64,000 bases of DNA, from assembly GCF_964213995.1 (NCBI RefSeq), contig NC_135823.1, forward strand, positions 186,001 through 250,000, in the 5' to 3' direction. The notes beneath the pieces are model-generated. The model searched no databases and was not told the origin of the DNA. It saw nothing but the letters and a program-made list of their open reading frames with translations. The DNA comes from Mustelus asterias (taxonomy: Eukaryota). The translations under genes were made by a program, and so were the position numbers. This document shows, piece by piece, positions 1 to 64,000 of the stretch (position 1 is the stretch's first letter; the number at the start of each line of letters is the position of its first letter).

Positions 1-514
1 TTTCGACACTCTATCTGACTGTGACACTACATTCTCTACCTTCTCCTTTCCTTCTGCCCTATGTACTCTATGAACAGTATGCCTTGTCTGTTTAGCGCTC
101 AAGAAGCAAAACCTTTCACTGTATCCCAAGTATAAACGGGAGCAACTGTCTGCTCCCTCAATCGTGCTAACCCTGCAAAGGCATCATTCTAAATGAGGAG
201 TGAGGATGACACAAACTACAAAGAGATACCCAGGGCAGTGAGGAGCGGATGGTCTTTTTGCTGTTTTCCACATACTAGCTTTTCTCTTTGGTGACTCGTC
301 ATCTGCGCTGGAAAACATGGTGGAAATGTACGTTTTGCAGATACTACGTGCAGTGGTTAAGAACTGGAAAATTCAGCACTGTGTTTATTTTGTCTCAGCG
401 CTTCCCGTTTATAGTTCAGGAGCCCGCTCATATCTCAGTCCGCCAAGACAAACACCTCACAGCTTATGCTTCACTGGGCGCTTCAGACTGTTCAAACTGT
501 GGAGAAAAGGCAAA

Positions 515-826
515 GTTTATTTATTTTTTTATTATTAGTCACAAGTAGGCTTACGTTCACACTGCAATGAAGTTACTGTGAAAATACCCTAGTCGCCACA
601 TTCCAGCTCCTGTTCGGGTAACACTGAGGGAGAATTTAGCTTGGCAAGTTCACCTCACCTGCACATCTTTGGGACCATAGGAGGAACCCGGAGCACCCGC
701 AGGAAACCCGAAACCCACGCAGACACGGGAGAGTGTGCAAACTCCACACAGACAGTGACCCGAGGCCGGGAATCGAACCTGGCGCTGTGAGGCAGCAGTG
801 CCAACCACTGTGCCGCCGTGCCGCCC
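515..826 (-). mobile_element. V-SINE with alternative 3' tail (others at ~16025-16325 -, 21592-21900 +, 22013-22300 +, 23606-23940 +, 24090-24541 -, 28717-28999 -, 35340-35640 -, 38580-38870 +, 62950-63250 +)
   Basis: Same tRNA head and V-domain, but tail gtggcgactagg..ttttcacagtaacttcattgcagtg..aagcctacttgtgactaataa. Confidence 0.85.
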
Positions 827-922
827 TTTGTTGGGCAGCGTGGATAATTTGCTGAACTCAACAGCACGACTGGTTGCGTCATTCACCTGAGCATAGGGGA
901 CAGCAATCTAATAGTTTCTAAT

Positions 923-1257
923 GGGCGGCACGGTAGCACAGTGGTTAGCACTGCTGCTTCACAGCTCCAGGGTCCCGGGATCGATTCCCGGCTCGGGTCA
1001 CTGTCTGTGTGGAATTTGCGCATTCTCCTTGTGTCTGCGTGGGTTTCCTCCGGGTGCTCCGGTTTCCTACCACAGTCCAAAGATGTGCGGGTTAGGTTGA
1101 TTGGCCAGGTTAAAAAATTGCCCCTTAGAGTCCTGGGATGTGTAGGTTAGAGGAATTGGCGGGTAAAATATGTGGGGGTAGGGCCTGGGTGGGATTGTGG
1201 TTGGTGCAGACTCGATGGACCGAATAGCCTCCTTCTGCACTGTAGGGTTTCTATGAT
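923..1257 (+). mobile_element. HE1-type V-SINE (representative full-length copy; others at ~7375-7690 -, 11585-11893 -, 14058-14377 +, 25127-25433 -, 30165-30500 -, 45440-45802 +)
   Basis: gggcggcacggtagcacagtggttagc A-box, gatcgattcc B-box, V-domain, CR1-derived tail ending ttctatg. Confidence 0.9.
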
Positions 1258-3431
1258 AATACAGAGTGTTGCGTTGAATTCATTCCCGATATCTTCATTT
1301 ATTTTGTTTTGAACCAGAAGGTGTCAGATTGAAGATAACTCGAAAGAGGAGTGAACGTTTTAGTTATTGTTTCACCTGGTGTCTGTTTCCCTGTCTATCT
1401 CTCTGTGGCTTAATTATCCTCTTACTCGATGGAGCATGGACAATCTGCTCCAGGCTGTTATCCTTCACACTGAACGCAACCACGTGGGGAGGCAATGGCC
1501 GAGTGGCATTATCACTGGACTTAATCCAAAAACTCAGCTAATGAGGCATAGATCGGGTGGACTCTCAGAGGCTTTTTCCCAGTGTGGAAATGGCTGCTAC
1601 GAGAGGACACAGGTTTAAGGCGCTGGGGGGTAGGTACAGGGGAAATGTTAGGGGGAGGTTTTTCACACAGACGGTGGTGGGCGAGTGGGATCGGCTGCCG
1701 TCAGTGGTGGTGGAGGCAAACTCAATAGGGTCTTTTAAGAGACTCCTGGATGAGTACATGGGACTTAATAGGATGGAGGGCTCTCGGTAGGCCGAAAAGG
1801 TAGGGATATGTTCGGCACAACTTGTGGGGCCGAAGGGCATGTTTTGTGCTGTAGTTTTCTATGTCTCTATGTTTCTAATGTTCTGGGTACCCGAGTTCGA
1901 ATCCCGCCACGGCAGAGAATGGAATTTAAATTTAATAAAAAATATGTGGAATTAAGAATCTACCAATTACAATGGTTAGCACTGTTGCCTAACAGTGCCA
2001 GCGCTACTGTTGCCTAACCCGAGTTGAATTCTGGCCTCGGGTCACTCTCTGTGTCGAGTTGGCACACTTTCCCCATGTCGGCGTGGGTGCTCCAGTTTCT
2101 TCACACAGTCCTAAGATGTGCGGGTTAAGTTGATTGACCATGTTAAATTCCCGGTAGTGTCAGGGGGATTAGCAGTGTAAAAACATGATGTTCAGGGGAT
2201 AGGACCTGGGTGGGATTATTGTGGTGCTGGCTCGATGGGCAGAAAGGCCTCCTTCTGCAATGCAGGGATTCTATGAATGTTGATCTGTTCATTATTCTTC
2301 AAACAAAGAAGAGGAATAATCTGGAACTCCGACCCTCAAATAGTTGCTAAGAAAGGTGGGGTGGCGGTCATTGAAAACTTCCAGAACTTAGATGTTGTTC
2401 GGTAATACGATGGAGGTTTATTGAATGGAACAGCGTGGATGGAGTTAATACAGATCAGTCAAGACAGACCAAACTCACCGAGTGGCTGAATGGACTCCAC
2501 CTGCCCCAGTGTTCTTGTGGATACAGCAGTGTATTCCAAGTCAAATTTAGGACTGATGCCAGGAGCCTATCTCACAGGAAGTGATCGGCATTGAGAATAG
2601 TTCTCTGGGTAGAGTGAATTGGGGGATAATTGAATGAAACCACTGCATTCCTCAAGAAACAATTGTCCTGGTGGATGAGAAGTTCAAATCCTCATGGGGT
2701 GGATGGACTGTCTTGAGCACAAGAACTTTTCCCATTTTGAAAATCCCCTTCGTTGAAAGGTCAGTCACGAGGGAACATAGATTCAAGGTGAGGGGCAGGA
2801 AGGTTTAGGGGGGTGTGAGGAAAAGATTTTTCACTCAGAGGGTGGTGAGGGTCTGGAATGCGCTGGTCGGGAGGGTGGTAGATGCGGGTTGCCTCCCATA
2901 TTTTAAAAAAGACCCGGATAAGCACTTGACACGTCATAACATTCAGGGCAACGGGCCAAGTGTTGGTAGATGAGATTTGGCGGGAGTTCAGGTCTCGGTG
3001 CAGACTCGCTGGGCCGAAAGGCCTCCTTTGCACTCCATGATTCTATGATTCTGCATAATGTACACATGGCTTCAAATACTCATCGCAATTTCTGCGCAGA
3101 ATGATTTTTTGGACCAGTGCAAAGCGGTGTGCATTTGAAAATGTGTCTACGCGTTTGTATCAGGAATTGTCCAAGGTTCTATATTATTTCAGAGAATAAC
3201 AATTATCCAATTATCCAAAAATCATCACACGACATTCGAGATTCTTAATAGTTGTGATATTAAAAATATTATGGGGATATGTCGTACCGTGTCAGTGAAA
3301 AATCATCTGAACTTTACTCACTCGTTTGCCGAATCTTCTAACGTGACTGAATAATTGACGTTTGCAAAGTTCGCCAGCAAATCTGTTGCATTCAAAGCCA
3401 ATGGGTTATCCTTCAAGCTGTATGGATTTTA

Positions 3432-3780
3432 TTTATTCATTCGGGGGACATGGGCGTCGCTGGTTGGTCAGCATTTATTGTCCATCCCTAGTTGCCATTG
3501 GAGGGCAGTTGAGAGTCAACCACATTGCTGTGGATCTGAAGTCACATGAAGGCCAGACCGGGTAAGGAGGCAGATTTCTTTCCCCAAAGGGTATTTGTGA
3601 ACCAGGTATTATTTTTTGGGACAATCGCCAATAGTCATCAGTAGATTCTTAATCCCAGAGTTTATTTTTATTTAATCTAAATTTCACCATCTGCCGTGGT
3701 GGGATACGAACCCTGGTCCCCATTAGCTAACTTTCTGGATTATGAGTCTCGCGATCATACCACTAGGCCTTCGCCTCCGC
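3432..3780 (-). mobile_element. tRNA-derived SINE with LINE-shared tail (others at ~27790-28085, 41948-42290, 56210-56535)
   Basis: Head ggcctagtggtat..gggttcgtatccc; tail ggacaataaatgctgaccaaccagcgacgccc shared with the LINE end at 48270-48310. Confidence 0.75.
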
Positions 3781-4627
3781 ATTCAGGTAGGAACATTTAC
3801 GAAGAATTAAGAAAAACAAAATCACCATTAAAATCGTGGTGTGGTGAAAGAGGAATCATTCTCAAGGGCATTGGGAAAAAGCCAAGAGTTTAGACTAAAT
3901 TGATGGTTCCAGCAAATGACACTGGCTTGACGGGCAGAATGGCCTCTTTCTGGGCTGGAAATTGCCACAGTTCTAAGCTTCGAGTCTATAAAATCCATTT
4001 ACCCAGTGTTCAGACGGGAATATGGATTGCAGATAATGTTCTTTCAGGATTAAATATATCAGTGCCCAATACCAGGATACATCCAGTTAAGGCTCGGGAC
4101 ACATTTAATCTTGCAGATTTCATATTCATGCAGCCGAAATCCTGAACCAATTACTAACCTGCCTGGTCAGCCCTTAATCCCATCTCCAACGCACACACAC
4201 ATCCTAAAAATGTCTATGTAAATTAGCTGAAGAGCCACCGGAAACATATTTGTTCTAAACCCTTATAGAAACCGGAATCACACAGCTTACATTTGGTATT
4301 CAAAACCTGTTTCAATATTTAGATAACTCCGGCAAAGATATATTTTGAATTATTTCTTGCACAATTACAGTAGAAAATTCAGAATAGAATTTTAAAAACC
4401 GCTATGAGAAATTAGAAGCAAGGAGAGGTGAAATTGCACTGCCGACGATATTCCGTCATAGGATGGCGGACATTAAGAGAAAATTCATTTTCCGGTTTGG
4501 GCGCCATCATACTATAGAGCCACCAATCCGCCCGAATTTCCACCGGCTGCACTTTCTGAATTTCCCGTGCAACAAGAAGAATGTTTCTAAAGCACTCGAC
4601 ATCCGGTGAGTTCTCTCTCCCCTCGAG

Positions 4628-4672
4628 TTAGAGTTTTGGATCCTCGTTAAAGGCCAGGCGAGCGTAAAGCGT
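4628..4672 (-). CDS. Exon 6 (terminal): TLYARLAFNEDPKL-stop, ITSM/ITIM-like tyrosine motif
   Basis: Acceptor cacttttcatccacag, phase 0 matching exon 5; YxxL motif at the exon start; TAA at 4628-4630. Confidence 0.75.
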   Translation of the reverse strand, partial: TLYARLAFNEDPKL

Positions 4673-7600
4673 CTGTGGATGAAAAGTGATCAGTTAGTGC
4701 AATCCACACCATTATTATAGGGATATGCGAGACCATTGAGTCCCCCACTCCACCCCTCTCCGCACGCCCGCCCCCCCCCCCCCCCCCCGCCGCCTCCGCC
4801 GCCCCGCCACTCTATTCAATCGGTTCATGGCTGGACTGTAGCTCAACTCACAGTCAACCACCAATATTGAATAATCCTTAATCCACTCCCTAATATATAT
4901 CTAACTGTCGCAGTTTTGAGAGTTCCAATTGCCCAATGTTCTATATAGCTTTTTAGTGACCAGAATTCCGCTCCGCGTGCTGTGATGAAGTGTTTTGATT
5001 TTATTTATTATTGTCACATGTATTACTATGCATTGAAAAGTATTGTTTCTTGCCCAGGATACAGACAAAGCATACCGTGTACGGAGGAGGAAAGGAGAGG
5101 GTGCAGATTATAGTGTTACAGTGACAGCTAGGGTGTAGAGAAATTTCAACTTAATATGAGGCAAGTCAATTCTAATGTCTGATGGCAGCAGGGAAGAAGC
5201 TGTTCTTGCGTGGGTTGTACGTGACCTCAGACTGATGTATCTTTTTCCCGAAGGAGGAAGGTGGAAAAGAGTATGTCCAGGGTGCGTGGGGTCCTTGATT
5301 GTGCTGTCTCTTTTTTACATAGAAACGTAGAAGATAGCAGCAGGAAGAGGTCATTTGGCCATTCGAGCCTGCTCCACGACTCATTACGATCATGGCTGAT
5401 CGTGCAGCCCAATAGCCTAATCCTGCTTTCTCCCCATAACCTTCGCCCCCAGGTGCGATATCCAGCCGCCTCTTGAATACATTCAATATTTTGGCATCAA
5501 CTACTTCCTGTGGCAATGAATTCCACAGGTTCACCACTCTTTTGGTGAAGAAATGTCTCCTCATCTCCGTCCTAAACATCCTCCCTGCATCCACCCTGTC
5601 TCGCCCTGTTAGAATTTTATAAGTCTCTATGAAATCCCTCCTCATTCGTCTGAACTCCAGCGAAAACAATCCTAACCTAGTCAATCTCTCCTCATACATC
5701 AGTCCCGCCATTCCCGGAATGAGCCTGGTAAACCTTCCCTCGAGAGCACGAGCATCCTTCCAAAGTGAATACGCCTGGTATGTGTCCTGCTCTGTCCAGG
5801 ACCACAAGAACTGGTCCAATCCCATCTCTCAAACCAGCCTCCCATCTACTGACTCTGTCGGCACTTCCCGCTGTCTCGGAAAAGCAACCAGCATAATTAA
5901 GGACCCGACGCATTCCAGACTTACTCTCTTCCACCTTCTTCCGTCGGGAAAAAGCTACAAAACTTTGAGGTCACCTACCAACCGACTCAAGAACAGCTTC
6001 TTCCCTGCTGCCATCAGACTTTTGAATGGACCTACCTCGCACTAAGTTGATCTTTCTCTACGCCCGAGCTTTGACTATAACACTACATTTTCCACTCTCT
6101 CCTTTCCTTCTCTATGAACGGTATGCCTTCTCTATATAGAGCGCAAGGAACAATACTTTCCACTGTACCCCAATACATATGACAATAATAAATCAAATCA
6201 ATGTACTCTATGAATGGTATGCTTTGTCTGTACAGCGCGCAATAAACAATACCTTTCACTGCATGCTAATGCATGTGACAATAATAAATCAAATCAATGT
6301 ACTCTATGAACGGTATGCTTTGTCTGTATAGCGCGCAATAAACAATACTTTTCACTGTATGCTAATGCTTGTGACAATAATAAATCAAATCAATGTACTC
6401 TATGAACGGTATGCTTTGTCTGTATAGCGCGCAATAAACAATACTTTTCACTGTATGCTAATGCTTGTGACAATAATAAATCAAATCAATGTACTCTATG
6501 AACGGTATGCTTTGTCTGGATAGCGCGCAATAAACAATACTTTTCACTGTATGCTAATGCATGTGACAATAATAAATCAACTCAAATCAAATGTCCCACG
6601 AATGAATTGAACAAAAAATCTAACTTGGAAGAAGTGTCATTCGGCCTGGAAACTTTCTCTGTCCGTGATGCCGCCAGGCTTATTGAGATTATCCAGAACT
6701 TTCTGTGTTGGTTATGAATTGTAAACCGCGGATTAATAGTTAGTGAAATGTATCCGTGTGGTATAGCAACAACAATTCCATTCATTCACCTCTTTATTCT
6801 GTTTGTGTTCTCTGGATTCTGTCAGTTTCTCATCACTGTTCGCGGTTCCTGTGAGAAAGAGTGATTTAAACTGAAATTTAAACTGGCTACATTTCACACC
6901 GAACCCGCTCAGAAGTGTCAATAACTCAGCGATAAATGGGCGGATTGAGAACGCCGCGCAGTAACAGCGTCCTCCAACAATCGCTACCTCTCTGCCGGTT
7001 CCTGCAGATCCTTCTTCCGGCCACAAGGACCAAGCCCAGAAGGAGAAGCGCCGCAGCCGACAAACCCCCGGAAAACAGTAAATGACAGGTGGTCGGGAAG
7101 GGAGAATCTGCAAAAAGAATTAAACTTTCACTCAAAGAAAATCAAGTGTGGAAATAATTAAACAAGCGAAGGAGTTTGCCCAATTTAACTGTCCAATTTG
7201 ACAGGAAAATGGTAAAATGTTTTTGCACACTTTCCCATCATGTAATAGAGTAGCACTTTTACAATAGGACACAAGGCGAGATAGAGAGTAATAGTGACAG
7301 GGAGACTGAGCATTTTTTGAACAGGGCACACAGAGAGATGGAAGGAGAGAGTGAAAGATTCAGGGAGAGAGTAACCATGAAATCCCACAGTGCAGAAGAA
7401 GACCATTCGGGCCATCGCGTCTACACTGACAATAATCCCACCCTCTCCCCGTCACATCACGCATTTACCCTGCTAATCCTCCTGACAGTCGGGTCAATTT
7501 AGCATGGCCAATCAACCTAACCCGCACATCTTTGGACTGTGGGAGGAAACCGGAGCACCCAGAGGAAACCCACGCACTCACGGGGAGAATGTGCAGACTC

Positions 7601-10600
7601 GACACAGACAACCCCCGAGGCCGGAATTGAACCCGGGGCTCTTGGCGCTGTGAGACATCAGTGCGAACAATTGTGCCACCGTGTTGCCCAATCAAGAGAT
7701 TTTTAAAAAGCACTTTTCCAATGGGACACAGGGAGAGGCAGAGAGAGAGAGTGACAGAGGGACTGCGCACTTTTTGAACATAGAGAAAGGAGGAGAGTGT
7801 GAAAGATTCAGGGAAGAGAAAGAACCAAGATGTTACAAAGCCCAGTTTAAACAACAGAGGAATAAAGCACGAAGTGGAATCATAGAGTCATAGAGGCTTA
7901 CAGCATGGAAACAGGCCCTTCAGACCAACTTGTCCATCCCGCCCCTTTTTTAACAACTAAGCTTGTCTAATTTGCCCGTGCTTGGCCCATGTCCCTCTGT
8001 ACCCATCTTACCCATGTAACTGTCTAAACGCTTTTTAAAAGACAAATTTGTACCCGCCTCTACTACTGCCTCTGGCAGCTCGTTCCAGACACTCAACACC
8101 CAGTGTGTGAAAAAATTGTCCCAGATATATTGACAGAATAAATGATTCAAAGATAGAGCAGCAATCTGAGAGAACATCGTTCAAAGATAGAGAGATAGGC
8201 AGAGACGATAACTTATACAGAAGTATTTAGCTCAATTTTCAATAGGGAAAGATTCAGAGAGCTTTTGAGAAAGAGCGAAAAGAAGAGAACAAAATAGATA
8301 TCATTGGAGAGCGATAGGTAGACACTGAGATGAAGCACCATGTAACTCGCACAAAAATAGTAAACATAGAACGCTGGAGAATGGAAGATAAACCAATAAA
8401 TAGAGGGAAAGAGAGAGAGAGAGACAGAGAGAGAGAGGGCGATGAATATCTGAAGTTAGAGTGAGAGTGAAAGAGAGTGACAGACTGACTGAGAAAGCTA
8501 CACCAGGGTATAAATTGAAGATTGATAGAGAGAAAGGGTGGGGGGTAAGTGGGGGGGGGGGGGGGGGGCGTGGGGGGGGGGCGGTGGATGGTGGGGGAGA
8601 GAGATTGTAAACAGGGGAAGATAAACAACTAGACAGATCATAGTATGCCTGCAGAACAGAACAAGGCCTATCGGCCTATCGAGCCTGCACGACAATAGTC
8701 CCACCCAGGTCCCAACAACTTAATCCCAAATGATTACCCTGACACTTAGGGACAATCTACCATGGCCAACGCACCTGGCCTACTCATCTTTGGACACTAA
8801 CGGACAATTTAGCATTGCCAATCCACCTAACTCGCACATCTTTGGACATGAAGGGGCAATTTAGCATGGCCAATCCACCTAACTCGCACATCTTTGGACA
8901 CTAAGGGGCAATTTAGCATGGCCAATCCACTTAACTTGCACATCTTTGGACACTAAAGGGCAATTTGCCACAGCTAATCAAACTAACCTGCACATCTTGG
9001 ACACTAAGGGGCAATTTACCATGGCTGATCTGCCTGACTTACACATCTTTTGACACTAAGGGGCAATTCAGCCTGGCCAATCCAACGAGCCTGCACATTT
9101 GTGGACACAAAGGGGCAATTCAGCATGGCCAATCCAACTAACCTGCTGATTCATGACACTTGGGCTCAATTAACCATGGCCGATCCACCTGGCCTACACA
9201 TCTTTTGACACTAAGGGGCAATTTAGCATGGCCAATCCACCTAATCTGCACATCTTTCGACACTAAGGGTCAATTTAGCACGGCCAATCCACCTAACCTG
9301 CACATCTTTCGACACTGAGGGGCAATTTAGCATGGTCAATCCACCTAACCCACACATTCTTTGGAGTTTGGGAGGAAACAGGAGCACCCGCAGGAAACCC
9401 GGTGTAACTGAATGGGATTGAAGTAGAGAGAGACGAAGGGATGAGATAGAGTACGACACCGGGGATATAATCACACATTTCAATTTTACACACAGGCAGA
9501 TTGGTCCTTGACCTTCAGACATGTAACGGTGTCTTAGCCAGATACAAGAGGTGGGAGAGGGGAAGAGGCCATTCGGCCTATCTCGCCTATTCCGCCATCC
9601 AATAACACCATGGCGAACCGTGTACATAAACTTCACTTTCCCGCCCTTTCTCTTACCCATTAATCTATCCGTTCTGGCGAATGTGTTTCAGTGATTCAAC
9701 ATCCAAGGCTCTCTACGGTAGCGAAGAAGAGTTAAAATATAAGAAAACGAAACTGGGAGGGCTGTGATATGCCAGTGTTGATTTAGATTTCAATGGAGAT
9801 GCCCGCAGAGACATTTGTAATTTACAAAGTTGGACTGCTCTTAGTAAAGTGTCCCGTTAATATTAAATGGATTGAAAAATGGTCATTGTGAATAGCTACC
9901 TCTCTGAGATGAGACACTTTCACTGAGAATACTTTCACTGGAGTTGACCTGAACGGTGCAAGTACAGCGAGCACCGCTTCTCCAAGTTTCCGCCGGGAGG
10001 CTGATGTAACTCCTGACGGTGTAGGTCCCGTCCGGCTCCAGTGTCCCTGAATCGGTCTGTCCCTCGGTATCCCGTCCCGAAACATTCCAGCGGACGGGAA
10101 AGGAATCGGGAGACACGCCTCTGACCAAGCACAACAACGGGACTCTTTCCATGGCGGGAATCTCATCCAGCGGCGGAGTGAGGAGGAATATGGTGGGAGA
10201 ACCCGCTAAATCCGGCAAAACAAAAGGGGAACCCATTGACAAATGGAACAGGCCACATTAATTGCTCTGAGGTCCCACATCAATGTAATAATAATGGAAT
10301 GTACCTGTAATCACTAACTTGGAGCCATTTCCGAATATTTGGGTCATGTTCTGGTAATTGCGGATTGCACAGTAATATATCCCAGAATCATTGATCCGGG
10401 AATCCGCAATGGTTAGTGAATAAATACGCCGTTTTTCAGAAATCTCGCTGGAAAATCTCCCCTCAGCTGGGCTGTTCTGGTACGCTATGTAAATCAAATC
10501 CATGTGGTTTCTCTCCCTCTGTCTGTACCAGAAGACAGAGCCAGCAGCTTGACCCTGGATGCGGCAGCTGAGATTAACAGGACTCCCCGCAAGGAGCGTC

Positions 10601-12773
10601 TGAACCGGCGGAGACTGGGACAAGGTGACCTGAGACATTGTAACTGGGAAAGAGAGAGAAAGAGAGAACAACAGTCACCAGAGGTTACGGAGCATTCCCT
10701 GAAGACAGCCGACTGAAAGCCAATTGGGAGTAAACCTCAAACCAGTCTTCCATCCATTGACACTTCCCGCTGCCTCGGCAAAGCAGCCAGCATAATTAAG
10801 GACCCCACGCACCCCGGACATTCTCCTTCTTCCGTCGGGAAAAAGATAATAAGTCTAAGGTCACGTACCACCCGACACAAAACAACTTCTTCCCTGCTGC
10901 TGTCAGACTTTTGAATGGTCCTACCTCACACAAAATTGATATTTCTGTACACCCTAATTATGATGGTAACACGACATTCTGCACTCCCTCCTTTCCTTCT
11001 CTGTGTACGGTATGCTTAGTCTGTATAGTGCGCAACAAACAATACATTTCACTCTATAATAATACACGTGACAATATTAAATCAAATCAAATGAAATCAC
11101 AAAAATGCCCGATTCAGAAAAAGAAATCGCACCATTAAAATCACTCTGATCATGGTGTTAGTTGCCCCATTTTCCTCCTCCCTTTCGAAAGGTATAATAC
11201 CAGTCCATTCACCAGTAAATCTGGTTTAAACACTGGGGAGGGGGCACATGGAAACCAAGTGATGTTAATCACATAGAGAGGTTCAGTGAAATTACGTTTC
11301 TCAACTATTGCTTACATCGCGTGTCTCTCCTTAAATGAAAGCAAAAGACTGGGGATGCCTGGAACTGAACAAAAAACAGAAGATGCTGGGAAACCTCAGT
11401 GGGGGTACGGGAATTGTGATCAGTGCCGACTCGATCGGCCAAGCGGCCTCCTTGTGCACTGTACAAACTGACTCTATGATTCTCGGTCTGAGAGCATCAG
11501 TGGAGAGAGAATAGACCCGACGTTTCCAGTCTGGATGACTCTCGGTCAGAGCTCCATTGCCTCTCCGCCGATGCTCTCAGAATCCTAGAATGATAGAATC
11601 CCTACAGTGCAGAAAGAGGCCGTTTGGTCCATCGAGTCTGCACCGATCACAATCCCTCCCAGGCCCTATTCCCGCAAACCCATATATTTACACTGCTAAT
11701 CCCCTGATACGAAGGGGCAATTTAGCATGTCCATTCAAACTAACCCGCACATCTTTGGACCGTGGAAGGAAACTGGAGCACCCGGAGGAAACCCACGCAG
11801 ACACGGGGAGAACGTGTAAACTCTGCAGACAGTGGCCCAAGCCGGGAACCCAAGCCTGGCGCTGTGGTGCATCAGTGCGAAGCACTGTGCCGCTGAGATG
11901 TTCCAGTACTTTCTATTTTGCTTCGTTTCTGCTCCTCCTCCGTTGACTGTGGGCGCTAAAGTTTGTTCAACAGTTTATAACTGACTCTGACGTTCCACTT
12001 GAAGTTCGAGCTTTCTCTCCAAAGTGGTCAACATTGTTAATGGAGCCCATTGACATATCATATCTCATGAGAAATGGCAATTCGGATCAATTAAACTCTA
12101 ATCATTGTTATTAATCGACGTTCCATTTTGTCAGTAACATTTGTTTCATTGTTAAGTGAAACTTGCACGCTGAATCACACCTGATAGCACCGCAGAAGAC
12201 GGGGAGAAGGTAGGTGGGGGGGAAGGTGGAGGGTGGGGAAGGGTGGGGGGCGTGGGGGAGTGGGGAGCGTGGGGGGGGGTTGGGGGGGGGGGTGGAGGGG
12301 GGTGCGGGGGAGGAGCGGTGGGGGAAGGGGTGTGGGGGAGGGGGGTGGGAGGTGGGGGGAGGTGGGAGGTGGGGGGACCGTTCGGCCGTTCGAGTCGGTG
12401 TTGAATCTTTGAAAGATTTCGCTAACATTACTGAATTTTCCCTCTTAAATACATATCCAATTCCCCCATTTTGAAAGTTCCAATTGCCGCTTTTGAAAGT
12501 TCCTGTTGAATCTGCTTCCTCCGCCCTTACAGGCAGAGCCTTCCAGATCACAACAACTCAGATGGGTAAAAAAATATAACTCCCCTCATCTCCCTCTCTG
12601 TTACTATTACCAAATTCTTCAATCCATGCTCCGTTGGCTCCAGACACTCGTGCCAACGGAAACAGTTTCTGCCTCTTCGCTCTATCTAAATCCTTCTCCA
12701 CTCTATCTGAATATAATGAGGATATCTCACCCTGAAAGAGATGGAACAGTGCACAGATACCGAGGAAACTCAT
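4628..12773 (-). CDS. Non-rearranging antigen-receptor-like IgSF gene (L-VJ-C1-TM-cyt1-cyt2), 303 aa; join(12731..12773,10305..10643,9900..10205,6988..7107,6790..6848,4628..4672) on minus strand
   Basis: Exons of 43+339+306+120+59+45=912 nt splice in frame with GT-AG introns (phases 1,1,1,1,0). Protein: MSFLGICALFHLFQVTMS QVTLSQSPPVQTLLAGSPVNLSCRIQGQAAGSVFWYRQRERNHMDLIYIAYQNSPAEGRFSSEISEKRRIYSLTIADSRINDSGIYYCAIRNYQNMTQIFGNGSKLVIT AGSPTIFLLTPPLDEIPAMERVPLLCLVRGVSPDSFPVRWNVSGRDTEGQTDSGTLEPDGTYTVRSYISLPAETWRSGARCTCTVQVNSSESILSESVSSQR DSPFPTTCHLLFSGGLSAAALLLLGLVLVAGRRICRNRQR GTANSDEKLTESREHKQNKE TLYARLAFNEDPKL*. Confidence 0.88.
4995..5312 (-). mobile_element. Rex1/Babar-like LINE 3' fragment
   Basis: Reverse complement of the 5880-6200 type sequence. 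Confidence 0.8.
5317..5762 (-). mobile_element. CR1 LINE 3' fragment with internal deletions
   Basis: RFTRLIPGM..YEERL..RRDFIETYKIL..FFTKRVVNLWNSLP. Confidence 0.85.
5810..6592 (+). mobile_element. Rex1/Babar-like LINE 3' end with tandemly amplified tail, in the last intron of the VJ-C1 gene
   Basis: TNRLKNSFFPAAIRLLN followed by the 3' UTR and (aatca)n. Confidence 0.8.
6110..6590 (+). repeat. Tandem array of a 96-bp LINE 3'-terminal unit (~5 copies)
   Basis: atgtactctatgaa recurs at 6201, 6297, 6393 and 6489 (exact 96-bp period). Confidence 0.95.
6790..6848 (-). CDS. Exon 5: cytoplasmic segment (GTANSDEKLTESREHKQNKE)
   Basis: Acceptor ctctttctcacag, donor GAG|gtgaat; phase 1-0; hydrophilic; lies after a 139-nt intron following the TM exon. 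Confidence 0.8.
6988..7107 (-). CDS. Exon 4: stalk with Cys, transmembrane helix and basic stop-transfer segment
   Basis: Acceptor ttctttttgcag, donor AGAG|gtagcg; DSPFPTTCH-LLFSGGLSAAALLLLGLVLVAG-RRICRNRQR; 120 nt, phase 1-1. Confidence 0.88.
8740..9365 (-). repeat. ~52-bp tandem array (~12 copies) expanded inside a V-SINE in the C1-TM intron
   Basis: Unit ggacactaaggggcaatttagcatggccaatccacctaacctgcacatcttt; shorter arrays at ~14850-15220, 22850-23150, 31060-31290, 31790-32000. Confidence 0.92.
9900..10205 (-). CDS. Exon 3: C1-set Ig constant domain
   Basis: Acceptor ttttgccggatttag, donor AGAG|gtagct; motifs PTIFLLTPP, LLCLVRGVSP..VRW, DGTYTVRSYISL, W..G..xTCTV match the Ig/TCR/MHC C1 consensus. 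Confidence 0.93.
10305..10643 (-). CDS. Exon 2: V-set Ig domain with J-like G strand in the same exon (germline-joined VJ)
   Basis: Acceptor tctctctttcccag, donor ACAG|gtacat; motifs LSC, WYRQ, GRFS, YSLTI, DSGIYYC, FGNGSKLVI. Confidence 0.95.
10735..11095 (+). mobile_element. Rex1/Babar-like LINE 3' fragment in the leader-V intron
   Basis: Same family as 5810-6200; aatcaaatcaaa tail. Confidence 0.8.
12200..12378 (+). other. Dense G-tract (G-quadruplex-prone) in the leader-V intron
   Basis: Many consecutive runs of 3 or more G separated by short loops. Confidence 0.8.
12731..12773 (-). CDS. Exon 1: signal peptide (MSFLGICALFHLFQ), split leader completed by VTMS in the V exon
   Basis: ACAATG start (A at -3), hydrophobic codons, donor CAGG|gtgaga, phase 1; this is the typical Ig/TCR split-leader layout. 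Confidence 0.85.
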
Positions 12774-14057
12774 TGTCCTTGCGCCAGACCGTGAGACTCT
12801 GAGCCCCGGATCCGAATCTCACAGAGATCTCACTCTTGTTCTCTCTGTGTGGGGGAGGTGTGAAATATGCGCACTGTGGATATGAATGAAAACACGACTG
12901 GGGTTTGAAAATAGAACCGAGGTAGGGAGCTCTCTGCGGTTTTCCTGTTTACTCTAGGTCCAAGTGCTGGCGTGCATTCGACATGTTCTACAAAACACCT
13001 CAAACATCGACTCACATCAGTTGCACCAGACTTGGAGTGCAGAGCACGGTTCTTCCTAATCTGGTAAGGATTCTCAGGTAGTGGAAAAGGTGCAGTTAAC
13101 ATTTCACAACGAATGATGCCAGAAATGAGTGTGTAACTGTTAGCCTTGAAGTGTTTGGAGGTCTTTTTCTCGAAACAAAATTGAAAATTGAGGGCTGATC
13201 CACCGAAACATTTAGAAATATGAAATGCTTCAACAAGGCAGAAGTAGGATTTCAAAATATTGCAGGATGAGTTCGTCGCCAAGCAGGAATTCAGGACAAA
13301 TTTTATTTTGGAAGAACAAAGAACAAAGAAAATTACAGCACAGGAACAGGCCCTTCGGCCCTCCAAGCCTGCATCGACCATGCTGCCCGACTTAACTAAA
13401 ACCCCTTCCGGGGACCATATCCCTCTATTCCCATTCTATTCATGTATTTGTCAATACGCCCTTAAAAGTCCCTACCGTATCCGCTTCCATTCCCTGCCGC
13501 GGCAACGAGTTCCAGGCACCCACTACTCTCTGTGTAAAAAATCTGTAAGAATGGGCAGAATATAGAATTCGGTCGCATGGGGAATGCTTTTGATTTGATA
13601 TGATTTGATTTGATTTATTCTTGGCACATGGATTGGGATAGAGAGAAAAGTATTATTTCTTGCGCGCTATACAGACAAAGCATTCCGTTCATCGAGAAGG
13701 AAAGGAGAGAGTGCAGAATGTATTGTCACAGTCAGAGCCAGGGTGTGGAGAAAGATCAACTTCGTGCAACGTGGGCTCATTTTTCATTGTATAGTAATAC
13801 ATGTGACAATAATAAATCAAACCAAATCAAATGAAAATGTGACGATTCAAAAAAAAAATCGCACCATTAAAATCTTTCTGATAATGGCGTGGATTGCCCC
13901 ATTTTCCTCCTCACATCCGCTTGAGACGAATGACAAGATGTATTTTAATTGGGCAGCTGGAGAGACACGAAGGAGAGAAAGGAGAAGAAGGATATGTTGA
14001 TGGGGTGATAGAAAGAAGGAATGAGGTACCTCTGGAACATTAACAACAGCTGTGTTG

Positions 14058-14377
14058 CGGTACGGTAGCACAGTGGTTAGCACTGCTGTTTCACAGCTCC
14101 ATGGATCCCGGGTTCGAATCTCGGCTCGGGTCACTGTCTGTGTGGAGTTTGCACATTCTCCTTGTGTCTGCGTGGGTTCCCTCCGGGTGCTCCGGTTTCC
14201 TCTCACAGTCCAAAGATGTGCGGGTTAGGTTGATTGGGCAGGTTAAAAATTGCTCCTTTCGAGTCGGTGAGAGGGATTAGCGGGTAAAATATGTGGGGGT
14301 GGGGCCTGGGTGGGATTGTGGTCGGTGCAGACTCGATGGGCCGAATGGCCTCCTTCTGCACTGTAGGGTTTCTATGT
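14058..14377 (+). mobile_element. HE1-type V-SINE
   Basis: Closely matches 923-1257. Confidence 0.9.
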
Positions 14378-16599
14378 TTAGACAGCTGATAGGCCGAATG
14401 GTACCAATCTGTACTGTGCTTCTGATGTAATCGTGTTAGAAAAATATGAAATCAAAGCCATCTTTTGATACCCTGATATGTGAGCAGTTAATGCTGCCTC
14501 TTTGCTTTGTATGGGTTGCAACAGGGCATGGTCCACATTTTTTCAGTGAGATTACAGTCGCCTTGTTTAATGTCGAGCCTGGCCCGAACATAGGATGTCC
14601 CCAGGTTCTTGGTAGCCGGTGATATGTCTTTGCAAGTGCACTTACCTTTGAAATGTAGGAGATTCAGTCAGGTTCACGCAAAGCAGAATGCCGAAAATTG
14701 ACAATTGATAAAGCCTTGATAAGTTGACTTATAGAACCATAAAACTCCTATAGCGTAAAAGGAGGGCCATTCAGCCCATTGAGCCTTCACCGCCAGCAAT
14801 CCCACCCAGGCGCTATCGCCGTGACCCCACATATTTAGCCTGCTAATTCCCCTGACACGAAGAGGCAATTTAGCATGGCCAATCCACCTAACCTGCACAT
14901 CTTTATCCATTAAGGCGCAATTTAGCTTGGTCAATCAAGCATCCTGCACATTTGTTGTTACTTAGGGACAATTTAGCGTGGCCAATCCACGTCACCTGAA
15001 TATCGTTGGACACTAAGGGACATTTTACCATGATCAATGTACCTCACCTGCACACTTTTGGACACGAAGGGACAACTTAGCATGGCCAATCAGAAAACCG
15101 GCCCATATTTGGACACTAAGGGGCAATTTTGCATGACAAATCCAAAATACCTGCACATCTTTCGATACTAAGGGGCAATTAAGCTAGTCAATCCACCAAA
15201 CCAGCACATCGTTGGACATTGGCATTTAAAATTACAGCGTTCTAATTTACAGATACTGTCCCAGACACCTCGCTCGCCATTTTTGTTGATTCCTGTTGCT
15301 TCTTTTGACAAATCCTCTGAAATCAATGCCATGTAACTCTCGATATTTTGCACTTTTCTACAAATATGTATTCGTCTTTTTTGCAGAAATTATGAATGGC
15401 AACAGAACAAAGAAACAGACAAGGCTCTAAACGCAAAACTAAAAAAAGTAACGTGATTTGTTGTATTTAAGCTAATCTACGTCCTTTACCTTAATACAGG
15501 CTGCTGGCCATAAGAGAATGGGAGAGTAATAATCTTTATTTATCATTACGCTTCTAGAAAGCCAGCAAACCCTTTACTTTGTGAAAAACTTCCTTTATAC
15601 TGACAAACAATCCTATTTAAATAGCAGTTGCCTGGTTACTTGTTCTCTACCATCCAAGACCACCTCTGCACATGCTCAGTGGTGGCACTTGCTGTCGACT
15701 GTCTGATAGTCAGTTGACATTCATGGTTATCCAGGGTCAGAATCCCGCCTTTCATCTCCAGGGAGAAGAACAGGTGCAAAGTGGATGGACTCCATTCTGT
15801 TCCTCATATCAGCGCGTTCACAACCTGTGTGGATCCGTTTGGAACTGATTGCTCTGGCCGTCCCCAGCTCCTTACTAATACCGTGCATTAAGTCAGATAT
15901 ATGCAAATCTAGAATCTTGGGTCGGAATGGGGAGGTGATGGAGACTGAGGGGATAAGGGGGCGGCTTGATTGAGATATATAAAATTATGTGGGGCACAGA
16001 TAGAGGAGATGGAAAGAAACGTTTTAAGTGTATTTATTCGTGCCACAATTAGGCTCACATTACACTGTAATAAAGTAACTGTGAAAATCCTCTTATTGCC
16101 ACACTCTGGCGCCTGTTCTGGTAGACTGAGGGAAACTTTAGCATGGCCAATGCACCTAACCAGCATGTCTTTTGGAGTTTGTGAGAAAGCTGGAGCACCC
16201 AGAGAAAACCCACGCAGACACAGAGAGAATGTGCAGACTTCAAACAGAGAGTGGCCCAAGCTGGGAATTGAACCCGGGTCCCTGCTGCTGTGAGGCAGTA
16301 ATGCTAATCACTATGCCACCGTACCACTCAGTTTTCCTTGGTGGGAGGATCAATGAACAGGGGGCATGGATTTAAGGTGAGGGACAGAATGTTTGGAACC
16401 ATAGAATCCTTACAGAGCAGAAGGAGGCCATTCAGCCCATAGAGCCTTCCCCAACTCGCTGAAAGAGCAGGTGGACCGAAATCTATTTTCAGATCTTTTG
16501 TCCATGTTTGAATCAAGGCTGGAATGAAGTAGTCCTTGACTAAGACTGGGAGAACCCAAACTGAGCGCCAGTGGGCCGGTTATTGCTTGACATGCATCG

Positions 16600-17135
16600 A
16601 TTGGATTGGATTTGATTTGATTTCATTTACTATTGGCACATGTATTAGTACACTTTGAAAAGCATGTTTTCTTTTGCGCTATACAGGCAAAACATACCGT
16701 GCAAATGGAAGGAAAGGAGAGAGTGTGGAATGTAGTGTCACAATCATAGCTAGGGTGCAGAGAAATATCAACTTAATATTAGGGAGGTCCATTCAAAAGT
16801 CTGAAGGTAGCAGTGAAGGAACAGTGTTTGAGTCAGTTGGGACGTGACCTCAGACTTTTGTAGCATTTTCCATACATGGAAGAGAGTACGTCCGGGGTGC
16901 GGGGGTCCTTGAATTACGCTGGCTGCTTTTTTGAGGTGTCGGGAATTGTAGAACATGTCAATGGATGCAAGGCTGTTTTGAATGATAGAATGGACTTCAT
17001 TCACGCTTTGTAGTTTTTTGCAGTCTTGGGCCGAGCAGGAGCCATGCCAAGTTGTGATGCAACCAGAAAGAATGGTTTCTGTGGCGCCTCTGTAGAAGTT
17101 GGTGAGAGTTGTAGCTGACATGCCAAATTTCCCAG
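16600..17135 (-). mobile_element. Rex1/Babar-like LINE 3' fragment
   Basis: FYRGATETILSGCITTWHGSC..KKLQ; (tgatt)n tail. Confidence 0.8.
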
Positions 17136-17413
17136 CAATGTCAATAATCACTGATGATGGAGAGTAAATGCATGGGGTGATAATGAACTCAGTTGAATTT
17201 GTCCTGGTAATAATGTACAGGACATACCTGAGAAATTTTCCACATTACTGAATAGCTGCCTGTGTTATCGCTGTACCTTAACATGGAGAACTGCTCAATT
17301 ATCAGCGGAATGGGGCTGGGGACACATTGCAATTAGCTGGTGTTTTCCTTTTCCATGTTTGACCAAATGTGAATTGATGGGGTCAGGAGTCGAGAGGGAG
17401 TATTCTCAGGACT

Positions 17414-17450
17414 ACTCACTCCCGGCTGGCTACCCCGTGGCCGCCATCTT
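17414..17450 (-). promoter_or_regulatory. YY1 consensus (AAGATGGCGGC) followed by a splice donor; possible non-coding first exon
   Basis: Plus-strand gccgccatctt at 17440-17450; minus-strand GGGA|gtgagt at 17420; locally CpG-rich. Confidence 0.3.
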
Positions 17451-17864
17451 AGCTAGATATGTCCTGCGAGAGCAGAACGTACGTTGGAATGGCGATGATG
17501 GAGATTACTGACATTGGGAGATGTGAATGCTTGGTGTGAAAAGGAGATGATTTGCTGCAACGCGGCAGGTTAAATGAGTAATCGCCAATTTACCAGATGG
17601 TGGCTCGTGTGGGGAATTATTCATATAGCTTGGAAGAATAGACAATCTGGCTATGTTGGCGTGAACTTGTAAAGGAACACAGCAAATTCGCACTGGATGC
17701 AGGAACGAAGTGAGAATTCAAAAATAATATTCAATATGTATTGCTACAATTGGACAGGATGTTATGCGATCACTCCTGAAATAATGTGTCCAGGTTTGAA
17801 CTCCAAATTTAAGGAAGGATACACTTGCTCAAGAGGCGGTACAGTTAATGTCCTTTAGAAAATT

Positions 17865-18800
17865 AGAACAGAAGAACTAGGAGCAGGAGTAGACCATGTG
17901 GCCCCTCAAGCCTGCTCCACCATGTAATAAGATCATGGCTGATCTTTTCATGGACTCAGCTCCACTTACCCACCCGCTCACCATAATCCTTAATTCCTTT
18001 ACTACATCTATTTTTGCCTTAAAAGCATTCAAAGAGATAGCCTCAACTGCGTCACTGGGCCGGGAATTCCATGGATTCATAACCCTTTGGGTGAGGAAGC
18101 TCTTCCTAAACTCAATCCCAAATCTGCTCTCCCTTATTTTGCGGCTATGCCCCCTAGTTCTAGTTTCACCCGCCAGTGGAAACAAACTCCCTGCTTCTAT
18201 CTTATCTGTTCCCTTCATAATCTTATATGTTTCTATGAGATCCCGCTCATCCCTCTGAATTCCAATGAGTATAGTCACAGTCTACACAGTCTCTCCCCAT
18301 AAGCCAAGCCTCTGAATTCCACAATCAACCTCGTGAATCTCCTCTGCACTTCCTCCAGTGCCAGTATATCCTTTCTCAAGTAATGAAACCAAAACTGTAC
18401 ACAGTACTCCAAGTGTGGTCTCACCAGCACATTAAACAGCTACAACATCACCTCTCTGATTTAAACTCCATCCCTCGAGCAATAAAGCTCAAAATTCCAT
18501 TTGCCTTCTTAATTGTCAGCTGCACCTGCGAACCAACGTTTTGTGATTCATGCATAAGGACACCCAGATCCCTCTGCACAGCAGCATGTTACATTTTTTA
18601 CCATTTAAAAAAAAGAAAATTTTGCTGTTCTTCCGTCCAAAATGGATGATCTCACATTTACCAACATTGTACTCAATCCGCCACGCCCTTGTCCACTCAC
18701 TTAGACTACCTATAACCCTTCGCAGGCGTTAATTGTCCTCTGCACACTTTGCTCTACCACTCATCGTACTGTCACCTGCGTACTTGGTCCCCAACTCCTA
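17865..18800 (-). mobile_element. CR1 LINE 3' fragment
   Basis: RDLIETYKIMKG..TRGH..FLTQRVMNPWN, followed by the 3' UTR hairpin region. Confidence 0.85.
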
Positions 18801-19116
18801 ATAATCTATCATTAACCCCTTGAACGATAGGGTTTTCCTGCGATGAGAGACTGGGAAAATTATGTTTATATTCTCTGTGGAACAGAAAAATGAGACATCA
18901 ACGCATTGAAACACAAAATATTTTGAAGGATGGTGACATGCCAGATACGAAAGAGGTTGATTACATTGGCTGGAAAATATGTCACACAGCGACATAGCCT
19001 CAGGATCAAGAAATTACCATTTCAGAATGAGAGGAGGAGAATTTTCTCCGACGAGAGGATAATGAATCTTTGGGAATCTCTGCCCAAGTGACCTGTCGAT
19101 GCTCAGTCACTCCTAA

Positions 19117-21212
19117 GACCATAAGACATGGGAGCAGAATTAGGCCACTCGTCCATCGAGTCTGCTCCACCATTCAATCCTGGCTGATACTTTTCTCATC
19201 CCCATTCTCCTGCATTTTGCCCATAACCCCTGATACCCTTATTAATCAAGAACATATCTATCTCTGTCTTAAAGACACTTAGTGACCTGGCTTCCACAGG
19301 CTTCTGTGACGAAGAGTTCCACAGATTCACCACTCTCTGACTGAAGAAATTCCTCCTCATCTCTGTTTTAAAGGTTCGTCCCTTTAGCCTGAGGATATGC
19401 CCTCTGGTTCTAGTTTATCCTACCAGTGGAAATATCCTCTCCACGTCCACTCTATCCAGGCCTCGCAGTATCCTGTAAGTTTCAATAAGACCCCCCCCCC
19501 CCCCATCCTTCTAAACTTCAACGAGTACAGACCCAGAGTCCTCAACCGTTCCTCATATGACAAGCCCTTCATTGCAGGGATCATTCTTGTGACCATCCTC
19601 TGGACTCTTTCCAAGGCCAGCACACCCTTCCCTGGATATGGGGCACAAAACTGCTCACAATTCTCCAAATGCGGTCTGACCAGAGTCTTATACAGCCTCA
19701 GCACTACATACCTGCCCTTGTATTCTTGCCCTCTCGACATGAATGCTAACATTGCATTTGCCTTCCTGACTGCCGACTGAAACTGCAACTTAAGAAAATC
19801 TTGAACAATGAGTCCCAAGTCCCTTTGTGTTTCTGATTTCCGAAGCATTTTTCCATTTAGAAAATAGCCTATGCCTCCATTTCTCCTTCCAAAGTGCATA
19901 ACCTCACACTTTTCCACATTGTATTCCATCTGCCACTTCTTTGCCCACTCTCCTAACCTGCCCAGTTCTTTCTGCAACACCCCTGCTTCCTCAAGACTAC
20001 CTGTCCCTCTACATATCTTTGTATCATTTGGAAACTTAGCAACAGGGCCTTCAGATCCTTCCTCCAAATCGCTAATGTATATTGTGAAAATTTGTGGTCC
20101 CAGCACCGACCCCTGAGGCACACCACTAGTCACCGGCAGCCATCCTGAAAGAGACGCCTTTATCCCTACTCTCTGTCTTCTGTCAGTCAGCCAATCCTCT
20201 ATCCATGCCAGGATCTTACTCTTAACACCATGCGCACTTAACTTATTTAACTGTCTCCTATGCAGCACCTTGTCAAAGGCCCTTTGGAAATCCACTGGTT
20301 TTCCTTTATCTAACTTCCTTGTTACCTCCTCAAAGAACTCTAACAGATTCGTCAGACATAAGCACCCATTGACAAAGCCTTGCTGACTCATTCCTACTTG
20401 ATCATGAACTTCAAAGTACTCTGCAATCTCATCTTTTATAATTGTCTCTATAATCTTGCCAATGACCGAAGCCAGGCTAAGTGACCTATAAATCCCCATC
20501 TGCTGCCTCCGTACCTTCTTAAACAGCGGTGTTACATTCCTACTTTCCAATCCTCTGGTCCTCTCCCTGCCTCCAGTGATTCCTGAAGTTCACCACCATT
20601 GAGTCCACAATTTCCTCAGTTATCTCTTTTAGAACCCTGGGGTGAAGTATATCTGGTCCAGGTGACTTATCCACCTTCAGACCTTTCAGTTTCCCCAGAA
20701 CCTTCTCCTTAGTGATGGCCACCCCACCCATCTGTGCCCCCTGATTCTCCTGGAGCTCTGGCATCCCACTGGTGTCTTCCACCGCGAAGCCTGATGCAAA
20801 GTAACTGTTCAGTTCCTCTGCCTTCGCTTTGTTTCCTATTATTACTTCTCCAGCCTCATTTTCCAGTGGTCCAATGGCTATTTCTGCCTCTCTCTTACCT
20901 TTAATATATTGAAAACATCTGTTCCTATCTTCTTTAATACCACTCGCGAGCTTACACTCATATTTCATCTTCTTATCGCTAATTGTTTTTCTTAGTTGTG
21001 CTCTGCTCGCTTTTAAAGGCTTCCCAATCCTCTGGCTTCCCACTGATCCTTGCCACTTGTAAGCTTTTTATTTTGCTTTTATGCTGTCCTTGACTTCCCT
21101 CGTCAGCCATGGATGCCTCGTCCTCCCCTGAACATGTTTCCTCCTTCTTGGGATGAATTTCATTTGTGCCTCCTGAATAACTCTCAAAAACTCCAGCCAT
21201 TGCTGTTCCAAA
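19117..21212 (-). mobile_element. 5'-truncated, decayed CR1 LINE (RT)
   Basis: ORFs 19420-20550, 20540-21043 and 21068-21523 with KSPGPD, AFDKV, GVPQGSVLGP, RPHLE. Confidence 0.92.
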
Positions 21213-24200
21213 GTCTTCGATATTGTACTCTGTATATTGAAGAGTAAGGTCTTTTGATTTTTGGATAAGAACAGAAACGAGGTATTTGGAGATAGTGTGG
21301 CAAAATGGAACTGGGGTACAAGGTCTCGCTGAAGGAAATGCCTTCTCTTGCTCATGTTTCGCACCTGTATGCTCAGGGTCTCAACATTTTGACAAAGCCT
21401 TTGGTAGCCATGGGGTGCTGCTGGGAAACACATCCTTGCATTAACACATGGTGGGGGAAAAACCTTGAACTCAGAATTGAGTTCTGTTGCATTTGCAGGA
21501 TGCGTTTGATTGATGTGTGTCACATGTTTTCAAATTTATGTCAACTGTAAAGTGGATTCCTAACCCTCCATTCTGAAACTGCGCACATCAGTGGCGGCAC
21601 TGTCGCACACTGGTTAATACTGCTGCCTCACAGTACAAAGGACCTGCATTCGATTCCCAGCTTGGGTCACTATCTGTCTGGAATTTGCACCTTCTCCCCG
21701 CGTCTGCGTGCGTTTCCTCCAGATTCTCCTGTTTCCCCCCACTGTCCGAAAGCCGTTCTGCTCAGGTGCATTGATCGTGCTGAATTCTCCCTCAGTGTAC
21801 CTGAATAGGCGCTAAAGTGTGGCGATCAGCGGATTTTCACAATAACCTCATTGCAGTGTTAATGTAAGCCCACATGTGACAGGAATAAAAAAAAACTTTA
21901 ATGCTCTCCAGCATGCTATCTCTCTGAAAGTTTTCTCCCCTTCATCTTCGTCCATCACCTCGTAAATTTGATTTTTCCAAATATTTATTCATTTTGATTC
22001 GCAAACCTCTTTTACGGTGGTACAGTGCTGCCTCACAACGCCAGGGACCCGAGTTCGAATCCTGGCTTCGGTCACTCTCTGTGTGGAGTTTGCACGTTCT
22101 CCCCGTGTCTTTGTGGGTTCCCTCCTGGTGCTCCGGATTGCTCACACAGTCCGAAGGATCTGCTGGTTCTGAGCATTGGCCATGCTAAATTCTCCCTCTG
22201 TGTACCCGAACAGGCGCTGGAGTTTGGCGACTAGCGGATTTTCACAGTACCTTCATTGCAGTGTTAATGTAAGCCGACTTGTGAAAAATAAATAAAATTT
22301 TAAAAATATTATCGATGAATTAGTTTGGTCGGATTTATTGCAAGAGGGCTGCATTATCAGAGTAAGGTTTACTGAAATGAAGGCGTAGAAGCCTTTGAGG
22401 TTTCTATCTCATTGAGTAGGTTGTATGCATATTTCTTCGGGTGCAGGGCAGTGTGTGGTAATCCCATTAAAATATATAAGATACTGGCTGGGCTTTCAGG
22501 GCATATGTTGATACGCTTTTTCTCCCACTTTATGGAGATTCTGGACCTGGGAGTGACAGTCTCCGGGTCAAGACTGAGATGGTGAGAAGTTTCGTCAGTT
22601 GCAGGCTTGTGATCCTTTGGGATTCTCTATTGCACAGATGTCCATGTGTTTTCGGGAATGAGCAGCACGTGAGGCAGAGCTAAAAGATCAGCCAAGTTCT
22701 AATGTCAGAGTCGATGGGCTGAAGGCCCACGTACCGTAGAATCCCCACAGTGCAGATGGAAGCAATTTGGCCCATCGAGCTTACACCGGCAACAATCCCA
22801 CCCAGGCCATATCCCCGTAACCTCGCACATTTACCATGGTTAATCCAGCCAAACGACACATCTCTGGACAACAATTGGAATTTAGCAGGGCCAATGCACC
22901 TAACTGCCACATCTTTGGACATAAAGGGGCAATTTAGCACGGCCAATCCACTTAATCTGCAAATCGTGGGACACTAAAGGGCAATTTAGCATGGCCAATC
23001 CATCTTACCTTCCCACCATTGAACACTAAGGGGCAATTTAGCATGGCGAATCTACCTAAACTGCACATTATGGACACTCAGGGGCAATTTAGCAAGGCCA
23101 ATCCACTTAACATGCACATCTTGGGACACTAAGGGGCAATTTAGCATGGGAGGAAACTGGAACACTCTGAGGAAACCCACGCAGAAACGGGGAGAACGTG
23201 CAAACTCAACAGAAGCAGTGACCCAAGCCAGGGATCCAACCCGGACCCCTGGCATTGCGAGGCACTGTGCCACCGTGCCACCCTACTTGCACCGACTCTC
23301 CAGAAGAGCAACTTACCCAGACACACTTTGCCCTCTAAAAAGGTATAATCGTTTGAAATGCCATCTGCTTTCTGGGTTCCAAATAATTTTTATTATTATT
23401 TCCACAGGAGGTCAATACTTCCAAAATAATTTAGAATTGTTCATAAGGGATCCTGCGACAGAGACTGTAGCTGCTTCCACTCCTGGCCGCACGGTGCCGC
23501 TCTAACTCTGGAGCACGCCTCTCCTACCTGTAGTCGCATCTTGCCCGCTCCGTTTCCCGGCCGCTGCTCTTTGTCAAATCCCGATCACGCGATCTTATTG
23601 GCAAGGGGGCGGCACGGTGGCAGCATGGTTCGCACTGCTGCCTCATATTGCCAGGACCCGGGTTCGATTCCTGGCTTGGGTCACTGTCTGTGTGGGGTCT
23701 GCACATTTTCCCCGTGTCTGCGTGGGTTTCCTCCAGGTGCTCTGGTTTCCTTCCACATTCTGGTTAGATGCAATGGCCATGCAAACGAAGGGCATGCTGG
23801 TCAGATGGAATAGCCATGCAAATTATCCGAAAGTGTTCCGGAATAGGCACCGGAGTGTGACAACGAGGGGGATTTTCACAGCAACTTCACTGCAGTGTTA
23901 ACGTAAGCCTTCTTGTGACGCTAACAGATGAACTAAACTTGAAAGGTTTAATGGTTGAACGAAGGGAAAATGGAGCGTAGACATGTGGCTGCACTTTTCA
24001 AGCACATTAAAGTTAAATTCATTAATTTGTAACAAGTAGGCCTACACCCATGATTGTCATTCTCAAATGAAGGCACACATTATCTGAAGTGTATTTATTG
24101 GTCACCAGTAGGCTTAGATTCACATTACAATTAAGTTACTGTGAAAATCCCCTCGTCGCCACACTCCAGCGTCTGTTTGGGTACACTGAGGGAGAATTTA

Positions 24201-24270
24201 GCATGGCCAATGCACGTCTTTGGACTCTGGGAGGAAACCAGAGCACCCGGAGGGAAACCACATAGACACA

Positions 24271-25182
24271 GGATTGTTGTTTGTGCAGACTCGATGGCCT
24301 CCTGCTGCACTGTAGGATTTTGTATTCTGTAACTTCTGAACTCAAAGTTCCCGACCTGGATCATCAAATACAGTTCCACTTGCTTATTGGATGACACAGA
24401 GGCTAATTGAAGACGTGAACTCTCTGGATGATGGCGAGCTGAAGACTTCCAAATATAGGCAGTGACCCCAAGCAAGGAATCGATACCGGGTCCCTCGTGC
24501 TGTGAGGCAGCGGTGCTATCAACTGTGCCACCGTGCTGCCCCAGGAACTTAGTCAATGGTGACTGGCAGAAGCAGAATCAATCAATTTAATGTTGTTACT
24601 GGAAAATCCGGGCTTGAATGACAACTATCTGTTCGTACCTAAATCGCCATTACCTCCAGTTGCAAGTGTCATTGATCTCTTTTTAGGCCAAGTGTCATTG
24701 AAGTTAACTCGAAATGTCAGGAAAATATTCCTGGAATGTTTCCTCAATTCACAAACATCATCAAATAAACTCGTGGGGAATATTTCAACAATCAAGCTTA
24801 CAATGATCGATGTGGACATACTATTCCATGTCAACAATGTATCAGAATGAAGTTTGGTTTATTGTGGAAGAAAGCAGATTTGTGTAACTCATTCTGTTTT
24901 GTAAGATCAATCTTTCATTTGAACAAAATGATAAACATACCACCAAATACAATGGATGTATCTAACTAATTCACAAGAAAATTATTTGGAAGTCTTCAGC
25001 GAGCCGTCATCCAGAGAGTTCACGTCTTCAATTAGGCTCTGTGTCATCCAATCAGCAAATCTCATGCCCTCAAGTGGAACCGTGTTTGATGATCCAGGTC
25101 GGGAACTTTGAGTTCAGAAGTTACAGAATATAAAATCCTACAGTGCAGCAGGAGGCCATCGAGTCTGCACAAACACCAATCC
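24271..25182. repeat. Local inverted duplication (arms 24271-24455 and 24983-25182)
   Basis: Direct reverse-complement alignment of about 185 bp with one ~14-nt indel and few substitutions. Confidence 0.9.
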
Positions 25183-25523
25183 CACCCAGCCCCTATCCCC
25201 ATAACCCCTTGTATTTACCCTAGCTAACCCCCCTGACACTAAGAGGCAATTTAGCTTGGCCAATCCACATAACCCGCACATATTTGGACTCTGGGAGGAA
25301 ACTGGAGCACCCGGATGAAACCCACACATACACAGAGTGAAAATGCAAACTCCACACAGACAGTGACCCAAGCTGGGAATTGAACCTGGGTCCCTGGCGC
25401 TGTGAGGCAGCAGTGCTAACCACCGTGCTTCCGTACATACTCTAAAGACAACCTTTCCTTCTCATGGCTGCATAAGAAGATTCTGGGGTGAAGATAAATA
25501 AGATGTTTCTGGTGTCAAGACTC

Positions 25524-26306
25524 TGTTAAGACCCAGGCCAGAATCTTCAAGGTGTTTTATGAAGATACCCTAGATCCTATGTTTACACTTTTGAATTTGG
25601 CACCCGTCAGCATAAGATGTTTCACGCCAGGTTTGATTAAAGATATCCACGAGGAAGCTTTTATCAAAGGAAATTTATTTAAGAATACGGTTACAACACA
25701 ATGAAAGGAATTAGCATAACATTGACCAATCATAAGATTTATACGTGATACAGTAAAAACCTTAACTGCGAGCTATCTATGGTATTCCAAGTAAAACACC
25801 ATCCCACCAACACACACCCCTTTGTAGACATGGCAGAAAGAGCAACTGTGCCCACGTGATACTAGGTTTTCAGCATTTTAACCTGCTGTATATTGGTCAT
25901 GTGGATGTTGGATTATATTTCTGAGGCTTCCGAGTCATGGAACTTTCTAAAAGCCTCTGGAGAGAGATAAAGCCGGAACCACACTACCTTCTCCCACGAG
26001 ATCCTGGAAGATGCGAAAACAAAACTAAAAACTTGGACTTTACTGTGGTAGAAAAGAATCTGCCCCCGGGCATCACCTGACCTGCCAATAATGCTCCACC
26101 CAGCAATTCCAAAAGGATCATAAAACCCGAGGACACTGCATTAGGTCAGATTAAAAATAAACATGGTGTTCATTACATTGCTCCAGTAACAATGAGAGAC
26201 ACTGGTTTCATACAAAACGATGCCAACAAAAGGCTAGGAGCTGCTTGAAGAAACCTGCAAAGAAAGATGATTAAAATACATTTCTTAAAGGCACTGTATC
26301 TTCACA
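25524..26306 (-). mobile_element. Solo LTR (Gypsy-like)
   Basis: TGT...ACA termini, 4-bp flanks actc/acgc (TSD with one mismatch), AATAAA on the minus strand; homologous in inverse orientation to 55469-56176. Confidence 0.65.
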
Positions 26307-29074
26307 ACGCAGTCTAGAGATTGATAGCAGAGAACAGACTGACAACTGAATACTCACAGGTGCCCTACTGCACTCAAGGCCCTCTTACAGACAACAAAGT
26401 ACAATGAGCAAAGAACATTACAGCACAGGAAGAGGCCCTGCGACTCGCCAAGCCTGCATACTGCCTATCGGACTAAAACCCGTACCCTTCTGGGGACCTT
26501 CATCCCTCCATTCCCATCCTATTCATGTATTTGTCCAGACGCCCCTTAAAAGTCGCTATCGTATTTGCTTTCACTACTTCCCCTGGCAGCGAGTTCCAGG
26601 CACCCACCAACTTCTGTATAAAAAAGAACTGCCTGGTACATCTCCTTTAAATCTTACTTCTCGCACCTTAAACCTACGTCCCTCATAATTGACTCTTCCA
26701 CCTTGGGAAAATGCTTTTGACTATCCACTCTGTCCATGCCCCGACTAATCTTGTAGAGTTCTATCAGGTCGCCCCTCAACTTCTTAGTCGTAATTAAAAC
26801 CCTGGACGCTATTTTGGAGGAAAGGAACCAACGTGCCGAAATGAGATCATTCGGGAATCAACACATTTCCTTGGGTTGTAACTTGCTTTCAGGAAGTAAA
26901 AGGGATTCCTGCATCACAGCAGTAACATAAATTTAATATGTTCTCAAAAAAATCTTGAACTGCCTACGACCTGAACTGAGGCATGAATCCACAAACATCC
27001 TGACTCAACAGAAAAATACTTCAAGTCAAACTGAATCACTCACGAATTAATTACATTTAATATGCGGCTAATAAATAAGTTACTTTCAATTAACAAGTCT
27101 AATGTAAATCGATTTTCCAGTCTTCGTCACTCTTGGGGTAAAGAACAATAGTGTCAATGTTGCCTCTTTGTAGACACATGATAGTGAGCTAGCGTTCGGG
27201 CTCAATATTTTCTACAATTAAGGAACTCGCTGATATTGGTTAATTGGGATTTGATTTGATTTGATTTGATTTATGATTGTCACTTGTTTGAGTATGAAGT
27301 GAAAAGCATTATTTTTTGCATGCTATACAGACAAAGCTTACCGTACACAGGGAAGGAAAGGAGAGATTGCAGAATGTAATGTTACAGTCATAACTAGGGT
27401 GTAGAGACAGATCAACTAAATGTGAGGTAGGTCCATCCAAAATTCTGATGGCAGCAGGGATGAAGCGGTTTTTGTGTCAGTTGGGACCTGTCTTCAGACT
27501 TCTGTATCTTCTTCCCAATGGAAGAAGGTGGAAGAGATTATATCCGGGGTAAGTGGGGTCCCTGATTATGCTGGCGACTTTTCCGAGTCAGCGGGAAGTG
27601 TCCTGATCATGTTTGGAGACTAGGGAGCAATTTAGTATGGCCATGAACTATGATGTTATTGAATGGTGGTGCAGGCTTGAACGGCCGAATGGCCTACTCC
27701 TGCTTTGTGCTCGTGAAAGTAATACTGTGATGGACAGTGTTGATTGGTAATAGATGAAACTTAAATGAATGTGGGCAATTTCAAATCATTTTTTTCTTCA
27801 TTGGATGTGGGCATCGTTGACAGGACCAGCATTTATTGCTCACCCCTAATCACTCTTCAATTACTCGGCTATTTAAGAGTCTATCACATTGCTGTGGGTC
27901 CGGAGTCACATGTAGGCCAGACCGTGTAAGGATGGCAGACTCCCTTCCCTAAAGGCCATTCATGAATGAGATGGCTTTTTACAACAGTTCCATAGTCATC
28001 ATTAGGCTTTTAATTTCAGATTTTTTATTGAATTCAAATTTCACCAGTTGCCATGGTGGGATTCGAACCCGGGTCCCCAGAGCATTTAGATTTATTTTAT
28101 TCAATTTCATTTAATCTCATTCATCCATTTTATTGTCATTCTTTTTCACTTCTATTTTTCCACTTCTCCATTCCAGCTCTCCTTGTATCCACACCCTCCC
28201 GCCCTTCAGTGCAGCTGCCACATTCCTCAGGCAGCCCTTTAACATTTTGTACCTCTTCTGCCATTCTTCCATTCTGATCACTTAATGGACACACTTAGCA
28301 CGTTATCAGCCTTCTCTATCCTCATGTAAATTGCCATTGTCCAATTCCACACCCCCTCCTGCCTACCCCAAGCCTATAAACCTTTGCTGATTCTTTTTGC
28401 TCTTAGCTCTGACGAAGGGTCATCGAGACTCAAAACGTTGGCTCTATTCTCTCTCCACAGATGCTCAGACCAGCTGAGACTTTCCAGCATTTTCTGTTTT
28501 TATTTCAGATTCCAGCATCCGCAGTATTTTGCTTTTACCCCAGAACATTCCCCTGAGTATCTGGTTTACGAGCCCAGTGACAATATCACTATGCCTCCCA
28601 TCGGAATGGGTACTGGGGATGAACTTATTTTGACACGGTGTTAAATGCAATGAGACTGTTAATTATGAAATTTGTGAAAGGGGTTCGATGATCGTATGTC
28701 CTTTTATTAGATGAGATTATTATTAGTGCCACAAGTAGGCTTACATTGCAATGACGTAACTGTGAAAATCCCCTAGTCGCCATACTCCGGTGCCTATTCG
28801 GGGACACTGAGGGAGAATTTAGCATGGCCAATGCACCAAAAAGCACGTCTTTCAGACTGTGGGAGAAAAATGGAGCACCCGGAGGAAACCTATGTGGACA
28901 TGGGGAGACTTGACACAGACAGTGATCTAAGCCTCGAGTCGAACCCGGGTCTCTGGCACTGTGAGACAGCAGTGCTAACCACTGTGCCATCATACTGCCC
29001 GTCACGGACTACGTTGGAACAATCGCTCTTAAGTCACTTCTGCCTCAAAACACACAATTCTCGAACTATGAATG

Positions 29075-29360
29075 AAAGGAAATCACTGCGGATGCTGGAA
29101 TGTGAAGCCAAAAGAGAAAAGTCTGGAAAATCTCAGTAGTTCTGGCAGTATCTGTGAGGAGAGAACAGAGCTGACATTTCGAGTCCAGATGACCCTCTGT
29201 CAAAGCTAAGCGGCATGTCTTTTAACTTCGACAAAGCCTTCTATGCTTTTTAGCTTTGACAATGGGTTATCTGGACGAGAAACGTGAGCTCTTTTCTCTC
29301 CTTACAGATAATGCCAGACCAGCTGAGATTTTCCAGCATTTTCTCTTTTGGATTCTCAAA
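29075..29360. mobile_element. Inverted pair of Penelope-type pLTR remnants with degenerate hammerhead cores (related pieces at ~28250-28535, ~11340-11580 and ~11895-11930)
   Basis: agct(c/t)tgac..gggtcatc..gactcgaaacg..gctc motif plus gatgctg..ag..ctgctgag.tttccagca 3' flank, present on both strands. Confidence 0.6.
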
Positions 29361-29610
29361 CTATGGATCAAACACCTATGGCTTAAGGTTCAAATGTTAA
29401 AAATCAAAACACATTGTGTAAAAAGTATTTTGAGTAGGAGCGATTCACTCTGTTATGAAACAAGAAACTAGTTAGTATTTTAAAGACGTGCACATTAGAG
29501 CAACATTTATTCTAATATCCCAGTTAGACATCCCGTTAGGATCAGCCGCTTTCGTGAAACAAAGCCATAATTAGGATGTAGTTTAGAACACGGTTTTCCG
29601 TGATACTTAC

Positions 29611-29683
29611 TGCAAAGGGTCAACATGCACCACCCTAACAGAACAAAAACACTTAGAAACAGCCGTTGAATCAAACCATTCAT
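29611..29683 (-). CDS. Orphan signal-peptide-like exon (MNGLIQRLFLSVFVLLGWCMLTLC)
   Basis: gaaaATG start, 24 codons with Arg followed by a hydrophobic core, phase-1 consensus donor A|gtaagt, in non-repetitive DNA; no partner exon identified nearby. Confidence 0.4.
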
Positions 29684-30164
29684 TTTCGGGAGACTCTCAT
29701 TCGACAGTTGATATAATTAGAAAATTGAAGCAGTAAATTCAATGCTTCAGCTCCTCTGCAAGAGCCTGTAGCAATTATTCCACCAGGGAATGTTCGAAAT
29801 CATGGGGAGGAACAGAGCTGGGAGAGCAGAGCGAGATACAGACATCTTAATGTGATGACCCGAGGAGAACGAATTAATGCCACAACAGGTTCGGAAGTGA
29901 ACAGAGAGGGTGCTCCTTCCAGAGTGATTGAAATTCTCTGCAAAATGCTATCACCTTGAAAGTCAAAGAAAAGAGTCATTCGATTTTACAGCAGAGAGCG
30001 GGGCTTGGCAGCAGACAGAGCGAGGGAGAGAGGCGTTGGCTGTGGTCACGCTTGTTTGGTATGACCTTAAGAAAGACGCCTTGCTCACTGCCCTTTCAGG
30101 GAGTGCGCAAAGTACATCTATAGCAGAAATCGCTGGTCGAGATTCTGACCACGTTACGCTTTGA

Positions 30165-30500
30165 AACATAGAAACCCTACAGTACAGAAAGAGGCCATTC
30201 GGCCCATCGAGTCTGCACCGACCACAATCCCACCCAGGCCCTACCCCCATATCACTACATATATACCCACTAATCCCTCTAACCTACACATTTCAGGACA
30301 CCAAGGGCAATTTTTAGGATGACCAATCAACCGAACCCGCACACCTTTGGACTGTGGGAAGAAACCGGAACACTCGGAGGGAACCCACGCAGACACGAGG
30401 AGAATGTGCAAACTCCACACCGAGAGTGACCCAAGCCGGGAATCGAACCCAGGTCCCTGGAGCTGTGAAGCAGCAGTGCTAACCACTGTGCTACCGTGCC
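30165..30500 (-). mobile_element. HE1-type V-SINE
   Basis: Reverse complement of the 923-1257 consensus. Confidence 0.9.
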
Positions 30501-32444
30501 ATACCGATTGAGACAGAAAATTGTCTGAGACGGCAGCTCACTGTGGTTTTTCGTTTTTTACAGTTGAGGCGCTTCACCTACCCAACAGCCTCCAGAGATC
30601 AGAAGCTGAGACACAATGTTAAACCGCAGAGAGAAGACGGTTGGGCATTCAAGATAGATTAAGCTGATCAGAGAACCTGTTTGTTTACAATTAAGCCATA
30701 TTCCAGGAACCGATTCAGAAGACAATTAGTCACTATTTGCTAGCATTCCGAGGATTGGGTACAATTAGCAGAAACCCCCTCTGATTCACAACATACGCAC
30801 GCAAGTCACAAATAATTCATAGAATATTTTCACTTCTCTTGATGAGGCAGGTTGCATCAGGAATCATGTGCAACCTCTTTACAGAATGAATTAGATTGGA
30901 CACAATTACATTACGGCATGCTGGCACAGCGGTGAGCAGTGCTGCCTCACCGCGTCTGGGACCTGGCTTCGATTTCCGCCTTGGGTGACTGCGTGGAGTT
31001 TGATGTTGTCCTCATGTCTGCGCAGGTTTCCTCTGAGTGCTCCGGTTTCCTACCACAGTCTGAAAATGCGCAGGTTGGATGGATTGGCCATGCTAAATTG
31101 CTCCTTAGTGTCCAACTATCTGGAGGTCAGGTGGACCAGCCGTGCAGAATTGTCCCTTAGTGTTCAAAGATGTGCAGGTTAGGTGGATTGGCCGTGCTAA
31201 ATTGCCCCTTTGTTTTCAAAGATGTGCAGGTGAGCTGGATTGGCCATGCTAAATTCCCCATGAATGCCCAACGACGTATGGGTTAGGTGGATTAGCTGTG
31301 GTAAATCTGCAAAGTTATGGGGATAAGGTGGGGTGACGTGACCTGGGTAAATTGGTGCTTCCTTCTGCACTGTAGGATGTCTATGATTATATTCCGAATT
31401 CCTTTCGTTTCGCATTGTAGCACAAAGGGTTCTACCCCCAGACGACAGGGACAGATTAACAGGAACACCAAAATGATAACGTGCCCCTCGAAAATGCGGA
31501 GCATTCTGATTTGGAACTATATCACCAACTATTCCGTCACTGCCCCGGTTACAAATCTGGTGACTCCTTCCCTAAAATGAACTGTGAGCAAACACAGGGA
31601 TTAAAGAGGATGGGTCATCATAGAATCATCAAACCCTACAGTGCAGAAGGATGCCGTTCGGCCCATCGAGTCTGCACCGACCACAGTTCCACGCAGGCAC
31701 TATCCACATAACCCCATGCATTTACCCGAGTTAGTCCCCCTGACCAACTATCCCCATAACCCGATACATTTACCCTAGTTGGTCCCCCTGACACTAAGGG
31801 GCAATTTAGCATGGCCAATCCACTTAACCGGCATATCTTTGGACAGAAAGGGGCAATTTAGCATGACCAATCCACGTAACCCGCACATCCTTGGACACGA
31901 AGGGACAATCTAGCATGGTCAATCTACCTAATCTGTACATCTTTGGACACTAAGGTGCAATTTGGCATGGCCACTGCAGCGAACCTGCACATCTTTGGAC
32001 ATCATCATCTTGGAAAGAAAAATACACTCTGCCCTTGCCAAGGAAATTCACATCCCGTGAATGAATTGAAATTTAGCTGAAATAGAAAACATATCACCAC
32101 ACAATTACTGTACAATAACACTCCCTGAAGACACGCTGCCAGTTCACCGCTGTGACGCACGGTCGATGACCACACGGTGTCAAATGAATTGGAATTCACC
32201 AGCACACCGCACCAAACTTGTGTCATACTTTCCATTGCATAGCTCGTCATAATTTCCACTGTATCTGAAAGGGACGAAACTCTCTGGGTCTGAGCTGAGG
32301 TCAACCTGCGGCCATTAACCCTACAGAAACCAACTGGTCACATAACACGTAGAAATAACGCGTAAAGGTATCCAAAGAATGCTTATCTGGAAGACTTATT
32401 TTCTTGCTGTGGCGTGTTTATGACAAGTGAAAGAAGGTAAGAAC

Positions 32445-35075
32445 TAGAACATAGAACATTGAACATAGAACAGCACAGCACAGAACAGGCCCTTCGGCCC
32501 ACGATGTTGTGCCGAGCTTTATCTGAAACCAAGATCAAGCTATCCCACTCCCTATCATTCTGGTGTGCTCCATGTGCCTATCCAATAACCGCTTAAATGT
32601 TCCTAAAGTGTCTGACTCTACTATCACTGCAGGCAGTCCATTCCACACCCCAACCACTCTCTGCGTAAAGAACCTTCCTCTGATATCCTTCCTATATCTC
32701 CCACCATGAACCCTTTAGTTATGCCCCCTTGTAATAGCTCCATCCACCCGAGGAAATAGTCTGTGCACGTTCACTGTATCTATCCCCTTCATCATTTTAT
32801 AAACCTCTATTAAGTCTCCCCTCAGCCTCCTCCGCTCCAGAGAGAACAGCCCTCGCTCCCTCAACCTTTCCTCATAAGACCTACCCTCCAAACCAGGCAG
32901 CATCCTGGTAAATCTCCTCTGCACTCTTTCCAGCGCTTCCACATCCTTCTTATCGTGAGGTGACCAGAACTGCACACAATATTCCAAATGTGGTCTCACC
33001 AAGGTCCTGTACAGTTGCAGCATAACCCCACGGCTCTTAAACTCCAACCCCCTGTTAATAAAAGCTCACACACTGTAGGCCTTCTTCACAGCTCTATCCA
33101 CTTGAGTGGCAACCTTTAGAGATCTGTGGATATGGACCCCAAGATCTCTCTGATCCTCCACAGTCTTCAGAACCCTACCTTTGACACTGTAATCCACATT
33201 TAAATTAGTCCTACCAAAATGAATCACCTCACATTTATCAGGGTTAAACTCCATTTGCCATTTTTCAGCCCAGCTTTGCATCCTATCTGTGTCTCTTTGC
33301 AGCCTACAACAGCCCTCCACCACATCCACTACTCCATCAATCTTGGTGTCATCAGCAAATTTACTGATCCACCCTTCAGCCCCCTCCTCTAAGTCATTAA
33401 TAAAAATCACAAAGAGCAGAGGACCAAGCACTGATCCTTGTGGCACACCGCTAGCAACCTGCCTCCAGTCCGAAAATTTTCCATCCACCACCACCCTCTG
33501 TCTTCGATCAGATAGCCAATTACCTATCCAATCTGCCAACTTTCCCTCTATCCCACAGCTCCTTACTTTCATCATAAGCTGACCATGGGGACCTTATCAA
33601 ACGCCTTGCTAAAATCCATGTATATGACATCAACTGCCCTGCCTTCATCAACACACTTAGTTACCTCCTCAAATAATTCAATCAAATTTGTGAGGCACGA
33701 CTTGCCCTTCACGAATCAGTGCTGACTATCGCGGATTAATCTGCATCTTTCTAAATGGTCGTAAATTCCATCCTTAAGGATCTTTTCCATCAATTTACCA
33801 ACCATCGAAGTAAGACTAACCGGTCTATAATTACCAGGATCATTTCTATTCCCTTTCTTAAACAGAAGAACAACATTCGCCACTCTGCAGTCCTCTGGGA
33901 CCATCCCCGTGGACAGTGAGGCCCAAAACATCAAAGCCAAAGGCTCTGCAATCTCATTCCTTTCCTCCCAAAGAATCCTAGGATATATTTCATCAGGCCC
34001 AGGGGACTTATCGACCTTCAGTTTATTCAAAACTGCCAGTCCATCCTCCCTCCGCATAACTATTTCCTCCAGCCTATTAGTCTGTCACACCTTCTGTTCC
34101 TCAAAAACATGGTGAACACTGAAGAAAAGTACTCATTCATCACCTCGCCTATCTCCACTGACTCCATACACAAGTTCCCACTTCTGTTCTTGAACGGCCC
34201 TAACCTCACCCTGGTCATTCTTTTATTCCTCACATAAGAGTAAAAAGCCTTGGGGTTTTCCTTGATCCGACCCGCCAAGGACTTCGCATGTCCCCTCCTC
34301 GCACTCCTAAGCCCCTTTTTCAGCTAATTCCTTGCTAACGTGTAACCCTCAATCGAGCCATCTGAACCTTGTTTCCTCATCCCTACATAACCTTCCCTCT
34401 TCCTTTTCACAAGACATTCCACCTCTTTCATGAACCATGGTTCCCTCACTCGGCCATTTCCTCCCTGCGTGACAGGGACATACCTATGAAGGACACCCAA
34501 TATTTGTTCCTTGAAAAAGTTCCACTTTTCATGAGTGCCTTTCCCTGACAGTTTCTGTTCCCATCTTCTGTCCCCTAATTCTTGCCTAATCGCATCATAA
34601 TTACCTCTCCCCCACTTATAAACCTTGCCCTGCCACACGGCCCTATTCCTCTCCATTGCAATAAGAAAAGACACCGAATTGTGGTCACTATCTCCAAAGT
34701 GCTCTCCCACAACCAAATCTAACACTTGGCCCGGTTCATTTCCCAGTACCAAATTCAATGTGGCCTCACCTCTTGTCGGCCTATCCACATATTGTTTCAG
34801 GAAACCCTCCTGCACACACTGCACAAAAGCTGCCCCATCCGAACTATTTTACCTACAAAGGTTCCAATCAATATTTGGAAAGTTAAAGTCCCCCATGACA
34901 ACTACCCTGTGACCACCACACATATCCATAATCTGCTTAGCAATTTCTTCCTCCACATCTCTATATCTATACTTATATCTATAAGTATCTATATCTATAA
35001 TTTCTTCCTCCACATCTCTATATCTATACTTATATCTATAAGTATCTATATCTATAATTTCTTCCTCCACATCTC
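32445..35075 (-). mobile_element. 5'-truncated CR1 LINE (end of APE domain, RT, 3' tail)
   Basis: ORF fragments with GDFNFP, KSPGPD, NYRPVSLT, GVPQGSVLGP, FADD, RPHLEYC; gaacata-type repeat tail at ~32445. Confidence 0.93.
34942..35075. repeat. 57-bp tandem repeat (about 2.3 copies) at the 5' truncation point of a CR1
   Basis: aatttcttcctccacatctc occurs three times, separated by identical AT-rich spacers. Confidence 0.9.
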
Positions 35076-35947
35076 CAGACTATACATTGCAATCAGCTAG
35101 AATCAGCGTTCACACAGTAGAAACTGTGACCCCCATATTCAGGTGAAGGGAATTACCCTGTTCATGCGAGTTTGCTTTATTTTCCTCACAGAAATGTTCA
35201 GTAAAAGTTCACTAATGCTCTTCAGGGAAGGACATTTGCCGTCCTTACCTGGTTTGCTCGACATGTGACTCTGGAGCCGCTGCAATATTGTTGACTCTCA
35301 ACTGCTCTCGGGCAACTAGGGATGGGCAATAACATTTTTAAAGTTAAAGTTTAGTTATTTGTCTTACAAGTAGGCTTACATTAACACTGCAACGATGTTA
35401 CTGCGAAAATCACCGAGTCACCACACTCTGGCGCCTGTTTGCGTCCAATGAGGGAAACGTTAGCAAGGTCAATGCACCTAACTAGCATGTCATTCCGACT
35501 GTGGGAGGATACCGGAGCACCCAGAGGAAATCCATGCAGTCACGGGGAGAACGTGCAGACTCCGCACAGATGGTGACCAAAGTCAGGAATCACAGGCGGG
35601 TCCCTGTGAGGCAGCGACGCTAAACAGTGTGCCACAGTGCTTTCTAATGTTCTGGGAGACCCGGGTTCAAATCCCGCCTCCGCAGATGGTGGAATTTGAG
35701 TCCAACCAAAAAATATTTGGAATGAAGATTAACCATCATCGATTGTTGGAAAACCCCACCGGGTTAACTAATATCTTTCAGGGAAAGAAATCTGCCGCCC
35801 TGACTATCGTCTGCCCCATTACGTGACTCCAGAGTCACAGCAATATGGTAGACTTTCGACTGCCCTCTAAGGGCAACGAGGGATCGGCAATCGATGCCCA
35901 TTTCCGCCGAATGAATAAAAAGATTGATAGAGCGATCGATCTCCCTG

Positions 35948-36336
35948 NNNNNNNNNNNNNNNNNNNNNNNNNNNNNNNNNNNNNNNNNNNNNNNNNNNNN
36001 NNNNNNNNNNNNNNNNNNNNNNNNNNNNNNNNNNNNNNNNNNNNNNNNNNNNNNNNNNNNNNNNNNNNNNNNNNNNNNNNNNNNNNNNNNNNNNNNNNNN
36101 NNNNNNNNNNNNNNNNNNNNNNNNNNNNNNNNNNNNNNNNNNNNNNNNNNNNNNNNNNNNNNNNNNNNNNNNNNNNNNNNNNNNNNNNNNNNNNNNNNNN
36201 NNNNNNNNNNNNNNNNNNNNNNNNNNNNNNNNNNNNNNNNNNNNNNNNNNNNNNNNNNNNNNNNNNNNNNNNNNNNNNNNNNNNNNNNNNNNNNNNNNNN
36301 NNNNNNNNNNNNNNNNNNNNNNNNNNNNNNNNNNNN
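35948..36336. other. Assembly gap
   Basis: Run of N. Confidence 1.
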
Positions 36337-36345
36337 CTGTCTACC

Positions 36346-36381
<36 letters not shown>

Positions 36382-36591
36382 AAGGTAACGTTCCCTCTTG
36401 CAGGGTAATCGAGAAGGAGGTGGCAGATTTAAATCTGAGATGGGGGAAATTTTACTTCTGCCAAAGAATGGACAGTTTGTGGAAGTCACTACCATAGAGT
36501 GCGGTGGATGCCGGGACCTTGAGTTAATTAAGGATTAGGTAGACGACACATTAATTAGGAACGGTTTGAAGGGCTATGATGAACAGGCAGG

Positions 36592-37862
36592 ACAAAGAAA
36601 ACAAAGAACATGGAACAGAACAGTACAGGAAACAGCCCCTTCGACCCCCCAAGCCTGTGCCGCTCATTGGCCCAACTAGACCATTCGTTTGTATCCCTCC
36701 ATTCCCAGACTGCTCATGTGACTATCCAGGTAAGTCTTAAACGATGCCAGCGTGTCCGCCTCCACCACCCTACTTGACAGTGCATTCCAGGCCCCCACCA
36801 CTCTCTGTGTAAAAAACGTCCGTCTGATATCTGAGTGATACCTCGCCCCTCTCACCTTGAGCTCGTGACCCCTCGTGATCGTCACCTCCGACCTGGGAAA
36901 AAGCTTCCCACTGTTCACCCTATCTATACCCTTCATAATTTTGCACACCTCTATTAGGTCTCCCCTCATTCTCCGTCTTTCCAGGGAGAACAAGCCCAGT
37001 TTACCCAATCACTCCTCATAGCTAAGACCCTCCATATAAGGCAACATCCTGGTAAACCTTCTCTGCACTCTCTCTAAAGCCTCCACGTGCTTCTGGTAGT
37101 GTGGCGACCAGAACTGGATGCAGTACTCCAAATGTGGCCGAACCAACGTTCTATACAGCTGCAACATCAGACTTCGGCTTTTATACTCTATACCCCGCCC
37201 TATAAAGGCAAGCATACCATATGCCTTCTTCACCACCTTCTCCACCTGTGCTGCCATCTTCAAGGATTTGTGGACTTGCACACCTAGGTCCCTCTGTGTT
37301 TCTATACTTTTGATGGCTCTGCCATTTATTGTATAACTCCCCCCTACATTAGTTCTTCCAAAATGCGTCACTTCGCATTTATCTGGATTAAATTGCATCT
37401 GCCATTTCTCCGCCCAATTTTCCAGCCTATCTATATTCTGCTGGATTGCCCGACAATGTTCATCGTTATCCGCAAGTCCAGCCGTCTTCGTGTCATCCGC
37501 CAACTTGCTGATAACACCAGTTACACCTTCTTCCAAATCATTTGTATATATCACAAATAGTAGAGGTCCCAGTACAGAGTCCTGTGGAACACCACTGGTC
37601 ACAGACCTCCAGCCGGAAAAAAGACCCTTCGACCACTACCCTCTGTCTCCTATGGCCAAGCCAGTTCTCCACCCATCTAGCCACTTCTCCTTGTATCCCA
37701 TGAGCCTTAACCTTCTTAACCAACCTGCCATGAGGGACTTTGTCAAATGCCTTACTGAAATCCAGATAGACAACATCCACGGCCCTTCCTTCCTCAACCG
37801 TTTTTGTCACTTCCTCAAAAAACTCCACCACATGTGAAGGCACGACCTCCCTCTTACAAAAC
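36592..37862 (-). mobile_element. CR1 LINE 3' fragment (RT C-terminal half)
   Basis: DFSKAFDKV, GVPQDSVLGP, LADD, RPHLEYC, RGDLIEV. Confidence 0.92.
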
Positions 37863-37975
37863 AGGACAGTAAAGCTGAGGGTCAGATCAGATCAGCTATG
37901 ATGGTAACAAATGGTAGACCAGTCTAGAGAGGCCAATTTGCCTTTTCCTGCTCTCAGTTCTTATGACTCTTGTGT

Positions 37976-39398
37976 GTGAGAGAGAAAGGGTGACTGAGAA
38001 GGAGAGCGATGGGGGAGCGACCGGGGGGCGGGGGGGGGGGGGGGGGCGGGGGGTGGGGTGGTGCTGTTGGGAGGGACACAGCCAAATAGGTGGAAATAAG
38101 TTATTCAGCCTCTCATATATACGCTGTCTCTTTGAACGAGCTCTGCAATTGGATCCAAAGTTTTCCAATAGCATTACCAAATTCTTCCCGTCAAGTCACA
38201 ATCTGACTTCCGTTTTGCAAGCTACTGTTGAATATGCTTCCAACCCCCTTTTCAGGCAATGGATTTTGAATGGAGTCAATGGGCAGCCTTGCGACGACAA
38301 GTGGCAAAGTATCAATGGTGCTACACATGGGCCAGGCAATGACTATATCCAACATGAGAGAATCGGACATTTCATCTTGACATTAAATTGAAATGCCATC
38401 GCCAAATCCCCTAGTATCAAATTCCTGGGCGTTAACATTGTCCAGAAGCTGAATTGGAGTGGCCATATAAGTGTATTGATTGAAAGGGAATATCAGAGGC
38501 TACGAATCTTGCAGCGAAAAGCTCGCCTCCTGACTCCAAAATACTTTTTGCTACCCAGAAAGCACGAATCACGACAGAGGTTTTAGCACTACTGTTTCAC
38601 CGGGCCTTGGACCCGGGTTCGATTCCAGGCTTGCACCACTGTCTGTGCAGTGTCTGCACATTCTCCCCGTGTCTGCGGGGGATTCCTCTTCGTGCTCCGG
38701 TTTCCTCCCACATTCCGAAGGACATGCTGATTAGGCGCATTGGCCATGCTAAATTCTCGCTCAGTGTACCAGAACAGGCGCCAGAGTGCAGCGACCAGGA
38801 GATTTTCACAGTGACGTCATTGCAGTGTTCATGGAAGCCTACTTGTGACACGAATAAATGAACTTTCACTAAAGTCAGAAGTGTGATGGGATACTTTCCA
38901 AATTGCCTGCATTAGTGTTACCCCAAAAGCATTCATGAAATTTGGCGCCATCCAATGCAATGCGGCCCAGTTGGTTGGCTCCATTTCCACAAATATTCAC
39001 TCCTCCCACCATCGAGGAACTGTGCCAGCAGTGTGCACCATCTACAAGATGAATTGCATAAGTTCACTAAGGCTCCTTATACATGACTGATACCTTCTTG
39101 AAGGGACCTGGACACGAGATAAATGGAGCACCAGTTCCTGAATGTTTCCCTGACTTGGAAATATACCATCTGTTCTTCACTATTGCTCAGTCAAAATCCT
39201 GAGAGGGAGAGAGATGAGGGGGGGGGGGAGAGGGGGGGAAAGGGGGGGGGGGGGAAGTCGGGGGGAGGGTGCTGTTGGGGGATGGGGGGTCACAGCCAAA
39301 TACGTGGAAATAAGTTATTCAGCCTCTCATATATACGCTGTCTCTTTGAACGAGCTCTGCAATTGGATCCAAAGTTTTCCAATAACATTTCCAAATTC
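37976..39398 (+). repeat. Local direct duplication (~37976-38184 and ~39200-39398)
   Basis: cacagccaaata.gtggaaataagttattcagcc...ccaaattc core is nearly identical in both copies; each is preceded by a GA/G-rich tract. Confidence 0.9.
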
Positions 39399-39545
39399 CC
39401 TTCCGAACAGCATTATGGGTGTAACAACACCAATTGGTGTGTACCGGTTGAAGAAGGCATCTCACTATCACATTCTCAAGGTATTTTAGGGATGGGCAAT
39501 TAGCTCTGGCCTGGCCAGCGACGCCTACATCCGGTAAATTAATTT
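38270..39545 (+). mobile_element. Older copy of the same L2/CR1-group LINE, interrupted by a SINE (~38580-38870) and a templated insertion (39200-39398)
   Basis: Colinear similarity with 47530-48320. Confidence 0.7.
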
Positions 39546-40039
39546 TAATAATCCAATCCTCTTTTCCAATTGATGCCAGTACCTTTGCACCATTCTCTTC
39601 TCAGCTGGCACCGTGCTGAGGAATGCAGTAAAGCTTGGGACAGCCGCTATAGAGGCACAATGGGGGAAGGTCGAAGACTAAGACAATTCTGCCATTGTCC
39701 ACCTTGGGGTGGGTAATTTTCTGGAGCACCTCCCTCATAATGAAAATACATGGTGAATATTAGATAGATCATAATTGTATTCAAGCATCTCTAACTGCCA
39801 CTTGATCAATGTGGGCAACCCAAGTGCTGTTGCACTTTTGCTACTGGCCGATTTGACATTTCTCTTGTGTTCCTTTGACTGCATTGAAGCACATCAGAGG
39901 CAACATGATCTATGAAGAAAAGTTAAACATCATTAAAATGAAGATAATTCCAGCTACAGACAAATATCACTTTATTAGTATGTAAATGTATGTCTCAGGT
40001 ATAAGTGAACAATTAAATTAATCAGCTTGGGGAGAATAA

Positions 40040-40700
40040 GTGTGCGTGTGTTTGTGTGACAGTGTGTGTGTGACTGTGGGTGTATGAGTTAATGAGTGAG
40101 AGTGTGTTTGTGTGTGTCTGTAAGTGTGTGTGCATGCTTGTGAATGTATGTGAATGAGTATGTGAGCGTGTGTGTGAGTGTGTGTGTGCATGTGTGTGTA
40201 TGCATGTTTTTGAGTTTGTGAGTGTGTGTGTGAATGAGTGTGTGCTTGTGTGAGTGTGTGTCAGTGTATGTGTGCGTGAGTGCGTGTGTGCGTTTGTGTG
40301 TGTGGAGTGAACGTGTGTATGTGTGCGAGAGTGTATGTGTGGGAGTGGGAGTACATGTGTGAGTTTGTGCGCATGTGTGTGAGAGTATATGTGGGAGTGT
40401 GAGTGTTGTGTGTATGCGTGTATTTATGTGTGTGAGTTTTTGAGTGTGTGTGTTCTTGTATGCGTGTGTGAATACGTGTGTGTTTGTGTGAATGTGTGTG
40501 TGTATGTCAGTGCGTGTGCACGTGTTTTTGTGTTTGCAATGTGTGTGTGAGTATTTGTCTGCGTGTGTGTATGTGAGTGTGAGTTTAAGTGCTTGTATGA
40601 GTGTGTATCTGTGAATGTGTGAGTGTGTGTGAGAGAGTGTGAATGTGCGATTGGATACGTCTGTCTGTGCATTTTTATGAATGTTTGCGAGTGCTTGCTG
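40040..40700. repeat. Degenerate (GT)n microsatellite
   Basis: Directly visible. Confidence 0.95.
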
Positions 40701-42753
40701 TACCTCAGAGGGTCGCTGCTTATCTCTTATAACATCCACAAACCCCACCTTCCAACACGCAGTAGAAAGTGGGAAACTGAAAGACAAATATAGGGAAAGC
40801 AATTATGTTACGTAGATACCTTTTTCAAAGAACTAACACAATGGACCGGATGGCTTCCAAGATTGGATGATGCTCGGATACAGGATGGGCTAATTTGAAA
40901 TCTTATTGAAGTATTTTTGAATCTTCCGAATTAATATACATCCCAGAATCAATGCGGAATCTTTCTGCTACACTGGGGTGTTTTGCACTGGAAAAGGAAT
41001 GGAAAATAAAAGGTGGGTCACAGAAAAGAAACCGAATGTTTTCCCTCTGATAAATTAGAGAGGCAGGATTTTCTTGTGGAAATAGACAGGGAGCCATGGA
41101 GACGCCTAGGAAATAAAGAAACCACCCTGTCCACTCACCATGTTGTCCAAAATACTGACAACATTTGCAAAATGCAAAATAAACTGTTTCCATTTGATTT
41201 TGATTTGAGTTGATTCATCATTGTCACATGTATTAGCATACAGTGAAACGTATTGTTTCGTGTGCGCTATACAAAGCATATCGTTCACAGAGAAGGAAAG
41301 GAGAAAGTGGAGAATGTAATGTTCCAGTCATACGTAGGGGGTAGAGAAAGATCAACTTAATATCAGGCAGGTCCACTCAAAAAGGCTGCTGGCAGGAGGG
41401 AAGAAGCTGCCTTTGAGTCGGTTGGTACATGTTCTCAGAATTTTGTATCATTTTCCAGACAGAAGACGGTGGAAGAGAGAATGTCCAGTGTGCGTGTGGT
41501 CCTTGATCATGCTGGCTACTTTTGCCGAGGCATCGAGGTGAAGATTGAGCACTGCTGATGATATTCCACTGTATTTTTATAATCCCAGTATGTAGTGAAC
41601 GTTAATCAAAATTTAGGGACTTTGCTGAGATTCACTGAACCTCTCTTGTTGATCCTGAAACTTCAGTTGTTGACAAAATTTTAATCTCTTTGCAAATGAC
41701 AGTTCGTATCTGAAAATCAATTATTCTTCGGTGATGGAGATTCAGAAGAGATTTGTATTTATCGGTAATTGACTCATAATTCGATGTGAAATGGATGAAA
41801 TTGCAATTCGTGGTGAGTTGGCAATATCAGCATGGGATTTGATGCTGTGAGCGGCAGGTTGTCTGTCTGAGGTGCAACTTGTTCAACCAATTACAGAATT
41901 GAAACACAGCAGGGACTGGACACGGGCAGTGATGCACGAATGTAAGAGTGGCGATGGCCTAGTGGTATTACCGCTGCATTGTTAATCCAGAAAGTGTGCT
42001 AACGTTCTGGTGGCCCAGGATCGAATCTCACCACGGCCTGGGGTCCGTTTTGAATTCACTAAAACAAATCTGGAATTAAGAATCTACTGAGAGCCATGAA
42101 TCGATTGTCAGAAAAGAAATACCTCTTGTTCGCGAATATCCTTTAGGGAAAGAAATTTCCCCTCCTTTTCTCGTGTGGACTCTGGAGCCACAGCAATGTG
42201 GTTGATTCTCAGCTTCCCTCCAAGAGCAACGAGGGATGGGCAATAAATGCTGGCCCAGCCAGCGACGTGCCCCAATAATGAATTAAAATAAAAACTTGCG
42301 ATGGTTTCATTTTACCTTTACACAATAAAATGTGTTTTTATTTCAACCCATTGGTTCACTGCACTGTGTTTTCGAAGTGGTCATATATTTGAAGAGCCAA
42401 ATTTTCCCAAAGCTTTCGCTCCTTTTCTTTATTTTTCTCCCTAACTTCGCTGTACTTCAGAGGGCACTTGAGAGTCAACCACATGGCTGTGGGTATGGAG
42501 TCAAATGTAGGCCAGACCAGATGAGGATGGCAGATTTCCTTCCCAAAACCAGTTGGGTTTTACGACACTCCGCGTTGGTTTAATGGCTATCCCTTGAGCA
42601 TCTCCCTGGGCCGTTGGAAATCGTCTGGTGATAATTCCATTGTGCCATTGTCTCTCATATCCATGATATATATGTAGATGTCGGCGTTAGACTGAGGTGG
42701 GCACAGTAAGAAGTCTCACAACACAGGTTAAGATCCAACAGGTTTATCTGGAA

Positions 42754-42790
42754 TCACGAGCTTTCGGAGCGCTGCTCCTTCCTCAGGTGA
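42754..42790 (-). ncRNA. Minimal type I hammerhead ribozyme motif (second copy, opposite strand)
   Basis: Exact reverse complement of 43271-43307. Confidence 0.8.
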
Positions 42791-43270
42791 ATGGAGAGCT
42801 AGGTTCACAAACACGGCCTATAAAGACAGAGACACAATTACAAGATAATGGTTGGAATGTGAGTCTTTACACGTAATCAAGTTTTTTACAGGTACAGACA
42901 ATGCGAGTGGGGAGAGGGATAATCACACATTAAAGAGGTGTGAATTGTCTCAAGCCCGGACAGTTAGGCTGATTTTGCAAACACAGGCCAAATGTTGGGG
43001 GATACATGTAGTGTGACATGAACCCAAAATTACAGTTGAGGCTTCCCTCGTGCATGCGGTACTTCGCTATCAGTTTGTGCTCGGCGATTCTGCATTGTCA
43101 TGTGTCTTGTAGGCCGTCCAGGAGAATGCTTACCCATGATTATCCCTTGCTCCACTCTCATTGCCTGTACCTGTAAAGACTTAATTTCCTGTAAAGACTC
43201 GCATTCCAACCATTGTCTTGCAATTGCGACTCTGTCTTTATAGGCCGTGCTTGTGAACCCACCTCTCCAA

Positions 43271-43307
43271 TCACCTGAGGAAGGAGCAGCGCTCCGAAAG
43301 CTCGTGA
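43271..43307 (+). ncRNA. Minimal type I hammerhead ribozyme motif in Penelope pLTR
   Basis: tcac-CTGAGGA-a-ggagc(agc)gctcc-GAAA-gctc-gtga: CUGANGA and GAAA core boxes, stem II ggagc/gctcc, stem I tcac/gtga. Confidence 0.8.
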
Positions 43308-44044
43308 TTCCAAATAAAGCTGTTGGACTTTAACCTGGTGTTGTGGGATTTCTTACTGGCCCCTCATACCATAATAAAGATTCATTTCCATGACAACGTT
43401 GTTATCATTGTACTATGCAACTTCTAGGATGGTAGAATGTAATCTTGATGGAGCTTTGCGTTTTTCAGTTTTGTAATTCGTCTGTTACTCAATCCAAGTT
43501 TGTCAGGCTTTGCAAGAAAGTTTTTAGTTGGCGATAGAGGGTTTCAGTGCACCTGGTTATTCTGCATCGGAGTCACATCTGTCGAAGCAGTTCCACCTTG
43601 TTTACTCTTCAATCAAAAGGTACAATCAAATGAGGTTCAATGCAACATTTGCAGTTTCTGGTAAACTATATTGTAAAATTCATCTCCCAGATACTGGCCA
43701 GCAAAATGCATTACCGATTTAGATGAGCTTTTGACTTTCCCGTTCTTGTGAATGTGAAATTTGATTATACTATAAACAGAAATGTCGGATAAACTCAGCA
43801 CCATTTGCAGATCAGTGGAGACAGAAACATCTTGTTCTTGTCACCAACATTACCAGGGACAATTCAAAAATGGACAAACCTGAGGTAAGGGAAACGAATT
43901 TACCAAGTAAAAGCAGATAGATGCATACGGAGAGAGAGAGAGAGAGAGAGAGGGAAATAGAGTGTGAGGGAATGAAATAGGATAGGATGGATAGAAATGA
44001 AGACAGATAGAAAAATAGATAAATGCATAGAGGAAAGAGTATAC

Positions 44045-44310
44045 AGATGGCTGGGCAAATGGATGGAGGGACGGACTGATGGAGGGATCGATGGACAGAT
44101 GGAGGGATGGACCGACGGATGGATGGATGGATGAACGGATTGATTGACGGACGGATCAATGGGTGGACAGCCGGACAATGGAGGATGTACAGACGGATGG
44201 GTAAATGGATGGATGGATGGGTGGGTGGGTGGGCGGGCGGGCGGGCGGACGGACGCGCGGGATGGACGGACGGATGGACGGACGGGGGAATGGATGGAAT
44301 GGTGGATAAT
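44045..44310. repeat. Degenerate (GGAT/GGAC)n microsatellite
   Basis: Directly visible. Confidence 0.9.
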
Positions 44311-44319
44311 GAACAGTCG

Positions 44320-44830
44320 ACTGTCGCCACACTACCAGAAGGACGTGGAGGCTTTAGAGAGAGTGCAGAGGAGGTTACCAGGATGTTGCCTGGTATGGAG
44401 GGGCCTAGTTATGAGGAGAGATTGGGTAAACTGAGCTTGTTCTCACTGGAAAGACGGAGGATGAGGGGAGACCTACTGGAGGTGTATAAAATTATGAAAG
44501 GCATAGATAGGGTGAACGGCGGGAAGCTTTTTCCCAGGTCGGTGGTGATGTTCACGAGGGGTCATAGGTTCAAGGTGAGGGGGAGAGGTTTAACACGGAT
44601 ATCAGAAGGACATATTTTACACAGAGGTTGGTGGGGGCCTGGAATGCGCTGCGAGGCAAGGTGGTGGAGGCGCGCACACTGGGAACGTTTAAGACTTATC
44701 TAGATAGCCATATGAATGGAGTGGGAATGGAGGGATACAAAAGAATGGCCTAGTTTGGACCAGGGAGCGGCACGGGCTTGGAGGGCCGAAGGGCCTGTTC
44801 CTGTGCTGTATTGTTCTTTGATCTTTGTTT
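44320..44830 (+). mobile_element. CR1 LINE 3' fragment, same subfamily as the 58-62.8 kb element
   Basis: SPHYQKDVEALE..RGDLLEVYKIMKG; 3' UTR closely matches 62320-62820. Confidence 0.9.
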
Positions 44831-58465: not shown

Positions 58466-59475
58466 ATGAGCGATAGGCCAGTTCGGTGCTTCCAGTGTGG
58501 GATGTGGGAGTTCCTGGAAACACCTAGCCTCCCAGAGGTTCACATTTGTGCCAGGTGCGTGGAACTGCAGCTCCTGAGGGACCGTGTCACGGAACTGGAG
58601 CTGCAGATTGCTGACCTTGGTCTAGTCAGGGAGAATGAGAGAATAATTGACATGAGTTATAGGCAACTAGTTACACCGGGGCATCGGGAGGAAGACACGT
58701 GGGTCACAGTTAGGAGGAGTAAAGGTCAGAAGGGTAACGTACCAGAGAGTACTCCAGTGGCTGTCTCTCGTAATAGGAAGGGCTCGGCGACAGGTGTGAG
58801 AGGGGAGGGGAGTGAGCAATTAGAGGAGGGGTCACCTGTGGTTGTCCCACTCCAAAACAAGTATATTGTTTTGGATAGTGTGGGGGAGGATGACTCTCCA
58901 GGGGTAAGCCATAGTGACCAGGTCACTGGCACACAGTCAGGCTCTGTGGCCCGGAAAGGAAAGAGAGGGGTCAGGAGAGCAATAGTGGCGGGGGATGCGT
59001 CGGTTAGAGGCACGGACAGGCGATTCTGTGGGTGTGAACGGGACTCCAGGATGGTAGTCTGCCTACCTGGTGCTGGGGTCATGGATGTCTCCGAGTGGAT
59101 AGGAGGCAAATTAAAAGGGGAAGATAAAGAAACGGATGTCATTGTACACATTGGTGCAAATGGCGTAGATAGGAAGAGCAGGGGGATCCTACGATAGCAA
59201 TTCAGGGAGTTGGGAAATAGGCTGAAAAGTAGGGCCTCCAGGATGGCCATCTCTGGGCTGCTCCCAATGCCTCGTGCCAGTGAGGCTAAGAATAGGGAGC
59301 GAGTAAAATTGAATGCTTGGCTAAAAGATTGGTCCAGGAGGGAGGGCTTCATTTTCCTAGATCAATGGGAAGTTTTCAGGAGAGGATGGCACCTGTAAAA
59401 GAAGGACGGGTCACAACTCAGTTGGAATGGCACGAATATCCTGGCTGGGAGTTTTGCTAGTGCAGTTCGGGGGGT
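58466..59475 (+). pseudogene. CR1 ORF1 (zinc finger/leucine zipper/esterase-like), disrupted
   Basis: MSDRPVRCFQC..HICARC..LELQIADL; AIVAGDASVR, CLPGA, VHIGAN; premature stops at 59195 and 59396. Confidence 0.85.
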
Positions 59476-60115
59476 TTAAACTAGTATGGCAGGGGGGAGG
59501 GGATCAAAATATTAGGTCTACAAGTGTAGAGGCTGGGGACGAGCTTGGGGCTGGGACAAGGCTGGTAAAGAAGAAGAGCACTATGGGGGAGGATGACCTC
59601 ACTGGGCCTGGAGGTCTGGAGTGCTTATACTTCAATGCAAGGAGCGTAGCAGGTAAGACAGATGAACTTAGGGCCTTAATGCTCACGAGGAATTTGGATG
59701 TGGTTGCGGTGACAGAGACTTGGTTGAAAGAGGGACAGGACTGGCAGCTGAATATTCGGGGGTACAAGTGTTTTAGGCGAGACAGAGGAGGGGCCAAAAG
59801 AGGGGGGGAGTAGCAGTATTAGTTGGAGAGCATATTACAGCGGTGCAGAGGGAGGACAATTCAGAGGGGTCGTGTAACGAGTCACTCAGGGTGGAGCTTA
59901 GAAACAGGAAGGGCGCAGTCACTATGTTGGGGGTGTACTACAGGCCCCCCAACAGCCCAAGGGAAGTGGAAGAACGGATATGTCAGGAGATACTGGATAG
60001 GTGCAGGAAAAATAGGGTTGTTGTAGTGGGAGACTTCAATTTCCCTGGTACAGACTGGAAATCGCTGAGAGCAGGGACTCTGAATGGGGAGGAATTTGTA
60101 AAATGCGTACAGGAG

Positions 60116-60454
60116 GCACGGTAGCACAGTGGTTAGCACTACTGCTTCACAACTCCAGGGACCTGGGTTCGATTCCCGGCGTGGGTCACTGTCTGTGTGG
60201 AGTTTGCACATTCTCCTCGTGTCTGCGTGGGTTTCCTCCGGGTGCTCCGGTTTCCTCCCACAGTCCAAAGATGTGTGGGTTAGTTTGATTGGCCATGCTA
60301 AAATTGCCCCTTAGTGTCCTGAGATGCGTAGGTTAGAGGGATTAGCGGGTAAAATATGGAGGGATATGGGGGTAGGGCCTGGGTGGGATTGTGGTCGGTG
60401 CCGACTCGATGGGCCGAATGGCCTCTTTCTGAACTGTAGGTTTTTTTTAAAAAA
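60116..60454 (+). mobile_element. HE1-type V-SINE inserted in the CR1 endonuclease region
   Basis: tRNA-like head, V-domain and CR1-like tail; flanked by target-site duplication aggag (60111-60115 / 60455-60459). Confidence 0.9.
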
Positions 60455-60981
60455 AGGAGCGTTCTTTGGAACAATATGTAGATAGCCCGACTAGAGAGCG
60501 GGCTAGACTGGACCTCGTACTGGGGAATGAGCCCGGTCAGGTCTTCAACGTTTCGGTAGGGGAACATGTGGCAAATGGTGACCACAATTCTGTTAGCTTT
60601 AGGATAGTGATGGAAAAGGATGAGTGGTGTCCCAAGGGTAAGGTGTTGGATTGGGGGAAGGTTAACTTTAGTGGGATTAGGCAGAAATTGGCAGCTCTTG
60701 ATTGGGAGAGGCTGTTTGAGGGTAAATCCACATCTGGCATGTGGGAGTCTTTGAAGGAACAGTTGTAAGGGCTACAGGACAGGCATATGCCTGTTAAAAA
60801 GGATAGGAAGGGTAGGATTCCAGAACCGTGGATAACCAGGGAAATTGAGGGACTGGTCAAAAAGAAAAGAGAGGCGTATGGTAGGTCCAGGCAGCTAAAA
60901 ACGGAGGGAGCTCTGGAGGAGTACAAAGAAAGTAGGAAATAAATCAAATGGGGAATTAGAAGAGCAAAAAGGGGTCACGAA

Positions 60982-62571
60982 ATGTTCTTTGCAGACAGGA
61001 TTAAGGAGAATCCCAAGGCATTTTATTCATACGTTAGGAACAAAAGGGTTGTCAGGGAAAAAATCGGACCTCTCAGGGACAAAAGTGGGGAATTATGCTT
61101 GGAGCCCAAAGAAGTAGGGGAGATCCTAAATGAATACTTTGCGTCGGTATTCACAAAGGAGAGGGATGTGTTGACTGGGAATGTCTCGGAGGGGAGAGTT
61201 GAACCGTTGGAGAAAATCTCCATTACAAAGGAGGAAGTGTTAGGTTTGTTAGAGAATTTAAAGACTGACAAATCCCCAGGGCCTGATGGAATCTATCCAA
61301 GGCTGCTCAGGGAGACGAGAGATGAAATCGCTGGGCCTCTGATGCAAATCTTTGTCTCGTCACTGGACGCAGGTGAGGTCCCAGAGGATTGGAGGATAGC
61401 TAATGTGGTCCCGTTATTTAAGAAGGGTAGGAAGGATAACCCGGGTAATTATAGGCCGCTGAGCTTGATGTCCGTGGTGGGGAAGTTGTTGGAGAAGATT
61501 CTTAGAGATAGGATGTATGAGCATTTAGAAAGGAATAAACTCATTAACGATAGTCAGCATGGTTTTGTGAGAGGGAGGTCATGCCTCACTAACCTGGTGG
61601 AGTTTTTTGAAGAAGTGACAAAAATGGTTGACGAGGGAAGGGCCGTGGATGTTGTCTATATGGACTTTAGTAAAGCGTTTGACAAAGTCCCTCATGGCAG
61701 GCTGGTGAAAAAGGTTGGATCCCATGGGATAAAGGGGGAGGTGGCTAGATGGGTGGAGAACTGGCTTGGTCACAGAAGACAGAGTGTGGAGGTGGAAGGG
61801 TCTTTTTCCGGCTGGAGGCCTGTGACGAGTGGTGTTCCGCAGGGCTCTGTATTGGGACCTCTGCTGTTCGTGATTTATATGAATGATCTGGAAGAAGGTG
61901 TAACTGGGGTGATCAGTAAGTTTGCGGATGGCACAAAATTGGCAGGACTTGCAGATAGTGAGGAGCATTGTCAGAAGCTACAGAAGGATATAGATAGGCT
62001 GAAAATTTGGGCAAAGAAATGGCAGATGGAGTTCAATCCTGATAAATGCGAAGTGATGCATTTTGGTAGAAATGATGGAGGGAGGAGCTATATGATAAAT
62101 GGCAGAACCAGAAAGGGTGTAGATACGCAGAGGGACCTGGGTGTGCAAGTCCACAGATCCTTGAAAGTGACGTCACAGGTGGAGAAGGTGGTGAAGAAGG
62201 CATATGGCATGCTTGCCTTTATAGGACGGGGCATAGAGTATAAAAGTTGGGGTCTGATGTTGCAGATGGATAGAACGTTGGTTCGGCCGCATCTGGAATA
62301 CTGCATCCAGTTCTGGTCGCCACACTACCAGAAGGACGTGGAGGCTTTGGTGAGAGTACAGAGGAGGTTTACCAGGATGTTACCTGCTATGGAGGGGCTT
62401 AGTTATGAGGAGAGATTTAGTAAACTGGGGTTGTTCTCCCTGGAAAGACGGAGGATGAGTGGAGACTTAATAGAGGTGTATAAAATTATGAAAGGCATAG
62501 ATAGGGTGAACGGTGGGAAGCTTTTCCCCAGGTCGGTGGTGACGTTCACGAGGGTAATAGGTTCAAGGTGA
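60982..62571 (+). pseudogene. CR1 ORF2 reverse-transcriptase portion (529-aa open remnant)
   Basis: All RT motifs are present but catalytic FADD reads FADG; upstream ORF2 is broken by a SINE and stops; 3' frameshift. Confidence 0.9.
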
Positions 62572-64000
62572 AGGGGGGGAGGTTTAACACAGGTATCAGA
62601 CGGACATATTTTACACAGAGGGTGGTGGGGGCCTGGAATGCGCTGCCAGGCAAGGTGGTGGAGGCGGACACACTGGGAACGTTTAAGACTTATCTAGACA
62701 GCCATATGAACGGAGTGGAAATGGAGGGATACAAAAGAATGGTCTAGTTTGGACCAGGGAGCGGCGCGGGCTTGGAGGTTCGAAGGGCCTGTTCCTTTGC
62801 TGTATTGTTCTTTGTTCTTGTTGAGTCAGACACGTCCCCCAAGCAAGCCAACGTCGCTTGAAAATTAACACTTATCTCCTTGCTCCCTCTCCAATGCCTT
62901 GCCGCCTGTTCCTCGCTTATCAAGAGTTACACCAAACCCCGGTGACCTCTGGCAGCGATGTGACTGGATATCACTTGGCCACTGGATCTGCGGTCGGGTT
63001 TGACTCCCGGTTTGTGTCACTGCCTGTACAGAGTTTGTACGTTTTCCTCGTGCGTCCGTTTCCTCCGGGACCTCCGGTTTCTTCCCACAGTCCGAAAGAC
63101 GTGCTGGTTAGGTGCCTTGAGTATGCTAAATTCACCCTCAGTGTACCCGAACAGGCGTTGGAGTGTGGCAACTGTGGGATTTTCAAATAATTTCATTGCA
63201 GTGTTAATATAAGTCTACTTGTGACTAATAAACAATCAACTTAAATAAATGAATAAACTAATGACATTCCAGTTAAAGTATTGGCATCATCATTGGGTTT
63301 CCGCCTGCTTTGTGTCAGAACCCAGGAGCGGTGGGAAAGGCATTTCCGGTTTATCCTGATAACTCTTACGCCCGTCGCGAATCCCTTGTTTCCGCCGACG
63401 CCCCATTCACCAGCGCAGCGGGATTCCCGCCGGTCGCCTGAAGATGTCAGAGAGTCGCCCCCTTCTGCTCAGGCAGAGAAATCCACCAGTCACATAATCG
63501 CACAGGATTCATATTGGTAATTAAAACAGATTTCAGTTCCACTCAGATTATGTTTAAGCATAACAATTATTGGTCAATGGAAACATTTGGTGCAGTGTTA
63601 GAATCGAAGAATGATTTATTTTGCTTACATAAAGGAATCTTAAAACAAATAACAATCCCGTCATTAACTGGAGTTACAGAATCCGTATTGAAAGCTGAGG
63701 TACAAAAACAAGGAAGGCCCCAGTGTGTCATTTCACACTTGAATGACCTTACTATAGTAGAATATCTTTCACAATGCTGAAGAAAACTCGCTACACATTT
63801 GATAAAATGAGCCAGTCTTTCTAATCTGCGGCCAGTATGCGGGAAAAGTTAAGCTGTTTGAGGGGAATGTACTTGCTCCCATGTTGAATTCCACAGAGCA
63901 GAGCATACATTGGTAATTCCAGTCTCCTGCGTCATACATCACAGACAAAATTCCCCGATTCTCATTTCCGGTTCTTCTTTTTTGACCTTATTTCCAATGC

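Follow-up and report, generated by a model that had tools for sequence, protein, structure and literature searches.

The window analyzed here, the 64,000-nucleotide stretch C23:186001-250000 of a 3.68-Gb shark genome, carries on its minus strand, from 12773 to 4628, a gene of six exons whose joined frame of 912 bases encodes 303 residues and ends in a single stop. The encoded order is leader, germline-joined VJ, C1, stalk Cys, uncharged transmembrane (TM) segment, and a 43-residue tail with one Tyr. This gene, referred to below as the A gene, is a spliced, non-rearranging VJ-C1 membrane chain fixed in the genome, and its sequence features make it probable that the product is an inhibitory receptor chain acting through recruitment of SHP-2 (or SHP-1). 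An earlier note on this DNA had suggested that it may be an adaptor-independent inhibitory or switch receptor; as detailed below, that interpretation is partly supported.

Structure and splicing of the A gene

The exons are listed in Table 1. All introns are GT-AG, with phases 1/1/1/1/0. The joints 4672/6790, 6847/6987, 7107/9900, and 10205/10305 appear in spliced form in the contigs of X1, X3, and X6 (2 studies), out of four public runs compared, although these runs are not recorded as RNA and the spliced contigs could stem from near-identical paralogues. The 6790/4672 junction, which had been singled out for confirmation, is therefore joined in X1, X3, and X6 under the same proviso. The contigs of run X8 lacked all four joints and read through the introns. 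The leader junction lies outside the stretch covered by run contigs, and the junction evidence consists of the four downstream joints.

Table 1. Positions of the A gene exons and of the neighboring B-chain gene in the window
Feature	Position	Strand	Evidence
Leader exon, ATG to phase-1 GT donor	12731..12773	-	Residues 1-18 of paralogue model P0006 matched by tblastn; frame joins without stop
VJ exon, joined in the germline: V-set domain, J motif FGNG, FR2 W+9 Met	10305..10643	-	Pfam V-set E 2.3e-15
C1-set exon	9900..10205	-	Pfam C1-set E 8.5e-11; joints 10205/10305 and 7107/9900
Stalk and TM exon: Cys237 (7085-7087), uncharged TM (7016-7081), basic stop-transfer residues	6988..7107	-	
First tail exon, 59 bases, phase 1 to 0	6790..6848	-	Joints in run contigs
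Last coding exon TLYARLAFNEDPKL-stop, Tyr292 codon 4664-4666	4628..4672	-	Joint 4672/6790 in X1, X3, X6
Neighboring B-chain gene, 3' end of last exon	63962..64000	-	tblastn of P0016; PLYASL motif just beyond the window

A scan of 4001-13500 found no RSS-like site, and the reading as a rearranged TCR or Ig gene was rejected on that ground. A rearranging TCR chain would have V and J split with RSS and a charged TM segment, and the A gene has neither. Skipping of the exon at 6790-6848 would shift the frame, remove the Tyr, and leave an 8-residue Tyr-less end; no joint of this kind was among those listed for the run contigs. As a separate observation, a RefSeq isoform of the copy at C23:703 kb (P0005) leaves out the first tail exon and has no Tyr. 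The C1 domain at 9900-10205 also gave a weak Pfam match to pre-TCR-alpha (E 0.039, below the cutoff).

Elsewhere in the window, long reverse-transcriptase-like frames at 60943-62571 (+), 19420-20589 (-), and 33066-33593 (-) are, by motif pattern, presumably of LINE type. Head-to-tail repeats were seen by eye in introns at about 6200-6600 (about 95 bases) and about 8700-9400 (about 60 bases). The flanks hold a retroviral env-like frame (L074:2-949, +; Pfam TLV_coat E 1e-7) and a rhodopsin-family GPCR fragment (L043:8996-9517, +). No informative gene was found in 400 kb of flank, where 15 of 508 candidate frames were scanned.

Cluster organization and possible pairing of A and B chains

Relatives of the A gene V exon number at least 22 on C23 (21 at 0.08-1.65 Mb and one at 3.23 Mb), with one more on C73, as counted with 150 of 1506 candidates scored. 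RefSeq models labelled Mustelus asterias match these paralogous copies. Interleaved with the A copies are 22-24 loci of a second VJ-C1 family, B, whose C1 is about 44% identical. Around the window, A and B form tandem units of about 105 kb, and at several places, including 3.23/3.27 Mb, they stand head to head. The total of A and B loci in the genome is about 45, in a birth-and-death pattern. Off C23, A and B copies lie at C73:1.89 Mb and 4.12 Mb (L009 and L008) and on C3499 and C5131. Over 7 kb, the B copy on C73 shares about 91% identity with the 3.27-Mb copy, reflecting either a duplication or an alternative haplotype. Another cluster of C1 exons, at C13:60.0-61.4 Mb, has 32-39% identity and full-length VJ-like matches.

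Several features are consistent with a dimer of A and B chains. The stalk Cys is invariant in 10/10 A and B rows, and Cys237 in 13/13 A rows from shark to bird. Position W+9 of FR2 is L or M in 25 of 28 A rows (3 rows having been dropped as misaligned); in B it is P in 19 of 26 rows. A contrast at this interface position is the rule for heavy and light chains, and the same complement was seen in antibody rows. A complex model of the paralogue ectodomains P0006 and P0016, used in place of the window's own protein, scored 0.36 against 0.00 for the best control, a weak pass. In calibration, 51 of 78 solved pairs reached the mark, as did 2 of 108 mismatched ones; passes at 0.60 or below comprised 5 of the 78 solved pairs and all 4 mismatch passes, and the score may reflect the model's memory of Fab and TCR structures. 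The runs for this pair agreed in at least 78% of contacts, with a partner pLDDT of at least 76. A-B pairing is about as likely as not, with the B chain the likelier partner of A; otherwise the partner would be a second A chain.

Copies with a transmembrane Arg

An Arg 6-9 residues past the stalk Cys was present in 3 of 18 elasmobranch B models, all three without the Tyr, which 14 of the 15 others have (Fisher p 0.005 for the association of Arg with Tyr loss, over rows that are not independent). In this genome, an Arg at +8 occurs in three of the 22 B TM exons that could be read, two of these three copies having stops in V. The B copy at C23:901-909 kb (L087), in which V and C1 are open, the TM has an Arg at Cys+8, and stops interrupt both the tail and the Tyr codon, is by its sequence a candidate activating chain. 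The nearest B genes, at 147, 260, and 361 kb, have an uncharged TM and the Tyr.

Among A-type TM exons, 9/21 have a charge or a frameshift, all in copies broken elsewhere. Five A copies have a TM Arg at +6 or +7, in three of them through a change of TCC GGG to TCC AGG at a CpG site; such an Arg can be neutral decay. The A copy at C23:1,451 kb has open V and C1 and a TM Arg at +6, and it has lost the acceptor of the first tail exon, so that a short Tyr-less tail is predicted. Its V differs at 3 of 112 residues from that of the 1,401-kb A copy, which has an uncharged TM and SVYARL, and the two (L020 and L032) are a candidate inhibitory/activating pair. The genome also holds two TM exons of the zeta/FcR-gamma type.

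The A/B cluster thus looks like a set of paired receptors, and since a few copies combine a TM Arg with loss of the Tyr, it would not be wholly adaptor-independent. The adaptor independence proposed earlier stands for the A chain itself but not for the cluster, with its second chain type and its Arg-bearing, Tyr-less copies. In the known KIR, LILR, and CHIR families, inhibitory forms likewise have an uncharged TM, sister forms have an Arg and a short tail, and duplication is clustered. Those receptors differ from A/B in being monomers with C2-type ectodomains and two Tyr motifs per inhibitory chain.

The same copies bear on the possibility that the partner sets the outcome, the A chain inhibiting with a Tyr-bearing B chain and activating with an Arg-bearing B chain that couples to FcR-gamma or zeta. 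The linkage of Arg with Tyr loss in B models, the open 901-kb copy, and the two zeta/gamma-family exons would suit this proposal. Nevertheless, we consider it unlikely, given the stops in V of two of the three Arg-bearing B copies, the uncharged, Tyr-bearing state of the nearest B genes, and the dependence of the proposal on a putative A-B pairing.

The tail tyrosine motif

The proposed inhibition by the A chain through SHP-2 or SHP-1 would draw on the TM segment and the tail. The TM segment (residues 239-260) is LLFSGGLSAAALLLLGLVLVAG, with no K, R, D, or E, and the only Tyr of the 43-residue tail is residue 292, within TLYARLAF. The earlier note had described an uncharged TM, which holds and is also conserved in orthologues. 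It had also placed the sole tail Tyr in ETLYARL, correctly, but had put the motif wholly at the start of the terminal exon; the E is in fact the last codon of 6848-6790, and the T opens the last exon.

When the tail was shuffled 100,000 times, [STIVL]xYxx[ILV] arose in 2.3% and TxYAx[ILV] in 0.07% of cases. Conservation across vertebrates is stronger evidence for the motif than this shuffling test. The Tyr, whose conservation in orthologues had been named as a check, is kept in the form T-x-Y-A-x-(L/V) from sharks to birds. In 22 taxa, each represented by one hand-picked full-tailed protein found with a search pattern that itself restricted +1 and +3, T was at -2 in 17/22, A was at +1 in 22/22, and +3 was L (14) or V (8). 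In elasmobranchs +3 was L in 9/9 and -1 was hydrophobic (L/I/M/V) in 7/9; in bony vertebrates -1 was E or D in 11/13. B tails conserve an ITIM-type Y-x-x-L-(D/E)-(F/L) instead. With one B protein per taxon (n=12), I/L/V/S was at -2 in 9/12 (P in 3 sharks), L at +3 in 11, D or E at +4 in 10/12, and F or L at +5 in 12/12.

Within this genome, all seven A copies in which V, C1, TM, and both tail exons are open (their leaders being outside that count) are uncharged in the TM and keep the Tyr. Of 24 A last exons, 19 have the Tyr, preceded at -2 by T in 12, by S in 4, and by another residue in 3; S replaces T in two intact paralogues. Elasmobranch A models have no interior TM charge (0/17) and nearly all have the motif (16/17). 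A TM was detectable in 74 of 120 A-lineage rows, the remaining 46 being partial or under the TM threshold; two have a Glu at the outer edge and none an interior Lys or Arg.

In the available text of PMC12151841, an ITIM is defined as S/I/V/L-x-Y-x-x-I/V/L and an ITSM as T-x-Y-x-x-V/I. Strictly, the A gene has neither: its -2 residue is T rather than S/I/V/L (the SVYARL paralogues do have an ITIM residue there), and its +3 residue is L rather than the V/I present in 8/22 orthologues. The suggestion that the motif is a special hybrid of the two types is not supported, because both L and V occur at +3 all through the A lineage: among 60 motif matches in 120 rows scanned, 28 were TxYxxL, 27 were TxYxxV, and 5 were others. 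The S at -2 in 4 of the 19 Tyr-bearing last exons of this genome speaks against it as well. As judged from these alignments, TxYxxL is a normal state of an ITSM-type lineage, not a one-off hybrid.

According to peptide-library data in the available text of PMC12151841, the C-SH2 domain of SHP-2 favors T/V/I at -2 and A at +1, takes I in preference to V or L at +3, and favors an aromatic residue at +4/+5; TLYARLAF is a good fit except at +3. The earlier idea of an inhibitory-type chain with an antigen-receptor ectodomain is upheld in that the Tyr is conserved, the TM is uncharged, and T(-2), A(+1), L(+3), and F(+5) fit published SHP-2 SH2 preferences. In the mechanism that we propose, the chain would form a disulfide-linked dimer through Cys237, the V loops would contact a ligand that drives clustering, a Src-family kinase would phosphorylate Tyr292, and phospho-Tyr292 would dock the C-SH2 domain, recruiting SHP-2 or SHP-1 and causing inhibition.

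KIR2DL5 shares the TxYxxL motif, and in the available text of PMC3443818 this motif does not recruit SAP and is dispensable for inhibition, for which the canonical ITIM is essential. By analogy, a lone TxYxxL might be weak and might need a second motif, since that of KIR2DL5 is reported to be dispensable. The lack of SAP recruitment also makes a switch role for the A chain unlikely, and the SAP-dependent switch put forward by the earlier note is not supported. Such a SLAM-type receptor, in which SAP or EAT-2 would bind the A motif and turn inhibition into activation, would be compatible with the T at -2 in 17/22 taxa and with the hydrophobic -1 of 7/9 elasmobranchs, a residue that SAP needs according to the available text of PMC12151841. 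It is nevertheless improbable in view not only of KIR2DL5 but also of the L at +3 in 9/9 elasmobranchs, the S for T at -2 in two intact paralogues, and the E or D at -1 in 11/13 bony vertebrates, a feature argued in the same available text (PMC12151841) to exclude a PD-1 switch.

Distribution and age of the family

A joint A+B profile found full-length VJ-C1-TM-Tyr proteins in sharks, rays, sturgeon, paddlefish, eel, and lungfish and, among tetrapods, in caecilian, newt, Xenopus, turtles, alligator, and lizards. The A profile additionally reaches birds, where the nearest models are from turkey, ptarmigan, and duck. In a quick maximum-likelihood tree of 54 rows, clade A (SH-aLRT 99) and clade B (94) each extend from elasmobranchs to tetrapods, and FastTree agrees on the A/B split, both trees being without TCR or Ig outgroups. 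By these trees and profiles, A and B are two ancient lineages, and both reach from sharks to tetrapods. The longest contig has the same length for A and B models in Cetorhinus, Heterodontus, Polyodon, Rhinatrema, Chelydra, and Alligator sinensis, while in Scyliorhinus canicula the models found are on contigs of unequal length. Apart from A and B, a third group of VJ-C1-TM rows (18/54; e.g., P0082, P0143, P0096, and P0083) includes sturgeon and eel. Elasmobranch B chains have a degenerate J motif (LQNG-like versus FGNG in turtle and alligator) and an extra Cys pair in V.

The databases misname genes of this family as Ig chains, TCR chains, or PD-1. In public records a caecilian A member bears the automatic name PD-1, and an alligator member is entered as "immune-type receptor"; P0084, P0301, and P0243 are family members auto-named PD-1, TYRO3-like, or Rho GDI.

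Relation to known receptors

PRARP1/PRARP2 (reportedly described by Fu et al. in 2019) and Xenopus VJC1 (reportedly by Ohta et al. in 2019) are said to be non-rearranging, with a joined VJ, and to be V-C1 outside birds. PRARP1 and PRARP2 are said to be a gene pair with one ITIM or ITSM per chain that form disulfide homo- or heterodimers and have a degenerate C1 in birds. The genes studied here are alike in many respects: a single-exon V with a J-like G strand and no RSS, a V-C1-TM layout, two linked paralogous chains with one Tyr motif each, and homologues in bony fish, amphibians, reptiles, and birds. A Pfam C1 call was present in shark and turtle and absent in 4/4 birds and one alligator protein scanned. 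One of the two PRARP chains probably has its shark orthologue in the A gene, and the inhibitory reading has probably been stated already for the chicken family. No profile match was named PRARP, and no chicken protein stood among the matches listed. The shark family differs in being a cluster of about 45 loci in a cartilaginous fish, with Arg-bearing, Tyr-less copies. It may also differ in location: PRARP is named among the VJ genes of the MHC in the available text of PMC10751288, whereas the shark cluster is not on the MHC class I contig. All 140 of 140 MHC-I matches were on C8; PBX, nicastrin, and S100 were not on C23, and several were on small unplaced contigs. No account of the shark A/B cluster was found in a literature search that excluded subscription papers, supplements, and Fu 2019, Ohta 2019, and Flajnik 2023, which possibly name shark members.

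The leader-V-C1-stalk Cys-TM order and the FGxG motif are shared with TCR alpha, beta, gamma, and delta chains, and the best V sequence matches include many TCR-alpha chains. In contrast to TCR chains, the A gene has no rearrangement, no Lys or Arg in the TM, and its own 43-residue tail with a phosphotyrosine motif. The best 60 solved structures listed were all antibodies or TCRs, with no family relative among them. Shark UrIg and UrIg2 also have a non-rearranging single-exon VJ followed by C1; in the available text of PMC12227049, UrIg is secreted with three C1 domains, UrIg2 has nine, and ITIM, ITSM, and tyrosine go unmentioned. The A gene has one C1 and its own cluster, and identity with UrIg2 was ruled out by the number of C1 domains.

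A SIRP-, NITR-, or PD-1-like receptor might instead have converged on an antigen-receptor shape without kinship to PRARP. An uncharged TM with a phosphotyrosine tail and paired forms are generic, and the database names of the caecilian and alligator members point the same way. SIRP is V-C1-C1 with several Tyr, NITR is V or V-I, and PD-1 has one V and two Tyr, whereas the A gene combines V, an FGxG J motif, one C1, and a single Tyr. The full-length profile moreover gave two coherent lineages with the distribution known for PRARP, and 4/4 birds lack the Pfam C1 call, so that we regard convergence as very improbable.

Selection and decay of copies

V frameworks (dN/dS 0.43) and C1 (0.61) are under purifying selection. 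Positive selection on the V loops is not shown, because the pN-pS bootstrap interval (-0.08 to 0.13) spans zero; dN/dS was 1.12 over 9 copies. About two-thirds of A copies are broken. That the Tyr motif is mainly a YxxL sorting or endocytosis signal, or that this copy is a silent recent duplicate, would accord with the match of YARL to Yxx-hydrophobic, with the many broken copies, and with reads that are not assignable to this exact copy, but is scarcely credible when the frame is intact, C1 and the V frameworks are constrained, and conservation at -2, +1, and +5 tracks SH2 preferences rather than a minimal sorting signal.

Significance of a possible two-chain germline receptor

For the A chain as a probable inhibitory receptor chain, the tail motif itself is ordinary, and the interest lies in the family context. 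SHP activation involves engagement of both tandem SH2 domains, so that with one Tyr per chain, two chains would be required to fill them. Two-site models of tandem SH2 engagement are quoted in the available text of PMC12151841. Judged against that text, the A motif resembles the ITSM of PD-1 (T-x-Y-A-x-hydrophobic-x-F/Y) and the B motif its ITIM (hydrophobic-x-Y-x-x-L-D/E-F), but PD-1 has both on one single-V chain, whereas A and B are two separate V-C1 chains (PMC12151841). If A and B do pair, the heterodimer would split a PD-1-like ITSM and ITIM over its two chains.

What this analysis adds is the two-chain, paired, multigene setting in a shark. We tentatively raise the possibility that A/B is a germline TCR-shaped heterodimer predating the shark/bony-fish split, in which the ITSM-type Tyr of A and the ITIM-type Tyr of B would jointly fill the SH2 domains of SHP-2, that the approximately 45 shark loci would form a RAG-free combinatorial repertoire of inhibitory and activating receptors, and that the family may be a living model of a two-chain TCR/Ig precursor. 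The shark candidates for pre-RAG receptors so far, namely NKp30, UrIg, and UrIg2, are all of a single-chain kind. With a two-chain VJ-C1 receptor that has inhibitory tails of its own, occurs from sharks to birds, and has expanded into paired forms, it becomes testable whether heavy/light-style pairing preceded rearrangement and whether the precursor used phosphatase motifs of its own for signalling before it coupled to CD3 or CD79.
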